This document shows, piece by piece, positions 1 through 64,000 of a DNA stretch of 64,000 bases. The DNA comes from Candidatus Bathyarchaeia archaeon. GTDB taxonomy: Archaea; Thermoproteota; Bathyarchaeia; Bathyarchaeales; Bathycorpusculaceae. The stretch's first letter is position 1. The number at the start of each line of letters is the position of its first letter. The stretch covers positions 1-64,000 of the forward strand of contig JBEKHN010000001.1 of assembly GCA_050012255.1 (NCBI GenBank), in the 5' to 3' direction. A program made the position numbers and the translations under genes. The notes below the pieces were generated by a model. It was given only the letters and a program-made list of their open reading frames with translations. It was not told the DNA's origin and did not search any database.

Positions 1-1016
1 AGAACAAGTACGGCGTGCCGATACTTGGCTCGAGAAACCTCCTGAAGATAGAGAACAGGGGCGAGGTTGAGAAGGACTACTACTGGTTTGCGGAAAAAGC
101 CGGCATTCCAACTCCTAAGTCTTATCGTTATCAAGTGCAGAAAAACGGGATAAAGTTCAAGGAGCCTGTTGACGAGCCGATGATCCTTAAGGCTGAACAC
201 GCGCATCGAGCCTTCGAGAGAGAGTTCATCTTCGCCGCTGACTCGAACGATTTGGAAGAGAAGGTTGCGAGGGAAACTAAAGCCGGAAACCTCACTAGAG
301 AGGCTCTTGAGAACGGCCGCGTGGAGCAGATCGTTCTCGGACCGCACGCGAACTTTAACTTCTTCTACTCGCCGCTGGACGCGGAGAGCGAGTGGGGAGA
401 CGTTGACGACTGGTTCGCGAAGCTCTACAACGTTAGCATGGAAGAAGCCCGTATTTGCCTGGCAAACCAGTTCCTGTCGATAGACGAGCGGAGAGAAACA
501 ATTCTCGACGGATTGAAGAGACTGCCCACCGACGTTCAGGAGAAGATAAAGAGGGTCCCGTCTTTCGAGGTCACGGCTCACGCCATCCTGAGCCTCAGAG
601 AATCCTTGCTGAAGGACCTGCACCGCTACGCGGACCGTTTCTTGCTTGCTTGCAGAGAACACGCGAGCCCGGGAATAATTGGAGCATGGTGCCTTCAGAC
701 GCTGATCACGTGGGACAGAGTTTCAAAGTATGAGCTGAAGCCCACGGTTAAACTGGACTTCACAGGCGGCGCTGAGGCGAAGAAGACGACGGACTATGGT
801 CTCTACGACATACATGGAGAAAAGGACCCGTACATGCACATTCTAGTGACGCAGGACGTTGCCCTGAGACACGGAGGAGGAACGAACGTGCACATGGGGT
901 TGGGCTCGCAGTACGCCAATGCGAAGTACATGAAGCGGCTGAGCACCGGCGACCGCATAGCCCTGGAAATGAAAAGAGCCTTAAAGAAAGGCCAACTGCA
1001 CGAGCTTGTAACCTAA
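1..1016 (+). CDS. purP: PurP-like ATP-grasp protein (FAICAR synthetase family, DUF1297 C-terminal domain), 5'-truncated by window edge
   Basis: Motifs PILGSRNLLKIE, NFNFFYSPL, LSIDERRET, SLRESLL, PGIIGAWCLQT, DVALRHGGGTN and STGDRIALE; adjacent to purC/purE. Confidence 0.8.
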   Translation, partial: NKYGVPILGSRNLLKIENRGEVEKDYYWFAEKAGIPTPKSYRYQVQKNGIKFKEPVDEPMILKAEHAHRAFEREFIFAADSNDLEEKVARETKAGNLTREALENGRVEQIVLGPHANFNFFYSPLDAESEWGDVDDWFAKLYNVSMEEARICLANQFLSIDERRETILDGLKRLPTDVQEKIKRVPSFEVTAHAILSLRESLLKDLHRYADRFLLACREHASPGIIGAWCLQTLITWDRVSKYELKPTVKLDFTGGAEAKKTTDYGLYDIHGEKDPYMHILVTQDVALRHGGGTNVHMGLGSQYANAKYMKRLSTGDRIALEMKRALKKGQLHELVT

Positions 1017-2068
1017 GTGTGGCCCACGTAATCCCTGTATTTTTTCACCGTTTCTGTAAGGCTTGGAACGTCGAACATCCTCCGCTCTGTCACCTCGTTT
1101 GAAACCGCCATGTACATCTCCCCGATTATCCTCTTCAACATGGGGTCCAGCTTAGGCGGGTTGGACGTGCACAGCGCTTTCCAGTTTTCGACCCCTTCGG
1201 CCTCCGCCCTCTTCTTCGCCTCCTCAACGTCTCTGAACCAGCTTGTCTTTCGGTAGAACTGCCTTGCGATCTCCTTGCTCACATGAAGCCCTTCGTAAGT
1301 GAACCTGCACTCGTCAAGCGTGCCCACGACGTCGACAACGATGAGCATCCTTTGCGGGTTGAAGGCCAACTCTATCTTTCCATCCTCGTTCTTCAAGTCA
1401 GCCTTCAGCGCGACCTGAGTTATCAATCTGTTGACCCTTAAGAGCAGATCCTTGACTTCGCCAACTTCCTCATCCGTTAGGCCTGCGATTTCCTGTGCTT
1501 CCTTCCATGGCAGGTAGCGGTCCTTTTTTTCAAGCTTGGTGCTCACGTCGAAGATCGGCTTTGACAGTTTTTCACCGGGTTTTGGGTAGCGAGTCAGTCC
1601 AAGCTGTTCAATGGTGACTTGTCCCTGCTCCAGCCGTTTGAACACGGAGGAGCCTTCGGGCAGGCCGTTTCGGTAAATGATTTCAAGCGGGATCAGGTAG
1701 TTCTTGAGGCTTGCCGTGTACTGGCGGTAGTCGTAGCGTAGTTTTCCATCCTTGACCTGCGCGGTGGGCTTGTACACGTTGACCAAGTCTATCTCCATCG
1801 TGTTCACAGGCCGCTTAAGCTCCTTGCGCTTTGCGACTTTTCCGTTCTCAGCGATTAAGCCGCGGTAGTGGGTTCTGATGCCCTCTTCCTCCAGTCTTTC
1901 GAAGCAGTAGGCCCCCATGAGACAGAGGGCTGCTCCCTTCCCGTCGATACGGTCCGGCATCTCGCCCCAGTCGAACACTGAGTACCTGTCTGAGAAAATG
2001 AATCGCCCGATCCCCATGCTATCCTGGGTCGGTTCTCTGATTGTTTCCAGGTCCTTTACGCTGCCCAT
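1013..2068 (-). CDS. purC: SAICAR synthetase
   Basis: MGSVKD start, FSDRYSVFDWG, IPLEIIYRN, STKLE, EDGKIE and DVVGTLDECRF motifs. Confidence 0.95.
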   Translation of the reverse strand: MGSVKDLETIREPTQDSMGIGRFIFSDRYSVFDWGEMPDRIDGKGAALCLMGAYCFERLEEEGIRTHYRGLIAENGKVAKRKELKRPVNTMEIDLVNVYKPTAQVKDGKLRYDYRQYTASLKNYLIPLEIIYRNGLPEGSSVFKRLEQGQVTIEQLGLTRYPKPGEKLSKPIFDVSTKLEKKDRYLPWKEAQEIAGLTDEEVGEVKDLLLRVNRLITQVALKADLKNEDGKIELAFNPQRMLIVVDVVGTLDECRFTYEGLHVSKEIARQFYRKTSWFRDVEEAKKRAEAEGVENWKALCTSNPPKLDPMLKRIIGEMYMAVSNEVTERRMFDVPSLTETVKKYRDYVGHT

Positions 2069-2077
2069 CTTTCTGCA

Positions 2078-2557
2078 CTACTTCGGCTTCCTAACCTTTT
2101 CGTCAGCCTCTTCGACCTCGCGCTTCTTTGCCAGCTGATAGGCTTCCACACGTTTTTCCACCTGCTGATCTTCAACTGCGAAGATCTTAGCGGCGGCGAT
2201 GGCAGCTCCTTCAGGCTCAAGCGTCACCAGAGAGGCCACTCCGCTGGGAACCCTTAATGATGAGTAGACGTCCACGCCGCTGAACTTTTCCGAGTACGGC
2301 GGACAGGCGATCACGGGCTTTGTAGTGTTCGCGTCAACGAAGGCGCTGAGAGCGTTAGACCTTCCCGCCACGGTGATGTAGACGACTCTTTCTTCCTCGT
2401 ACTCTTTCAGCGTCTTCAAGACTCTTTCCGGCGTCTTGTGAGCTGAGCCAACTCGAAACAGAAAGCTCAGTTCCAGAGCCTTGAGAAACTTGCCGATTTC
2501 CCGGCAGAACTCCATGTCGCGTTCAGAACCCATGATTATGATGACTTTGCCCTTCAT
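2078..2557 (-). CDS. purE: AIR carboxylase / N5-CAIR mutase
   Basis: IIMGSERD, SAHKTP, VAGRSNALS and PVIACPP motifs; ATG at 2557 chosen as start. Confidence 0.95.
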   Translation of the reverse strand: MKGKVIIIMGSERDMEFCREIGKFLKALELSFLFRVGSAHKTPERVLKTLKEYEEERVVYITVAGRSNALSAFVDANTTKPVIACPPYSEKFSGVDVYSSLRVPSGVASLVTLEPEGAAIAAAKIFAVEDQQVEKRVEAYQLAKKREVEEADEKVRKPK

Positions 2558-2619
2558 CCTTCCACTCGGCAACTGCTCTGCTAGAAGGTTTTACCGACTA
2601 ATTAGTTTTTAATCTTAAC

Positions 2620-3156
2620 TCAGACTCTTTTTGACTGTTGCTTGTAGCGCGCGTACGCAAGGGTGATCGTGACCAGCAGCGCTGTTGTAAGAGCCAAGGG
2701 CAGAATGGTTGATGGTGGAAACTCCGGAACCGAGTTTAAGTCTTGTTCAACGATTAGGGTGTAGTTCAGTATGCCAAGTATTCCTGCGCGCACGCTCATG
2801 TAGAAACTACCGGTTAGATTGTGAATGGGCGCGGTTCCGTTGGTAGGTGAGCCACCGATACTGTAGATAGTACCTACATAGCTGTTGGTTTCTCCTTGTG
2901 GATAAACGAAGACGAAGAAGCCTGCGTATGCGCTATGGTTTGGGTCGGGGCTGAGCATCCATCGGATTTGCCATTCAGGATGGTCTATCGTGAAGTAGGT
3001 CGTGTTATGAGTCTCACTGCTTCCTACGCCTGTAAACGTCGCCACTTCACTCCAGTTGGCCGTCTCGGCCAGGGCAAGGCTGTGAGCCGTCATCGTGGTT
3101 GCCACGAAAGAGATCAGCATCACGCAGAGGAAAAGCTGCGATGTTTTCATCTTCAC
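2620..3156 (-). CDS. Secreted protein with PEF-CTERM-like sorting signal
   Basis: Signal peptide; C-terminal VPEFP followed by a TM helix and basic tail; several N-x-S/T sequons. Confidence 0.75.
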   Translation of the reverse strand: MKMKTSQLFLCVMLISFVATTMTAHSLALAETANWSEVATFTGVGSSETHNTTYFTIDHPEWQIRWMLSPDPNHSAYAGFFVFVYPQGETNSYVGTIYSIGGSPTNGTAPIHNLTGSFYMSVRAGILGILNYTLIVEQDLNSVPEFPPSTILPLALTTALLVTITLAYARYKQQSKRV

Positions 3157-3219
3157 ACGGCGTGCATGGGCGATAACTTTACGAGTTCTCCCCGGTATAT
3201 AGGGTTTATCCGAGCATGC

Positions 3220-3441
3220 TTACGGCTTCTGCGCTCTGCTCCGCTTTACGACCACGAGCGTCAACGCGACGGTCAGCATGCCCACGATGAAACCAACCGC
3301 GAAGATCAACAGCCCCAACGTCGCAAAGTCAGGCGTCACGTTCAAGACGGCGAGAGCCAGCATTCCCGTGAGAAAACCCGCGATGAACAGGCCGAACCCC
3401 AGCACGAAGAAACCGCCCAGGAAACCCTTCTCCAAATCCAT
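3220..3441 (-). CDS. Small two-TM membrane protein
   Basis: MDLEKGFLGG..., two hydrophobic helices and a basic C-terminus. Confidence 0.6.
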   Translation of the reverse strand: MDLEKGFLGGFFVLGFGLFIAGFLTGMLALAVLNVTPDFATLGLLIFAVGFIVGMLTVALTLVVVKRSRAQKP

Positions 3442-3863
3442 TCTGTGCAGCCTCAATTCATTGCATGCTATTCCCGCAAGCTTCACAGAAAAGCTTTTCG
3501 AAGGTTGGATACCGTTGCTTTTTTGGTGGCGATTAGCGCCGGCTCTGCAAGATAGCCGTATCTCAAAACGTCGGTCAATAGTAAGGCGGAATACTAGCAA
3601 AACCCATCAATGCAAATGCAAGAACCAACGCGATTGCCCCGAGTGAACCACAGAACTTGAATAGCTTGGTGTCTGAAGCGAGCTTCTGCGCACCATAACA
3701 CATTAGAACGAGGAGAAAACCTGTTATCATTGCAACAAGTCCAGCTCCGTATCAAGTCTGGTCTATCGGTCCGATTGATAACGCAATGACATTCATCATA
3801 GTCGCTCGCGCGTCCGCTCACTTGAAACTTTACAGCAGATTTACTGATAGAATAAAGTGAAGT

Positions 3864-5471
3864 TTAGATGTTTCCACTTGAGACTGACACAACATTTTTA
3901 ATTGAATTCCAATCGTTGTTGAAGTATATGTCCCAAACACCTTGCGTAAAGTTATACGAAACAATCTGAGTTCCAAATTGGAACCCTATTTGCCCAGAAG
4001 TTGTAGGTATCCTAATCATCCTGTTAACATAGTCAAAACGATACTCGCTTGCTGGAAAATTCAAATCACAACTTGTATAGCTCTCTTCTGTCAAACTATC
4101 GCGTAGACTCCCAGTCTCTGGGATTATTCCATTTAGAAACATTATCATTGCGCCTGCTAACTGATCTTTTTTATAACAAGATTGATTTAGAACTTGTTCC
4201 CAAGCTTTGGGTTCTTTAGTAAGCATGTCAGTGACGGCATTTTGCATGCTGATAGAAAAAGAGGTATAAAAAGATTCAAGCGCTTCCCAAATAGCCAATG
4301 TCTCTTCGGGTCTAGCCTCTTCTGAAACTATACTTCCGTCAGGATTGTTAGCGTGATTCACAACATATAGCCAAGGTTGCCAAGAAGAACTATTCCACTC
4401 GTTTACTAAAAGCTTCTGATTGAGATCGCTTACGATATTTGGATGAACATAACCCAAATATTCGGTTATTTCTATTGCAAATCTTCCCATCTCACACTCA
4501 AAAACTTGCCAATTAGGTCTGTACCAATACCACTGACCAGACCACCATCCGTCATTATTCAGATGATTCCAAATTTTGTCCTCATAATTTCTAGCCGTTA
4601 ACAAACCATCTTCTTCAAAAATATGAAAACATCCTAGTGTTTGAGCTTCTTCATCATAATATCTAGAATTATGTTGAAAACTTGTCAGGTTCTGAGGATC
4701 AGGAAACGGAATTACTGTCCCAACACCAGCATATGAAAAACCTCCATCATATTCATCTACTAAACCTGCCAATTGCTGATATGCAAACGGTTCATTCCAT
4801 TTTGACATCAAACTACTTTGACCAAAATTATCAGCTAAAATTGCTGAATCCAATTTATTTACCGTTCCATCACCATTCAAATCACAATTTGAATTCCAAT
4901 TTGAACTATTCACAAGAGAACCAAAAGCTTTGCTTAACACTACAGCATCAAAAATATCTACTGTTCCGTCTGTGTTGATATCTCCAGAAACTTGTTTAGC
5001 CCATCTATAGGCATGTAACAAGAAACGACTGTCAACAGAAAAATAGTCTGCATAATATTGTCCATTCCACATTTCATCTGTTTTCGGAAGGCATCCTACC
5101 ATTGGTATATTCTCAAGTGCTTTGACAACAGCTAAAACCAAATTCTTGCTATTGTACCCAGACAATTCTGCTAACCTTTTGATTAATAAAACATCTATCC
5201 AATCATTGATTCCTAGATAATATTTTAGTGCATCTTCGTATGCTGAAGTAGGAAGCCTGCTAAAAATAATACCAAACTGAATTGTAGAAGCACTTGGTTT
5301 AGACCAATCTATTGAATTTAAATAACTATTCAACGAATCAGCTAAAGTGGCAATTGTGGTGCCCTGAACAGAATTAACTTTCACTGTGCCTAGAAAACTA
5401 GATGAGACCAAAACTAACGACACGAGAACGCTAAAAACCTTCACAAAGATCTTCATACTATTACCTCCCAT
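3864..5471 (-). CDS. Secreted dockerin type I domain protein on an AT-rich insert
   Basis: Signal peptide; duplicated Ca-binding motifs GDINTDGTVDIFDAVVL and CDLNGDGTVNKLDSAIL; visibly AT-rich compared with flanks. Confidence 0.8.
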   Translation of the reverse strand: MGGNSMKIFVKVFSVLVSLVLVSSSFLGTVKVNSVQGTTIATLADSLNSYLNSIDWSKPSASTIQFGIIFSRLPTSAYEDALKYYLGINDWIDVLLIKRLAELSGYNSKNLVLAVVKALENIPMVGCLPKTDEMWNGQYYADYFSVDSRFLLHAYRWAKQVSGDINTDGTVDIFDAVVLSKAFGSLVNSSNWNSNCDLNGDGTVNKLDSAILADNFGQSSLMSKWNEPFAYQQLAGLVDEYDGGFSYAGVGTVIPFPDPQNLTSFQHNSRYYDEEAQTLGCFHIFEEDGLLTARNYEDKIWNHLNNDGWWSGQWYWYRPNWQVFECEMGRFAIEITEYLGYVHPNIVSDLNQKLLVNEWNSSSWQPWLYVVNHANNPDGSIVSEEARPEETLAIWEALESFYTSFSISMQNAVTDMLTKEPKAWEQVLNQSCYKKDQLAGAMIMFLNGIIPETGSLRDSLTEESYTSCDLNFPASEYRFDYVNRMIRIPTTSGQIGFQFGTQIVSYNFTQGVWDIYFNNDWNSIKNVVSVSSGNI

Positions 5472-5674
5472 ACTCTTTCCACCGTTATCAACATATTGAT
5501 AGCACGCGCAAGTGTACTACGTATTGTTCTGCAATAAACAGCTTTGACGCGTTTAGGTTGGACCTTAAAATAATAGCATGTGCCATTGCAACGAACTCGC
5601 TGACTCCAGCTCATCATCGCAAATAACGCAACAGTATCCTGAGGTCACAACTGGGTCCCTATTCTGAGTCCCTT

Positions 5675-6064
5675 TCATACGCGCTGACCTTGGTGTGAGC
5701 TGGAAGACCCGTATGCTTCGATGAACTCCTCAGCGAATTCACCTGCGTACTTTTCTGTTCCCCTGTGCTTCTTGTCTATCGAGGTGCGCAAATGATGATA
5801 GAATTCGTGCAGGACCACAGTTGGTTCCTTAAGCGTGTCACTGTTCAGAACGCTTATAGTTTGGTTCTTTGCCGTGTAGCAGCCGAGAGTGTTTTTTCTG
5901 TGACGACTAGGTAAGCCCACTCTTATCCGAGGTGAACAAACGTTGTACCGTTCCGCAAGCAGTCCCAAGGCTTCCTCGACCTTCCCGTTCAAGATCAGCC
6001 GCACCACTGATGCTCTGAACTCGGGCTCAGAAGACTTGTCCGGAACATTTCTTTCCTTACGCAT
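5675..6064 (-). CDS. Small zincin-like metalloprotein (HExxH)
   Basis: LGCY...VVLHEFYHHLR...E motif. Confidence 0.65.
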   Translation of the reverse strand: MRKERNVPDKSSEPEFRASVVRLILNGKVEEALGLLAERYNVCSPRIRVGLPSRHRKNTLGCYTAKNQTISVLNSDTLKEPTVVLHEFYHHLRTSIDKKHRGTEKYAGEFAEEFIEAYGSSSSHQGQRV

Positions 6065-6186
6065 GGAGGCTCATTCAAACCCCCGGACTATATATCTGAT
6101 CTGGCTTGAAAACCGGCTTGAGCTTGTGCTCGTGCGGCTCTTCAGGTTACAACACTCTTAAATCAGCCTTCTGTGAAGGCTCCTCT

Positions 6187-6585
6187 ATGCATGAATGGGC
6201 GTTAGCCGAAGCTGTGATCAAGGCGGCCTCTGAGATAGCAGAGAGGGAAGGATTGAAGCAGGTCACCCGGGTGACGATAAGGGTTGGCGAGCTGCAGCAG
6301 GTTGAAAGAGCCGTACTAGAATTTGCCCTGTCACAGCTCAAGACCGCGAGATTCAAGAATGCGAAATTCGACGTGGAGACCGAGAAAGCACGGTTGAGGT
6401 GTCGAGTCTGCGGTCACACTTGGGTTTTTTGTGAGAAAAACTTGGATCAGGCCACGTTGGAGGCAATCCACTTTGTTCCAGAGATCGCGCACGCGTACGT
6501 CAAATGTCCAAACTGTGCCAGCCCAGACTTTGAGATAGAGCAGGGACGCGGAGTGTGGCTTCAAACCGTCAGAGGAGTGAAGTAG
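6187..6585 (+). CDS. hypA: Hydrogenase nickel metallochaperone HypA
   Basis: MHE N-terminus, VGELQQV, two CxxC pairs, GRGVWL. Confidence 0.95.
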   Translation: MHEWALAEAVIKAASEIAEREGLKQVTRVTIRVGELQQVERAVLEFALSQLKTARFKNAKFDVETEKARLRCRVCGHTWVFCEKNLDQATLEAIHFVPEIAHAYVKCPNCASPDFEIEQGRGVWLQTVRGVK

Positions 6586-6586
6586 A

Positions 6587-7366
6587 ATGGCTGACCCGCG
6601 AATCAGCATCATAGACGAGAGGATGAAGGAAATAGACGCGATCATCGCGGTGTCCAGTGGAAAGGGCGGCGTCGGCAAGAGCCTGATCGCCTCAACGCTT
6701 GCTCTGAGCCTCGCACAGAAGGGTTACAGCGTTGGCCTTTTCGATTTGGATTTCACAAGTCCATCTACCCATGCGATTCTGGGCATAGGAGACGAGCGGC
6801 CAACAGAGAAGAAGGGCATCGTTCCGCCTAGGGTTCACGGCTTGAAGTACATGTCGATAACGTACTATTCACATGACCTGGCCACTCCGCTGCGGGGTGC
6901 AGACGTTTCAAACGCACTCGTAGAACTGTTTTCAACGACCAGATGGGGGAAGCTGAGCTACCTCGTTTTGGACATGCCGCCCGGAATCGGCGACGCAACA
7001 CTCGACGCGGTCAGGTTCATAAAGAACATAGAATTCTTGATAGTTACGACTCCTTCAAGGTTGGCTTTTGAAACGGTCAAGAAGCTTGTCACCCTGCTGC
7101 GGGCGCTCAGAGTTTCAGTCTTAGGCGTCGTCGAAAACATGAGGATGAACGGCTCAAAGACGATACAGCAGGAAACTCAGAAGCTGGGCTTGAAGTTTCT
7201 TGAAGAAATTCCCTATGATTCAATGGTGGAAGCTGCGATAGGCGACCCAGACATGCTTCTGCAAACCGCACTTGCCGATAAGGTGAAGCATTTATGCTCA
7301 ACTATCCTAGAAACCCGGGCAAGCATTAGACCTGAAGGTCAGCGGGGCAGGAAAAGAAAAGCATGA
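6587..7366 (+). CDS. Mrp/NBP35 (MinD-type) ATPase, probably ATPase-type HypB
   Basis: SGKGGVGKS, DLDF, LDMPPG and VVENM motifs; coupled to hypA; no CxxC after VENM. Confidence 0.85.
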   Translation: MADPRISIIDERMKEIDAIIAVSSGKGGVGKSLIASTLALSLAQKGYSVGLFDLDFTSPSTHAILGIGDERPTEKKGIVPPRVHGLKYMSITYYSHDLATPLRGADVSNALVELFSTTRWGKLSYLVLDMPPGIGDATLDAVRFIKNIEFLIVTTPSRLAFETVKKLVTLLRALRVSVLGVVENMRMNGSKTIQQETQKLGLKFLEEIPYDSMVEAAIGDPDMLLQTALADKVKHLCSTILETRASIRPEGQRGRKRKA

Positions 7367-7848
7367 AAATTGAAAACAGCAAAATAACATGTCGACGGGC
7401 CACAGTCAACGACGTTCAAACCTTGATCGACTATCGCGTACGGTTCCTCAATGAGCTTTACGGTCATCCAGGAAATGAAGAGACAAAAATTCTGAGAAAA
7501 TCTTTGCGCCAATATTTTTCTGAAGCAATCCCTTCCGGCAGTTTCATCGCTTGGCTGGCAGAATACGAAGGCAGAACAGTTGGAACAGGCGGAATGGTTG
7601 TGTGGCAGATGCCGGGAAGGTACGAAGGGCTTGAGACAGGAAGGCTCGGATACATTCTCAACATGTACACGATTCCTGAAGCGCGAAGAAGCGGGGTTTG
7701 CACACGATTGCTGAAAGAATTGACAAGGGAAGCCAGAACACTGGGGCTGAGGTACTTGCATCTTCACGCGTCTGAAGACGGCGTGAATATTTACAGAAAA
7801 GCAGGATTCGTCGAGCCCAAACGCATAGAGTTAGCGCTGAAACTTTGA
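7363..7848 (+). CDS. GNAT family N-acetyltransferase
   Basis: NMYTIPEARRSGV acetyl-CoA motif and YRKAGF. Confidence 0.9.
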   Translation: MKIENSKITCRRATVNDVQTLIDYRVRFLNELYGHPGNEETKILRKSLRQYFSEAIPSGSFIAWLAEYEGRTVGTGGMVVWQMPGRYEGLETGRLGYILNMYTIPEARRSGVCTRLLKELTREARTLGLRYLHLHASEDGVNIYRKAGFVEPKRIELALKL

Positions 7849-8046
7849 GAAACGCAGACCATGCATGGAACGGGAAAACACGCAAATCTCCTCGGACAAC
7901 AGCCTCAAAACACATGCTAGTGACCGGTTGCAGGCTGAGACGAGAACAGATTTACAGTCAGCCACGCGGCGCGCTGAAGAATTGAGCTGTGACCAAGCAC
8001 GGTAGTTCAAAGGGTGGATTCGCGACAAAAAGAGGGAAGAGAAGAG

Positions 8047-11000
8047 TCAGCTTCTCGGCTTTGATGAAAGCATATTCAGTGCCTGACGGCATCTAGCCTT
8101 CAAGGGTTCGAGTTTTCTTCTTTGTTTGACGATTATTATTGCTGCGATGAGGGTTGAAATTGCTAGGACGAGTGGCAGAATGTCTGGTTGAAACTCTGCG
8201 ATGGGTGCTACCCAGGTGCCGATAATGGATATTTCATGTTCTGAGTGGGTGTAGTTCAGGTACACGAACACGTAATTATCGTTTTGTGTTATGTTGAACT
8301 CTGCCGAAGTTAAGGTTTTTCCATCGAACATGACGACCCAATCACTAAGTACCGTTGCGTTGAGCAGGTTTCTTGGAATGGTCACGTTGCAGAACCCTGT
8401 GCCTGCTGGTCCGGTGACGTTGAACGTTATCTGTTTGGCGTCGGGGTCAAAGCCAAAGCTGGTTACTGTGGAGTTTGTGAATATCGGAATGGGGTACGTT
8501 CCTCCGGCGTAACTGACTTGTTTTTGGTAGGCTAAGAGAAACATGAGGTCTTGCAGACTGCTGAGAGAGGCGTTGTTCCAGGCCATGCTTCTGTAGTCTC
8601 CGGATAGGCTGTCCGGGTTCGGCACGTTGGATGGCTGGTAGAGCAGAACCGTCCGGTTGGCGTCTGACTCTCCCGTGACTGTGACTGAAAGTTTATCAAA
8701 TTCAAGCGGCGGCGCCTGCACGTTGTTCGTCAGGTTCAGCCACTTTTTGAGTTCGAACCTTATGGAATCTATGTTGTCGGCCTGAGGTTTAAGAATCAGT
8801 CCGCTGAAGCTTGCTTGAATCCAGTCTTGTCCAAGTTTGAATTCTACTTGGAAGTTGTTGATGTTTATGTCAGTATCGTTGAGCAGGTCGAGCTCCCAGG
8901 ACAATGGCATTGAATAGAACGAACTCATTGCTTCCAGCAAGAAACGTTTGTCGCGGTTCAATTCAGCTTCGAAATCGCCTTGAAGAGTCTCGGTTGAACC
9001 AAAGGTCGCCACTCCATTAACCATGTCAAGCGTTTCAGTTGAAGAAGTCAAGGTGCAGTATTTAGTGTTAAGGAAGGATTCGAAGAGGTCATGCATGTTC
9101 GGCGGCACCGCGTCTGGCAAGAATGGAAGGATGTCGTTTTTAAGCTGGCTTGCATTGGTTGAGAGCCACGCGTTGAGAGAAATTTTCCCTTCGGTGCTCG
9201 AATAGGAAGCGTTCAAACCCGCGTCCGTAAGCTCGGAGGCCGTGGTGTTTGCGATCTTAAGCCAGGTTTCGATCTGCGTTTTATATGAAGCCCAAGGACT
9301 AGGTATCGCAGGGGGCACTAAAAGAAGAAGACTGTTGCACAGACCTTGCACATCGCTCGTCATATGCATGTCCATCAGCGCTATTCCTGAGCTATGATAG
9401 TAGTTGAGTGTCAGAGACGCGCTTCTAACCGAAGAGGCAGCTGATTCCAAGGAGGCGTCCGCGAAGTCCTGCAGATAATCCATTGAAGACCCTGGTGGAA
9501 ACAGCATATGAGCGATGGCTGCCGTGAAGTTTCCGCTGAAAGCTGCCTTGAAAGTAACGTTTTCGCCGAGCGTTGGGTTTGACCACGCAGTTTTTGTAAT
9601 GTCGAACTGCGTTGAGGTTAGGAAGCCCCCGCTGTTGTCGAAGAGCCCTTGTCCAGTGAGGTTGCCCTCCAAATTGGTGATGATTTGGTCCACTGTGGTC
9701 TCGTTTATTTCATAACCGTTAAAGTTCACGTAAGCGACGTTGACGTTACCTGTGAAGGAGAGGCTGCTTCTGTTGCCGCTGAAGTCCAACGTGACGTCGG
9801 CAAGTGGAAATCCTGCAATCGCGTGGAAAGTGACGTTTCCTGTCACTGCTGTTCCATCGAAATCTGCGCGAACCGTGACATCTGACGAGTTAAGTGGAAA
9901 AACAGTGCTGTAAATCGTGCCGTAACTGGTGGGTATCACCGTTGTCGCTGTGATGGCCACGTCAAACAGGCCGTGAGTGTATGCAGCGACAAGATTAACG
10001 TCTGTCGTGTTGAACGGGTAGATCCCCGCCACTTCTGGAGGCAAGATCGTTGAGCCGTTGACGGTGTCGCTCTCGACCCCATTCTCGTATGATGAGCGGA
10101 GGTGTCCTTCAGTTGCACTGTAATTGAAAGATGGGTTGTCTGGAAAAACCATAGTGCCGCTGGATGTCTCTGTTGTCAGGTTCCCGCTCGTTGAAAAGCC
10201 CATTGTGGCGTTTATTTGTGGCGTGGATGTGTTCTCTGGGTACATGTGCGTGTAGTTGAATGCTCCGTCCACTGCGACCGTGGCGTCTGGATAGACTTTG
10301 AAGTTGACCTGAATGTCCTTTGAGGGTGCGTTGAAAAGCGTGTAGCTGTACCGCATTGAAAGAGGTGCATCGTCAAGGTGGCTTGTCACAAAGTTGTTTA
10401 AGCTATCGTATATGCTTATGAAGTACACGTCCGTCGGGTTGAGGTGGTTAGAGGCAATTTCTGGACCTGAAAAATTCAGATAGACCGTGTGAACGCCGAC
10501 AGCAAAGCTTTCCGTCATATACTGGTAATGGTAAAAGTAATTCGTCAACCCTTGGGCACTGACTTGGTATTCTCCGGCTTCTGTCACGTTGATGTCTATT
10601 CCGATTTCAAGATAATTGAAGAGGTGGTCGCCATCAGTGTCAACGCCTCTGTCCGAAACGTGTCCCGTCAAGAGGGCACCAGGAGAATCGAATTCAGAAA
10701 AGTTGTAGACTCTCGTCAAGGCTACATAGTTCATGTAGGCTACATAGACTTGTCCAGCATAAAGCTCGATATAATTTACCCATTTAGGGTTTAAGCCAGA
10801 GCTGAAAATGGCAGGACCGAACAAAGACACGTTTAGATATTGAATGCCAGTCTCGAGGTCACCTTGGCTACTATTATAGACGGACACGTAGTTACTAAAC
10901 TGGTCCCAAAGCCCGCCGATTGTCACCTGAAAGTTTCCTGCAACAGTCACGTTGATTTCCACATCGACCTCTAAGTGATCATACAGGCCGTTGCCATTAG

Positions 11001-11148
11001 TGTCAACACCATGGTCAAAAATGGTGCCAGTCAACGTCGCTTCAGGCATCAGCCGCGCAGCTACGTAGGATCTAGACATCACTGTGAACGTTGAAACCAA
11101 CAAGAGAAACAAAGCCGATAAACTCAAGATTCTCTTACTAATTTTCAT
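8047..11148 (-). CDS. Large secreted surface glycoprotein with PEF-CTERM-like anchor
   Basis: Signal peptide; duplicated N-terminal repeat (D.GVDT.G..L...LE...INVT.AG..QV); C-terminal IAEFQP, TM helix and basic tail; many sequons. Confidence 0.8.
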   Translation of the reverse strand: MKISKRILSLSALFLLLVSTFTVMSRSYVAARLMPEATLTGTIFDHGVDTNGNGLYDHLEVDVEINVTVAGNFQVTIGGLWDQFSNYVSVYNSSQGDLETGIQYLNVSLFGPAIFSSGLNPKWVNYIELYAGQVYVAYMNYVALTRVYNFSEFDSPGALLTGHVSDRGVDTDGDHLFNYLEIGIDINVTEAGEYQVSAQGLTNYFYHYQYMTESFAVGVHTVYLNFSGPEIASNHLNPTDVYFISIYDSLNNFVTSHLDDAPLSMRYSYTLFNAPSKDIQVNFKVYPDATVAVDGAFNYTHMYPENTSTPQINATMGFSTSGNLTTETSSGTMVFPDNPSFNYSATEGHLRSSYENGVESDTVNGSTILPPEVAGIYPFNTTDVNLVAAYTHGLFDVAITATTVIPTSYGTIYSTVFPLNSSDVTVRADFDGTAVTGNVTFHAIAGFPLADVTLDFSGNRSSLSFTGNVNVAYVNFNGYEINETTVDQIITNLEGNLTGQGLFDNSGGFLTSTQFDITKTAWSNPTLGENVTFKAAFSGNFTAAIAHMLFPPGSSMDYLQDFADASLESAASSVRSASLTLNYYHSSGIALMDMHMTSDVQGLCNSLLLLVPPAIPSPWASYKTQIETWLKIANTTASELTDAGLNASYSSTEGKISLNAWLSTNASQLKNDILPFLPDAVPPNMHDLFESFLNTKYCTLTSSTETLDMVNGVATFGSTETLQGDFEAELNRDKRFLLEAMSSFYSMPLSWELDLLNDTDININNFQVEFKLGQDWIQASFSGLILKPQADNIDSIRFELKKWLNLTNNVQAPPLEFDKLSVTVTGESDANRTVLLYQPSNVPNPDSLSGDYRSMAWNNASLSSLQDLMFLLAYQKQVSYAGGTYPIPIFTNSTVTSFGFDPDAKQITFNVTGPAGTGFCNVTIPRNLLNATVLSDWVVMFDGKTLTSAEFNITQNDNYVFVYLNYTHSEHEISIIGTWVAPIAEFQPDILPLVLAISTLIAAIIIVKQRRKLEPLKARCRQALNMLSSKPRS

Positions 11149-11246
11149 TTTCTCTTCTCCATCTCAATTTTTACTTAGCGGTATAATCATCCGTTGTCAA
11201 TGCTTATATAGTTTTCACGCGAGACTAACCGCCTAGGGGATCGTAG

Positions 11247-12431
11247 ACGCGGCTACTTACGTTCTGCTTCAGAAACCTCCTTCGAAGAAAAATCAGAACA
11301 GCACTATGCATCCTAGGAGTTGCGATTGCGGCAACATTCGTGATCGCCGTTGGCGCCACCACCATGCGATATGCAACTGTGATACGGGAGATGAACGTGC
11401 TTTTCAATGGCCAAGTCACAGTGGTGAGCAAAGACGCTATCGTGATTCAAGCCATTCCGATCGGCGGAGGCATGTTGCCCCAAGATTCAACAGTTGAAGA
11501 AATAAGGGCGATTCCAGGGGTAAGTGCCGTCACTCCAGTCCTGTTTGTCACGTCGGTTGGATCTCAGATGCTGATTCAGGCTGTGCCCGTAAACTTCACG
11601 ATGGGAATCCCCGTTGAAGATTGGGAGCTTGCACTTGGACCCATAGCGCTGAAGGGAAACGGACATCTTCCGGCGAACGATTCAAGCAGCGAAATCGTGG
11701 CTGGCGGCTCCCTAGCAGATCAATATGACTGGACTGTGGGCACAGAAATTCAGGTGAACGGCTACAAGCTGCATGTTTCTGGCGTTTTGGACACAAGGAT
11801 GGCCCTGCTGAGTCGCTGTTTGGTCATGCCTCTCAGACTGGCGCAAAGCATTTACAATTATCCGCAAATGGTAAACATAATTGCAGTCAAGCCTGTTCAA
11901 AACGTGCCGCAGCAGAACTTGACTGAGGCCATAAAGAGTGATAAGAAAATAATTAACGTCAATGCTTTGACGGAGACTCAGAGGAACGATATCATTCAGC
12001 CCATTCTGGAGGAGCTGCAGACTTGGACCATCGGCACCGAAGCAGTGGTCTTCATCATCAGCTTGATCCTTGTCATGACCGTCACGGTCATGAGTGTGTC
12101 AGAGAGGCGCCGCGACTTCGCAACCCTAGACGCCATGGGAGCTCCAGCAAGCTATGTGTTTCGAGTGGTAATCATAGAGACTTCCTTGATCGGTGTCCTA
12201 GGCGGCGTCATCGGAATAGCCTTAGGTTCACTGGCAGCCATCGTTTTGGCAAGCCTCTACACGAGCATTCCCGTTGCACTTTTCTTTCCCAGCATCTTTG
12301 AGATTGTGCCGCCGCTTTACATGTTGGAAATGTTTACAGCTATTGTCGGCATATGCTGCGTTGGTGGGGTAATTCCTGCGGCAAACGCCATGAGGATGAG
12401 GATAGCCGAAGTTCTAAGAGCGGAATACTGA
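11247..12431 (+). CDS. ABC transporter permease (MacB/FtsX family)
   Basis: RNLLRRKIRTALCILGVAI N-terminus and SVSERRRDFATLDAMGA motif; the start appears to be ACG at 11247. Confidence 0.9.
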   Translation, partial: TRLLTFCFRNLLRRKIRTALCILGVAIAATFVIAVGATTMRYATVIREMNVLFNGQVTVVSKDAIVIQAIPIGGGMLPQDSTVEEIRAIPGVSAVTPVLFVTSVGSQMLIQAVPVNFTMGIPVEDWELALGPIALKGNGHLPANDSSSEIVAGGSLADQYDWTVGTEIQVNGYKLHVSGVLDTRMALLSRCLVMPLRLAQSIYNYPQMVNIIAVKPVQNVPQQNLTEAIKSDKKIINVNALTETQRNDIIQPILEELQTWTIGTEAVVFIISLILVMTVTVMSVSERRRDFATLDAMGAPASYVFRVVIIETSLIGVLGGVIGIALGSLAAIVLASLYTSIPVALFFPSIFEIVPPLYMLEMFTAIVGICCVGGVIPAANAMRMRIAEVLRAEY

Positions 12432-13114
12432 TGAAGATCCGAACGGTGAACCTGACAAGATCGTTTCGAGTAGGCTCATCCGAAATAACAGCCGTCAAAG
12501 CTACGAACCTGGAAATCAATGAGCCAAAGCTGGTCACCATCATCGGACCGTCGGGCTCAGGCAAATCTACACTGCTTAACCTCATCGGACTGAATGATTA
12601 TCCAACTTCCGGGGAAGTCTTCATCGATGATTCCAACACCTCACAGCTATCCGGTAGTGAGCGCAGAAAGATCCGCGGTGCGCGTATCGGGTTCGTTTTT
12701 CAGACTTTCAATCTTTTTCCCACGCTCAGCGCTTTGGAGAACGTTGAGCTGCCTATGTCACTGGTCAACAAGTCCCAAAAAGAGCAGCGGGAAAGAGCAA
12801 TGAAGCTTCTCGAGACCGTGGGACTGGCACGCAGACACGACCACAGGCCCAAACAGTTGAGCATGGGCGAGATGCAACGCGTGGCGATAGCAAGGGCTCT
12901 CGCGAACAAGCCCGAAATGATCATTGCAGACGAGCCCACAGGGGAACTTGACTCAGCAACAGCTAAAGAAATCATCAGTCTTCTTCAGGACATTAATGAA
13001 CGAGACAAGACGATGGTGGTGGTGGCTACGCATGACGAAAAGATAATCGACGCAGCAGACCTTGTTTACACGATGCAGGATGGCCAGTTGAAGCCGAAGC
13101 GGGGTTCTGAATGA
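12431..13114 (+). CDS. ABC transporter ATP-binding protein (LolD/MacB-like)
   Basis: GPSGSGKS, LSMGEMQRVAIARAL, ADEPTGELD and H-loop motifs. Confidence 0.95.
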   Translation: MKIRTVNLTRSFRVGSSEITAVKATNLEINEPKLVTIIGPSGSGKSTLLNLIGLNDYPTSGEVFIDDSNTSQLSGSERRKIRGARIGFVFQTFNLFPTLSALENVELPMSLVNKSQKEQRERAMKLLETVGLARRHDHRPKQLSMGEMQRVAIARALANKPEMIIADEPTGELDSATAKEIISLLQDINERDKTMVVVATHDEKIIDAADLVYTMQDGQLKPKRGSE

Positions 13115-13223
13115 TTCACGAAAGTTTGTCGTCTACTCAGCACTGCCTGCGGGTGAAATTTATTATTTGAGAATCGGCATTCCATGGGCATCAGTAGCTT
13201 CCCAAGCGAAGAAGGGCTGAGAA

Positions 13224-13976
13224 TTGGCTAACATCAAGGCGGTCGCCTTCGACTTCATCGGCACTTTGACCAGCGTCAAGAACTACAGCTTGGAAGCTTC
13301 GACGCTGAAGCTGCACAAAGCAATAGTTGAAGCTGGCTTCAGCGTAGATGAAGAAGACTTTCTCAGGGCATACAGCCGTGCACACGAAAAATACCGCTTG
13401 ATACGCTATGAAGAACTTGTTGAAGTCACAAACGGCGTCTGGATCTCGGACGCGCTGAACTGTCTGGGGTTCAAGACGAGTCCTGAGGATGTACGTGTGA
13501 AGACGACGGTTAACGTTTTCTTCGAGGACTATTTGAGTTCGCTTGAGCTGAACCCTTGCGCGAGGCGGATGCTACTCAGCCTTTTGAAGCGGTACAAGTT
13601 GGGTTTGATCTCCAACTTCACATATGCACCGGTGATCCACGCTGCCTTGAGAAAACTGGGCGTGAACAGGTTCTTCAGTGCTGTCTTAGTGTCGGAAGAC
13701 GTTGGCTGGCGCAAGCCTAACAGGAAGATCTTTCAGGAAGCGTTGCGGAGACTTGGAGTGAAGGCTGAAGAGACGGTTTACGTTGGGGACAGCCCGGTTG
13801 AAGACATAGGAGGCGGAGCTGCGGCTGGGATGGGAACGATTTTTGTCCCCTCACAGTTCTACACTCTCGAGAATCTGCATGAAAGTCACACGAAACCGGA
13901 CTTGATAGTGAAGGACATTTGTGAATTGTGCAGGGTTTTTCCAGAGTTTGCCGGAGAGATTCGGCCGAAAAAGTGA
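13224..13976 (+). CDS. HAD-superfamily hydrolase
   Basis: FDFIGTL, ISN, KP and YVGDS..DI motifs. Confidence 0.9.
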   Translation: MANIKAVAFDFIGTLTSVKNYSLEASTLKLHKAIVEAGFSVDEEDFLRAYSRAHEKYRLIRYEELVEVTNGVWISDALNCLGFKTSPEDVRVKTTVNVFFEDYLSSLELNPCARRMLLSLLKRYKLGLISNFTYAPVIHAALRKLGVNRFFSAVLVSEDVGWRKPNRKIFQEALRRLGVKAEETVYVGDSPVEDIGGGAAAGMGTIFVPSQFYTLENLHESHTKPDLIVKDICELCRVFPEFAGEIRPKK

Positions 13977-14068
13977 AACCCACGTAGGCTCGTCGGAGCA
14001 GGTTGGGGTTAGCAAGCAATGGAAAGTGTTTTATGCTCATGGCATATAATCATTCAAAAGGGATTTCC

Positions 14069-14233
14069 ATGGCTAAATGTCCCGTATGTGGAAAGGAAGT
14101 TAGCACTCCTAAGAAGTCTTGGAAGATGGCAGGTAGACCTGACAAAGCCGGCAAGAAGACGGAGCTCACGATCGGACTCTTCGAACACTGCGGAAAGTCT
14201 TTCAGGTCAACTCTGGGCAAGAGAAAGATCTAG
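14069..14233 (+). CDS. Cren7-like chromatin protein with putative zinc-binding Cys/His residues
   Basis: 54 aa, very basic; P.K.W.M....K....IGLF...GK.FR..L pattern of Cren7; N-terminal CPVC. Confidence 0.75.
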   Translation: MAKCPVCGKEVSTPKKSWKMAGRPDKAGKKTELTIGLFEHCGKSFRSTLGKRKI

Positions 14234-14254
14234 GCTTGCTAACAACATAATATC

Positions 14255-14280
14255 TCTTTTTTCTCTTTTTTCTCTCTCTT
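14255..14280 (+). terminator. Oligo-T archaeal terminator
   Basis: T-rich tract directly after the Cren7-like gene. Confidence 0.6.
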
Positions 14281-14497
14281 GATGTTACGAAGTTTTGCCG
14301 ATCTCGACGCGCATTGATGTTCCCATGTTTCGCGTTTTCGCCAGTCTAACACGCCCATCCTTCTCCCTCATGGGTTTCTTCCTGAGGCATTGTTGTTACA
14401 GCTTATGGTAGAGGCTGGCGGAGTCTCTGTCTGGGTTGGCCGATGTTTCCAACAGCGCGCTGGCTTGTCCCTAAATTCGCTGATAGCGCGCGTAAGA

Positions 14498-14531
14498 GCA
14501 TATACGTTTTGCATATACGTTTTGCATATAC
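14498..14531. repeat. 13-bp tandem repeat GCATATACGTTTT, about 2.6 copies
   Basis: Read directly in intergenic DNA. Confidence 0.85.
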
Positions 14532-14787
14532 AGCGGACGAGCATCGTTGAAAACGGTGAGGCCGTTCACGTTGGATCCGGAGCTACGTGGCTGTTCAAAC
14601 GCGCACGCATAATAAAGGGACAAGGCAGCGCGCCACGCACTGTGTTCTTGTTTGTGTTCTTAACGTCCTCCATTTCCAACGTAGAATGTTGGGTCCTGGT
14701 CACATGCTGTGTAGCCTGCTGTCTTAACGTGCGGTATCCTTAAAAAGCAGACGCGGTATTCGAAACTATCAGTAAGCTTGGAGAACC

Positions 14788-15120
14788 ATGATCGAAGAAC
14801 CTGGTGCTAAGGAATCAGCTTCGCCGGATAAGTTGTTGATCGACAACCCGTCTGACTTTCAGTTCCATGCTGCCTATCTCACGTACTCGGCCACTTATGA
14901 CAAGGCCACCAGCACTGAAACCAAAAAACAGTTGAACCAGAACATTAGTGCTCTTCAGAAAAATGAGATAGACTGCCCGACCTTCTACAGAAACATAAGT
15001 CAGTACAGGACGGAAGACACTCAGCAATATCATGGTAGAACTCTCATAAAAACACAGAAAAAACGGGAATGGCGCAGGAAAACGCAGAAACACGAAAGAA
15101 TCGAACGACACAAAAGATGA
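14788..15120 (+). CDS. Hypothetical protein with basic C-terminus
   Basis: ORF with a GGAG Shine-Dalgarno and an upstream TATA-like box. Confidence 0.65.
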   Translation: MIEEPGAKESASPDKLLIDNPSDFQFHAAYLTYSATYDKATSTETKKQLNQNISALQKNEIDCPTFYRNISQYRTEDTQQYHGRTLIKTQKKREWRRKTQKHERIERHKR

Positions 15121-15216
15121 CCGCACGCAGTTTCGTTTGAGCTCGAAGCAAGAGTGGTCCCTGCAGAATTGAGCGGTGAAGAAACAGTTCGGCTTTGAAA
15201 CGTTATAACGCTCACG

Positions 15217-15729
15217 CTATCTTGGAACTCTGACGACTATCGTGTCAGAGATGCGGTTGAACAATCTCTGTCTTCTTGATGGATAAAGGAGCCACCCTAT
15301 GATACAGTCCAATGGAAGCAGGAAAGCTTTTCCAACGCTTTCAATGGCTGCTTGCGCCATAATGGGAAGTCTGCCGTCCAGTCGGGTCACTCTTATCCTC
15401 ATGACCATCTTGCCGATCGACTGGCCGTAAATGCCCTCAGACAACATCCAGTAGAGAAAATAAACAACATTGCCCGTGCCGAAGCCGGCGAACGGAACCC
15501 AACGAGGCACGCCTGGCGCAAACACGTACCCAGGCCAAGCAGCCCAGGTGAATAGCGTTATGAGACCCACGATTATTGAGAGAATCACTATGTCAATCAG
15601 CCACGCTAGAAACCTCTCGCCCCAATAGGCCCGTTTGACCTCGGCGACCTGCTCCATTGAGGTTCCACACTTTGGACAGTAAGCTGCTCCCTTTGGGATT
15701 TCATTTCCACATTTCTTGCAGTAAGGCAT
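15217..15729 (-). CDS. RDD family membrane protein with N-terminal zinc ribbon
   Basis: CxxC-CxxC; RFLAWLID, GQSIGK and DTIVV motifs. Confidence 0.9.
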   Translation of the reverse strand: MPYCKKCGNEIPKGAAYCPKCGTSMEQVAEVKRAYWGERFLAWLIDIVILSIIVGLITLFTWAAWPGYVFAPGVPRWVPFAGFGTGNVVYFLYWMLSEGIYGQSIGKMVMRIRVTRLDGRLPIMAQAAIESVGKAFLLPLDCIIGWLLYPSRRQRLFNRISDTIVVRVPR

Positions 15730-15956
15730 GGCTTCAATTCCTCTTGTTGCAGAACCATTATTTGAACAGATATTTATCCTTCTCTTTTCCGCCTAGGCAC
15801 GACGAATCAGGCTCTGGAGCTAATCGAAACATTCTTGGGGATCTAATGTCATGCTCAAGACATAACGCACTCGAGCGCGCGCCGTTTTCGTGAGCCCTAT
15901 CCCGCGTTGGCAAAAGGGTTTTGAAGTCGATTCGAGAATAGGGTCGTTGTTGACGC

Positions 15957-17306
15957 ATGATCGATCTTTGGTTTGACAGGGGCACTCTTCTGCTGCGGGG
16001 GGACGTTGGGACTCCTTACGGAAAGTGGGACCCTAGGGTAGGGTGTTACAGGGTTAAGGCGTCGCATTACCGCGAAGTGCTGTCCTATCTGAGGGAGAGC
16101 ATGCTTCAGTTTCGGGACAGCGTTCCGAACCTTCCTCCGGTCGAGACTCTGGGCGGCGGGGTTGAGCTGCGTCCTTACCAGAGCGAGGCTTTGGTCAGAT
16201 GGCGGCGTGCGGGCAAGCGGGGAATTCTGGTGCTGCCGACCGCTGCTGGAAAGACGTTTATCGCGTTGAAGGCGATGAGTCTGTTGAAGACGCAGACTCT
16301 GGTCGTTGTTCCAACGTTAGATCTGATAGACCAGTGGAAAAGAAGAGTGCAAGAATGCTTCGGCGTAGAGGCGGGAACGGTGGGTGGCGGCGAATCCACG
16401 GTGAGGATGCTGACTGTGTCCACGTACGACTCGGCTTATCTGCAGGCCGATGTATTGGGCAACAGGTTCATGTTCATGGTGTTCGATGAGGTTCACCACT
16501 TGGCTTCGCCGGGTTACATGCAGATCGCTGAGATGTACATTGCGCCTTACCGTATGGGTCTGACGGCGACGTACGAGAGAAGCGACCAGAGGCACTCGCT
16601 TCTTCCAGCCCTTGTGGGCGACCTCGTCTATACCGTGGGCGTCGAAGAGTTGGCGGGAGAGCATCTTTCGCCGTACACGTACGAGAAGGTTTACGTTGAG
16701 CTGACTCCTGAGGAGCAGCGGGTCTACGATGGCGAGATGAGGGTTTTCAACGGTTATCTGAGGGAGAAGGGGATCGTTCTGAGGAGCGCTGAGGACTTTC
16801 AGAGGTTCATTATGTCCACCGGAAGGGACAAGCGGGCGCGAGAGGCTCTTCTGGCGAGAAACCGCGCGGTGAGAGTGGCGTTGAACTCCGAGGCAAAGCT
16901 GGACCTGCTTGCCAAACAGTTTGAAGCACATGGGTGTGAAAGGACGCTGATCTTCACGCTGCACAATGACCTGGTCTACAGGATAAGCCGGAGGTTCCTG
17001 ATACCCGCCGTGACTTATCAAACGCCGAAGCAGGAGCGCCGCGAGATCCTGGAAAACTTCAGAAACGGAAGCTACAGGGTGATAGTGACCTCTCAGGTTC
17101 TCGATGAAGGCGTGGACGTTCCTGAAGCTTCGTTGGGCTTCATCCTGAGCGGGACGGGAAGCACACGAGAGTACGTTCAAAGGCTTGGAAGACTGCTCAG
17201 AAAGGTTGAGGGAAAGCAGGCCAAGCTTGTTGAGATAGTCTCCAAGGAGACCGTGGAAGCGAGGATGAGCCGAAAACGGCATCAAAACCTAGACGGGGAG
17301 GCTTGA
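15957..17306 (+). CDS. xpb: XPB/Rad25-like SF2 DNA helicase
   Basis: LRPYQ, PTAAGKT, DEVH, GLTAT, LDEGVD and QRLGR motifs. Confidence 0.9.
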   Translation: MIDLWFDRGTLLLRGDVGTPYGKWDPRVGCYRVKASHYREVLSYLRESMLQFRDSVPNLPPVETLGGGVELRPYQSEALVRWRRAGKRGILVLPTAAGKTFIALKAMSLLKTQTLVVVPTLDLIDQWKRRVQECFGVEAGTVGGGESTVRMLTVSTYDSAYLQADVLGNRFMFMVFDEVHHLASPGYMQIAEMYIAPYRMGLTATYERSDQRHSLLPALVGDLVYTVGVEELAGEHLSPYTYEKVYVELTPEEQRVYDGEMRVFNGYLREKGIVLRSAEDFQRFIMSTGRDKRAREALLARNRAVRVALNSEAKLDLLAKQFEAHGCERTLIFTLHNDLVYRISRRFLIPAVTYQTPKQERREILENFRNGSYRVIVTSQVLDEGVDVPEASLGFILSGTGSTREYVQRLGRLLRKVEGKQAKLVEIVSKETVEARMSRKRHQNLDGEA

Positions 17307-18862
17307 GCACGCTCCCGAGCGAGCTTCTGGCGGTTTGGAGAAGAAAGGGCACTGTGTGGCCGCGTTACGCCACGCTGTCGGCTGAGAACCTGGAAGTTGC
17401 AAATAGTCTCGTCGAAGTCTACAAGCGTCACGTCGGTGAGAAGAAGCGCGTCGTGAAGGAGTTGGTCGACGGGTTTGAGGATGAAGGCTACGATTATCGT
17501 TTCGTCCGAGGCTTGTCCCTTCTTCTCGACAGGAGAAGCCGCTTCAGATGCGACGACAGGATCAGCCCGGTGGACCTGAGGAGGAGGATCTTTCGCGCAG
17601 CTGGAAGACTCGGGTTGCCCACCACGCAGGAACGGAGAGCACGAATAGTTGAGGCTGTGGCCTCAGACGTGAAGGTAGACGCGGCGATGGTTGAGCAGTT
17701 CTTCCAAGCCGACTTGGACACCGAGCTGACGTTGGAGGAGTTTGAACCGTTGTCTCCGCAAGAGCTGCTTCAAGAGTACAACCTCAGCTTGACGCAGACG
17801 CTTCTTTTCGACTCTACCGAGGTAAGGTTCACGTCGTCGGGCAACTGGCAGCAGATCTTCCGTTCCATCAAGTGGTTAGGGCTGATCTACGAGGCCTATC
17901 AAGCCGAGCGCGTGTGGGTAAAGGTAGACGGTCCCGCAAGCCTCTTCAAGCTGACCAGAAGGTACGGAACGGCCACAGCCAAACTTGTTCCCGTCATAAT
18001 TGCCAGCCCAGAATGGACGGTTGAGGCGAAGATCCTGTGGAAATACACGAACGAGATATGCAACTTCAAGATCGAAAGCTGGAAACACCGCGCTTTGATG
18101 AGGAAAACAGAACCAGCACAGTTGTCCTTCGACAGCACCGTTGAAGAGGATTTCGCCACGCGTTTTCAGGCCCTGATGTCTGGGTGGATTTTGAGGAGGG
18201 AGCCTGAGCCTGTTCTGGCGGGCAGACAGGTTCTCATCCCCGACTTCTCACTTGAGAAAGACGGGACTAAAGTGTACATGGAGATCGTTGGGTTCTGGAC
18301 CGTCGAGTACCTGCTACGGAAGATCGAGAAACTGAAGAAAATCGAGGTGGACATGCTCGTGGCCGTCAACGAGAAACTGGCATGCGAAAAACTGTCTAAC
18401 CTGGGCAAGCAGGGAAGATTGAACGTCATGTACTACCGAGACAAAATCCCGTTATCTCCAGTTCTTCGCTACTTGGAACACGCGTTTCGAGAGGTCAAAG
18501 CGAACCAGACTAACCTCGTCAGAGAACTGCCCATAGTGTTCACGGAGCCCATCGTGAACTTTGAAGAGTTGGCGACGAGAATCGGGGTCTCATCAGAAGC
18601 CGTCAAGACAGCGCTGACTGAAAAACCTCCTCAGGACTACGTTATAATGTCCGACAAGATGGTCAGAAAAGACCGACTTGAACAGATCGGGAGAACAATC
18701 GCTGAGCGAATCAGGCAGAAGGGGCGAATCAGCCTGTCCGAAGCCGCTGAGACGATTGAGACGGAAGGAGTGGAAGATGCAACAGGCGTTTTAGAAGCAC
18801 TCGGATACAAGATAAACTGGCGTGGAATCAGCACCGAAAACGCTGAAGTTGTCAAGCCCTAG
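17303..18862 (+). CDS. bax1: DUF790 family nuclease (Bax1)
   Basis: YNLSLTQTLLF, DGPASLF, FDSTVEE, IPDF and EIVGFWT motifs; overlaps the xpb stop codon. Confidence 0.9.
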   Translation: MSTLPSELLAVWRRKGTVWPRYATLSAENLEVANSLVEVYKRHVGEKKRVVKELVDGFEDEGYDYRFVRGLSLLLDRRSRFRCDDRISPVDLRRRIFRAAGRLGLPTTQERRARIVEAVASDVKVDAAMVEQFFQADLDTELTLEEFEPLSPQELLQEYNLSLTQTLLFDSTEVRFTSSGNWQQIFRSIKWLGLIYEAYQAERVWVKVDGPASLFKLTRRYGTATAKLVPVIIASPEWTVEAKILWKYTNEICNFKIESWKHRALMRKTEPAQLSFDSTVEEDFATRFQALMSGWILRREPEPVLAGRQVLIPDFSLEKDGTKVYMEIVGFWTVEYLLRKIEKLKKIEVDMLVAVNEKLACEKLSNLGKQGRLNVMYYRDKIPLSPVLRYLEHAFREVKANQTNLVRELPIVFTEPIVNFEELATRIGVSSEAVKTALTEKPPQDYVIMSDKMVRKDRLEQIGRTIAERIRQKGRISLSEAAETIETEGVEDATGVLEALGYKINWRGISTENAEVVKP

Positions 18863-19021
18863 CGCACGCACACAAGCCAGAAGCTCCAGACACTGCCCAA
18901 AGACGCGAAGATCACTCCGAGTTCACAGCCCCCTCAACAATTCGCTGAGACGGAAGACTGTAACGATGCCACAGAACTCTAACTCAACAGAGCTTAAGCC
19001 AAGCTGCTTTTCAAGAAAGGT

Positions 19022-19099
19022 TGGTGCGGGCGCCGAGATTTGAACCCGGGTCGTCAGCGTGGCAGGCTGATGTCCTAGACCAAACTAGACTACGCCCGC
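19022..19099 (-). tRNA. tRNA-Gly(GCC), CCA encoded
   Basis: Cloverleaf: acceptor GCGGGCG/CGCCCGC, anticodon arm TCAGC-CTGCCAC-GCTGA, T-loop TTCAAAT. Confidence 0.97.
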
Positions 19100-19248
19100 A
19101 GGTTGCGCATAGCGCAGAGGACACTTCGCAGATGTCCCTATTTTGCTTTTCTAAACACGGCATTTAAGTCTACTCTTTGTGCCAAAATCGTTGTTCAAGC
19201 TTTTTTCGGCGTTGTTTTAATCAGTAGCCGCCTTGGACTCTGCGGCGC

Positions 19249-20079
19249 CTACCCTCTGGGCCCATAGTACTCAAGAACGCTGTTGTACGCTGGCTCCGTG
19301 CCCGCTTCTTTCATCGCTTCTTCAACAGCTGCTTGTACACTTGACCCCTTCAAGTACAGAGCCTTCACCAACGCTAGAGTTGTCTCATCTGAGTAGGACA
19401 ACTCCACGTAACCCGTCCATGCAATGTACGCCTTGACTCCCCTGTCCAAGAGTCTCTGAATCGAGTATGAGTCTCCCGTTCCATTGCATCCCATCAGTAT
19501 GATCGTCGAACCCTTTAGGCCCCACTGGTTTTTTCCGCCGAGAAAAACCGCGTTAATGGCAAAATACGAAACGTTGTCAAACGTGATGCCTTCTCGAACG
19601 CCTCCCGAAAGCTGCTCTAAGGCATATTCAGATTGAGTGTACTTCTCTCCGCTGAAAAGATAGAGGAAACCGCGTATGGCACTGTGGAGCCTAAGGATCA
19701 GAACCTTGTACCCTCCTATGTTTCTGAGAAGGTCGATGGTGACGTTTTCCCCTCTGAAAACGTCAACGCGGTACCCCGCCTTCGACAGATAGTTCGTCAG
19801 ATTCTGCTCGTATGTCAAGTCTTGAGAACTGGCGTACAAGGCGTCCAGTATAGCAGCCTTCGGAACTTCGATACCCGTCTGCTGTGCTGGCTGGGGTGAC
19901 GTGGTGGAGCTGGTCCAGAGAAAGAAACTGATGGACAAGATAAGCAAGATAGAAGCTACGGCAGTTAACCCCACTTTCAGCTGTCTGCGGCTCGGTTTCT
20001 CTGACCTTTGGCCTTCGCTAGTCTGTTGCTCGCCTCCCTTCTTTCTTTTGTGTGAGGCCTCTCTGTTCTTCGTCCTCAA
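19249..20079 (-). CDS. Membrane-anchored hypothetical protein (possible caspase/CHAT-like fold)
   Basis: Basic N-terminus, one TM helix, then ILRLHS and IILMGC strands with His and Cys. Confidence 0.65.
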   Translation of the reverse strand: MRTKNREASHKRKKGGEQQTSEGQRSEKPSRRQLKVGLTAVASILLILSISFFLWTSSTTSPQPAQQTGIEVPKAAILDALYASSQDLTYEQNLTNYLSKAGYRVDVFRGENVTIDLLRNIGGYKVLILRLHSAIRGFLYLFSGEKYTQSEYALEQLSGGVREGITFDNVSYFAINAVFLGGKNQWGLKGSTIILMGCNGTGDSYSIQRLLDRGVKAYIAWTGYVELSYSDETTLALVKALYLKGSSVQAAVEEAMKEAGTEPAYNSVLEYYGPRG

Positions 20080-20238
20080 CCGAACCCCGTTAACACTTAC
20101 TCGCCGCTTGGCATTTTAAGTGTATCGTCTCAAACAATATGCCAGAGGCTAACAACGCTAGGCAAAAAACTGGAAAAAGAAATGCTGCAAACCCATTTCC
20201 GCGAAGCAAAATAAAGGCAGAGCGAAGTGCTGCTTATG

Positions 20239-20811
20239 CTAAGCTGCCTTCAAGTTCTTTGCGTCCTTTTCGCGCAGCTCTTTCATCTTTGGAAGTGTTA
20301 TCTCAAGCACTCCGTTCTTGTACTGGGTTGAAACACCGTTCGTTGCAATGTGTCGGGTGGCCAAGTCTATGGTCTTGTAGAAGTTCTTAGCCTTGACTTC
20401 AATACAACCTTCCCTGAGATTTAGCTTTATGTCGTCCTTTTCAACGCCAAGCAACTCGACGTACACTTTTATCACACTATTTTCTTCGAAGATGTCAACC
20501 AGTGGCTCACGCATCTCCTTTAACGCAGTCTTCGGAACTTCGAAGGGCCTTTCACGCAACGGTCGTCTCTTCGAAGGCTTCAACGGTTCGCGTGGTTCCA
20601 GCGAATGAAGCGGCTCCTCTGTCCCGAAGCGGCCTCGAATTTCGAATCCCTTCATGTCAGGCTCATCGATTTGCTTTATCTCCCATAAGCCCTCGATTTC
20701 TCCGCTCCGGATTCTCCTCAACATCTTTTCCAGCTCGTTCTGAGACTTTCTCATCAGCTTGAAGATGTCGAAGTCTTCGAAAATATCGCCAAAGTCATCA
20801 TCAAACGACAA
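20239..20811 (-). CDS. Small heat shock protein (Hsp20)
   Basis: REPLVDIFEE and YKNGVLEITLPK alpha-crystallin motifs. Confidence 0.92.
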   Translation of the reverse strand: MSFDDDFGDIFEDFDIFKLMRKSQNELEKMLRRIRSGEIEGLWEIKQIDEPDMKGFEIRGRFGTEEPLHSLEPREPLKPSKRRPLRERPFEVPKTALKEMREPLVDIFEENSVIKVYVELLGVEKDDIKLNLREGCIEVKAKNFYKTIDLATRHIATNGVSTQYKNGVLEITLPKMKELREKDAKNLKAA

Positions 20812-20826
20812 GCTCTTTCACCTCCT

Positions 20827-21237
20827 TTAAAGTTGCTCCATTTCTTCCAGCGATTCTATCAGACGGCGCAAAGCCAGACTTATCATCATGAACGTCTCCC
20901 CGAACTCTGAACACACATACTTCCCTCTTCCAGTCTTCTCCAACAGGCCGCCCTTCTCGAGCTTCTTCGAGTTCTCCCAGACGATCTTAGGGTTTAGGTC
21001 CAGGTCCTGCATGAAATCTGCAAAACTCAACGTACGATCGTCTGCTCCAACAAGTCGCATCATCATTCTCAGCTGCGTCTCATGGGACAGAACATCAAAA
21101 ATGTTCGAGAACCTCTCAAAACTTTCCTCCGTCTCCTTCAGCTCTTCTTCCAAATCCTTCTTCGCCCAGTCCTCCGGCGAAAGGGGAACCTCGAACAGCG
21201 TTTCTCCGTCTCGCACTAATTGAAGTTTCAGCTTCAT
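20827..21237 (-). CDS. ArsR-like winged-helix regulator (putative heat-shock repressor)
   Basis: FDVLSHETQLRMM...KLEKGGLLEKTGRGKY winged helix; directly upstream of hsp20 on the same strand. Confidence 0.8.
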   Translation of the reverse strand: MKLKLQLVRDGETLFEVPLSPEDWAKKDLEEELKETEESFERFSNIFDVLSHETQLRMMMRLVGADDRTLSFADFMQDLDLNPKIVWENSKKLEKGGLLEKTGRGKYVCSEFGETFMMISLALRRLIESLEEMEQL

Positions 21238-21256
21238 CCGTGATTCGCTTCCTTTA

Positions 21257-21307
21257 TTACAAGACAGTAATTACCTTTAGGTAATATATAGGCTTACCTA
21301 TTGGTAA
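21257..21307 (-). promoter_or_regulatory. Three TTAC-N6-GTAA palindromic operators around a TATA box
   Basis: Boxes at 21257-21270, 21271-21284 and 21294-21307; TATATA at 21285-21290. Confidence 0.8.
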
Positions 21308-21495
21308 TATTGTTTCATGCCCACCGCCCGGACAACCAGAAGACGCGCGCGCGGGCCTTGAGCTTCATGCTCCCTGTTTTTCGAAGTAGCATCTTCAGTC
21401 GTTCAGATCATTTACCTCGGTGGCCGCTGACTTCCATGAACTCGCGGGCTGATGATGTTTTACAAAAGTTCGTACGCCAGCGCGCGCTAGTGTGT

Positions 21496-21909
21496 CTAGG
21501 GTCTCGGGTGTCTTCTTTCTGCTACAACGATGAAGTGCAAGGCGGCAACTATGATTATCACTCCGACGAAGACGAGGAAGAGCGCACCTAGGAGCTGTGC
21601 GTCGAAGCCTCCGACTATTGAGAAGTAGAGAGAAGCTCCGAATATTATGAGCACTAGTCCACCGATGAGCGGTCCCAAGAACATGCGCTCATGTTTCTCT
21701 GTTTTCTCCCACTTTTCCGCCTTTTCGCTTTTCTCAGCCTGTCTTCTCTGCCTTCTTTGCTCTCTTCTCTGCTCCCTCCATTTCCTCCGTTTTGTCCTCC
21801 AATCATCTCTCCGATCCGCGGGCTGTTCCATCCTCAGCGGTGCGCCACATTTTGGGCAGAAGACCATTTTCTCATCCACTTCTGAACCGCACTTTGGACA
21901 ACGGGGCAT
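21496..21909 (-). CDS. Zinc-ribbon domain membrane protein
   Basis: CPKC..CPKC, charged linker, two TM helices. Confidence 0.85.
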   Translation of the reverse strand: MPRCPKCGSEVDEKMVFCPKCGAPLRMEQPADRRDDWRTKRRKWREQRREQRRQRRQAEKSEKAEKWEKTEKHERMFLGPLIGGLVLIIFGASLYFSIVGGFDAQLLGALFLVFVGVIIIVAALHFIVVAERRHPRP

Positions 21910-22087
21910 AACCTTTCGCTCCTTTAATGCCTACGCCCCTTGTTCCCCTTTAAGCTTGTGACAAGTCGAGTTAGATAGGCACAACGAACACTCTAGCATA
22001 ATGGTCCGCAAAAAAGTGATAGGCGGAAAATCTACTCTGCGAAAAGGAAATACTTCTTAAAGGTAGTCCAGCATCTAGGTTCTGGGA

Positions 22088-22276
22088 ATGCGCTTGCCAA
22101 GGTCTAAGTTAAGACCAGATGAAAGGGTGAACGCGGCAGTCTACATGTCGGACTTATGCTTGAACGTCTGCGCTGGTTCCATCAAAGATCAAGACTGCAA
22201 GATCACTGAAGAAGAACTTATGAAACGTGTGAGAGAACGAATCAGTTTTGGCAGGAGACGTTATCGCGAGGTTTAG
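22088..22276 (+). CDS. Small protein, putative partner/antitoxin of the downstream nucleotidyltransferase
   Basis: 62-aa ORF tightly coupled to the next gene. Confidence 0.55.
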   Translation: MRLPRSKLRPDERVNAAVYMSDLCLNVCAGSIKDQDCKITEEELMKRVRERISFGRRRYREV

Positions 22277-22279
22277 AAT

Positions 22280-22837
22280 CTGGAGACTTTTGAAGGATTT
22301 ATCAGAAGAATTGTGAAGAGCTTCAATCTTGCAGGGATAGATTATATGTTCACCGGAGCTTTGGCAGCGAGTTATTATGGTACGCCTCGCACTACGATGG
22401 ACGCAGATGTTATTGTCAGGATTTCATTAGAAGGTAGGAGCCGAAGCGAGTTTGAGTCCGCATTGAAGGAAGCAGGAGTGAATGTTGAAAAGCGCAGGAT
22501 CGACACGGCATTTAAATCCAGATTTAAGATAGCTACGTTCAAGGACAGCAGATCGCCGTTCACAGTCGACACGATTTTCTCAGGAAGGAAGTTGAACAAG
22601 AGACCGGGCACTATCCTGCGTCTACCAACGTTCTACCAGATCCCTGAAGAACTGATTTTGGCAAAGCTCCGTATGATAAAAGCAACGATTCCTAGGGAAA
22701 GAGCTTTCAAAGACATGGAAGACGTGAAAGCCATCTTGAAGTTCACCGAAGTAGATCTCAATGCCCTCAAGAGAAAGGCACGCATAAGCAACATGCTATC
22801 AATACTTGAAGACATAGTCATGGAAACAAAAGGCTAG
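22280..22837 (+). CDS. Nucleotidyltransferase (DUF6036-like)
   Basis: TGALAASYYGTPRTTMDAD, EELILAKL and KDMED motifs; probable CTG start at 22280. Confidence 0.8.
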   Translation: METFEGFIRRIVKSFNLAGIDYMFTGALAASYYGTPRTTMDADVIVRISLEGRSRSEFESALKEAGVNVEKRRIDTAFKSRFKIATFKDSRSPFTVDTIFSGRKLNKRPGTILRLPTFYQIPEELILAKLRMIKATIPRERAFKDMEDVKAILKFTEVDLNALKRKARISNMLSILEDIVMETKG

Positions 22838-22934
22838 AACGAGCAAACATGTGTTCGCGTGATCCAATAAATGAGCACGATTTCAATTGCAGAGTGGCTC
22901 ACGTGTTGGCTGTAACACAGCAAAAAGTCCATTG

Positions 22935-22967
22935 TGGTGCCGAGGGCCGGGTTTGAACCCGAGACAA
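22935..22967 (-). repeat. Outer att-like duplicate of the tRNA-Phe 3' end
   Basis: 22937-22959 is identical to 35536-35558 (23 bp); partial match continues to 22967; carries CCA. Confidence 0.92.
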
Positions 22968-23230
22968 GTAGAGACATCACTCGCGACTCCTCTTTCTTTG
23001 TGAACATTAGTAGCTCGCAACAACCTGCAGTCCGCCTATGGGAACCGAAGAAGAAGAGGCAGGGATTAGACTATTTCGGGCATTCGTTACTGAGCGAGTC
23101 GCGCCAGTTCGGTCGCTTGATCAGCAAAAAGGTTTTGCCTGTCTATGTTACCTGATGTGGACCGCGTAATAGTCTATTTTTCCGTGGTGCAAAAATCAAG
23201 AATATCGTGTGCGATGGTAAGTCTGAAAAG

Positions 23231-23650
23231 TCAAGTCTTCAGAAGCCTCGACCTTATGATTTTGGTGGCCTTCTCATGCAGCTTTCGGTCGGCAGTATAG
23301 AGCGTTGCATCTGTCTTGTGTGCCGCAGCTATGTAGAGTGCATCATATACAGCCATGTTGTGGTTCAGGGAAATGTCGAAAGCTTCTTCGGTCAGCTCGC
23401 GCGCTGTAAAGACAGGTAGACGGTCGTAGACCTTTTTGAGATCTTGGATCGCTGCTTTTCCATCTTCAATGCTGAGGTCCTTGTGGAGATTCGTGTGTTT
23501 CCATATTGCATTCAAGCATTCAGCCATGGCCAAATCGACAGTGTGGAGACCGCTACCTCTCTTCAAGAGCGTTGCAACGCTCGTCGCAGCTTCCTTGGAA
23601 CCAAGTTCGTTAACGACAATCTTCACCAGAATTGTGGAATCCAAGATCAT
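23231..23650 (-). CDS. vapC: VapC PIN-domain toxin
   Basis: MILDST, E, VYDALY and LYTAD PIN motifs. Confidence 0.93.
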   Translation of the reverse strand: MILDSTILVKIVVNELGSKEAATSVATLLKRGSGLHTVDLAMAECLNAIWKHTNLHKDLSIEDGKAAIQDLKKVYDRLPVFTARELTEEAFDISLNHNMAVYDALYIAAAHKTDATLYTADRKLHEKATKIIRSRLLKT

Positions 23651-23868
23651 TCCTGGCGTTCTCGGTCCTCCCTAATGAGTCTCGTCGAGTCCGTCCTTGT
23701 CTTTCTTTTTTCTGCCCTCGACTCTATCTCCTCAAGTGCCCTCAAAAGTTCAAGTTGACTGACTCGCTCCTCAATGAATCTTCTAACCTCTTCACTCCAC
23801 TTCACTGGATTCTGTTTCATTTTTTCTTTCAGCTCACGCGGCAGTCGCACAGTTATTGTTTCCGACAT
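23647..23868 (-). CDS. vapB: VapB ribbon-helix-helix antitoxin
   Basis: TITVRLPRELKEKM..WSEEVR..LIREDR; ATGA overlap with vapC. Confidence 0.9.
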   Translation of the reverse strand: MSETITVRLPRELKEKMKQNPVKWSEEVRRFIEERVSQLELLRALEEIESRAEKRKTRTDSTRLIREDRERQE

Positions 23869-24023
23869 GTGCACATCTCATGCTACTTGTTGTCGTACAG
23901 ACTTAAATAGCATTTTGTCACACATATTACTTCATCACCGAAGCTCTTAGACCTGGAGAGCAGAACCTTCAGGCTTTACTCAAAAAAACAGACTATCGAA
24001 GGCTAATCCAAAATCAATAGTTA

Positions 24024-24063
24024 TGGTGCCGAGGGCTAGATTCACACGAGCGTTTAAACCGTC
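24024..24063. repeat. Cassette-boundary repeat, copy 1
   Basis: TG-GTGCCGAGGGCTAGATTCACACGAGCGTTTAAACCGTC. Confidence 0.92.
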
Positions 24064-24118
24064 ATTTCAGTTTTCACACGTTTCTTGTCTAATTCTGGTT
24101 CTTTGTAAGCAAAATAGT

Positions 24119-24189
24119 GTTTGCCAAAATAACTTTAAAGGTGAACGGATATCTTTAAGTAGTTTGCCAAACAATAATAAAAGGTGAAC
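24119..24189 (+). promoter_or_regulatory. Two 28-bp imperfect inverted-repeat operators flanking a TATA box
   Basis: GTTTGCCAAA-N8-AAAGGTGAAC at 24119-24146 and 24162-24189, with TTTAAGTA between them. Confidence 0.8.
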
Positions 24190-24193
24190 ATCA

Positions 24194-24907
24194 ATGCCCC
24201 AATACTTGACAGAGTTTAATGAGAAATTGAGGCCGTTCAAAGGGAGTTTGGTTAGAGTAAAGTCTGTAAAAAGCATCGAGCCAAATGCCAAGGAATACTT
24301 GAACAAGTTGTCCAAGGAAGGCTTGATTGAACGGATCAAGTGGGGTTGGTATTGGGTTCCTGCTATGATCAAAGACGTTTGGGAGTTTTTGGAGAAAGAC
24401 AAGAGCTTTAAAGTAGTCTCCGCCCAAACCGCGGCATCATTCTGGAATAACGACTTTGTTCACAGAGATGTTTACGTCTTGAAGGTCAAAGAAAAGTCGT
24501 ATGGAAAGGCATTGAAAGAGTTCGCAAGAAAAAAGGGCTGGAGCATTGAAGTCGAATACTTGAAGAACCCTGCTAAGATCAAGTACAGGAAAGTCGGAAA
24601 CTTGCTCGTTGAGGACATCGAGGAAAATGTAATTGCGTGTTTGCAAAACTGGGCTTTCACAGACGCATTTGCCACTTTGTATGAAAACAGAGGCAAGATC
24701 AACTTGAACAGATTGTACAAAGAGTCTTATTGGAAGAGGATTTCCAAGACGAACGTTAGGGCCAAACAGGCCTTGGAGTACGGCTTCCATCAGTTGGGCG
24801 AATTAAGCGGCAAGGTAGAATTTCCACACAGAGAAACCAAATTGGAAGATGACTTCGTTAAAAGAGAAATCGATGAAGCCATTGAGAAGGTTGTTGAACT
24901 TGGTTAA
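24194..24907 (+). CDS. AbiEi-like winged-helix antitoxin/regulator
   Basis: LNKLSKEGLIERIKWGWY winged-helix wing; coupled to a nucleotidyltransferase gene. Confidence 0.7.
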   Translation: MPQYLTEFNEKLRPFKGSLVRVKSVKSIEPNAKEYLNKLSKEGLIERIKWGWYWVPAMIKDVWEFLEKDKSFKVVSAQTAASFWNNDFVHRDVYVLKVKEKSYGKALKEFARKKGWSIEVEYLKNPAKIKYRKVGNLLVEDIEENVIACLQNWAFTDAFATLYENRGKINLNRLYKESYWKRISKTNVRAKQALEYGFHQLGELSGKVEFPHRETKLEDDFVKREIDEAIEKVVELG

Positions 24908-25637
24908 GCACTCTGAAATAATGAACCTGAGAGAGGAAGAAATCAGAAGAATAATCGAGCAGTTGTCCAAGCAGACCGACGGATTTGAAAATCCGAAAAT
25001 AGTTATGATTGGCGGTTATGCCCTCAGAGCGTTTACGTCACTCTCGCGATACACAAGAGATTGCGATTTTGCCCTAAAGAAATCAGACGGTTGGAATCTG
25101 GACAGAATGCAAAAGTTGCTGCCTAAGGTTTTGAGTACAGAAGTTCTTGAGAAAAGAGATAGCTACGGTTTTCTGAGGTGCATTAAGCTTCTAAAGGTGA
25201 ATGGCCGAAGCGTTAAAATCTCAATTGATTTCATGGAAGGAGAAGTGCGCGGAAGAACCGAAGAACAAGTATTCTTCATAACTGAAAAATTCTTACGGAG
25301 GGCCAAGAAAGTGAAGATTCCCATTGCCGAAGAAATGATTGAAATCTACATTCCTGATTACGCTGACTACATGATTCTTAAGATGATGTCTGCAAGACCC
25401 AGCGACATAAGAGACATAGCCACATTAATCTGGAAAAATGGCGCCCCAGACGATATCGAGCAAAGAGCCAAGAAGACGCTAGCCGACCCAGAGATACTGA
25501 AGAAAAACCTAAGACTCATAATCACAGATATTTCCGACAAACGATTTTTGGATTCATGGAAGGGAACATTCGTAACAACAGAATTCACAGAAAAAATAAG
25601 GGAGCAAGTTCTGAAAGAGTTGAAGAAACTATTATGA
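24900..25637 (+). CDS. AbiEii-like nucleotidyltransferase toxin
   Basis: IGGYAL, SRYTRDCDF and K...R.SDIRDI motifs; TTG start at 24900. Confidence 0.8.
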   Translation: MVKHSEIMNLREEEIRRIIEQLSKQTDGFENPKIVMIGGYALRAFTSLSRYTRDCDFALKKSDGWNLDRMQKLLPKVLSTEVLEKRDSYGFLRCIKLLKVNGRSVKISIDFMEGEVRGRTEEQVFFITEKFLRRAKKVKIPIAEEMIEIYIPDYADYMILKMMSARPSDIRDIATLIWKNGAPDDIEQRAKKTLADPEILKKNLRLIITDISDKRFLDSWKGTFVTTEFTEKIREQVLKELKKLL

Positions 25638-25731
25638 CTTGGCGAAAATTCTTGGAGTCTCCAACAAATGCCCACAAAAGACGTTCAACCTATGCCTAGG
25701 CAGCTAAAATAAGCTCGAAGTAAACTTGAAA

Positions 25732-25769
25732 GTGCCGAGGGCTAGCTTCACAGGAGCGTTTACACCGTC
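25732..25769. repeat. Cassette-boundary repeat, copy 2
   Basis: GTGCCGAGGGCTAGCTTCACAGGAGCGTTTACACCGTC. Confidence 0.92.
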
Positions 25770-25867
25770 GTTAAACGTTTACTTGTTATTGTTAAAGTGT
25801 TTACAATTGTCTCGACCTGCATAACAGAGATGAAATGTATTTAAATTTCGGAAGCCATATCTCGATT

Positions 25868-26194
25868 ATGAATTGTCCATTTTGCAAAGTTCCCATGACA
25901 AAAGGATACTTATCTCTACTGGGCGACGGTTCAGCGCTGTATTTTTGTGAAGAAAGGATTTCCTACACGACAGGGAGACGGGGTAAGAAGAAGGAAGCTG
26001 TTCTGGAAGGTGGTGCATTTGGGTTGGCTTGGGAAGAAGATTATTCTAGAACGGCTTACAAATGTAACGAATGCAACGCGATCGTTCTTGAGGGAAAACC
26101 GAAACCCGCCTACATTGATGCTGCTAGGGCTGCTGAAGCCGAAACTGACAAAGAAAATTTGAAGGACAGAATTCGTCAGACATGCAGATTTTAG
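25868..26194 (+). CDS. Small zinc-ribbon protein (DUF6487-like)
   Basis: MNCPFCKVPMTKGYL...AYKCNECNAIV. Confidence 0.7.
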   Translation: MNCPFCKVPMTKGYLSLLGDGSALYFCEERISYTTGRRGKKKEAVLEGGAFGLAWEEDYSRTAYKCNECNAIVLEGKPKPAYIDAARAAEAETDKENLKDRIRQTCRF

Positions 26195-26576
26195 TTTTCT
26201 AAATGGGAGACTGAAGTGTATTGGTTGCGTTACCTCGTAAGAAATGGACAATGAATTTGAAGTGCGTGCTTAGCCAGAAAACTGAGGTGTATGCTGTTGG
26301 ATCTCTACAGCATGATCTTCAGGGGCCTGAGCAACTAAGACAGTGTGTGATGAAATCAACAGTTTGGTTTCCGATTCAATATGGACTCAGATTTCATTGG
26401 CTGCAAAATCTCTTCATGATTCTCGATGAACTGACTCGATCAGAATTGAGTTGACTGAGAAGGTGAAGCCGTGACAAAAGAGGACCAGAATGAACACTTT
26501 TAGCAACGTTCTGTACTAATCGAATTGCCTTTTTTACCTCAAAAAGGGAGATAGTTCCTGAACCATCGGAGATTTC

Positions 26577-29500
26577 CTAGCCAAATTGGAGGTTTTGTAT
26601 GCGGCTGTTGTAGGTGGTGGTTCCCCAGTAGAACGTGGATGTTGTCCAGTTGTAAGGCCTGATGTAGTAGGCGTAGGTGTAGTAGTAGGCTGTCCAGGTT
26701 GTTGCTTGGAGCGTGGTGGCTTGAAGCTGCTCGGTTGTGAAGGTTGCGCACAGGGTCCAGCCTGACCCGCCGACTTGAACGTAGACGCGTATGACGAGGG
26801 AGTCTGTCTGCTGCAAGCCTGCTTGGGCCACTGAGACCGTGCCGCCCTGAATGCCCGACCCGCTGCTTCTCCAAACCACAGCCTTCGGCGTTCCCGTTTG
26901 ACCGTCAAGGCTTATCTCCTGTTCAACGCCGTTCGAGTGACGGACCCAGGCTCTTATGCCCCAAGAGGCTCCGTATCCGCTTCCGGACTGTGTGACGTAG
27001 GCGCTGCTGGTTGACTCTGGAATGTTGAGTTTGTAGGCGTTTAGGCCGTTTATGGTTTGGGTGTCGCTGCGCATGTACCGGCCGTAATAGACGTTTACGG
27101 AGCCGCTTGACACGCTACAGGCTATGGGCTGGGCTGTGCTGTTTCCGAGCTTGACGTCGGTCAGTGTCAGAGAGGTTGTTCCCGGCTGCAACGCCTGGAA
27201 CGTGAGCGTTGCCATGTTCATTGAACCGTTGAAGGATGGTGCCGGGTAAGTGGCGGCTTGAGCCATCCAATAGCGCGCGCACGTAGCGTTATATGTGGGT
27301 TGTAGGCCTGCACCGAAGTTCTGCGTGTTGTTCTGCCACTCAGTCGGAGTTTGGACAACGGCGTTCGTACAGTTTAGCAAATTACTGTTCCAGTAGAGCT
27401 TGAACTCCCAGCCGGAAAGATCATTGACGTTCGTGATCGTCACGCTAACCGCAAACGTTTCACCCTTAAACACTGTGAGCTGACTCGGGTTTACGGCTAC
27501 GGCTGCGCCTGCGTTAAGCATGGTGTTTGCCCCCATCGCAGGTGTGCCAATCTGGCTGCTTTGTCCCGAGGCGCCTCCGACCGAGTGTCCAAAGCTGCCT
27601 GCTAAGAGTATAGCGTCGTAAATGTCTACGCAGTTGTCGTTGTTCATGTCGGCGCTCGCGTTCCAGTTTGGATTTCCTGGACAGCTGTTGAAGGCTTTTG
27701 CAAAAAGTATAGCATCGTAAATGTCAACGCTTTCGTCAAGGTTTATGTCACCTGTGAGGCTGCTTAACGAGCACGAGTACACGCCTGAATGGGATATTGA
27801 ATTAGAATCTGAACCAGGGTAGATCCTGATGTACCATGGTCCAAATAAGTTGCCGTACGTCTTCACGTGTTCTGTCTGACCGGCTGGGTTGTTAGACGAA
27901 GCAACGAGCCCATCGAGCCCGCTCGAATTGTAGAGTCGGACGTCGAAATCTACGTAATTCGGCGGAGTCATATCAAAGTAAATGCCCTTCTTGTTGCTGT
28001 CGCTGAAGTTGAAAGTGTACCAGTCCTCAGGGTCAGGGTCTTGGCCATAAAGATACCCGTGGAAGACCGCATTAGGCGTTGCATAAGTTGCAGTTGCGAG
28101 CGTGTTGCCTGCATCGCCTTCATGTCCAGCATCATTTTGGCCAGCGCCATCGAACCACACCGAAATCTGCAGCGTATCATCAACGGAGAGTGGAGGTGGG
28201 TACGCGTTATACCAATTAGCAGTCGCGTTGACCCTGTAGTGAAGAGGCAGGGTTCTCCATCCGTATCTGCCTGTGACTGGTATTTTGACTGTCACTTTTT
28301 GAAAAGTAATGAATTCGCTGTAGGTTGTGCTGCCATTTGTAGTCACCGTGTTGTGCGGTGCGTAAATATACTCAGAGTAATGGTCGAAACTATCGATTCC
28401 TCCCCAATAGTTTTGGCACTGATAACTTGCCCATTGAGCAGCAAGTCTGACTCCGCCCAAGCCCCAAAGGATGTAACGCGCGATCATCGCGTTTGCGCTC
28501 GTACCCAGAAGGCCAGGCACGCCCAAGAACCACATTAGACCGAGAGCCAAGAAGGTTATCAGCGGGAAAACGCCCGATCCAAACCCGTTCAGCGTATCTC
28601 CGTAACCTTTTCCCTCTCTAGAGTCACTCATTTTGGCATTGGTCCAGACATCCTGCCAGTTCCACTCGTTATTAGTAGGTTCTACCAAGAAATAGGCTGA
28701 CTGATACGTGGCCCATAGGCCGCCACCACTCTGAATTGCCCCGTAAATAGGAAACACCAAGTCCATTGCCAAATTAGATGACTGATCAGTGTAGTACACA
28801 TTTGATATCAGTGGTTGCACTGCTAGTGTCCCATTTTGGATAGTGAGAACACCTACAGGATTTGAATATGCATCAAATTTTCCTTGAAAATTCCAGCTCT
28901 CCAAGCATGCCGCTGCAGCAGTTCCGATGAGGCCTTTCAAATAATCGCCAGAATGAGTGCCGTCAGTGAAGTTGCTGCCAATGCCCAGATGCACGTAAGT
29001 TCCAGGCCCGTTGCTACTCATGGATCTCTGGTTGACATTCGAGAAAGGCACTACTGCACCTGGCCAGTAGTTCTTTCCAGTGTCTGGGTCGGTGTAGTAA
29101 AATAGGGGAAAAGCATTGTATTCTCCGAACTGGTCGTTTCTGAGCGGATTTCCCACAGGTGCCTCAAACGCAGCATTAAGCTGCCAACTGGTCCTAGGCT
29201 CGGCATCGTAATCGGCAAATGTCGTCGTCGGGTGATGGATTACACCAATTGGGGTGAGAAGATCCGCATCCTGAATTCCTATAGTGCTCATGAGCCTCCT
29301 GAAACCTGCGCCAATCGTTGTTCCATTACCTGAGACCTCAGTCCAGTCGCCCTCGTTTGTTCCGTTTTCATAATAGACTTTGTGAAATGTGTATCCGCCG
29401 CAATGGATCCACGAGAGTCTGCGAGTCGACATGGACTCTGAGATCTTGTCAACCCATGCTGTTTTGTTATAAGTGTTTGGGACTGGCAGATAGGCTCCAT

Positions 29501-29851
29501 GAGTGTTTACGATTATTGAACCAACAGTGCTCTCGACAATTTCTCGGTATCTGCTCCATGTTGTAACTGCTTCTGGCGTTACCTGGTACCAAGGACTGTA
29601 GTCCACATTCCGTTTCGGATGAGCCCTAGGACCATTAAACTGTATGTAGTTACCCGTCGGCAGACATGCGTTGATCGCACCAATTCGGATCTGGTCTTGG
29701 TTGATTACTCCGTCGGTTGGCACAGTGCTCAATTCAAGTATGTAGACGTTCGCTTCGCCAGAAGAAGCCTTAGCCTCGAAAACAAAGGAAAAGAAAGGAG
29801 CAAAACAGGCAGAAGAATTAGCGCAACCAACAAAATACATTCTGTTTTCAT
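26577..29851 (-). CDS. Large secreted multidomain protein (PPC-like, dockerin and cohesin domains), apparently frameshifted in its signal peptide
   Basis: DPEDWYTF/DFDVRLY PPC-like domain; GDINLDESVDIYDAIL/ADMNNDNCVDIYDAIL dockerin; GETFAVSVTITNVNDLSGWEFKLYWN cohesin; signal peptide in a different frame from ATG 29851. Confidence 0.8.
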
Positions 29852-31242
29852 GTAACTTGCATCTCCTCGTCTCTTTCCACGTCTTTTTGTTTGCGTTTTG
29901 GGTACACGCCTGTACGAATGACGACAATGCCTACAAAGACGGAAAATACCCCTGAGACCAACACGGGAATATTCACAGGCCTCGAAGAAGAGGCGGCAAG
30001 TGCGGCTGCTTCGGAAGCATAGGACCGTGCTATTTTGTACTTTCCTGCCGCATAGGAATCAAGAGCCTTTTGGAACGCGGCTTTTGCCGCGTCCAATCCC
30101 ACGATTCTGCCGTCATTAATAGCATTTTGAATTAACTCCGACGCGCTTTCTCCATACGACCCATAGAGCTTGCTTATAGAATATGAATATTCAGAATAGA
30201 TTGCTGCGGCCATAGGAACATAACCCGCTATGAAGTCCGGTTGACCACCGCCACCAAAACCGCCGTAGAAGCCTGAAGTCCCCAGATGAACGTAGACGCC
30301 GAAGTTGAAGCTCGAGCTGTTCTGAGCGAATAACATTGCTGCGTGGAACTCTTTTCCAGCGCCATAAATGGGCATGATCATGTTGCCGCCAAAGTCGTCC
30401 AATCTAATGGGATACCCGACCGACATTTCCTGTTTTGTCGGAAGAAGCCACCAACTCTTGAGAACGTTCGTCAGATCAGTATCGCTGAAGACGCTGAACT
30501 GGCCACTAGGGTAGCAAGTGACGTTCACCTTTCCTATGTGACCCATCAACCCGGCATACCCTGCCGCCCCCCACTCACTCGCTGTCCCATTCTCATACCA
30601 CACACTGTGGAAGGGGTAGCCGCCGATGTGAACCCAGGTTCCCCAACGATTAAGCATGAAATCAGAGAGTTTGTCAACCCATTCCTCCCTCGTATAACCA
30701 GATGGAACAGGAAAATACTGGTCGTGAGTGTTAACAATTATAGTGTCATTGCCCTGCTCGATAACGGACTCGTACGTTCTCCAGTCTTGGACCAAAACGT
30801 ATGATACATTCACCTTAATGTTGGCAGCTAGATCGTTTCCTGCCAGTCCAATATTGACGTGCTTGACCCCATTTTCTCTTGGAGTGATCTCCACTGCCTT
30901 CAGCACACCATCCAATACAGCCGAATGATTTGACAAATAGACGTTCCCGACCTCGGGCAAGCTAACGACATAGACAGTCAGAGGAAACACTTGATCACTG
31001 ACTATGGTGTAGCCCAAGGGATTCGCGTCCGTTGAAGGATACTTAACGAGTTTGAAAAGGGAGTCCTGTGATGAAAAGTCAGAAGCGCGCAAGATTGGAA
31101 TGTAACAAAACATCAATCCTGCTAGAAGTGCAACCAGAAAAGATCGTGAAGACCTCTGCCATGGGAAGCCAGCATTCCCCATGTGCGATTCCATCCCCTC
31201 TCCAATTATTCGGCTGTTTCTATTTAAGCGTTTCTTCTGCAT
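29848..31242 (-). CDS. Membrane-anchored extracellular protein, paralogous to the N-terminal domain of the downstream gene
   Basis: N-terminal hydrophobic segment, C-terminal TM helix; shares IIVNTH..Y.PVP, W.H.GGY.FH and G.YVHLG motifs. Confidence 0.8.
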   Translation of the reverse strand: MQKKRLNRNSRIIGEGMESHMGNAGFPWQRSSRSFLVALLAGLMFCYIPILRASDFSSQDSLFKLVKYPSTDANPLGYTIVSDQVFPLTVYVVSLPEVGNVYLSNHSAVLDGVLKAVEITPRENGVKHVNIGLAGNDLAANIKVNVSYVLVQDWRTYESVIEQGNDTIIVNTHDQYFPVPSGYTREEWVDKLSDFMLNRWGTWVHIGGYPFHSVWYENGTASEWGAAGYAGLMGHIGKVNVTCYPSGQFSVFSDTDLTNVLKSWWLLPTKQEMSVGYPIRLDDFGGNMIMPIYGAGKEFHAAMLFAQNSSSFNFGVYVHLGTSGFYGGFGGGGQPDFIAGYVPMAAAIYSEYSYSISKLYGSYGESASELIQNAINDGRIVGLDAAKAAFQKALDSYAAGKYKIARSYASEAAALAASSSRPVNIPVLVSGVFSVFVGIVVIRTGVYPKRKQKDVERDEEMQVT

Positions 31243-31537
31243 CGAACACGCTCTTTTTTAGAAAGAAACCAAGCGTATTTTTGACACTGGCGAATCAAAA
31301 GTGTATGAACTGCAAAATAAACTAAGAATCTGCAGGTACTCTGTGGACGCAGGCACTGAAAGTCTTAAAGCGCGCTCAATCCCAGAAAAACCTGTCGGCC
31401 TGTAAACGTCCCAGAATAAGCCAAACTGGTCCTAGAATCATTTTTAAGTATCATTTCGTGCTCGCTCCTTTTCCATCTTGCTTGGTCTATCAGAACCGCT
31501 GCCAATAGATTGCGCGGATGAACTCGTTGGCCAAAAT

Positions 31538-31575
31538 GTGCCGAGGGCTAGCTTCACAGGAGCGTTTAAACCGTC
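31538..31575. repeat. Cassette-boundary repeat, copy 3
   Basis: GTGCCGAGGGCTAGCTTCACAGGAGCGTTTAAACCGTC. Confidence 0.92.
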
Positions 31576-31692
31576 ACTCCCAGATTAACATGTTTCTATC
31601 AAACTCGTGCGCTCTCTTTCAATCAGCGCGCGCCCTTTTTTATCGGGCGGAAGCAGAAAGGAACCAATTTTCAAGCTTTCTAACGTATGATA

Positions 31693-32349
31693 TCAATTAA
31701 TGTATTCTGTTGGATCATCTATCTTTGCTTCCTTGAAGGCGTTCTTCCTGTTCAAGCATGACTCGCATCTTCCACAATGCTTTTCTTCCCCTCGATAGCA
31801 AGACCATGTGAGCTCAAAAGGAACCCCAAGCTGCTTTCCAATTTTCAGTACTTCTGATTTCTGTAGGTTGCTGAAAGGAGCTTCAATTCGGATTTCTACA
31901 CCTGTTCCCAGTCTGGCTGTATTCTCAAAAGACTTGTAGAATTCTTTCCGGCAGTCTGGGTAAAAACGGTCATCTGAGCCTTGTGCTCCATAGAACACTT
32001 CTGTAGCTTCGATCGAGATGGCGTAGGCAACTGCAACAGAGAGGAATATTGCATTTCTGAAGGGAACTATTATTGGTTGAGTGAAGGTTGGGGTCAGCTC
32101 GATATTTTTGTCGCAGAGTGCAGTTACTCCAGTAAATATATCTTTCAAACAGCTTATATCGATGATCTTGATTGGGATGTCGAGCCTCTCAGCGATGAGA
32201 TTTGCATATTTGGCTTCTTTTTCTGCTATCTGACCGTATTTGAACGTCAAAGCATGAACTTTGTAGCCTTGCTTTTTTGCCCAATATGCAACGACTGCGG
32301 AATCTGGTCCTCCACTTAGTACAACAATGCACTTGTTTGCCTTAGTCAA
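31693..32349 (-). CDS. queC: 7-cyano-7-deazaguanine synthase
   Basis: SGGPDS, VPFRNAIFLS, YPDCR and TWSCY..HCGRCESC motifs. Confidence 0.97.
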   Translation of the reverse strand: MTKANKCIVVLSGGPDSAVVAYWAKKQGYKVHALTFKYGQIAEKEAKYANLIAERLDIPIKIIDISCLKDIFTGVTALCDKNIELTPTFTQPIIVPFRNAIFLSVAVAYAISIEATEVFYGAQGSDDRFYPDCRKEFYKSFENTARLGTGVEIRIEAPFSNLQKSEVLKIGKQLGVPFELTWSCYRGEEKHCGRCESCLNRKNAFKEAKIDDPTEYIN

Positions 32350-32352
32350 AGC

Positions 32353-32832
32353 TTACTCCCACCATTTGAACCTTAACTCAATCATTTTGAAGACAAATGC
32401 ACCCATCAAGCATACCAATTGTTCACTTATCAGAAGGTAAGGAAACGTTGCCATCCAGGGTAGATCGAAAAGCTGGTTTAGCATCCAACTGACGCCTACG
32501 GGTACTATCACTGCGATGATTGCGCCTTCGATGAAGTAGTTTTTGCTGAATCTTTTGGCGACGACAAAGCCTATGATTCCCGCAGCTAGACTTACTAGTG
32601 GCATGAAGACGAGTTCATATGGTCCAGAAAACGGACTGAAGAGATTCCCCACGACTACTCCAAATGCATAGCCTATGCTCAGGATCCATTTCTTGGCAAT
32701 CGCCGGTCTTAGCACACCCGCAACCCTGAATTGCAACGCGTAAAAAGACAATGGAGCAAAGAAATAGACCAATACTGCGTATAAAGATGCAAAGACGCTT
32801 GCCAACGCTACGTCCTTAGTCTTTATTCTCAA
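32353..32832 (-). CDS. queT: QueT family transporter (ECF S component)
   Basis: ASLYAVL..PLSFYALQFRV and G...GNLFSPF motifs; in operon with queC. Confidence 0.88.
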   Translation of the reverse strand: MRIKTKDVALASVFASLYAVLVYFFAPLSFYALQFRVAGVLRPAIAKKWILSIGYAFGVVVGNLFSPFSGPYELVFMPLVSLAAGIIGFVVAKRFSKNYFIEGAIIAVIVPVGVSWMLNQLFDLPWMATFPYLLISEQLVCLMGAFVFKMIELRFKWWE

Positions 32833-32839
32833 TTTTCAA

Positions 32840-32900
32840 CCTCCTACACCGGGGTTTATGTTGGCGGAACGGGTGGAGGCCCACTCACCCGCCATTCTGC
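32840..32900 (-). promoter_or_regulatory. Structured 5' leader of queT-queC, candidate preQ0/preQ1 riboswitch
   Basis: TGGCGG/CCGCCA stem, A-rich linker and CCCCGG next to the GGAGG Shine-Dalgarno; TATA at 32921-32927. Confidence 0.5.
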
Positions 32901-33216
32901 TTCGCATATTCGAGATTACTCTTAAAAGCCTTTGGGGCGCGGGCTAACCCTGTTGAGACTTTGCCCTCCGATCTACTCAAGGCATTTTGCCAACAGTCAG
33001 AGCTTGCTTGGCCACAACACTGAATAGCATTAGGCTGAACGATCCTACGGAGCAGGACCCTTCAACGTTGACATAGCATGGCATCGTTTGTCCAATCTGC
33101 CATGTCTTGGATATATCGCGCATTATTTTTCTTGGTAGTCGTGTGCACTGGAACGTGATAGGAGAAAACTTAAATCTGTCCCATAATTGTGTTCATTATC
33201 CTATTGTCGTGATGAT

Positions 33217-34125
33217 ATGAGAGTAACGAAAGAGATCATCGAAGAGAAAGGAACTGATAGGTTGAAGAGAGGATTCGCCAAGATGTGCAAGGGTGGAGTG
33301 ATAATGGACGTCGTAAACGGAGAACAGGCAAAGATTGCCGAAGACGCTGGAGCTGTCTCTGTTATGGCTTTGGAGGCAGTGCCCGCAGACATACGCGCCA
33401 AGGGCGGAGTGGCAAGGATGGCTGACCCGCAGAAAATCAAAGAAATAATAAATGCTGTCACGATTCCTGTTATGGCCAAGTGTAGGATAGGTCATTTTGC
33501 AGAAGCGCAGGTAATCGAAGCTCTAGGAGTGGATATGGCTGACGAGAGTGAAGTGTTAACTCCTGCAGATGAAGAAGATCATATCGACAAGAGAAAGTTT
33601 ACAATTCCGTTTGTTTGTGGGGCAAGAAACTTGGGTGAAGCCCTAAGAAGAATAAACGAGGGTGCGGCGATGATAAGGACGAAAGGTGAACCCGGGACTG
33701 GAAATGTGGTTGAAGCTGTGAGGCACATGAAACTTGTGAATCGAGAGATAGCTGAATTGGGAAAGATGGCAGAGCCACGACTGAAGGAAAAAGCGGAGGA
33801 GTATCGTGTGCCGTTGAAACTGGTTATAGAAACGAGGGATTTAGGAAGGTTGCCCGTAGTGAATTTCGCTGCAGGAGGCATTTCAACTCCGTCCGATGCA
33901 GCTTTGATGATGCGATTGGGCGCAGACGGCATATTTGTCGGTTCAGGAGTGTTCAAATCTAAGAATCCAAGAGCGTATGCTAAGGCAATCGTTGAAGCTA
34001 CTATGCATTATGACGATCCGAAGACTCTGGCAAGAGTTTCTGAAGGCTTAGGTGAACCGATGGAAGGAATCGACACTTCAAGAATGGATGAAAAACAGAA
34101 AATGCAGACACGGGGAACCAATTGA
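33217..34125 (+). CDS. pdxS: PLP synthase lyase subunit
   Basis: [31 protein letters not shown] and FAAGGISTP motifs. Confidence 0.98.
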
Positions 34126-34721
34126 AGATTGGAGTCATAGCCGTACAAGGCACTATTTCTGAACACGTTGAAGCCCTAAGAAAAGCGATGGAAAAATCAA
34201 AAATCGACGGTAGTGTTGTGTACGTAAGAAGCCTGAAAGATCTTAATGATGTTTCAGGTATTGTTGTGCCAGGCGGTGAATCAACAACAATAAGCAAACT
34301 CATACTGAGCGCAGGAATGCACGAAAAAATAGCTGAACTCGCAAGAAAAGGAGCGCCAATCCTTGGAACCTGCGCTGGTACAATTCTGTTAGCTAAGGAA
34401 GGCGATGAAGAGGTCAGGAAGACCTGTACAAAATTGCTGGGTTTGTTAGACATGAAAGTCCTCAGAAATGCTTATGGCAGACAGGTAGACTCCTTCGAGG
34501 CTGATGTAAACATACCTGAGATTGGAGACAAACCTTTCAGGGCAGTGTTCATCCGTGCGCCAACGATAGAAAGAGTTTGGAACGGCACCAGAGTGTGGGC
34601 TGAACATAAAGGTACGATTATAGGAACAAAAAAGGAAAACATCTTGGCTTTGACTTTTCATCCCGAGCTAAGTGATGATCTAAGAATTCACGAATACTTT
34701 CTTACAATGACGACAGGATAG
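34122..34721 (+). CDS. pdxT: PLP synthase glutaminase subunit
   Basis: [23 protein letters not shown] and FHPEL motifs. Confidence 0.98.
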
Positions 34722-34775
34722 CTCGCTGCCTTGTCCCTAAATTATAGGCGGCAAGATCTACAGGCTTCTTTTAAT

Positions 34776-35114
34776 TTAACGGTTTTTGAGGTTCAAAACG
34801 TTCCGCAAGGCCAAAAGAATTGGAACACCGACGACGAGGGTGATTAACACGACAAGGGCATCTTCAATGAAAGAGTCAACCCCACTGCCCACAAACCCAA
34901 CTGCGGTAGCTGCCGGAGATAAGCCCAGAACACTGCTGTACAGCCCAGCTGGTATGAACAGGAAAACTCGAGTTAGACCGTCTGTAGCGACTGTTATGAA
35001 CGACACTATGACTAGGGATACGGGAAGAAGCTTCACTTTCTCATTGAACAAGTTTTTGCTCAACTTGGCAGCAGGATATACCAAGCAAACGGCAACGATG
35101 GTGTCGAGCATCAC
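34776..35114 (-). pseudogene. C-terminal fragment of a membrane protein (possible ECF S component)
   Basis: Three to four TM helices that begin mid-protein at the junction with the EndoQ fragment. Confidence 0.5.
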
Positions 35115-35248
35115 TTCGGAAGCAAAGAGTCTCCAGTTCCAACTAAATCGAGGCCTTTGAGTTTTGTGAATTTGGCAAGGTTTTCCAACGTCAGGTCCTT
35201 TGATGCCCCAGGATAACAGGAGAAGTGTATATGCAGATCAACGTACAT
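35111..35248 (-). pseudogene. N-terminal 45-aa remnant of a TIGR00375/EndoQ PHP-family gene
   Basis: DLHIH...SKDLTLENLA....KGLDLVGTGD, then an immediate stop. Confidence 0.8.
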
Positions 35249-35536
35249 GTTCTCTAATACATTCTCGCACTTATTCGTATAAATATTATATTGATTTGCA
35301 TGTGTGGAGTCCTCGTAGGTAATCAAGCAAGATGAAAGGTGACATCGAGGCAATTCTGAAAACTTCAGATATATCCGGAAGACAACACACAATCATCTGA
35401 GTTTTCCCACCGTCCAGCGCGGAAGCGGTTCAAACCCCAGAGTAAAATCAAGGGAAATTAAAGAAACAAACTCGTAGATTTTCAGTTAGAATTCTAAAAT
35501 AGTCGCAGACTAGGCCTTATTTAAGAATTGGGGATG

Positions 35537-35638
35537 TGCCGAGGGCCGGGTTTGAACCGGCGACAACTCGGTCTTCAGCTTCGCCCTCGCTGTTTAAGCT
35601 AGCGAGACGAGCGCTCTCCCAGGCTGAGCTACCTCGGC
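35537..35638 (-). tRNA. tRNA-Phe(GAA) with a 28-nt intron at position 30/31; CCA not encoded
   Basis: Removing 35580-35607 gives the anticodon arm CTCGG-CTGAAGA-CCGAG; complete bulge-helix-bulge motif. Confidence 0.95.
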
Positions 35639-36102
35639 ACTGACAACCAAAAAGTGGCAGGGTGTGTTTTTAAGTTTTCTGAGCGTTATGCTGGAAATTG
35701 GGGCGCAAGCACGATTTCAGCTTATGGGAGATTAAGCCAAAAGGAGAAGAGAGAATGGATAAATCTCCAGGCTTGCACCCCGACTTCAATGCGTATGGCA
35801 CCCCCAAAAAAGCTTTGTGGAACAAAGTTTCACAACCAATCAGACTGGAAGCTTAACTCGCGACGCCGACGACGGTCAGAGCAGATGAACTACAACATAG
35901 CCAACAAAAGCAGATGCTAAGAAAAGCACGACCATCAAGACCTCATCGATCTGCTTTTCCTCTTTGAAACGGCCATCATCCTTGGTACCGCGCAACTTGG
36001 CTCATCTCTACTCTTTCTTGGACCTCCTTTACGGGAAAGGCTTTATGAAGCTGAAACAAGTATTCCAAATCTTAGGCGAGGAAAAACAAGTTTGGACAAA
36101 TA

Positions 36103-36206
36103 GGGCTCGTAGTCTAGTTTGGTAGGACGTCGCCCTCACAAGGCAGACTCGCGCGCGCCTGAGGAGGCGGCGAAGATCCCCGGTTCGAGTCCGGGCGGGC
36201 CCACCA
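36103..36206 (+). tRNA. tRNA-Val(CAC) with a 27-nt intron near position 37/38; CCA encoded
   Basis: Acceptor GGGCTCG/CGGGCCC and anticodon stem TCGCC/GGCGA; removing 27 nt (about 36141-36168) gives a 77-nt tRNA. Confidence 0.9.
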
Positions 36207-36602
36207 TCCATGATTATGATTATCAATCTTTTCTTGAGTAGGTTCGATGTTTCCGTTGAAGGCAAACATGTTGGGTCGTATAACAACTTTGGATGAGGAG
36301 AATGGTAGTGGGGAGAAAGGAGACGAGGAAGAAGCAGCCATTCTCCTCAAGGCATACGCCTTCATAATATGTCTTTTCACGTCCAATTCTTAAGCTTGTC
36401 GTTTAATTCGCCTCTGGCCGCATGGTTTTGTCATGCGAAAATAGCTTGTCAATAGTTGACTCAGATGAAACTCTTGCGAGGAGAAAAGGGTATACCGGAG
36501 TGTACAATTCGAAGAATAGCCGAGCCTTCCAAGTGTCTTTTCGTTCAACATGTATCCGAAAAGGTTTATTAAATATTAACATGTCAGATATGGACTTAAG
36601 CT

Positions 36603-36986
36603 GTGATGACGATGCAAACAGATATGAGCTCTGGGAAACTGGAGCATGATTGTCCAAAGACGATTAGCCATACTGGCCTCACGTGTGACAAGTGCGGCAA
36701 AGCGTTGCAAAAACCAATTCTGGCAAGGGTGTTAACAGGCGTTAGCGTACAGACGTACCCTGCATGTCCACATTGCATGACAAGAATACGCGGCACCGAA
36801 GCCTTGAAAGAGGAAGACAGAAAACCCGAGGTTCTACGGAAAGGATCGAGCGAACTCGGTGGTCAGCCAGTGAGCGACTTCACGTGCGGACACTTCTTCG
36901 GGTATCTGAACAAACGCCAGAAGGGAACTCCGATTCCGGAACCTTGCTTGGTCTGCACAAAGATGGTTGAATGTTTGTGCGGGTAG
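36603..36986 (+). CDS. Cys-rich zinc-binding hypothetical protein
   Basis: CDKC, CPHC, CGHFFGYL and C..C..MVEC motifs; start uncertain. Confidence 0.7.
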   Translation: MMTMQTDMSSGKLEHDCPKTISHTGLTCDKCGKALQKPILARVLTGVSVQTYPACPHCMTRIRGTEALKEEDRKPEVLRKGSSELGGQPVSDFTCGHFFGYLNKRQKGTPIPEPCLVCTKMVECLCG

Positions 36987-37061
36987 GAAAACTGACCGAC
37001 TCGCGGGTTTGTTAAAGGATAAATATTCTGCCGAGCCATATTCAGTATCGGTTGTCAGCAC

Positions 37062-37784
37062 TTGTTTCCGATCAAAGACTTGAATCGAACTCCAGTGACG
37101 CCGCACATCAATCGCTTGTTGCTGACTATTAATATCCTCATCTTTGCGGTCTATGCGCTGTCAAGCCAGGGAGTCTTCTTTCAAAGCAGCTTGGCAGGGT
37201 ATTTTGAAACGCACTTCGTCATGGTTCCAAACGACATCCTCCATGGAACGATGCTCTACACCTTGCTGACGTCAATGTTCATGCATGCAACGTTGCTTCA
37301 CCTGCTCGGGAACATGCTCTTCCTCTACGTGTTCGGCGACAACATCGAAGCCGTTTTCGGCCACGCTGGCTACCTAGTCTTCTATCTCGCAGCCGGGTTG
37401 GCCGCGGCCCTCGCCTACATTGCCGCGAATGTGTATGCTCCTGCGATAAGCAACATTTTCGGTGTCACAATCCCTTCGGATTTGACGGTAGGCGTCCTCG
37501 GAGCCTCTGGGGCGATTTCAGGAGTACTAGGCGCTTACCTAGTGCTCTTTCCCAAAGCTAAGATTCTCACGATTTTCTTCTACGTCATAATACCTTTGCC
37601 AGCGGTCTTGTTTCTGGGCTTCTGGTTTGGTATGCAATGGCTCCTAGGATTCTATGACGTGGCAAGCGGAGTCGCTTACTTTGCCCACATAGGCGGCTTC
37701 ATCGCAGGAATGATTCTCGCTCTGGTTTTCGGACTGAAAAGGAAAAAGGCGCTCAAAACACGACTACACTCGCAAGCCGTGTGA
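37062..37784 (+). CDS. Rhomboid intramembrane serine protease
   Basis: SMFMH, HLLGNM, GASGAISG and AHIGG motifs. Confidence 0.95.
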   Translation: MFPIKDLNRTPVTPHINRLLLTINILIFAVYALSSQGVFFQSSLAGYFETHFVMVPNDILHGTMLYTLLTSMFMHATLLHLLGNMLFLYVFGDNIEAVFGHAGYLVFYLAAGLAAALAYIAANVYAPAISNIFGVTIPSDLTVGVLGASGAISGVLGAYLVLFPKAKILTIFFYVIIPLPAVLFLGFWFGMQWLLGFYDVASGVAYFAHIGGFIAGMILALVFGLKRKKALKTRLHSQAV

Positions 37785-37994
37785 GTGTTGGGGTCTGTCC
37801 GTCATAAGCTCTTCATCTCGACAATCAGACTGGGACGGCGACATCATCCCCCAGTTCAAGCATGTGTAACCAAATAATAGGGTTTTTGGCTGTGACAGCC
37901 GGTGTCAAGCGAACCTGATTAAACATCATGCATTAGAGAAAGACTTGGCAAAGGAAAGAACAAGCTGAGTCTGGTCGCCTATTTCCGCATTGAT

Positions 37995-38336
37995 CTACGG
38001 CAAACGTTTCAAGGGCGGTTGTTTTAGACTCTTGTTAAGGGCCTTTATTGTGCCTGAAACTGTCGAGATTTGCACGGCTGCAGGCATGTCCCTAATCCGC
38101 GTTATTGAAGCTATTGCGGTTCGAACCATATCGACCGTTGTGTGCCCGGTGCGCAGGACGACACTCTTGTTTTTTTCGTCAAAGTTGATTAGACTCAGGC
38201 TCGTTTGACTTGCGCCGTATTCGCCGTAAAGCCTAGAGATGGCTTCCCAGACGGCGTCCATAAACTCCTTCGAACTGAGTGTCCCGCAGGAATCTATCTC
38301 CAAGGCTAGGTAACGTCTCTTCACTTTTTTCAGCAA
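37995..38336 (-). CDS. rnp2: RNase P protein Pop5/Rpp14
   Basis: KRRYL, LYGEYG and VSGTIKAL motifs. Confidence 0.92.
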   Translation of the reverse strand: MLKKVKRRYLALEIDSCGTLSSKEFMDAVWEAISRLYGEYGASQTSLSLINFDEKNKSVVLRTGHTTVDMVRTAIASITRIRDMPAAVQISTVSGTIKALNKSLKQPPLKRLP

Positions 38337-38338
38337 TC

Positions 38339-39064
38339 CTATCCTCTCCGGATGACCCGTATCCCAGGCGCGATGAATCGCGAGCTTAGCTTTTCCCTGT
38401 TCCTTCTGACGATTGCCATGGGGTTTTTGGAAACCGCTTCCATAGCAACGTCTTTGTCCAAGCCTATCAGAAACGAGAGGGCTGCTAGGTCCAATGGTCT
38501 TCGTATCAGAAGCTCTTCTGAAACCCCACTTGAAAGAACTATTGGAACGTGAAACTCCTTGGCCGTCTGAACTTCCCTCCGCAGGAGGGAAAGAAGCCTC
38601 ACCCTTGCTGCTCCCTCTTGGGTGAGCAACGGTCTTATGTCCACTTCAAGAGAAGCCAAGCATGCTGAAGCCAGTTCAGCTTCAGCCGAATCGAAAAATG
38701 CCCTCCTGAAGTCCGGCTGGGGAAAGTTCAGAAGGTCGACGCGTCGGTCTTTCGCCGCTTGCCTCGCAACAGCCTTCGACTCACACATGACGGCAACTAG
38801 CTCGAACCTTCGTCTTAACTTCCTCACGTCCTTCAGCAACTCTTCGGGTGTGTGGGGCTTCAGGTCGACGCGGGATGCAAATCCTATGGCTACTTCTTCA
38901 CAGACTCTCTGCACTTGCTGAAGCTGGTGTTCAGGAGTCCATGGTGAAAGGGGTACGGCCACTAGGCGGTATCCAAGAGTCGAAGCCTTGCTTATCAAAC
39001 GTGAAACGTGTGACGAATCGCTGATGTTTGCACGCAAGTGCAGGTCAGCGTAGGCTCTTTTCAT
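38339..39064 (-). CDS. rnp3: RNase P protein Rpp30
   Basis: YADLHL, VDLL, PIVLSSG and R.P.DL motifs; operon context. Confidence 0.9.
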   Translation of the reverse strand: MKRAYADLHLRANISDSSHVSRLISKASTLGYRLVAVPLSPWTPEHQLQQVQRVCEEVAIGFASRVDLKPHTPEELLKDVRKLRRRFELVAVMCESKAVARQAAKDRRVDLLNFPQPDFRRAFFDSAEAELASACLASLEVDIRPLLTQEGAARVRLLSLLRREVQTAKEFHVPIVLSSGVSEELLIRRPLDLAALSFLIGLDKDVAMEAVSKNPMAIVRRNREKLSSRFIAPGIRVIRRG

Positions 39065-39528
39065 GGTAGCAACCCGGATTTTCTGCAGACGGCAACGACT
39101 TCTTCTGCACTGTGCTTCTTGAAGTGTATTCGCAGATGAATAGGGTCTGTTGAACTTAGCTTGAGTTCGTTGAGGTAGGCAGACTGCTTGTCCAATCGCA
39201 CGTAAAGGTTTCCTTTGTCCAGATGCTGGTCGACCTCGCTTGCCAAGATTTCTTTGTCCAAAACGCTTAAGCCCGAACACAACTTCTCGAAGGCGGCTTG
39301 AACTAGCTTCTTCTCCTTGATTTTTGTTTCATAAAGAATTATGGGGTTACCGTGATGACCAGTCAAGTTGGCCTTCTTGAAGGTTACAGTGTCGATTGAT
39401 TCTCTGGGCAATGTATTGCGTGTTGCGGTCAGAACTCTCTCCTGGTCCTCGGTTGCATGAGCAAAGACCCTTATGTCAATGTAGCCGACTTGAACCTTAG
39501 ATGACAAGACCGCATCACTAGTCGTCAT
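39061..39528 (-). CDS. Exosome-superoperon RNA-binding protein (COG1325-like)
   Basis: HATED, GHHGNPI and YVRLDKQ motifs. Confidence 0.88.
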   Translation of the reverse strand: MTTSDAVLSSKVQVGYIDIRVFAHATEDQERVLTATRNTLPRESIDTVTFKKANLTGHHGNPIILYETKIKEKKLVQAAFEKLCSGLSVLDKEILASEVDQHLDKGNLYVRLDKQSAYLNELKLSSTDPIHLRIHFKKHSAEEVVAVCRKSGLLP

Positions 39529-39538
39529 TAGCGCGGCC

Positions 39539-39781
39539 CTAACTTTTAGATTTTCTCTTAGGCTTCTTTCTCTTTGCCACGGCTTTCCTTTCTTCCAGAA
39601 AAGTCTTAATGGCCTCGACGTTTTCCTCATGAGCCGTCTTTCTTCTCGGGTCGACTGCAACGTGAAGCTTCACGGCTTCGCTCATGCTGAGGCCTGCCTT
39701 CTTCAGCTCTCCTGAGCTGTAACCTTTCCCCAGGCTTCGCCGTCCACGCTTCTCAGATACTTTGGGTCTCTTGACCATCAT
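39539..39781 (-). CDS. rpl13e: 50S ribosomal protein eL13 (short archaeal form)
   Basis: GKGYSSGELKKAGL and VDPRRKT.HEENV motifs. Confidence 0.92.
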   Translation of the reverse strand: MMVKRPKVSEKRGRRSLGKGYSSGELKKAGLSMSEAVKLHVAVDPRRKTAHEENVEAIKTFLEERKAVAKRKKPKRKSKS

Positions 39782-39785
39782 CCGG

Positions 39786-40364
39786 CTATTTTCCTCCCGC
39801 GCCAGCTTTCAAGCTTGGTCTAAACTTCTCTGCGCCACGTCCTCTCCTTCGCAGGCTTCTGACCTTCTTGCCTGCGCTAGTTAAGCTTCTGAAAACTCGT
39901 CCGCGGTGCTGTTTCTGGCATATCCAGTTGATGTTCTTGTCGGCTCTTATTGACGGATGTTGCGGGTCAACCATTATCACTTCCCACCATTTTGAAACAC
40001 CGTCTTCACCGACCCAGTAGGAGTTCAAGACCTCGAGGTTCGGAAACTTTCTACCGACCCTTTCTTCAGCGATCAGTCGCATGCTCTTGGACAGCTTGAA
40101 CTTTTCGACACCCATCCTCTTCGGTCTTCTACCAGAGGTCGGCCTCTGCTTTCTGAAGCCTCCTCTCCTGACGCGCACACGAGCCAGCACAAAGCCTTGC
40201 TTGGCCTTGTACCCTAGCTTTCTCGCCCTGTCCAATCGCGTCGGTCTCTCTATACGAGTTATCACTGGTTGCCTGCGCCACTCTATCAACCTGCTGCGCA
40301 TCAGTTCATGCACAAAGGATTTCTCTGGTTTCGACCATGCCTCAGCAATATACTTGTAGGCCAT
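39786..40364 (-). CDS. rpl15e: 50S ribosomal protein eL15
   Basis: [18 protein letters not shown] and [12 protein letters not shown] motifs. Confidence 0.98.
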
Positions 40365-40437
40365 TCAATTCACCTTAGTCTCTGGTTTGCGGTTCAGCCT
40401 TCACGGCTACATCCCAGCGGATGTCTGATCCGCCATT
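40365..40437 (-). promoter_or_regulatory. Structured 5' leader, probable eL15 ribosomal leader
   Basis: GCGGAT/ATCCGC hairpin, GGGATGT, AGCC-GTGAA-GGCT hairpin, GAACC..AAACCAG ahead of the Shine-Dalgarno. Confidence 0.65.
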
Positions 40438-40566
40438 GATTTTGAATCATAGCAATAGGCAACGAAATAAACCTTTCCAGACTTTTCCGTTGGGAACAGC
40501 GACGCGAGTTGAAACCACCATCCGAGCTTTTGCAAGTGTCAGGGGGTGACAGACATGTGCTGTTCC

Positions 40567-41940
40567 TTACTTCATTATTTTGGAGGCAGCCTCTTTGAAC
40601 AGGGCTCCTGTTCGCACGCGCCACTTTTCAAAGTCTTTAGGGGTCTCCGGGTATTCTTTGTAGTGGGCTTTGACCTGATTCATGTACTTGACCGTCAGGC
40701 GAAGCTTGTTCAAGAAGCTTATTCTCTTCAATCCTCTGAAGACTCTCCTGCTGGTTTCAGTGATGTTCAGATGAAACTCGTCGCCCAACCCTGCTTTTAG
40801 CACATCTTCCTCTGTCAAGAGGTGATACCTCATTCCGTAGTTCAGGTCTTCATCCCGAGAGGACAGGAGCAGCATTCGAAAGATGTCCAGTCTGGCCTGT
40901 TTGGCTCCGTACGCCTCGTCGTACCTTAAGCTGTAAGGCCACAGAGATTCCTGGCTGACGTCTCCTTTTTCAAGGGCTTCGACGATGGTCTTGCCTGCAA
41001 GCTGACCGCTCAGCATCGATGGCCCTATTCCTCCGCCGTGTATCGGGTTAACCAAGCAGGCCACGTCACCGGTGATCACAACGCCGTTTCCAACCATGCA
41101 ATCTAGGGGCCTTCGAGTCGGGTCGTACCACGCTCCTCCGTTCAGAAGCAGAGAACCATCAAAAGCAGGCTTGGTGAGAATGTGCTTGTAGAACTGGTCC
41201 TTGGGGTTTGGAAACTTGTTGCGCATGCAGATTCCCAGGCCTGCGTTGACTCTTGCCCCGCCCTTCGGGAAAATCCATGCGTAGCCTCCTGGAGTCGCCT
41301 TCTGGTTGAGGTAGATTTCGCAGTAGTCCGTGTTTTCGGTTTCCTGCTTGAGCTGGCGGATCTCGCGGTAGCAGGCTTCAACGTCCTCGTTTGCAACCTC
41401 GTTTTGAATGCCCATCTCCTTGGGCAGCTTCTTCCTTACAGCCGCTACGAAACCGCTCGCGTCAACAGTCACCTTGCCTCTCAACTCCATCTCCTCGCCA
41501 GTTTTCAAGTTCTTGACCAACACGCCTGCCACAAAACCCTTGTCGACCAGCGGACCCAAGCATTGCGTTGAATCCAGAAGGCGTGCACCCTTATCTATTG
41601 CCTTCCTGAGCAGCCACTGCCCGAAGAGTCGCCTGTTGAGCAGGTAGCCAACGAAGTCCTCGTGTTCAACGGTAAACGTCGTGTCCATGTCTGGAGAATA
41701 GATCCTGATGCCCTCGATCCTCTTCTCAAGTTCGCCGCCCTGCGGCTTTTGCAAGCCTAAGGTTTTCAAGTGATGCTCCCCAAGGGCGTCCCCGCAGATT
41801 TTTTCGCCGACCTCTTCTCTCTTCTTTCTCTCGATGAGGCACACTTTCAAACCTGCTCCGGCTGCTGTTTCCGCGGCCAGGCACCCTGCTGTTCCGGCTC
41901 CAACGACTAGTAAGTCGAACTTCTCCAACCCAGACACCAT
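40567..41940 (-). CDS. Geranylgeranyl reductase family FAD oxidoreductase
   Basis: GAGTAG, ICGD, GGYAWIFPKG and GD.A..VNPIHGGGI motifs. Confidence 0.92.
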   Translation of the reverse strand: MVSGLEKFDLLVVGAGTAGCLAAETAAGAGLKVCLIERKKREEVGEKICGDALGEHHLKTLGLQKPQGGELEKRIEGIRIYSPDMDTTFTVEHEDFVGYLLNRRLFGQWLLRKAIDKGARLLDSTQCLGPLVDKGFVAGVLVKNLKTGEEMELRGKVTVDASGFVAAVRKKLPKEMGIQNEVANEDVEACYREIRQLKQETENTDYCEIYLNQKATPGGYAWIFPKGGARVNAGLGICMRNKFPNPKDQFYKHILTKPAFDGSLLLNGGAWYDPTRRPLDCMVGNGVVITGDVACLVNPIHGGGIGPSMLSGQLAGKTIVEALEKGDVSQESLWPYSLRYDEAYGAKQARLDIFRMLLLSSRDEDLNYGMRYHLLTEEDVLKAGLGDEFHLNITETSRRVFRGLKRISFLNKLRLTVKYMNQVKAHYKEYPETPKDFEKWRVRTGALFKEAASKIMK

Positions 41941-42158
41941 AAGAGGCTTTGCCTTCTACTCGTTTGTCATAACTCATAACCTTTACTGAACCCATCTCAC
42001 AGCGCCCATCGGTTGTTTCGTCCCATTGTACATCGAAAAGCTTTTCATTAACTATGCGAAAACTTACGAGTAATACTGATTGGTGATTCATAATAGTTAA
42101 TTATATTCTGGGCCAACGATGGAAAACAGTTAGACTGATTGAAAAGGTGTGTTGAAAA

Positions 42159-42407
42159 ATGATGAAGAAAGCAGAAATCAAGAAAGGCATGGCGTACAAG
42201 GTTGACCTGACAAAGATCGATGGCGACGGGGCTTTTCCATGTCCAAAGTGCGGGTCCATAATATCTCCTGACGACGAATCAGAGGAGAACTACCAGATCG
42301 TTGATACTAAGGTGAGGAACGACGAGCTTGCAGAATTGGTTGTGATGTGCAAGAAATGCGGAATCACGATCAAGCTTGTAGGCTTTGTACCGCAGACGCA
42401 AAACTAG
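42159..42407 (+). CDS. Small zinc-ribbon protein
   Basis: FPCPKCG...CKKCG. Confidence 0.8.
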   Translation: MMKKAEIKKGMAYKVDLTKIDGDGAFPCPKCGSIISPDDESEENYQIVDTKVRNDELAELVVMCKKCGITIKLVGFVPQTQN

Positions 42408-42429
42408 ATTAGGCGGCTGGCAAGCCAAC

Positions 42430-42642
42430 CTATTTTTCTTGTGTAAGTCTCCGGCTCACAGCGATGAAGATCAGCCACAGCGCGACGCTGTAAAGGACCC
42501 CGTTGAAAAGCGCGCTTACGACAGCAGTGTACTGACTGACCGATGCTCCGATCAGAGTGCAGAGGACATTTCCCGGAAACATCGGCGATGGAATCAGCAG
42601 AGACGCAGCTGTAAACAATACGAAGAAGACCATCAGGATCAT
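42430..42642 (-). CDS. Small membrane protein
   Basis: Two hydrophobic segments; start may lie further upstream. Confidence 0.6.
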   Translation of the reverse strand: MILMVFFVLFTAASLLIPSPMFPGNVLCTLIGASVSQYTAVVSALFNGVLYSVALWLIFIAVSRRLTQEK

Positions 42643-42825
42643 TGTTCCCTTCGTTGCTGATCGCTCCGCTTTGATTTTGACTCGTCTTCTAGTCGGGTTA
42701 CAGCCTCGACAGTGTCTAGCATCGCAATATTTAATAAACCTTGCCGTACAGCCGTAGGACAGAAATACACCAGGGGTTTGCGAGTCCTAAAGACCAAGAA
42801 GATTCAGCAAGTATAGCATGTAGTA

Positions 42826-43911
42826 TTAGAATAAGGAACAGAGAATGAAAATTGCCACCAGCCCGATTGCCACCAGCTTCCTCCCGTTTGACAAGCCAGA
42901 AACATCGTCTAAGGGCCCCGGATGCCTATACATGGACATTAAGACGACAAAGAAAGCCATCGGCCAGAATCCTTCGATCACCAACAACAGAACGGACAGA
43001 ATGGTTAACACCGTTCGTGCTTTTTCGCCTAGCACGGACCTGGCTGCGTGGCCGCCGTCGAGCTGTCCAGCGGGCAACAGGTTGAGCATTGTGACTAGCA
43101 TGCCGGCCCAGCCAGCGAAGGCAACAGGGTGCAGTAACACATAGTAATTTGCTGGAAGTTTTATGAGAAAAGTGGCAAACAGGTCGAAGATTAGAGGTGA
43201 AGGAAGGAAGCTTTCGCCGCCTGTGATCGGAAGAATTGGAGAGAGCATTAGCCCAACGACGGTTGCTATCAAGGCCACTATGAACCCGACGATTGGGCCA
43301 CTGGACCCCACGTCGAACAGGGCATCTCTGTTGGGTGGAAGAGACTTCTGCATTATCACTGCACCAAAAGTGCCGATGCCCAAGACATCCCCTATGGGAG
43401 GTGGACCTGGAATAAAATAGGGCGGCGTTGCTTCTACCCCGCTTCTGTTAGCCATGAGCTTATGGCCCATCTCGTGGGTCCCAAGTATGGCCATAATGGC
43501 TACTGTGAACGCTCCGGCTCCTATCAGTGGGCTGCGCATCACTCCCGTACCAACAAGATCGGCTGAAAGCAAGTAGCCTGTAGCGAACGTCGTGCCTATC
43601 GTGGCGAAAAACAACGCCCAGTTCACGAGTATGTTGCTCTTCTTCACAGGCGGCTTTGGACCAACTCTCAAGACCACCTTCCCATCAACCTTGCGCAGGA
43701 ACGCAATTAGGTTCATTGACTCCAAGTTCTTCAGAAGTTTGAGAAAGGCCTGCTTTGTTTCCTGAGGCTGTTTCAAGTAGTACGTTGGAATGCCGTGCTC
43801 CAGCAGAGACTCCTCAGCCTGGAAATGTGCAGAAACTAGCTGGGTTATCTTCTCAAAGTCCGTTTGCTGAACGAGAGGTGCTTGAGCCGTCTCGCTTGGT
43901 TCTTCAGTCAT
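42826..43911 (-). CDS. Site-2 protease (M50 family)
   Basis: HEMGH and NLLPAGQLDGGH motifs. Confidence 0.95.
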   Translation of the reverse strand: MTEEPSETAQAPLVQQTDFEKITQLVSAHFQAEESLLEHGIPTYYLKQPQETKQAFLKLLKNLESMNLIAFLRKVDGKVVLRVGPKPPVKKSNILVNWALFFATIGTTFATGYLLSADLVGTGVMRSPLIGAGAFTVAIMAILGTHEMGHKLMANRSGVEATPPYFIPGPPPIGDVLGIGTFGAVIMQKSLPPNRDALFDVGSSGPIVGFIVALIATVVGLMLSPILPITGGESFLPSPLIFDLFATFLIKLPANYYVLLHPVAFAGWAGMLVTMLNLLPAGQLDGGHAARSVLGEKARTVLTILSVLLLVIEGFWPMAFFVVLMSMYRHPGPLDDVSGLSNGRKLVAIGLVAIFILCSLF

Positions 43912-44159
43912 TACGTTCCTGCCCTTTCACGATTGCCGTACTAGAATTCTCAGGCAATAGAAAAGTCTATTGGAATTGTTTTCTCACTCTTGTTCACGTC
44001 ATCCTGAGCATTTCCAGCTGTTTTGCTTAAACCGTAAGTTTTGTTGATGTTACAGTTAACCAACTTTTTCAGTTTGTCGAAAGTATTAAGAAAAGAGAAC
44101 AAGCTTAGTCTGTATTGATCTCGGAAGTTGAAACAGACGAATTTTGTCCGCGCGCTATC

Positions 44160-44207
44160 TTATGGTCTCTGTTATGGTCTCTGTTATGGTCTCTGTTATG
44201 GTCTCTG
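44160..44207. repeat. Perfect 12-bp tandem repeat (TTATGGTCTCTG) x4
   Basis: Read directly upstream of the wecB promoter. Confidence 0.95.
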
Positions 44208-44295
44208 CACACGGTGATGCTGGAAAAGACTTTAAGGAACTGGTTTATAGCATTCGAACACCTTATTCGAGTGTTTTGAAGGCGATCAGCCGGTC

Positions 44296-45390
44296 ATGAG
44301 AATCTGTGTCGTGCTGGGAACTAGACCTGAAATCATCAAAATGTCTCCTGTTATTCGAGAATGTGAACGTTTAGACTCGGATTTTTTCATCTTGCACACT
44401 GGTCAACATTGTTCTTACGCTATGGATGGGGTGTTTTTTGAACAACTCGCATTGCCTAAGGCGCGGTATAATCTTCAAGTTAATTCACGAAGCCATGCCC
44501 AACAGACTGGCAGGATGCTCATGGGCATCGAGCACGTTCTCAAACATGAGAAGCCCAATATTGTGCTCGTTGAAGGCGACACAAACACGGTTCTTGCAGG
44601 CGCTCTGGCCTCAGTCAAGTTGAGGATCAAGGTTGGACATGTTGAGGCTGGACTGAGAAGCTATGACAGAGAGATGCCTGAGGAAATAAACAGGGTCGTG
44701 GCTGATCATTGTTCAGACCTGTTGTTTGCGCCAACGGAAGAATCAAAGAAGGTGCTCCTGAACGAAGGCATTCCTGAAGGCCGGGTTTTTGTCACGGGAA
44801 ACACTATTGTGGATGCCCTTTTTCAGAACTTGGAGATTGCAAAGAAGAGAAATGTGGATCTAAGTCGCCTCGGGGTTGATGAGGAGGCCTACTTTTTGGC
44901 AACTGTTCACAGACAGGAAAATGTTGATAGTAAGGAGCGATTTAACGGAATCTTGCATGGGCTTAGAGAAGTGCACAGAAAATACAAGTTGCCAGTCATT
45001 TATCCTATTCATCCAAGGGCAAGAAAACGATTCAAGACATTCAAGCTGAACGCAGAAGAAATATCGCTCATTGATCCATTGGATTATTTGACTTTTCTGC
45101 GGCTTGAAAGCAACGCCAGACTTGTGTTAACCGATTCCGGCGGGGTGCAAGAAGAAACTTGCATCCTCAAAGTTCCTTGTGTCACCTTGAGATGCAACAC
45201 TGAGAGACCTGAAACGTTGCGGGTTGGCTCTAATCTCTTGGCTGGGACAGACCCAGACAGCATAGTTGAAAAAACAGCTGCGATGCTCGAGAGGTCTGCT
45301 TCTTGGGAAAATCCCTTCGGCGATGGAAGAGCAGGGCAAAGGATTATTGAAATAATAGAGCGCACTAGTGCCGGCTCAATTAAGGGCTGA
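44296..45390 (+). CDS. wecB: UDP-N-acetylglucosamine 2-epimerase (non-hydrolysing)
   Basis: GTRPEIIK, HTGQH, HVEAGLRS, PEEINR and TDSGGVQEE motifs. Confidence 0.97.
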   Translation: MRICVVLGTRPEIIKMSPVIRECERLDSDFFILHTGQHCSYAMDGVFFEQLALPKARYNLQVNSRSHAQQTGRMLMGIEHVLKHEKPNIVLVEGDTNTVLAGALASVKLRIKVGHVEAGLRSYDREMPEEINRVVADHCSDLLFAPTEESKKVLLNEGIPEGRVFVTGNTIVDALFQNLEIAKKRNVDLSRLGVDEEAYFLATVHRQENVDSKERFNGILHGLREVHRKYKLPVIYPIHPRARKRFKTFKLNAEEISLIDPLDYLTFLRLESNARLVLTDSGGVQEETCILKVPCVTLRCNTERPETLRVGSNLLAGTDPDSIVEKTAAMLERSASWENPFGDGRAGQRIIEIIERTSAGSIKG

Positions 45391-45587
45391 GAAAAGAGCG
45401 ACCTTTCATTTATAGCTTATTCTTCGATTCGTCGACAACGTTATAAAAAGAGAATAGGTCTAGCTTATATGAGGTTCAAGACGTCCGAAAGAGTGAATCC
45501 AACCTTGATTTATAAGACAGTAGCGCACACGGATCTACATAGGTGACCGCAGGTGGCTAATCATTGTTTGCGAAGGATTTGAAATAT

Positions 45588-46577
45588 ATGGCCACGCAAA
45601 GTACAGCAGTTGACTTGGAGAATGATAATGGATACAGTCAACTAGCACTGTTGACTATCAGTATTGGTATTTGCGCGTATAATGAACAGGAAAATATTGA
45701 AACTTTGCTTAACAACCTCTTGGCTGAACAGGATCTGCCGCAGAAATCAGAAATCATCGTTGTCTGCTCAGGATGTACGGACAGAACCCCAGAGATCGTT
45801 AAGGACTTCGCTAGAAAAGACGAGAGAGTAAAACTGATTCTCGAAGCAGAGAGGAGAGGGAAAGCTCCGGCACTGAACCGTCTGCTTGGCATCTATCGCG
45901 GAGAAATATTTGTCCATCTTGATGCGGACCACATTCCGAAGCCTGGAGCTATCAACATGTTATTGAAGAATTTCAGTAACACCGAGGTTGGGGGTGTCTC
46001 TGGGCATCAGATACCTATAAAGGCTGACAGTTTTATGGGAAAGATATGTGAGGTCATTTGGGGTCTGCACAGTGAAACCCAACGCTATTACCATTTAAGA
46101 GGCAAGGCCCAGCATCTGGGAGGAGTCTTGTTCGCAGTCAGGCGAGGGATATGCGACAACATCCCTGAAGACATAGTGAATGATGATGCATACATAGGGG
46201 TACTGTGCAGGATGAAGAGTTACAAAGTCTCATTTGAGGAAAAGGCAATCGCCCTTTTTCGGGGACCCGCAACCGTATCAGATTACGTAAATCAAAGAAG
46301 GAGAGTCGTTTATGGACATTTAAAGGTGAAAAGGGAAACGAAAATAGCTCCTGTGGTCTTGGAATCCAGCCCTTTGAATGTTGAGACTAGCATAATACTG
46401 CACTGGCTGGAAAAGAACCCTAACATGGTTGGTTCCTTTTTGGCATCATGTCTTTTGGAAGGTGTTGTAAACATTTTAGCCAGAATAGACCTTTGGAGAG
46501 GCAACAACAATCACAAAGTGTGGAAAGTCGCAACAACGACCAAGAAAGCAATCCCAAAGTCTGTGTCAACATTTTAG
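45588..46577 (+). CDS. Glycosyltransferase family 2
   Basis: ICAYNEQ, GKAPALN, DAD, DD and QRRR motifs. Confidence 0.9.
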   Translation: MATQSTAVDLENDNGYSQLALLTISIGICAYNEQENIETLLNNLLAEQDLPQKSEIIVVCSGCTDRTPEIVKDFARKDERVKLILEAERRGKAPALNRLLGIYRGEIFVHLDADHIPKPGAINMLLKNFSNTEVGGVSGHQIPIKADSFMGKICEVIWGLHSETQRYYHLRGKAQHLGGVLFAVRRGICDNIPEDIVNDDAYIGVLCRMKSYKVSFEEKAIALFRGPATVSDYVNQRRRVVYGHLKVKRETKIAPVVLESSPLNVETSIILHWLEKNPNMVGSFLASCLLEGVVNILARIDLWRGNNNHKVWKVATTTKKAIPKSVSTF

Positions 46578-46629
46578 CGCGAGCTAGTTTTTTAGAAGGA
46601 TAACATTTTCCATTAATTTCGCTAGCTCT

Positions 46630-47010
46630 TCACGCCGCGCGACTTATCAAGTATATGGCTACAAGACCGATGATGACCCCGACCCAAACGGTAAAAGGAT
46701 ACCTAGTTTTGAGGACGGCAGTGTCCAACACAGCTGTGAAGACCAAGGATAGTACGGTGATAGCTGTGACGAGTTGAGTGATGCCCATGTAACCAGTTGG
46801 CACTATGCTTGCGAAACGTCCGACAAACATGAGGAAAAGTGCAGTAAACACCAGTGGAGTGAACAGAGTCTGCAAATCCCACTTAATGTCTAGAAGATTC
46901 TTCCATGAAATTTGTCCCATGTTATTGCTGGCTACTTTCCATAGTATGTTACCGATAGATCCGATCAAGGAAACAATGACTAGGAGAACCCATACAATCC
47001 ACTCATCCAT
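46630..47010 (-). CDS. Small four-TM DMT/EamA-like protein (possible lipid-sugar flippase)
   Basis: Four TM helices, 126 aa, located within the glycosylation cluster. Confidence 0.6.
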   Translation of the reverse strand: MDEWIVWVLLVIVSLIGSIGNILWKVASNNMGQISWKNLLDIKWDLQTLFTPLVFTALFLMFVGRFASIVPTGYMGITQLVTAITVLSLVFTAVLDTAVLKTRYPFTVWVGVIIGLVAIYLISRAA

Positions 47011-47201
47011 TTTTGCAGCCTCTATTTTCTATGGCCTCTGAATAATCTTTTAACTTTTGCGTTCAAACTTGTTCTACCTGTCCTTTCGACAGCAGTCTTA
47101 ATATCTTATCTTCTTACGGCGGGAAATACTCAACCTCTCTTGTTTCTTTTAGGCTGTAGTCTAGGATGATCCAAGTTCCACGAGCGCGCGCTAACGTTCT
47201 A

Positions 47202-47984
47202 TCAACGTCTTTGCGCATTTTCAAACGTCTGGTTCAGGTAGCGGTTTCTAAAAGTGCTCGCCCAAGATCTGCTTTTCACCAATAATGCAACGTATCTCCT
47301 GATGGTTGGAAACAGCCGCATCTTACTTCTACTTCTTTTTTTCCCGTAATCTAGCGTAATTGGCACTTCTTTGATAGTTGAATCGCACCAGTAAGCTTTC
47401 GCAAGTATCTCAAGCGAGGCCTCGAACCCTCTTGATTCAATAAGGTTGTGCTTTGAGATCAGATCCAGCTTCTGAAGTGTTGATGCCTTGAAGCATCGGT
47501 ATCCGCTAGTCGCGTCTTTAGCAGGTAGCTTCATCACCTTTGCAATTAGAAAATTCACAGTCTTGCTTAGCATCACACGGTAAAAAGGAACATTTAGCTG
47601 TCTTCCCTTCTCTACATAGCGCGAACCGATCACTATGTCCGCATGCTTCGAAGCATTTATCATGTCGATGATGAACTGAGGGTTGTGTGTATTATCTGCG
47701 TCCATCGTGAAAACGAGATCTTCATCCTTAGAAAACTGAATAGCGTAACCTAGACCAGTCTTAAGTGCCGCCGCGAGTCCCTTGTTAGTTTCATGTTCCA
47801 GCATGTGAATAGGATACTTTTTGGAGGACTCTTTCAAGAGCGCCCTTGTGCTATCCCTACTGCCGTCGTTGACAGCAACTATCTCATACGACATGTGAGG
47901 GCTGAAAGCATTATTCAATGTGCAGACCAAGGGCTCGATGTTGTCTTCCTCGTTATAACAAGGCAATACTACAAAGCACTTCAT
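47202..47984 (-). CDS. Dolichol-phosphate glycosyltransferase (DPM1-like GT2)
   Basis: PCYNE, NDGSRD, MDAD, IGSRY and DATSGYR motifs. Confidence 0.92.
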   Translation of the reverse strand: MKCFVVLPCYNEEDNIEPLVCTLNNAFSPHMSYEIVAVNDGSRDSTRALLKESSKKYPIHMLEHETNKGLAAALKTGLGYAIQFSKDEDLVFTMDADNTHNPQFIIDMINASKHADIVIGSRYVEKGRQLNVPFYRVMLSKTVNFLIAKVMKLPAKDATSGYRCFKASTLQKLDLISKHNLIESRGFEASLEILAKAYWCDSTIKEVPITLDYGKKRSRSKMRLFPTIRRYVALLVKSRSWASTFRNRYLNQTFENAQRR

Positions 47985-48142
47985 GCACTTTCTCCATTAG
48001 TCACAATTTGCCCACACTTGGTAAGGGAAGTGTATGTCAATTTATCGCTTTTAAAGTTTTAAATATTGAAGGCTACAACCAGTTACGACCACGTCAAAGG
48101 CCATTTCGCCTTTGATCGTATGTCTAGAAGCAAAGGATCGTC

Positions 48143-49258
48143 ATGTCGACTGGTTTGCGCAAGACTCTGTTCAAAAGCTCCGCGGGAGCTTTCATTTTCA
48201 TCGTCTTGTTAGCATTCATTCTTAGAGTTAACGTCTATTCTTTGGGGCCATACGTTGACGAGGAAACTTATGATTGGCTGGCTTTCAACCTGTCCCAAGG
48301 GAAGCTTAGAACGGGTTCGTCTTTCACAGATGTCTATGCACGCTATGGAGCTACTACTCCAGATCAACAGGTTGAGCCCTGGCTCGACCATCCTGTGCTG
48401 TATCCTTCAATTTTAGGAATAGTTAAAGCCTTCTTCCGCTTTGCCTTCAGATCAGACTTGGCCTTCTATGGGTCGAGGTTGACCTCGATACTTGTTTTTT
48501 GTCTCCCTACAATCTACCTTGTAATGATTGTGTGCAAGAAGAGATATGGAAACGGACCTGCGGTGATTGCAGGTTTGACCTATGCTGTCGCGCCTTCAAT
48601 AGTGCTCATGCAGCAAATGATATTTTTAGACCAAGGCGTAGCCTTTTTTTCAATGCTATCGTTCTTCGCTCTTACGAAGCACCTCGACGAAGGCGGGCCC
48701 AAGTGGTTAGTCTTGTCTTCGATTTTTGCAGGCTCTGCATCTCTGTGCAAAGGCACGGGGGTATTTGCAATCCCTGCCGTGGCGCTGACAGTAATTTTCA
48801 GCAAAGGATTCACAATCAAGAAAAAGGTATCCAAGAGTCTTCTGACGTTGGTCATTGGAGGGGCACTATTCTTGATCTATCCCTTGTACGGGTATCTTCT
48901 AAATTCACAGCTTTTCCAAGCAATCTCGTCGACGCAGTTGTCTAGCCATTCGATCATTGTTGATTGGCTGATTAGATCAATGGTAGAGTATCCGTGGAAC
49001 TATCAGCATGCTTATGATTTATTTCTGCTGCTCGGCTGGATTGCCGTCGCATACATGCTCGTTAAGGGGCTGGAACACCACCAAGTTGAGGCCCCCTTGA
49101 TCTGGTTAGCTTGTTACATAGGAGTCCTTGTTTTTGTATCGAGGAATGCCTATTTCTATTCACAAATCGTGCTTTACCCATTTCTTTCAATCGCAATTGG
49201 CAAGATGCTTTTCGACTTGTTGGTTCTTGTGAAGGATTTCAGAAATAGACAAGTTTGA
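48143..49258 (+). CDS. GT-C glycosyltransferase (ArnT/PMT-like)
   Basis: VDE..Y and DHP.LY motifs; multiple TM helices. Confidence 0.85.
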   Translation: MSTGLRKTLFKSSAGAFIFIVLLAFILRVNVYSLGPYVDEETYDWLAFNLSQGKLRTGSSFTDVYARYGATTPDQQVEPWLDHPVLYPSILGIVKAFFRFAFRSDLAFYGSRLTSILVFCLPTIYLVMIVCKKRYGNGPAVIAGLTYAVAPSIVLMQQMIFLDQGVAFFSMLSFFALTKHLDEGGPKWLVLSSIFAGSASLCKGTGVFAIPAVALTVIFSKGFTIKKKVSKSLLTLVIGGALFLIYPLYGYLLNSQLFQAISSTQLSSHSIIVDWLIRSMVEYPWNYQHAYDLFLLLGWIAVAYMLVKGLEHHQVEAPLIWLACYIGVLVFVSRNAYFYSQIVLYPFLSIAIGKMLFDLLVLVKDFRNRQV

Positions 49259-49796
49259 AATACCCTGATTAGACAGGCCTGCTCAACCTTGAGCGCGCTT
49301 CCGTTCCGTAAACGGCTGTGTTAGTTGAAGGACCCGCTACGCTAGTGGAGTTTATCGAGAAAAGAGAACCACTGTGATAGGTCACTATTAGATCGAAGAA
49401 ATAGCAGACATTGAGCCAACCGCTACAGGCGCCACGGCGCTAGAGATCGCCTTTCTCGATGAGTACTTACAGAGGAAATTCGAACTCGAGGAATTCGAGA
49501 TTAACCGAAGATTCTTGCAGTCTTCTTTTAAAACTCTTGGCTCAAAACTTCCGCAACAATCAAAACTCTAGAAAGAGAGACACAAATCTAAAATGGAAAC
49601 AAGGAGGGGACCAACGAGTTTCAAACGAATTTTCATTCATTGTTGGCTCTCCTTTTATCCTTCGCCTGCGCTTCCCATAGGAAATATTGAACAATGTTCT
49701 TTGCACTTTTCCATCGCTTCGGTACGTAGTCTTTTGAACGAATTCAATAAGGGTCTTGATCGAAACGAAAATGTCAGACATTCTTTATGGCATCTG

Positions 49797-51224
49797 CTAT
49801 TGCTTTTTGTTCGGTTTCCCTGTGGCGAGTTTGATTCCCAGTGCGTAGATAATGATAACTATTAAAGGCTGAATCAGAAGATACACTGGAATTCTGGCTT
49901 CAGGGGGCGTCAGAGAAATATAGGGAGATATGAAATACGAAAGATCATAACGATACATGATGTCCAAGATGAAGAATCCACTTATAGCCCAGTAGAAGTG
50001 TCTGAGGTTCACGCTGTTCTTTTTCGCGGCTAAGACCAGAATCAGCGGCAGCACCCATATTAGATATTGCTCATTGACGACGCTGTAGGTGAGGTAAGTG
50101 ACAAAGTGTGCAACGACCGCATACGCTATGATCTCTTGGTCCTGCAACGGTTTGCTTCTGAGAATCTGGAAAGCAAGAAAGATCAGAGCGATGCCCATCA
50201 AGAGAGGCGAAATCGGAATGTTCATGCTCACGTGTAGATCCTTAAATATCTCATTGAGGAACGTGAGCGGTGTGAGGTTTTGAAAGAGGTTCTGGCCTCC
50301 CCAATCGGGAGAGGCTCGCTTGTAGAACAGGTTCACTATTAGTTGAGTTGATAGGGACAATGGATCTTGACCGGCGAGAGAAGCCGCGATAGCATAGGCC
50401 GTGAATGTTGCTATCAGAACGACAAGCGTTGAAAGTAGGAAATATCTCAGTGCTTTGACTTTTTCCCCTCTCTTGTAGATAATAAGAAACATTATTGGGA
50501 TGAGTATGATTGCGTATAGCTTGAACAGCACAGAGACTGCCAAGAGTATGGCGGAGGATCTGTATTTTCTCGCTATCAAGAGATAAACCGATAATAGCAC
50601 GAGAAGCGCTGGGATTGCGTCAAACATGCCCCATACGGATGAGATCCAGATGACGTAGGGATTGAAGAGCCATGCAAGAAGAGCATAGTAGGCATGCTTT
50701 GGAGACTCTCGCTTGATAAGTTCATACAGGACCAAGGCGATTAGAAGGTCAGCCACTATGATAGGTGTCTTGTCAATCAAATCTAATATGGGAAGTCCGG
50801 CTGGGACGAATGAGCGGTAGATTTCAAAGAGGTTACCCGTCTCTGCCCATTTGCGCCACAAAACAGTGATGCTGGCTGGTAATTGAGGAAAGTAGAAAAG
50901 TGAGTAGACCGGATAGATTGCTAAGAGCGTTAGAAGCCACATGGGAGGATATGACCAAGCAAGTTCAAGAGGAACTCCAGATTGAGGCCAGAAAGGGTTA
51001 ACATGATAATTGTAGACCAGTACTTGCTCTATCCTCCAAACGTACATGTCCCACCTTTGCTCCATGAAGGGAGCGAAGGCAAAACGTATAGCCGCTCCTA
51101 GAACGAACGGATAGAGAATCTTCGGAGAGTGCAGGTTCTTGCCCAATTGCGCAAGTCTAGCAGTCCATTCCTGGATGGCACCAGTTGTACTCGCTAAAGC
51201 CCTCTTGACACTATTTTTTGTCAA
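49797..51224 (-). CDS. GT-C glycosyltransferase (GT87/PIG-M-like)
   Basis: YPP, K.PII.ADL, FNP..IWISSVWGMFD and NEQYLIW motifs. Confidence 0.85.
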   Translation of the reverse strand: MTKNSVKRALASTTGAIQEWTARLAQLGKNLHSPKILYPFVLGAAIRFAFAPFMEQRWDMYVWRIEQVLVYNYHVNPFWPQSGVPLELAWSYPPMWLLTLLAIYPVYSLFYFPQLPASITVLWRKWAETGNLFEIYRSFVPAGLPILDLIDKTPIIVADLLIALVLYELIKRESPKHAYYALLAWLFNPYVIWISSVWGMFDAIPALLVLLSVYLLIARKYRSSAILLAVSVLFKLYAIILIPIMFLIIYKRGEKVKALRYFLLSTLVVLIATFTAYAIAASLAGQDPLSLSTQLIVNLFYKRASPDWGGQNLFQNLTPLTFLNEIFKDLHVSMNIPISPLLMGIALIFLAFQILRSKPLQDQEIIAYAVVAHFVTYLTYSVVNEQYLIWVLPLILVLAAKKNSVNLRHFYWAISGFFILDIMYRYDLSYFISPYISLTPPEARIPVYLLIQPLIVIIIYALGIKLATGKPNKKQ

Positions 51225-51283
51225 TACACGCCTCCGTCAACCTTGTGCACAGCCTTCGAAGTACGTGCAGTGTAGAAGCCTTG

Positions 51284-52138
51284 TCAGTGATGCTGAACGT
51301 GAGCATGCATCTGCATCAACCATTCGTACATTCTTCGAATTATGAATGTTGGAAGCATAAAAAATCTTTCTTTGCCATAGAACTTCTTCAGATAGTTTCT
51401 ATGGTTTCTGACCACGTAGTACTCGTACAGCGACCTTTTCTCCCCGACGTTTGACCACTGGCCCCCCCTTGTCAGACTTTTTTGGCAGTAGATTTTTGCT
51501 TTAGGCTGGTAATACAGTTTGTAACCTTTGCGCTTGAACCGTAACCAAAGGTCCGTTTCCTCCCGCCAGTAATTGCCAGTGTACGTTCGTTCATCAAACC
51601 CGCCGACATCCAGAAATGCGCTTTTCCGAATCATGGAGTAGCCATGCAAGATCGGGACTTCCACGACTTCTTTCGCTTCCACGTCGAAAGAGCCAGCTAC
51701 GTCGCCGCTCCATGGTTCGATGTGAGCATACGCTCCAGCATTTCCTACAGCGGAACTGTGCACGTTGAGAGTGTACACCAGCCTCGGCGCAACGGCTCCA
51801 AACGTCTTCGCGTCGACTCTGTCGAGAGCCGCGGCAAGCGCGCTCAGGCAATGCGAGTCGACTACGACGTCGTCGCCACTGAGAAAGACAAATTCTTCTC
51901 TTGCTTCGTTCACGCCCAGGTTCCATGCGAAAGGTGTTCCCCTGTGCGGAGTTCTCGTGTACCTGATCGTTCTGCCCACGTACGGTTCGACTGACTCTTT
52001 TGTTCTGTCAACAGAACCGTCGTCGACCACGATCACTTCGAAATCTTTGTGTGTCTGCGTCAAAAGTGAATCCAGAGTCCTCGTGACCAATGAGCATCGG
52101 TTGAAAGTCGGAATCACCACTGAAACGCGCAAATCCAC
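51284..52138 (-). CDS. Glycosyltransferase family 2
   Basis: SVVIPTFNR, VVDDGS, VGGFDE and EETDL motifs. Confidence 0.93.
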   Translation of the reverse strand: MDLRVSVVIPTFNRCSLVTRTLDSLLTQTHKDFEVIVVDDGSVDRTKESVEPYVGRTIRYTRTPHRGTPFAWNLGVNEAREEFVFLSGDDVVVDSHCLSALAAALDRVDAKTFGAVAPRLVYTLNVHSSAVGNAGAYAHIEPWSGDVAGSFDVEAKEVVEVPILHGYSMIRKSAFLDVGGFDERTYTGNYWREETDLWLRFKRKGYKLYYQPKAKIYCQKSLTRGGQWSNVGEKRSLYEYYVVRNHRNYLKKFYGKERFFMLPTFIIRRMYEWLMQMHAHVQHH

Positions 52139-52213
52139 TGTCCTCTGAGTGTGATTAGTGAGTTTACAGATATCTAAAGAAAATGGGAAAAATAAAAAAA
52201 GAGGTTTTAGGGT

Positions 52214-55200
52214 TTATGGATCAGGGTGTATCGGCAACTTCTCACTTATCGTGCCCAAGTGTTCAACGATGCTGAACGCTGGGTGCTTCGGGTCCGTGAA
52301 GTCCATCTTCAGAATGATGCCCGTGACGCCGCAGTTGACCTGTTGCAGATATCGTATTCCCGAGTAGTACCAATAGTATTCAGTGGTTCCGTCGTTCGCG
52401 TAGTACGTAGTCACCGGATTCCTTACCACGTCTCCTGCTAGCCACTGGCAAGCGTAGAAGGTGTCTCTTCCCCACACGCCCCACACGTTGAAGATCTCCG
52501 TTCCGTTGATATCCAAGTATGTGCTGATTACTGCATAGCCCGTCGTGTTGCTTGAGAAGTAGGCGTTCTTGCTCCAGCATGTTAGAGCATCGACGGCTCC
52601 GTTCCATGGGCCGTAGGGTGTGTACCATGAAATTCCGTAGAGTGCAGGTTCGTAATCGTTGGTGTAGTATGTCAGCATGTTTGCCAATGGGCCACCGACC
52701 GAGATCAGGTTTGACGTACTAACTGGCCAATACGTGCACCAGTCGTCCGATAAGCCTGTTCTGTTCCCTGGTACCGTCGTGTCGCCGCTCATGTAATAGT
52801 CTGCCCAAGAGCTGCCTGACCCAGACTTGCTCATGATGTTCGGTGCGCTCTGCACGCCGCTTTCAGTGAATATCATGTCCAGTCCCGCGTTTCCTACCTC
52901 CACCTGCTTGTCCTTGAAGGCCGCTGTAACTAGGGATGTGCCGATCGAATCGATGGGCTTTGAGTCTCTTCCGACAGTCGCCCACTCGTAGCGTCCGCCT
53001 ATTTCTTCGTTGTACAGATAGTACTGGGAGTTCGTAATCTCCACGTACCATGTCATGTTGTAGTGTGTTCCGTTCGAAACCGCAGCTGCGTAAACGTGTA
53101 TCTGTGGGTCGAAATAGTGAACGTGGACCGTGTCATTACCGTAGGGTTCGGACACGCTGTAGGTTATTGGGTCGGTGATTGTTGCTGTCAAGTTGAAATT
53201 AGCACTGGCTGAATTGTTCATAGTTGCAGGGAAGTTTTCGTAGTTTGTCAGAATTGCCGTGTTCTCAAAGAACACTTTGAATTCGTTGTAGTAACTCGAT
53301 GGGGTGAACCATATGTTGGCAGCCTCAGGGGTGCTGAATGAGTTCGTTGTCTTGTTCTGGAAACTCACTGCGAGATTATGTAAGTCAGCCGCCCATTTCA
53401 CTCCAAGCGTGTCGGTGATGTAGCCGTATTCTTCTTTAGAAAAGAGCGATATCGGGCTACCGGTTAGCGCTTGGTTAGTCACTGAGTTGATGTCAAGCAA
53501 AATGTAGCTGCCAAGCCAGTAGTCGTTGGTCGAATACAGTACTTTGTAGTGCAGACTTGCGTTGAGGCCCGAGATGGTGGCGATCCCAGTGTATGAGTCA
53601 ACAGAGAAACTGTAGTCTTTCAGGCTGCCATGCACGGGGTCAAGTGCGTATCTGTGCAGCAGTTTACCTGTCTCTAGGCACTCGACTCTCTCAGTGAACT
53701 CTGCGTACTGGTCCCAATAGTTGTCGTCAACCTTAACGACTGGCGTGTGTTTCAACGCGTAGGACGTGTATCCATAGAGGAATTCGACCCAGCTTCTTGT
53801 GTCCTTCTTCTCAACTGCAGACACTAGGTCCCACGGGTTGAACACTTCGTTCAGTTGGAAGAGAGCTTCTCTGTCTGGAGTATTATGGTGGGTTCCACCC
53901 AATAATGCGGCCATTTCCGTATCGTCTGCATCGTGATGGTCCACTAGGCCGATGACTGATACGCCTCTGAACTGTTTCCCGTAGCCCTGAGCCGTAGTGT
54001 AGTCCAGCATGAAATCCCATTGTCCAATGATGAACGGTATGTCCGGTTCCTTAGATGCGGGCACCATGTCAGGGTCGCTTGTGTTGTAAATCGGAAGCAA
54101 CGCAGTAGTCCATCCGTCTGGTGTGTAGTCGCTCAAGATGGGCCAGAAGGCTTCAAAGCCTACGCTCGAGTTGTCTCTTGCTATCACTTGCGCTAGGTCA
54201 TATCTTCCAGGTGTAGTGTAGGATACTGTGTAGGCGTCGTTATATTCGTTCGGTTTTCTGTAGAGTTTGAAGTAGATTTCAACGCCTGAGCCAGTCGCTG
54301 GCACGGTGAGCCACGTTAGCTGGCCCGTGTTGTAGTCTAGCGTGTAGTTCTTTCCGTTCTTTTGCCACAGACCGTTCACGTAGACGAATTCGGAGAATGA
54401 AACCACTGGCGGACCATACCACGGATGACCACCGATGTCGTTCACCAGGTTCAGACCTGTGTAGGCGCTGTTCCAAGAAGTGTTCGAGTATACGTATTCT
54501 CTTGTGATGTTCAGGGCAAGCGTGTAGTCTACATCATATGGCGTTGTGAGCAATGGAGTGTCATGCCAGAAGTGTACGTAGCTCTTCCAGTCTGGTGAAG
54601 GCCCAAGGTCCCATTCACCGCGGTTGCTGAACATCACGTCTACGGGTCCACTTAAGATTTTTTCGTCCATCGTCAATTTGATGTCTTTGAGCACAGTGAC
54701 TTCTTTCTTGTCTTTCTCGAAGATTATGGTGAATACGACGTCAAGTACTCTCCAGCTCGTTCCCAATGTTGTGTCATTGAGGTGCGTTGTCAACTGTGCA
54801 ACAAATTCTCTAGGTCCATTGTAGAGCACTATTATGGGATCGGTTGTTGCAATTCCACTGGTTTTTCGCCCTCCGTACGGCGCACCGTACGGATTAGTCG
54901 CCATGTTAACCCAGTCTCCTCCGGTCTGTATCAAGTCGGAGAATTCTGCGAACGCCCATAGGTTCCGTCCACCGTAGACTCTGTGAACATAACGCGCGTT
55001 TAGTTCCCATCCTTGAACCCAGTATTGCTGTAGAACGCCTTCGTTGGCGAATGGATCTTTGCCAGAATAGTTCATGCCATTGCCAGTGTATGGGTTTGTC
55101 ATCTCGCCGTATTTGGAGAAACCTATAGTCATGTTACTGTTCGTATATGGATAGAGCAAGTAGGTGTCGGTGTTAAGCACTCCTTGAACTTGTAAGTAGT

Positions 55201-55300
55201 CGCTAGAAGTGTCTCCTTTAACATTGAGTATGAACGCTGCTCCTAAGAGAGATGTTACGATCATCGCAGATACTAGAAGTCCGATCAAATACTTTTTCAT
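52214..55300 (-). CDS. Probable major S-layer/surface glycoprotein
   Basis: Signal peptide from ATG 55300; about 1030 aa, rich in Y/N/T; many sequons; C-terminal NLISVGGPLAN S-layer-type motif; beside the glycosylation genes; T-tract terminator. Confidence 0.7.
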   Translation of the reverse strand: MKKYLIGLLVSAMIVTSLLGAAFILNVKGDTSSDYLQVQGVLNTDTYLLYPYTNSNMTIGFSKYGEMTNPYTGNGMNYSGKDPFANEGVLQQYWVQGWELNARYVHRVYGGRNLWAFAEFSDLIQTGGDWVNMATNPYGAPYGGRKTSGIATTDPIIVLYNGPREFVAQLTTHLNDTTLGTSWRVLDVVFTIIFEKDKKEVTVLKDIKLTMDEKILSGPVDVMFSNRGEWDLGPSPDWKSYVHFWHDTPLLTTPYDVDYTLALNITREYVYSNTSWNSAYTGLNLVNDIGGHPWYGPPVVSFSEFVYVNGLWQKNGKNYTLDYNTGQLTWLTVPATGSGVEIYFKLYRKPNEYNDAYTVSYTTPGRYDLAQVIARDNSSVGFEAFWPILSDYTPDGWTTALLPIYNTSDPDMVPASKEPDIPFIIGQWDFMLDYTTAQGYGKQFRGVSVIGLVDHHDADDTEMAALLGGTHHNTPDREALFQLNEVFNPWDLVSAVEKKDTRSWVEFLYGYTSYALKHTPVVKVDDNYWDQYAEFTERVECLETGKLLHRYALDPVHGSLKDYSFSVDSYTGIATISGLNASLHYKVLYSTNDYWLGSYILLDINSVTNQALTGSPISLFSKEEYGYITDTLGVKWAADLHNLAVSFQNKTTNSFSTPEAANIWFTPSSYYNEFKVFFENTAILTNYENFPATMNNSASANFNLTATITDPITYSVSEPYGNDTVHVHYFDPQIHVYAAAVSNGTHYNMTWYVEITNSQYYLYNEEIGGRYEWATVGRDSKPIDSIGTSLVTAAFKDKQVEVGNAGLDMIFTESGVQSAPNIMSKSGSGSSWADYYMSGDTTVPGNRTGLSDDWCTYWPVSTSNLISVGGPLANMLTYYTNDYEPALYGISWYTPYGPWNGAVDALTCWSKNAYFSSNTTGYAVISTYLDINGTEIFNVWGVWGRDTFYACQWLAGDVVRNPVTTYYANDGTTEYYWYYSGIRYLQQVNCGVTGIILKMDFTDPKHPAFSIVEHLGTISEKLPIHPDP

Positions 55301-55568
55301 TTTTCTTTCCTCATTTAAATTGTTCTTTCTATAGTTTGTAATCATTCGATTTAAAAGGTTTTCCATCCAAGAAAAGGGGAACAGAGAGAAGCAAAATTCA
55401 AAAATTCACGGTGTTTTGAAACACAAAGAGGAATATTAGGATTTTTCTCAAGACGTGCCGAGAAGCTGAGCTTACCGCCAAGACTGCACAACAAAGTTGA
55501 GCTGAAGTATTACCCAGGATACCCACCGACAACGACACATTGCGAAAAAGAGCGTGACAGCCTGAGTC

Positions 55569-56402
55569 TCACAGGACACCGCTGAAGAGGTCTTCGCTAC
55601 GAGAGATGCTCAACTCACTTGCGGCGCACTTGTCGCAGAACTCAACAGGACCGCTCATGCCCCTCAAAACGACAACGGGCCTAGCTTCCTTCCCTTGTCC
55701 CATGAGCAACTCCGCCGCAGCAGCAACCTCATCCAACACAGCAACATTCTTAACCTTCAAAACCTGACCGAACAAGTCACGCGTCCCGCGATAATCCCTG
55801 AACGGGTTGATTCCAGCAGCTCCTATCGCAAAGTTCACCTGCCCACGCCTGAAAGGACGACTAAAAGTGTCGCAAACGACGACGGCCACGTTCACGCCTG
55901 TCAGTTTCTTCATCTCCGAGCGGCACTCTTTCGCGGACTCATCAGGGTTCTCGGGCAACAACGCAAAGTTTCCCGTCCCCTCAACGTTCGACTTGTCTAT
56001 TCCAGCGTTTATACATATCAAACCGCGCTTGTCCTCGACCAGCAGCACTTCATGAGAAGCCTTGAGCACGTTCGCAGCCTCCCTCAAAACAAGCTCCACG
56101 AACCTCGGACTCTTCCCGGTCGTCTTGGCAAGCTCTTGGGCTCTTCTTGAAGGAACAACTTCTCTTAGTCTGGACAAACGATTTTCAGCCTTCGAGAAGA
56201 CCTTCTGCGCAACAACGATCACGTCGCCTTCCTGAACCCTAAAACCGTTCTTTTCACAAGTCTCAACGATGATTCTTGCAACATTGTCTCCTGGCTTCAC
56301 AAGCGGAAAATCTTCCAGAGCGAACGCAGTGAAACTTCTCAAGCGGCCTCCCCTCAACTGTGGATTAGGTTGTTCTTGCACTTCGTTAAATCTCTTGCCC
56401 AA
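55569..56402 (-). CDS. cofE: Coenzyme F420-0:L-glutamate ligase
   Basis: KVFSKAE, NAGIDKSN, LPENPD.SA, DT..RPFR.G and LLMGQ motifs. Confidence 0.93.
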   Translation of the reverse strand: MGKRFNEVQEQPNPQLRGGRLRSFTAFALEDFPLVKPGDNVARIIVETCEKNGFRVQEGDVIVVAQKVFSKAENRLSRLREVVPSRRAQELAKTTGKSPRFVELVLREAANVLKASHEVLLVEDKRGLICINAGIDKSNVEGTGNFALLPENPDESAKECRSEMKKLTGVNVAVVVCDTFSRPFRRGQVNFAIGAAGINPFRDYRGTRDLFGQVLKVKNVAVLDEVAAAAELLMGQGKEARPVVVLRGMSGPVEFCDKCAASELSISRSEDLFSGVL

Positions 56403-56524
56403 CCAGGCACAACCAGAAAACCATGTAGCTCAAGATTCTAAAGTTTTATCCTGAATTCATAACGCTTAAGCCAATTCGGACAAGAGGAATAGCACAAGCT
56501 CGACTACAAAGTGGATGCTTCCCC

Positions 56525-59500
56525 ATGAAAAAACAGTTCACGTTAATACTATTCCTATTCACCATAGTATTTGGTTCTCTCAACATCGTGTACAAAACCC
56601 TGCCCACCGTCAAGGCGACATACGTTGAAGGCGTGATCACCCAAGACACCATATGGACCTTGGTGGACAGCCCGATCGTTCTTTCTAACAACGTGACCGT
56701 TAACCCGGGTGCAACACTCACGATCGAGCCTGGCGTTGAGGTCAGGTTTGGAGGGGACTTTTCGCTGATAGTGAACGGAAGAATCTTGGCAAACGGAACA
56801 AAAGAGCGGAACATTCATTTCACAACCAACGACCCGTCCAGCACTGTCGCTTGGGAGACAATCGAAATCAATGGAACACAATCGTCATTGTTCTTGAACT
56901 GTATCATGGAATACGGAAGAAACGGGATAACAATGGATAACGGTTCCCTAGACGTTCAAAACAGTGCGATACGCTCGAACTCTGAGAACGGAATCACGTT
57001 GAATGGAGGTACTCTAACCATCCGGAATAGCGAGATAGCTAACAACAGCGCAAGCGCCATCAACGTAGCCGGTGGGGACCTTGTTTCAATAGAAAACGAC
57101 ATCATAGATTCAAACGGAAACGGCGTCCTCATAGCCGCCGTTGACCAAGTGGACGTGCACAACAACGTCATCGCATCAAACGGAAACGGTTTGCTCATAA
57201 CTGGTCAATTAAACGGAACAATGGACATCAGACAAAACGATATCTCTTCCAGCAAACAAAACGGAATACTCTTAGAAGCGAACACCCTCGGCAACACGGT
57301 CATAACTGAGAACAACGTCACATCAAACAACTGTGGGCTTCTTATCTCAGCCAACGTGAGCACGTACGTCACCCGCAACTACATTTCAAACAACACCGTC
57401 GGGATACAATACGATGGCTTCGCAAGTCATCAAGTCTACTTCAACGACATATACGAGAACGGCCAAGGCGTCGAACTAGCCCCCTCATACGCCGGCACCG
57501 TTAACGCAGCACACAACTACTGGGGCCAGAAGACTGGCCCGAAACATGACTCGTTGAACCCGTATGGAAAAGGAAACAGCGTCGGAGGCGACGGCACAAA
57601 CCTCGTTTTCATACCGTTCTTAACGCACCCATTTGCATACAACAACTTGCCTCCAACGGCAGTTCTCTGGACAGACAAGCTCCTAGTGGCACCGGGTCAA
57701 GCCGTCATGCTCGTGGGAACAGACTCACAGGATGATGGAAGCGTTTACCAATACTTTTTCGACTTCAATGACACTGGAAACAGCGGTTGGACGACACTGT
57801 CACTTTTCAATCACAGCTACTCTTCAACCGGAACCTACGTCGCGAGCCTGACCGTAGAGGACGATTTCGGAAGCAGGAGCGCCCCTGCTTTCACGACGGT
57901 AACCGTCGCAAACCTTCCTCAGCTGGGAGCATCAGTCACTCTGAGCAATTCTACTGTTGCCTACAACGGACAGACATCGGTTACGGTTTATGTGTCAGCC
58001 GGAGGCAGCGGAGCTGCTAACGCCAACGTCACACTGCTCTCCGTAAGGGGCGGAGTATTCTCACCCCAGTCAGGGGTCACGGACGCTAATGGGTACTTCA
58101 CAGCGAACTTTACAGCACCAAATATCACGGAGACAACGGATGTAAGAATAATCGCAAGAGCCTCAATGAACGGGTACACAGACGGTTCCGACTACAAGTA
58201 CATCAGAGTTCTTCCACCCCTCAGAGTTCAGGTGATCCCCGTACCTTCGACGATAATGTCTGAAGAAACGACAGCATTGACTGTTTACGTGACAGATCCC
58301 TCTGGACAACCCGTGACCGGGGCTAACCTCGCATTATCGTGCAGCAGCGGCACACTTTCAGCTAATGCTGGAGCAACAGGCTCAAACGGTTCAGCAGCAT
58401 TTACACTAACGGCCCCGCAGACACTGAGTCAAGTCAACGTCACCGTGACAGCCACAGCCAGTAAACTGCAATACGCTGACGGACAGGGACAAGTAACCGT
58501 AAGCGTTGAACCTCGAAGACTCGTCTTGAAAGTGACCTCCAGCCCCGACGTAATTCTTTCGGAAGAAACAGCAATCATAACTGCGCAGGTGACTCTTGAC
58601 TCGAACCCGGTTGCGAATGCAACGGTCACTGTGACCTCAGACGCTGGCGGAAACTTCTCGACGACAACGCAGCTAACAGACGCAACAGGCATCTCAGGAT
58701 TTGCCTTCACAGCCCCTCAAACTTCATCGAGCGACGGACTCAACGTCACTATAACTGCGACAGCAGCCAAGAGCGGATACGTAGACGCTGAGAGTCAAAC
58801 GGTAGTCGCCGTAAGGCCCAAGGTTCTTTCAGTCAACATCATTTCAGATTCATCCATCATCTATTCCGAAGGGAAATCAAACGTCGTGGTTCACGTGGGA
58901 TACGGAAACACTCCGATTCAAGGGGCAAACGTCACGATCACGACAGCCAACGGAAGCTTCACCCAGACGACAGGAGTGACAGACGGCTTTGGCAACGTGA
59001 CATTCGCCTTCACTGCACCCCTAGTTAATGCAGCCACGAATCTCACGTTTTCAGCAACAGCTTCAAAAACGGGATACCTTGACAACGCAGGTCAGCTGAA
59101 CATCACAGTGAACCCTAGGACGTTTGGCTTTCAGACAACCCCAGTGACACTCAGGTCAGGCCAAACAGAAACGGTGTCGATACACGTGACATGCAAGGAA
59201 GACGGCACATCAGTGGCCGGTGCAACAGTCACGATGTCATACGGCTACGGAGGCCCACTGACAAACGTCACAGACTCAACTGGAACTTGCACATTCATCA
59301 TAAACGCTCCACAAGCCCCAGTAGACACGCTGAACATAACGGTTACGTTAGCAAAAAGCGGATATCAGCAGAGACAGTCAAACGTGACATTGATCGTTGC
59401 TCCTGAAGAACAAGGCTTCCCGTTGTTAACAGTGCTTCTCGTTGCGATTCCAATAGTTGCTGCGGTCCTAGTCCTTGTCCTGATCAAGATGAAGCTCATC

Positions 59501-59536
59501 GTTGTTTCAACCAAGGAAGAGACGGAAGGGCAGTAA
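56525..59536 (+). CDS. Surface adhesin-like protein: parallel beta-helix, PKD and tandem Ig-like (Big_1) domains, C-terminal TM anchor
   Basis: LTIEPGV, N..N..GI repeats, NYWG, a PKD motif and repeated TD.NG...FTAP units. Confidence 0.85.
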   Translation: MKKQFTLILFLFTIVFGSLNIVYKTLPTVKATYVEGVITQDTIWTLVDSPIVLSNNVTVNPGATLTIEPGVEVRFGGDFSLIVNGRILANGTKERNIHFTTNDPSSTVAWETIEINGTQSSLFLNCIMEYGRNGITMDNGSLDVQNSAIRSNSENGITLNGGTLTIRNSEIANNSASAINVAGGDLVSIENDIIDSNGNGVLIAAVDQVDVHNNVIASNGNGLLITGQLNGTMDIRQNDISSSKQNGILLEANTLGNTVITENNVTSNNCGLLISANVSTYVTRNYISNNTVGIQYDGFASHQVYFNDIYENGQGVELAPSYAGTVNAAHNYWGQKTGPKHDSLNPYGKGNSVGGDGTNLVFIPFLTHPFAYNNLPPTAVLWTDKLLVAPGQAVMLVGTDSQDDGSVYQYFFDFNDTGNSGWTTLSLFNHSYSSTGTYVASLTVEDDFGSRSAPAFTTVTVANLPQLGASVTLSNSTVAYNGQTSVTVYVSAGGSGAANANVTLLSVRGGVFSPQSGVTDANGYFTANFTAPNITETTDVRIIARASMNGYTDGSDYKYIRVLPPLRVQVIPVPSTIMSEETTALTVYVTDPSGQPVTGANLALSCSSGTLSANAGATGSNGSAAFTLTAPQTLSQVNVTVTATASKLQYADGQGQVTVSVEPRRLVLKVTSSPDVILSEETAIITAQVTLDSNPVANATVTVTSDAGGNFSTTTQLTDATGISGFAFTAPQTSSSDGLNVTITATAAKSGYVDAESQTVVAVRPKVLSVNIISDSSIIYSEGKSNVVVHVGYGNTPIQGANVTITTANGSFTQTTGVTDGFGNVTFAFTAPLVNAATNLTFSATASKTGYLDNAGQLNITVNPRTFGFQTTPVTLRSGQTETVSIHVTCKEDGTSVAGATVTMSYGYGGPLTNVTDSTGTCTFIINAPQAPVDTLNITVTLAKSGYQQRQSNVTLIVAPEEQGFPLLTVLLVAIPIVAAVLVLVLIKMKLIVVSTKEETEGQ

Positions 59537-59602
59537 GGTCTCGTGAGACGTAATATTTAATAGACCGTCCACATATGAACAGTATAGAACAGGAGAACAA
59601 CA

Positions 59603-61231
59603 ATGACACAGTTGCGGCTCAAAGGGAAACTGGCAAAGCTGAAGACAGTGCAGATCAAACTCAACTTTAAAAAGCGCCAGGCGGCAACCCTCCCTCCTCC
59701 AACGCCTAAACCAGTGCCCAGAGGGCACAAGGTCGTGGAAAAATACCCGCTCTACGAACCTTTCGCCCACGTGGCCATCGCACAAAACCCAAAAACCGGG
59801 GAGCACAAGTACATTCTAGACGAGTTGCAGCTCGATCCGCTGGAGAGAAGCGTCTACAACCGCATCCTAGAAATACTCCTCGCAGAGATCGAGTCCCCAA
59901 AAGAAGAAATTCTAGACCCCAGAAGATTCTTTGCAGACGAGGCAAAGAAGATCGTTGACAAATACCGCATAAGCCTCGGCTGGTTGCCCGACGTGTCGTG
60001 GTACAAGATTCTCTACCACGCGGAAAGAGACCTTGTAGGGTTCGGTCAGATCGACCCGTTGATGCGAGACCCGAACATTGAAGATATTTCATGTGACGGT
60101 GTGAACAAATCCGTCTACATTTGGCACCGAACGTATGAGAGCATCGAAACGAACATCGCGTTTCAGACGGACGAAGAACTTGACAACATTGTTGTTAAGC
60201 TCGTGCACATGGCTGGAAAACACGTGAGCTCAGCCTTCCCGATCGTCGATGCCTCGCTGCCTGGTAAGCACAGGCTTTCGGTGTGCTACAGACGCGAAGT
60301 CACGCCTTTCGGCACCGCTTTCACCATAAGGAAGTTCAGAGAAGACCCATATTCAATCATAGACCTCATAAACATAGGCACTTTCTCGGAGGAGATGGCC
60401 GCCTACCTCTGGCAATGCCTTGAACACAGAGCCTCCATCATGGTTCTAGGTGGAACAGCAGCAGGAAAAACAACAGCTCTAAACGCTCTGGCCTGCCTGA
60501 TCAAGCCTGGAAGCAAAGTCATAACAATAGAAGAAACAGCTGAGCTTAATCTGCCTCACGAAAACTGGGTTTCACTAATCGCCAGACAAAGCTATGGCCT
60601 GGGCGGAGACAGCACGGGAGAAGTTGCACTTTTCGACTTGGTGAAAACTTCGATGAGGCACCGTCCAGACATACTCATAGTGGGAGAGGTGAGAGGACAA
60701 GAAGCTTACGTGCTCTTCCAAGCCTTGGCCACGGGCCACGGTGGAATGTGCACCATGCACGCTGAAAACCTGGATTCAGCGATTAAACGACTGACTTCTA
60801 AACCCATGGACATCTCTCCAGCATACATTCCGTTGATGAACATAGTGCTGTCGGTTCAAAGAGTCCACCTGATCAAGAACACCGAGCGAAAAGCGTACAG
60901 GCGTATACTGAACGTCAACGAGATCGCGGACTACGAGGACTACAGGACAGTGTTCAAATGGTACCCGAACAAGGACGAACACATACAAGCATTTGACAAG
61001 AGCGTGATGCTTGCAGGGATCTCCGAGCGAATGGGCATGAGCAAGAAAGACCTCATCGCAGAAATTGAGAAACGCAGAGTCGTACTCCACTGGATGCGAG
61101 AACACGACATCAGAAGCTACAAGGACGTGGCCGCAATAATAGCAGAGTATTCTGCCAAGCCAAAGCAGATCTATGAGAAGGTTCTCGCAGGGGAGGAGGT
61201 TAAGGCAGTTGCCGTTTCTAGATACCCTTGA
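59603..61231 (+). CDS. Type IV pilus assembly ATPase (VirB11/TadA/ArlI family)
   Basis: DPNIEDISC, TIRKF, GGTAAGKTT, RHRPD...GEVRG and TGHG..TMHA motifs. Confidence 0.95.
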   Translation: MTQLRLKGKLAKLKTVQIKLNFKKRQAATLPPPTPKPVPRGHKVVEKYPLYEPFAHVAIAQNPKTGEHKYILDELQLDPLERSVYNRILEILLAEIESPKEEILDPRRFFADEAKKIVDKYRISLGWLPDVSWYKILYHAERDLVGFGQIDPLMRDPNIEDISCDGVNKSVYIWHRTYESIETNIAFQTDEELDNIVVKLVHMAGKHVSSAFPIVDASLPGKHRLSVCYRREVTPFGTAFTIRKFREDPYSIIDLINIGTFSEEMAAYLWQCLEHRASIMVLGGTAAGKTTALNALACLIKPGSKVITIEETAELNLPHENWVSLIARQSYGLGGDSTGEVALFDLVKTSMRHRPDILIVGEVRGQEAYVLFQALATGHGGMCTMHAENLDSAIKRLTSKPMDISPAYIPLMNIVLSVQRVHLIKNTERKAYRRILNVNEIADYEDYRTVFKWYPNKDEHIQAFDKSVMLAGISERMGMSKKDLIAEIEKRRVVLHWMREHDIRSYKDVAAIIAEYSAKPKQIYEKVLAGEEVKAVAVSRYP

Positions 61232-62888
61232 GGCGTGGTCTTTCCGCATCTTTGGAAGAACGGCGCCCTCTTTTCTGAAACATGTCGTAGAGTTTAAAGA
61301 CTACTTGGAAAAAGCAAGGATCAAGATTTACCCTGAAACCTACGTGTCGTTAATGTTTTTTATGGCCGTCTTAACGATTCCAGTATCGGCAGTCAGCACA
61401 GTTATCATGCTTCTCTACGGCTTCATCCCAGTCATTTTCCTGATTCCTCTTCCGCTCTTCGTAATGATCGGGTTTTTCCTAGTTCCAATGTCCAGGGCCG
61501 GTGAGAGAGCAGCCAACTTGGAAAGAGAGATGCCGTTCGCTTCATCTTACATCAGCGTAATGGCCTCTGGAGGCATAGCACCGTACAGCAGCTTCAAAAG
61601 ACTTTCCGAAGTCGAGCTGCTGCCAGGAATGAAGAGCGAGGCAAGAGAAATCATAAAAGACGTTGAGATCTTCGGCATAGACCCGCTTACTGCAATTGAA
61701 AACGCTGCAAAGAAAAACCCCCTCGACATTTTCAAAGATTTCTTGTCGGGGTACGCGTCGACGGTAATCATCGGCGGCGACATCGGACACTTCCTTGAAA
61801 GAAAAGCCGAAGACATCTTCAAAGCAAGAGCACTGCGTGTCAGAGCCGCCGCTGAAAGACTTGGAATGCTCCTAGAGACTTTCATAATTGTGAACGTCAT
61901 GATGTCCCTCTGCTTCTACATCATGTTCAGCGTTGAAAACATCGGCGGCGGCGTAGGCGGCGGAGGGTCCACTTCAATGATAATCCTCTACACATACGTG
62001 CTCAGTCCTATGCTTTCAATGATGTTCATCTACTTGGCACACAGCATGCAACCCAAGACTCCTGTCACCGAGATGCGTCCCTACAAGGTGTTTGGACTCT
62101 GCGGCATCATAGGCGCAGTGCTGTTCCTGTTGCTCTACGTTTTCAAAATCTTTGGCTCACTAGTCGACCTGCCCGTGGCCACCGCCGTATCGTTGTTTGT
62201 TGCCACGGCGCCCGCCGCGATACTGCACAGCAAACTCTCAACCCATAAGACGCAGACTGAACAGGGCATAAACAGTTTTCTTAGAGACTTGACAGAAGTC
62301 AGAAAAACTGGCCTGTCGCCAGAAAAATGCATTGAAAGTCTTTCACGTCGCGACTACGGTGTATTCAGCAAAGAACTACGCAAGATAAGCTCAGAAATCT
62401 CCTGGGGAATTCCTGTCCGAAAAGTGATAATGGATTTTATCAAGAGAACTCGAAGCTGGATGTCTCAGATTGTCATGTTCTTGCTCGTTGAAACTGTCGA
62501 TGTGGGCGGCGGCACAATCGCAATGATAGAATCGCTTGCTCGCTTTAACAACTTAACGCAAGAAGTTGAAAAACAAAAGAAGTCGGAAACCCGTCCGTAC
62601 ATAATGATGCCCTATTTCTGCGCTCTTCTTCTTGTGATAACAACAACCATGATGTTAAGCTTCACTTCAGGTACTTTTGGGATATCCGGAGGAACGCCGC
62701 CGCAAGACATGGGCTGGATAGTAGCCATATTCAACACATCATGCATTTTCTCCAGTTATCTGATAGGTATAGTAGCAGGTAAGATAAGCGAGGAATCAAT
62801 TGCGGCAGGCTTCAAGCATGCAGCAATTCTTGTGGTAATATCGGTGTTGGCTGCGAAACTAATGCCGATATTCGTGAAATTTGCGTAG
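61209..62888 (+). CDS. Type IV pilus membrane platform protein (TadC/ArlJ, two T2SSF domains)
   Basis: Duplicated T2SSF pattern; TTG start at 61209 preceded by a GGAGGAGGT Shine-Dalgarno. Confidence 0.9.
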   Translation: MPFLDTLEAWSFRIFGRTAPSFLKHVVEFKDYLEKARIKIYPETYVSLMFFMAVLTIPVSAVSTVIMLLYGFIPVIFLIPLPLFVMIGFFLVPMSRAGERAANLEREMPFASSYISVMASGGIAPYSSFKRLSEVELLPGMKSEAREIIKDVEIFGIDPLTAIENAAKKNPLDIFKDFLSGYASTVIIGGDIGHFLERKAEDIFKARALRVRAAAERLGMLLETFIIVNVMMSLCFYIMFSVENIGGGVGGGGSTSMIILYTYVLSPMLSMMFIYLAHSMQPKTPVTEMRPYKVFGLCGIIGAVLFLLLYVFKIFGSLVDLPVATAVSLFVATAPAAILHSKLSTHKTQTEQGINSFLRDLTEVRKTGLSPEKCIESLSRRDYGVFSKELRKISSEISWGIPVRKVIMDFIKRTRSWMSQIVMFLLVETVDVGGGTIAMIESLARFNNLTQEVEKQKKSETRPYIMMPYFCALLLVITTTMMLSFTSGTFGISGGTPPQDMGWIVAIFNTSCIFSSYLIGIVAGKISEESIAAGFKHAAILVVISVLAAKLMPIFVKFA

Positions 62889-62919
62889 GAAAAAGGATCA
62901 AGGAAGAACGAAGATTAAC

Positions 62920-63765
62920 ATGCTACATCGGCTCAGAAACGATAAAAAGGCGGTTAGCCCAGCCATTTCCACCGCAATAATCACGAGCGCCATAGTGGTG
63001 ATGCTCCTAGTTACTGTCGTCTTCGCAAACAACTACTTGAACGCACGAATGGCAGAAAACGAGTTCAGCGCAATGAAACAGTTCATGCAGACAGTCGGTC
63101 TCCAAATAGACGACGTAGCATGGACTATTGGACGCACGCAAACAATGCGTTACGCAAGCAAGTTTGGTCAAATCACCTTTCAATCCGTCGCATTGAACTA
63201 CACTCTTTACGTAAAATACGTAAATAGTACAAATTACACGCGGATCGCCAGCTTCAGCACAGGCGCCCTCTTTTTCAACATGCCCACAAACACTTATAAC
63301 ATTGCCAACAACTACAAGGAACTCATATCTCCCACATCAAATAGTTCCTTTCTCTTACAGGGCACTTCGGCACCAGTAAGTAATGTTTTCGTGATCGAAA
63401 GAGTTCCAATGAATGATGGCAATTACATAAGAGTAGTCGTTGCCCCTTCAATAAGGATGCTGAATTCGACGATAGCAAATACGGGCTACTATAACTGCTT
63501 TTTGCCCATCCTTCAACCGTCAGGAAAAGACCTGCACCTTTCACAATCCGTTACACTTATGGCAACAGCATTCAACGTTAATCAAACACAAAATATCAAC
63601 AAGATCAAGATAACCGTTGACTTTCCACAATCAGCTTTAGGGTTCGACTCAACCTTTTTCAATTTCAACAGTTCATTTAAAGAGGTGCTAGTCCCAGCAG
63701 GCCAGCAGGCTTCATTGGAGTTCTTTACTGGAAATGTGACCGTTTCTCTGGGAGTGTATGCTTAG
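62920..63765 (+). CDS. Type IV pilin-like protein (class III signal peptide)
   Basis: DKKA|VSPAISTAII prepilin cleavage site followed by a hydrophobic helix. Confidence 0.85.
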   Translation: MLHRLRNDKKAVSPAISTAIITSAIVVMLLVTVVFANNYLNARMAENEFSAMKQFMQTVGLQIDDVAWTIGRTQTMRYASKFGQITFQSVALNYTLYVKYVNSTNYTRIASFSTGALFFNMPTNTYNIANNYKELISPTSNSSFLLQGTSAPVSNVFVIERVPMNDGNYIRVVVAPSIRMLNSTIANTGYYNCFLPILQPSGKDLHLSQSVTLMATAFNVNQTQNINKIKITVDFPQSALGFDSTFFNFNSSFKEVLVPAGQQASLEFFTGNVTVSLGVYA

Positions 63766-63784
63766 CCACTTTTGAGGAATATGA

Positions 63785-64000
63785 ATGCCACACGTGACAA
63801 TCGAGTACGTGATTCTGATGCCGGTGTTGATACTTCAGATCTTTCTTTTTCCCATTTTTGCAAATTGGCTCATGAACACGTGGGTAGATTCGCGAAGAAC
63901 ACTTGCTCTCCAAGATGTTGCAGGTCACTTGGGAAGCGCGGTGCAGCAACTGTATTTCTCCCTGAATCACGACACGATACCTACAGGAACAGTAACCTAT
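63785..64000 (+). CDS. Pilin-like protein, 3'-truncated by window edge
   Basis: Own translation MPHVTIEYVILMPVLILQIFLFP..., open to the window end; in the pilus operon. Confidence 0.65.
   Translation, partial: MPHVTIEYVILMPVLILQIFLFPIFANWLMNTWVDSRRTLALQDVAGHLGSAVQQLYFSLNHDTIPTGTVTY

Follow-up and report, generated by a model that had tools for sequence, protein, structure and literature searches.

The window analysed here is a stretch of 64,000 nucleotides from a Candidatus Bathyarchaeia archaeon, in which a 12.6-kb array of gene modules (22961-35536) ends at a tRNA gene on the minus strand (35537-35638; Rfam tRNA match, 48.5 bits). This gene contains an intron, which explains why ARAGORN mis-called its anticodon; once the intron is removed, the CTGAAGA loop is read as that of tRNA-Phe. 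In L183, a homologue that has no intron but an identical 3' end is called tRNA-Phe(gaa). The last 11 bases of the window tRNA form the core of an attachment site, and a 38-base sequence that starts with the same 11 bases (the first 11 of the reverse-complemented tRNA at 35536/7) recurs on the plus strand at 24026, 25732 and 31538, with no match in 100 shuffled sequences. These three direct repeats and their tRNA-derived start had been reported in a first-pass annotation of the window and were found exactly as claimed. All three lie between genes and, as that annotation also proposed, they separate four modules that Pfam scans showed to be unrelated in content.

Module 1 (22961-24025) carries vapC (23231-23650, minus strand), whose product has a PIN domain (Pfam, E 3.6e-10), a putative vapB (23647-23874, minus strand) and an ORF of 73 amino acids that overlaps the arm. 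Module 2 (24064-25731) is an AbiE-like pair on the plus strand, made of a 237-amino-acid ORF (24194-24907) and an AbiEii/DUF6036 protein (24849-25637). Module 3 (25770-31537) contains, by Pfam, a DUF6487 gene (25835-26194, plus strand), a dockerin/cohesin gene (26577-29927, minus strand) and its 464-amino-acid paralogue (29848-31242, minus strand); further paralogues of the genes of this module lie on C2 and C16. Module 4 (31576-35536) is composite, with queC (31693-32349) and queT (32353-32832) on the minus strand, pdxS (33187-34125) and pdxT (34122-34721) on the plus strand, and two minus-strand ORFs (34776-35114 and 35111-35392). Locus L063 matches its left part, up to 32935, at 98% identity but has the right part replaced, and no site marks this internal breakpoint. 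The 166-base tRNA-proximal end of module 4 (35370-35536, plus strand) is an arm common to several different cassettes: it is 94% identical on C4 and also occurs in L085 (twice), L068, L071 and G004. Genes of the array are found in both orientations and the cassettes are multi-gene, unlike promoterless single-gene cassettes with a common promoter.

Repeat sites and their arms

The three sites are conserved from the core onwards: conservation begins abruptly there, leaves the left flank unconserved and runs about 27 bases past the searched pattern. Each site combines the 11-bp tRNA-end core with an arm of some 55 bp that is conserved but not tRNA-derived, about 65 bases in total. Site 1 (24026-24090) is made of the core (24026-24036), a 27-base arm (24037-24063) and the conserved extension; sites 2 (25732-25796) and 3 (31538-31603) have the same parts on the same strand. 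Thus, the 27-bp remainder first described is indeed non-tRNA and conserved, but the conserved site is about 27 bases longer. The arm contains TTTAAA and a second A/T-rich box. At two of the three window sites, a minus-strand gene starts 150-300 bases to the left. When folded as single-stranded DNA on both strands, the sites yielded -2.3 to -6.1 kcal/mol (z-scores of -0.15 to +1.26 against 200 shuffles), which bears out the earlier statement that attC-type hairpins are absent.

The distal boundary (22937-23002, plus strand) is of another kind. Here a copy of the tRNA-Phe 3' end (22937-22960, 23 of 24 bases matching) stays tRNA-like to about 31 bases and then gives way to a conserved non-tRNA stretch. 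This Y arm, with its 31 tRNA-like bases, represents a second, distinct arm family, also found in G027, L078, L081, L084, L095 and G004. The outer tRNA copy is therefore where it was originally noted, but it belongs to that second family, which bounds module 1, and the single arm supposed to be shared by all cassettes is present at three of the four internal boundaries.

Two more copies of the 38-mer lie outside the window in the same genome, at C4:16741-16778 and C36:6009-6046. The former is ectopic, within a different 7-kb insertion or island near tRNA-Cys. The flank of the latter matches the flank of G007, which suggests that C36 is where the array of another strain ends.

Insertion at the tRNA and cassette shuffling among relatives

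The 12.6-kb region is missing from G001 and G007, two genomes of the same genus, in which the 3' end of tRNA-Phe directly joins the flank that sits left of 22937 in the window. In G001, the counterparts of window positions 21360-22965 and 35536-36204 are contiguous and the same flank precedes the tRNA. Given this empty site in two genomes of the genus, the entire region is an insertion at tRNA-Phe, as had been proposed; its borders are those of a tRNA-targeting genomic island, with direct repeats of the tRNA 3' end on both sides and an empty site in relatives.

We found 58 sites in 55 other Bathyarchaeia contigs, 51 of them from metagenomes and four from species genomes (all titled Bathyarchaeia). 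The core was exact at 44 of the 58 sites and a recognisable variant at 11, and within each locus all profile-detected sites were in direct orientation. Fifteen of the 55 loci hold the tRNA; in each of them it lies on the arm side, 1.3-4.6 kb beyond the last site. Comparing cassette content and order among these relatives, as the first-pass annotation had recommended, revealed wide variation: 64 sites fell into 42 types on the left and 34 on the right, in 48 left/right combinations, with five different neighbours preceding the AbiE cassette and four preceding the queC cassette.

That the repeats are cassette boundaries, another early claim, was confirmed in a close relative (L103 and L063, 93-98% identical), which shows in succession the flank, core and arm, module 2, core and arm, queC/queT and the tRNA: module 1 is missing exactly at the repeats in L103, and module 3 likewise in L063. 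Moreover, in another genus, as in four metagenome loci, nothing but module 2 separates the arm from the tRNA. In G027, which belongs to another genus, a Y arm is followed by a module 1-like segment, core and arm, module 2 and the tRNA, modules 3 and 4 being absent. The module 2 cassette is 86% identical there over 24026-25742, and the flanking chromosomal genes are 68-78% identical. This cassette also occurs in L064, L065, L066, L079, L109 and L110; the AbiEi protein of L065 is 90% identical, with neighbouring chromosomal proteins at only 39-60%. In cassettes down to 1.3 kb in size, the arm lies directly beside intact cargo. The arms also undergo ordinary homologous exchange, as shown by hybrid arm extensions in L066 and at one joint of run X2.

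The arm is not confined to tRNA-Phe. An arm-like sequence precedes a tRNA-Leu core in the same genome. When 246 genomes of the family were searched with a relaxed arm pattern, 44 of them contained matches, 70 in all, compared to 4 for the reversed control. Among 30 arm loci, the arm was preceded by a Phe-type core in 15 and by cores of five other types in 14, one being cut by a contig end. Two of the non-Phe core types are exact matches to the ends of other tRNAs in this genome, and one cassette end was seen with two different cores. The proposed link between the motif and tRNA-Phe therefore holds for its placement, on the same side of the tRNA in 15 of 15 loci, but not as an exclusive association, given these other cores and the ectopic copy near tRNA-Cys.

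Recombinases, known systems and rival explanations

The region was initially described as integrase-free, and our searches agree with this. A six-frame search of the genome with PF00589 gave 12 matches, none in the window and the nearest at C1:297680; a Pfam scan of the larger ORFs of 21496-35920 detected no recombinase; and none of 49 proteins from bounded cassettes and window modules reached the Pfam cut-off for a recombinase or transposase. None of the five sites of this genome has an integrase as its neighbour. In the search for a tyrosine recombinase that co-occurs with the motif, a candidate gene for such an enzyme, of about 460 amino acids, was seen to end 30 bases before core and arm in L108 and about 55 bases before them in L170/L194; however, a full integrase was adjacent at only 2 of about 95 examined sites, and no integrase more than 42% identical was common to this genome and four other site-bearing genomes. 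The candidate family occurs in 116 of 151 genomes of the archaeal family, thus its presence is not diagnostic. Circle junctions were sought in the assembled contigs of public runs. None was unambiguous, and at none of 64 sites was the right end of module 2 linked to the left end of the same module; in a contig of run X4, the 166-base arm joins site 3, which fits a circle or a tandem arrangement.

Like integrons (IntI, attI, attC), the locus is an array of unrelated small cassettes, each with one conserved site at one end, with a fixed entry site, order and content shuffled between relatives, and a cargo of toxin-antitoxin pairs, surface proteins and metabolic genes. Integrons are also reported from archaeal MAGs (PMC9668308). 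A direct-orientation array, a shared site family and variable content are present here, whereas an integrase, hairpin attC sites and promoterless cassettes are absent: no integrase gene lies beside the entry site, the sites lack hairpin folding, entry is at a tRNA gene end, the number of genes per cassette ranges from one to several, in either orientation, and the core varies with the target tRNA. Tycheposons and other tandem tRNA-targeting elements (10.1101/2020.12.28.424599) likewise integrate at tRNAs, leave partial tRNA copies between neighbours, push older elements outward as newcomers arrive and carry adaptive cargo. Each of them encodes a tyrosine recombinase of its own and has partial tRNAs as its borders, although the supplements of that preprint may hold integrase-less cases; the present cassettes lack a recombinase, and what they have in common is a non-tRNA arm and just 11 bases of tRNA. 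The element-encoded integrase of tRNA-targeting islands is likewise absent here. Integrases of the SSV type, which split their own gene on integration (PMC7253208), are also archaeal and tRNA-targeted and can leave captured DNA behind; in contrast, no integrase halves flank the array or its cassettes, as verified at 22937, 35536 and the internal sites.

As expected of non-autonomous att-flanked elements, which a relative's recombinase mobilises, the present cassettes are bounded by an attachment site on either side and carry no genes for recombination. In staphylococci, SCC-like elements without a recombinase form tandem stacks at the 3' end of rlmH, a conserved gene. Cis-mobilizable elements (PMC5704250, PMC7563491) similarly have attachment-site repeats as borders and no recombinase of their own. 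The known cases of both kinds are bacterial, come in few kinds per site and derive from an identified autonomous element that has the same site, whereas here there are dozens of cassette kinds, in archaea, with a modular arm-and-core site and a helper that is only a candidate. We found no description of the site family in the literature and it appears to be undescribed; nevertheless, since serial accretion at tRNAs and recombinase-less att-flanked elements are known, the system is less unprecedented than the first-pass annotation claimed.

The array might instead consist of decayed, tycheposon-like elements that entered the tRNA serially with integrases of their own, these and most other genes being later deleted and the shuffling resulting from homologous recombination between repeats of 40-70 bases. 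Tandem tRNA integration with degenerate remnants is on record in the tycheposon preprint (10.1101/2020.12.28.424599), and in this genome 10 or more further tRNAs are each followed, 0.15-38 kb downstream, by a partial copy; in one case an integrase lies at the far end and a piece of an integrase beside the tRNA. Hybrid extensions would fit as well, as would an integrase C-terminal fragment at the outer flank of the L071 array. We nevertheless consider this scenario unlikely. No integrase fragment was found in the window in six frames, the 49 proteins examined are equally negative, and 1.3-kb cassettes keep the arm right beside intact cargo. Moreover, the non-tRNA arm stays conserved between hosts that share only 39-60% identity in the neighbouring proteins, the same cassette occupies different array positions and is found with different tRNA cores, and 11 bases of tRNA homology are too short for the precise tRNA-side junctions.

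The other alternatives appear far weaker. If the arm were a regulatory element of accessory genes, such as a promoter with a TTTAAA box, rather than a recombination site, its A/T-rich boxes and the nearby minus-strand gene starts would be accounted for; flanking genes, however, are in both orientations, and the fusion of core to arm, the fixed orientation to the tRNA and the indels exact at the sites would be left unexplained, making this very unlikely. We regard as more improbable still that the cassettes are transposons, the 11-base repeats being target-site duplications made by a transposase that targets tRNA ends: a short core is duplicated at each junction, and a Y-bounded segment of L095 contains a single DDE transposase match, weak and below threshold (E 1.4e-4; 22.4 bits, the cut-off being 27), but there are no terminal inverted repeats, only one end is conserved, no transposase lies in or beside the cassettes, and the 23-31 tRNA bases shared by the outer copy and Y arms argue against a fixed duplication length. 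An assembly chimera, in which unrelated contigs were joined via the common 38-66-base repeat, is just as improbable. A repeat of this length could mislead a short-read assembler, contamination of the genome bin amounts to 5%, C36 seems to stem from another strain, and contigs of other runs break at the repeats. Against this, L094, a separately assembled 127-kb metagenome contig (possibly from the same sample), has all three sites with identical flanks, and independent assemblies show the joints between flank and module 2, between module 2 and queC (L103/L063) and between modules 1 and 2 (G027), so that the joints of module 3, with module 2 on one side and module 4 on the other, are the only ones without such support.

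A proposed route of cassette capture

All together, these results suggest that window positions 22961-35536 are probably an array produced by repeated site-specific integration of non-autonomous cassettes into the tRNA-Phe 3' end. The original interpretation thus stands as to insertion, boundaries, variation and the absence of integrase and hairpins, and has to be revised as to the universality of the arm, the specificity for tRNA-Phe and the degree of novelty. The mobile unit would be a 1-6 kb cassette of one to a few genes without a recombinase, probably moving as a circular intermediate. Its attachment site would comprise, in order, a variable end, the 11-base core equal to the last bases of the tRNA and the conserved arm of about 55 bases, the putative protein-binding part. 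Crossover within the core would restore the tRNA and leave core and arm on the far side of the cassette, and later insertions at the tRNA would push earlier cassettes outward. The enzyme would most likely be a tyrosine recombinase acting in trans, the candidate being the family of about 460 amino acids that is abundant in the archaeal family. As the core would need only to match its target, cassettes could be retargeted to other tRNAs.

More tentatively, the locus may belong to a lineage-wide gene-capture system, in which dozens of kinds of recombinase-less cassettes, with a conserved protein-binding arm and an exchangeable tRNA-end core, would build arrays behind several tRNAs through lineage-specific tyrosine recombinases of about 460 amino acids acting in trans, a change of core opening a new tRNA. 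Such a system would be an independent archaeal analogue of the integron; by analogy, its effect looks comparable to that of the bacterial integron as a gene-capture system.

Bathyarchaeia are abundant and uncultured, and gene exchange among them is poorly known. The locus offers concrete parts: a site of about 65 bases, entry at a tRNA end, many natural cassettes and a candidate enzyme family. For annotation, it accounts for many small accessory islets behind tRNAs in Bathyarchaeia genomes; for assembly, it flags repeats that break or mis-join contigs. If the cassettes do move in trans, they would represent a second, integron-independent route to modular gene capture, and a constant arm with a target-matching core would explain how cargo hops between tRNA loci.

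The tRNA-Phe insertion and its modules

The three 38-base repeats that the first-pass annotation had placed near tRNA-Phe are real: they start at 24026, 25732 and 31538, where the expectation is nil (0 in 100 shuffles). Their first 11 bases, the core, correspond exactly, in reverse complement, to the final 11 bases of the minus-strand tRNA at 35537-35638; the conserved non-tRNA sequence that follows is the arm, and core plus arm make a site. An intron interrupts this tRNA and its anticodon is mis-read by ARAGORN; we read it as tRNA-Phe from the CTGAAGA loop that remains once the intron is removed. Homologues in other genera lack the intron, and one of these, identical at the 3' end, receives the call tRNA-Phe(gaa). 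At 22937 stands another copy of the tRNA end, matching 23 of 24 bases. Pfam searches confirmed the proposed layout of four modules: vapC and a putative vapB (module 1), an AbiE-like pair (module 2), DUF6487 with dockerin/cohesin genes (module 3) and queC/queT/pdxS/pdxT (module 4).

The tRNAs at 35537-35638 and 36103-36206 both contain introns and received wrong ARAGORN anticodons (aaa, or Ala-cgc); the tRNA-Phe intron lies within the anticodon stem region and not at the canonical position. Elsewhere, 40386-40433 (minus strand) matches the Rfam eL15 ribosomal protein leader of Euryarchaeota, in a Bathyarchaeia genome (42.4 bits; gathering score 33.7).

In G001, a complete genome of the same genus, the homologue of 21360-22965 adjoins that of 35536-36204, and in G007 the homologue of 21360-21459 lies within about 90 bases of the tRNA; the flank found left of 22937 in the window precedes the tRNA end in both. 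Since these two genomes carry the left flank directly at the tRNA, 22961-35536 is an addition at the tRNA end, and the claimed insertion thus has an empty counterpart in G001 and G007. G027, from another genus of the family, shows the order tRNA-like copy, 1.5-kb segment, core and arm, AbiE module, tRNA; modules 3 and 4 are missing, and the AbiE module is 86% identical to that of the window, with 68-78% for the chromosomal neighbours. A close relative on one metagenome contig (L103 and L063, 93-98% identical) reads flank, core and arm, module 2, core and arm, queC/queT, tRNA. Modules 1 and 3 are absent there, and the alignment breaks exactly in the repeats. From a breakpoint at 32936 that has no site, this relative carries other sequence in place of pdxST, two ORFs and the 166-base tRNA-proximal end at 35370-35536, which make up the right part of module 4; that module is therefore composite. 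In G003, part of module 2 stands about 1.1 kb away from tRNA-Phe, and no arm was detectable. Comparison supports the cassette-array reading well.

The idea that pdxST is a displaced housekeeping operon was rejected: the genes are single-copy in this genome and a pseudogene in G001, and this query did not find them in G007, G004 or G027. The G001 pseudogene (pdxS, C1:2195678-2196597) has several in-frame stops, is 88-90% identical to the window pdxS, and lies about 2 kb from a region homologous to the island on contig C4 of the present genome.

A site family across Bathyarchaeia

A search for the arm, with 23 bases specified in the pattern, returned 4 loci in species genomes, all titled Bathyarchaeia, and 51 in metagenome contigs. 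A viral origin was discarded, as a collection of viral contigs contained no match to the arm pattern or to the 23-base tRNA copy. Among 58 sites the core before the arm was exact in 44, a variant with at most three changes in 11, absent in 2 and cut by the contig end in 1. Across 47 distinct sites, conservation begins sharply at the first core base, leaving the left flank unconserved, and extends about 27 bases past the searched pattern; the arm contains repeated CGTTTAAAC-like boxes. A profile search added weaker sites, all of them, like the others, direct repeats within each locus. Fifteen of the 55 loci include the tRNA, in every case on the arm side at 1.3-4.6 kb from the last site, and the cassette adjoining it varies: AbiE pair, NosD/dockerin, PAS histidine kinase, radical SAM enzymes, hydrolase, dehydrogenase or oxidoreductase. 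The 64 sites with both flanks comprise 42 left types and 34 right types in 48 combinations, the AbiE cassette being preceded by 5 different neighbours and the queC cassette by 4. AbiEi of locus L065 is 90% identical to that of the window, against 39% and 60% for neighbouring chromosomal proteins, which points to transfer of that cassette.

A GC-only palindrome of the form AGCGCGCGCT occurs near sites (window about 31640-31650, the left flank of contig C36, L075, L105 and L106) and stands in place of the core in two loci. In L196 (G247:C5) arm sites with identical left flanks at 5619 and 7662, 2 kb apart, are inverted, the only such pair seen. The idea that the arm folds like a tRNA was judged by eye and dropped; Rfam scans of the window and of C4 and C36 returned true tRNAs only.

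The boundary at 22937 belongs to a second arm family: about 31 tRNA-like bases lead into a conserved non-tRNA stretch also found in G027, G004, L078, L081, L084 and L095, and the segments bounded by this family contained no integrases. Several different cassettes have the 166-base end on their tRNA side, and it recurs on C4. On C36 an arm and core lie beside a G007-like flank, from which we infer that this contig is the far end of an array belonging to a co-assembled strain. The C4 copy (166-base end, core and arm) lies near tRNA-Cys within 7 kb of DNA that is inserted with respect to G001 and G007, so the site is not found exclusively at the tRNA-Phe locus.

Copies of their own last bases lie downstream of at least 10 other tRNAs of this genome. 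On contig C35 the end of tRNA-Leu(GAG) is followed by sequence matching the first arm of the window at 26 of 33 positions (manual count), and tRNA-Trp and tRNA-Lys have looser relatives of the arm after their ends. With a relaxed arm pattern, 44 of 246 family genomes, each at least 85% complete, yielded 70 matches in all; a reversed control yielded 4. The 30 returned loci had 15 Phe-type cores, 14 of five other types (3, 2, 5, 3 and 1) and one cut by a contig end. Two of the non-Phe types are identical to the ends of other tRNAs in this genome, one cassette end was found with two different cores, and arrays of two direct sites also exist at non-Phe cores. Judged by these sequence contexts, the arm is not tied to tRNA-Phe.

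C4 holds further repeats. A fragment resembling the 3' part of another tRNA (L011:7550-7601), situated about 140 bases past the C4 arm, is matched at 84-93% in both G001 and G007, and comparable tRNA-end-like fragments stand about 25 bases after many of the arm sites of another genus. Another repeat, about 205 bases long (C4 about 16940-17145; L011:7941-8145), present in at least 25 copies here (80-92% identical) and in 30 or more in G001, overlaps a 139-aa ORF for which Pfam gave no match, abuts the 166-base arm, and looks like a miniature mobile element. Beside tRNA-Cys, which has a 15-base copy of its own 3' end about 150 bases downstream, lies a 44-base stretch (L011:14401-14444; C4 about 23400-23443) that is 90-100% identical at many places in G001, G004 and G007.

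Candidate recombinases

A six-frame search for PF00589-type tyrosine recombinases found 12 places in the genome and none in the window, in agreement with the reported absence of an integrase from the region. None of 19 window ORFs and 30 proteins from other bounded cassettes reached the cut-off of a recombinase or transposase family in Pfam; L095 gave one weak DDE match, below the cut-off. An SSV-type split integrase was rejected, the borders having no integrase-like ORF or six-frame match.

In locus L108 the end of a frameshifted tyrosine recombinase gene lies 30 bases ahead of a core and arm; in G223 (L170/L194) the corresponding distance is about 55 bases for a 460-aa homologue, which precedes a different core and arm, and a second site lies 4.9 kb on. 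This family occurs in 116 of 151 genomes searched, often in several copies, a distribution too broad to be informative; none of the copies in this genome has a core and arm after it. A dedicated integrase common to the site-bearing genomes was not found (best identity 42%), so that the L108/L170-type enzyme is a candidate only. The L113 integrase was set aside, as it lies beside tRNA-Met and is probably part of another element.

Three tyrosine recombinase genes cluster on contig C1 of this genome (297212-306029). Two of these, at 303292-304557 and 304554-306029, share a strand and overlap by 4 bases; we take the cluster to resemble recombinase-in-trio elements. On contig C6 (4365-5755 and 42638-42824) an integrase fragment adjoins tRNA-Gln; 38 kb downstream, an integrase gene is immediately followed by an exact 16-base copy of the tRNA end, an arrangement suggestive of a conventional large integrated element.

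Proposed cassette capture, its main rival and known systems

As the best explanation, and a fairly probable one given these comparisons, non-autonomous cassettes would be captured site-specifically by a recombinase acting in trans. In the main rival, autonomous elements decayed and homologous exchange occurred between the repeats. Att-flanked elements without recombinases are known in bacteria, SCC being an example. Tycheposons, as the accessible text describes them, integrate serially at tRNAs, pushing older elements outward, and carry their own integrase (10.1101/2020.12.28.424599), whereas the cassettes of the array have no recombinase. The array shares its logic with integrons, including archaeal ones (PMC9668308), but these differ in integrase position, hairpin sites and entry site. 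Indeed, the sites lack attC-like hairpins, as proposed, folding no better than shuffled sequence on either strand.

No circle junction of module 2 was found among the 64 sites. Joints were sought among the contigs assembled from four runs, each of a different study and none the likely source, with stretches lacking coverage left aside; they show the sites beside other neighbours. Run X3 has another cassette after module 2 and an arm after the 166-base end, run X4 joins the 166-base end to site 3, and run X2 has a hybrid arm extension; being short-sided and at 90% likeness, these joints are weak hints only.

The accessible part of a paper on Bathyarchaeia viruses mentions integrases and no such sites, and two 13-base arm strings retrieved unrelated papers only. 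The suggestion that the site family is undescribed held, no description being found in literature outside subscription journals and supplementary files. The system is of high interest for the modular design of the site and its wide distribution in this uncultured lineage.

Follow-up and report, generated by a model that had tools for sequence, protein, structure and literature searches.

The described systems closest to the leader analysed here are the three preQ1 riboswitch classes and, within archaea, the fluoride riboswitch. The preQ1-I class (RF00522) controls bacterial queCDEF and has a minimal aptamer of about 34 nt, which is an H-type fold: a loop strand pairs with the 3' tail to form a P2 of 3-4 bp, and an A-rich linker follows a short P1. 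The preQ1-II class (RF01054), also bacterial, is found directly before QueT-family genes, and its Shine-Dalgarno sequence (SD) lies inside the pseudoknot helix as one of its two strands, implying translational OFF control. The preQ1-III class (RF02680) is another pseudoknotted aptamer, with the SD in a distal helix. In archaea, archaeosine is made from preQ0, a free base that archaeal TGT takes as its substrate for insertion into tRNA. The fluoride riboswitch belongs to a class that is shared with bacteria. Its member in Thermococcus kodakarensis is presented, in a passage of PMC8241225, as the only natural archaeal riboswitch determined experimentally as of 2021. With regard to 7-deazaguanines, passages of PMC5372724 describe QueT as a predicted, unverified transporter of their precursors, mention that bacterial queT is sometimes located downstream of preQ1 riboswitches, and state that the preQ0 used by archaea for archaeosine is probably salvaged.

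The leader of queT-queC in the window (the whole stretch of 64,000 nt that was analysed) had been described in a sequence-only reading as a candidate preQ0/preQ1 riboswitch with an architecture like that of preQ1-I, and both a comparison with the Rfam models of classes I-III and a search for covarying homologues had been proposed as checks. The queC/queT context and a topology like that of preQ1-I, which is H-type, agree with that description, but membership of the class is not supported. None of the three preQ1 models matched within positions 32500-33300 at E≤10, no relevant Rfam family was found in that region, and 20 diverse copies of the motif gave 0 Rfam matches at E≤1. The likeness to preQ1-I, namely the pairing of a loop strand with the 3' tail and the A-rich linker after a P1 of 5-6 bp, is one of topology only: in the motif the core is 55 nt long (32894-32840), the pseudoknot has 10-11 bp and two bulges, other bases are invariant, L2 is a UU without a conserved C, and L3 contains an invariant CC. 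In one genome the motif also fronts QueE, QueC and FolE, which is comparable to the control of queCDEF by preQ1-I.

With preQ1-II the motif shares its location directly before a QueT-family gene and the use of the SD as one strand of the pseudoknot. However, it is archaeal, its conserved sequence is another one, and it combines P1 and the 10-11 bp pseudoknot with a competing hairpin, P2. The presumed ligand family and the pseudoknotted aptamer are shared with preQ1-III, but the SD of the motif lies inside the aptamer pseudoknot. Like the fluoride riboswitch, the motif would be a riboswitch of an archaeal 5' UTR, although it is only archaeal among the matches listed and would sense a nucleobase derivative. 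No description of it was found in the literature on preQ1/preQ0 and archaeal riboswitches, QueT and archaeosine, a comparison that lies apart from the review by Gupta & Swati 2019. The motif is, most likely, an archaea-specific riboswitch class that is apparently undescribed.

The queT-queC locus and its promoter

The features of the locus are the following, R1 being the covariance model described in the next section.

32840..32894, minus strand: whole conserved leader motif, from P1 to the SD (R1 match)
32921..32927, minus strand: TATA-like box TTTTAAG of the queT-queC promoter (from the sequence)
32830..32832, minus strand: start codon of queT (TTG), located 7 nt downstream of the SD
32353..32832, minus strand: queT, QueT-family S-component of 159 aa (Pfam PF06177, E 7.3e-17, 62.4 bits, cut-off 33.7)
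31693..32349, minus strand: queC, 7-cyano-7-deazaguanine synthase of 218 aa (Pfam, E 7.3e-66; TIGR00364, 204.2 bits, cut-off 150.3)

Both genes are those named in the sequence-only reading, since Pfam confirmed the two ORFs and TIGR00364 also recognised QueC; NCBIfam provided no name for either QueT of the window's genome. A gap of 3 nt separates the stop codon of queT from the start of queC. The sole contig obtained from an RNA library (one metatranscriptome run, 8% of words) is 219 nt long and corresponds to 32174-32392, that is, to the queT/queC junction, with the leader outside; it constitutes a weak hint of co-transcription.

The minus-strand leader sequence quoted in that reading was found at 32894-32840, and the TATA box that it had indicated, TTTTAAG, at 32927-32921. 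This box lies 27 nt ahead of the first P1 base, starting at -34 from P1. Among 124 unique loci, the A+T fraction climbs to 0.8-0.93 at -36 to -28 (counted from the first base of P1), and most TATA-like hexamers begin between -36 and -30. Since the usual archaeal spacing between TATA box and start puts the beginning of transcription a few bases before P1, the transcript would start about 4-8 nt upstream of this helix, and the leader motif would then represent the entire 5' UTR of queT-queC. SD-like words are located upstream of 9 of the 35 long ORFs in the window, as against 1 of 35 at a control position, so that SD-dependent initiation is plausible here, though not universal.

The genes pdxS and pdxT (33187-34721) are divergent from queT-queC, and both units share an intergenic region of 354 nt (32833-33186). 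Only the queT-proximal part of this region, of about 100 nt, is conserved in relatives. On the other side of the operon, downstream of queC, there is an ORF of 464 aa (29848-31242, minus strand) with no Pfam match at E≤0.01. Another ORF of the window, of 1116 aa (26577-29927, minus strand), shows weak matches to cohesin (3.3e-07) and dockerin (3.1e-06) domains, a combination that is typical of cellulosomes and unusual in an archaeon.

Distribution of the motif and the genes that follow it

When the window leader is folded as a single sequence, its stability does not go significantly beyond chance: the 41-nt hairpin alone has -17.3 kcal/mol (z -1.5), a value equalled by 10 of 200 shuffles, and folding of the 90-nt leader gives z -1.8. 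QueT orthologues with 62-80% identity are present in five other genomes of the same order. The sequences upstream of these orthologues cannot be aligned, apart from a stretch of about 65 nt with almost the same sequence as the window leader. A core of about 55 nt is thus kept before QueT genes with unalignable flanks, a conservation that lies well outside chance. The covariance model R1 was built from the six leaders (the window and the five genomes of the same order), with P1 and P2 as its only structure. It matched the window with 79.1 bits (E 3.4e-25, span 32830-32901).

R1 matches were found in 114 of 151 genomes of the same order (82 of the 104 high-quality ones), usually one per genome. 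They were also obtained in 31 of 151 genomes sampled across the phylum (E≤0.01), other classes among them, and in 10 of 121 genomes of a second phylum, that of a record titled Promethearchaeota. A copy (L115) is present in the genome of Bathyarchaeum tardum, which is in culture. The motif was found by R1 in all 55 loci that had been fetched either by QueT similarity or by R1 itself. A loose DNA pattern scanned over one genome per species retrieved at least 120 stretches, and 80 loci were listed. Among the pattern matches listed, an R1 score was obtained for 19 of 19 archaeal-titled loci (Bathyarchaeia/Bathyarchaeota, one Methanomethylicota, two 'Nitrososphaerota archaeon' and one Promethearchaeota) and for 0 of 61 bacterial-titled ones. 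These 61 bacterial matches, among the loci listed, were discarded as chance.

A second copy of the motif is present in the window's genome, before a second QueT paralog on contig C7. Contigs of foreign organisms, from sediment and peat metagenomes, pile up at 32822-32923 (two bins). In run X3 the summed depth there reaches 2500-4400, compared with about 50 outside, and in run X4 it reaches 1060-1670, compared with about 4-10. These contigs part from the window at 32839, 32849 or 32863 at one edge and at 32891-32894 at the opposite edge, positions that are the ends of the motif. This accumulation of contigs on the motif core could mislead coverage-based binning or variant calling at 32822-32923. 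In a different genome (L237:1001-1170, G102), a full motif is followed by an ORF of 33 aa and, about 65 nt further on, by a partial motif (tail and SD) that directly precedes QueT; this partial motif could represent either a tandem copy or a duplicate that has decayed.

Of 125 ORFs with 60 aa or more whose start coincides with an R1 match or lies shortly behind one, weak matches included, 121 encode a Pfam QueT. The other four are a QueE-like radical-SAM gene, which follows a strong match (L133), and three ORFs located after matches of 11-22 bits. The latter matches (L242, 22 bits; L243, 18 bits; L100:6111, 11 bits) were treated as false or uncertain; those of L243 and L100:6111 precede ABC-transporter and topoisomerase ORFs. 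The match L242 (G231:C1:9315-9384) has a P1 of sequence GUCGG/CCGAC and is located before an ORF of 214 aa without Pfam or NCBIfam family, in a genome where another, canonical copy precedes QueT. This match is either spurious or a diverged relative whose partner gene is new.

At 39 of 132 loci, QueT is followed by a QueC in the same orientation, and in the second phylum QueT is downstream of all 8 copies tested. Three copies of the motif are present in genome G311 (L133/L255, L258 and L259); they precede a QueE-like gene with QueC, a QueE-like gene with GTP cyclohydrolase I, and QueT. This genome has two QueE-like paralogs. The linkage of the motif to QueT, QueC, QueE-like and GTP cyclohydrolase I genes indicates that the regulon is the pathway from GTP to preQ0 together with its presumed importer.

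The window's genome, which is 98.5% complete, encodes, at window 31693-32832, C7:76585-77147 and C1:78903-79874, a TGT (282 bits), QueC and two QueT paralogs, both of the latter fronted by the motif. A search of this genome for QueD (PF01242) gave 0 matches and no convincing QueE was found in it, the best match having 26 bits. The presence of TGT without these two enzymes suggests that the preQ0 supply of this archaeon depends on QueT and QueC. Of 41 relatives, 2 gave a QueD match and 8 a full-length QueC (judged from matches above 130 bits), and 6 of these 8 have a queT-queC operon and no QueD. Most of the motif-bearing genomes of the order possess QueT without QueC. When it is linked to QueC, QueT may import CDG (7-carboxy-7-deazaguanine, the substrate of QueC) rather than preQ0.

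P1, the pseudoknot with the Shine-Dalgarno sequence, and P2

The motif can be divided into the following elements, given from 5' to 3' of the transcript.

32889..32894, minus strand: P1 5' strand UGGCGG, which pairs with 32862-32867
32885..32888, minus strand: start of L1, GUGA, unpaired, with invariant G and U (model positions 14 and 15, G and U in 124/124)
32873..32884, minus strand: P2 hairpin GUGG-GCCU-CCAC (anti-anti-SD), mutually exclusive with the pseudoknot
32870..32879, minus strand: pseudoknot 5' strand CCUCCACCCG (anti-SD and CCCG), located in the P1 loop, which pairs with 32840-32851
32868..32869, minus strand: L2, UU, unpaired (position 35 is U in 121/124, position 36 in 124/124)
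32862..32867, minus strand: P1 3' strand CCGCCA, which pairs with 32889-32894
32852..32861, minus strand: L3 linker ACAUAAACCC, with a variable start followed by invariant AAA and CC
32840..32851, minus strand: pseudoknot 3' strand CGGUGUAGGAGG, which includes the SD GGAGG (32840-32844)

The P1-like stem UGGCGG/CCGCCA of the sequence-only reading does pair. Its inner part, GCGG/CCGC, is invariant, and it is supported by covariation at the outer pair, which is GC in 37, UA in 9, GU in 4, AU in 2 and CG in 1 of 55 sequences, and GC in 55, AU in 11, GU in 6, UA in 5 and CG in 4 of 87 sequences. The A-rich linker is also present after P1, the A-rich stretch and the CCCC run being located at 32861-32851. 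Two other helices proposed in the same reading find no support in the comparison. In the competing stem CGGGUG/CACCCG, 0 pairs change in a compensatory way, and the outer one cannot form in 14 of 53 sequences; the pseudoknot between the CCCC run and a loop GGG has 0 such changes as well, and its third pair fails in 20 of 55. Both can be drawn in most sequences because both of their sides are conserved. Another pairing candidate, between GGGU of the 5' strand and ACCC of L3, is invariant on both sides.

Fifteen positions are invariant in the 124 unique copies: G10, C11, G12, G14, U15, G34, U36, C38, G39, C40, A46, A47, A48, C50 and C51. Nearly invariant are U35, C32, C33, C52 and G53, and variation is seen in the flanks, in the initial half of L3 and at both bulges of the pseudoknot. 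Within L3, positions 42, 43, 45 and 49 vary. Eight of the 15 invariant positions are unpaired and lie at the junction between P1 and the pseudoknot; invariant bases are beyond the reach of covariation analysis.

The pseudoknot joins the P1 loop to the tail that contains the SD. In the window this helix has 10 bp and two bulges (U32848 and A32845), and the bulge positions (55 and 58 of the model) vary freely. Its consensus is formed by a loop CCUCC(C)ACCCG and a tail CGG-N-GU-N-(G)GGAGG, and several subtypes are devoid of the CGG part of the tail. The pairs of P1 and the pseudoknot were counted on two alignments, A3 and A4, fitted to P1 and P2 and not to the pseudoknot. The proportion of paired cells was 96.2% in A3 and 92.5% in A4, as compared with 42-64% in slid registers, and the covariation score was reached by 0 of 500 shuffles in both alignments. 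Pairs changed on both sides numbered 5 in A3 and 10 in A4, counts that owe much to one coordinated single-base indel common to kin, which are not independent. This indel distinguishes CCUCCC/GGGAGG (type A) from CCUCC/GGAGG (type B).

Other compensations, which look independent, have been found in individual loci. For instance, L230 combines CCAG/CUGG with CCUCU/AGAGG; UUCCG/CGGAA is present in L199 and L200, CCACC/GGUGG in L203, L204, L238, L239 and L018, and GCCUCC/GGGGGC in L191 and L198. In L052, L054, L058 and L016, loop inserts lengthen the anti-SD to match GGAGGUGG or GGAGGUGAA, and the short Asgard forms (L265-L268) carry further compensations in the pseudoknot. A calculation that is free of alignment gave cognate loop-tail duplexes a mean of -18.5 kcal/mol, as against -16.3 for non-cognate ones (0 of 5000 permutations reach the cognate value) and -11.4 with shuffled tails; the 123 cognate duplexes are all at or below -10.4 kcal/mol. 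The queT/queC leader has, then, covarying homologues, and the helices that covary in them are P1 and the pseudoknot containing the SD. The presence of G.U pairs in both helices argues for a function as RNA rather than as a DNA operator.

Because P2 overlaps the 5' strand of the pseudoknot, both structures cannot coexist. The energies calculated for the window sequence are -9.0 kcal/mol for P1, -15.3 for P1 with P2 (P2 contributes about -6.3) and -17.7 for the pseudoknot helix as a duplex. In L024, L028 and L258, the change of A30 to G is offset in P2 by that of U19 to C, and the pseudoknot retains a G.U at this point, which suggests that both folds are under selection. The sequences give modest support to P2, and its absence from several subtypes points to an accessory role. 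The minimum-energy fold of the window sequence (-24.0) adds a local AACCCC:GGAGGUU hairpin. The SD may thus be partly masked in the P2 state too, so that the direction proposed for the switch is a tentative one.

Proposed switch, its ligand and alternative explanations

Two properties that are generally used to recognise riboswitches are found in this leader: it is a conserved structured element with covarying helices and invariant unpaired bases, and it is linked to the genes of a single metabolite pathway (QueT, QueC, QueE-like, GTP cyclohydrolase I). With its wide conservation, the putative promoter upstream of it and the nearly exclusive preQ0-pathway linkage, from which we infer the ligand, these properties strongly sustain the earlier proposal of a candidate archaeal riboswitch in front of queT-queC. 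We consider it probable that the leader represents a new class of translational OFF riboswitches for a 7-deazaguanine, most likely preQ0.

According to the proposed mechanism, P1 (GGCGG/CCGCC) would close a loop, and a strand of this loop would pair with the SD-containing tail to form an H-type pseudoknot. The 7-deazaguanine would be lodged where P1 and the pseudoknot abut, in a putative pocket made up of G14, U15, U35, U36, A46-48, C50 and C51; invariant unpaired bases at this junction are what a small-molecule pocket would be expected to show. In the absence of ligand, part of the anti-SD would be held by P2 in those copies that have this hairpin, and the SD would be more accessible. With ligand, the pseudoknot would be stabilised and the SD buried, so that translation of QueT, in charge of import, and of QueC, which carries out the last synthesis step, would drop. 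Three points make preQ0 the likeliest ligand: the pathway of the regulated genes ends in it, archaeal TGT uses it as substrate, and among the intermediates it alone is of use to the many genomes that carry the motif and QueT but no QueC.

The same RNA switch might respond to another ligand, such as CDG, preQ1, archaeosine base, guanine or some other purine-like metabolite. The presence of QueC-linked QueT in genomes without QueD fits the salvage of CDG, which would then be found in the cell, and the regulon (FolE, QueE, QueC, QueT) indicates a pathway and not a single intermediate. However, CDG would be useless to most motif-bearing genomes of the order, which lack QueC, archaea are not known to make preQ1, and all contexts have a single free base in common, preQ0, which is also the substrate of archaeal TGT. 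A ligand other than preQ0 is thus unlikely. We give somewhat less credit still to the idea that the leader is bound by a protein or a tRNA (e.g., by an autoregulatory or pathway-specific RNA-binding factor) with no direct sensing of a small molecule. Invariant unpaired bases and a fold that buries the SD would also suit a protein operator on RNA, but the sequence of the motif is kept across two phyla and before at least three different first genes, and compact pseudoknots in which L3 is rich in A are typical of small-molecule aptamers. An unsystematic look at the loci examined revealed no regulator gene conserved in their neighbourhood.

One would not expect a generic damper or thermometer to be confined to genes of the preQ0 pathway (QueT in 121 of 125), nor a ligand-independent leader to keep 15 invariant positions, many of them unpaired, over such a phylogenetic range. 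For these reasons it is improbable that the structure acts only as a constitutive translation damper, an mRNA stabiliser or an RNA thermometer, although the SD is pairable in both modelled states of the window sequence. Very improbable, finally, is a divergent member of preQ1-I, preQ1-II or preQ1-III. Such a relationship could be suspected from the queT context and the SD in the pseudoknot, as in preQ1-II, and from the H-type topology with an A-rich L3, as in preQ1-I; however, no Rfam preQ1 model matches the window region or the 20 diverse copies, and the motif departs from these classes in its size, in its pseudoknot of 10-11 bp and in the bases that are conserved.

The preQ0 riboswitch that we favour is a short element with a sharp prediction, for which a binding assay suffices as a test. 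We also lean, with a little more reserve, towards regarding it as the first archaea-specific riboswitch class, a preQ0 sensor that would govern both salvage by QueT and synthesis by FolE, QueE and QueC by means of a bistable hairpin/pseudoknot that buries the SD, in two or more phyla of archaea (Thermoproteota, Bathyarchaeia among them, and Asgard). If this is true, such a spread would mean that the class is old or else moves along with queT. RNA would have solved the sensing of 7-deazaguanines in a fourth, independent way, and a compact, well-defined aptamer of about 55 nt would become available for structural studies and for tools of inducible expression in archaea. The class would also provide direct evidence of SD-masking translational control in Bathyarchaeia, Asgard archaea and relatives. 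In sediment communities, the motif would serve as a genomic marker of preQ0 or CDG auxotrophy and of cross-feeding, and many sediment archaea without QueD, QueE and QueC would live on imported 7-deazaguanines, the uptake of which would be metered by RNA.
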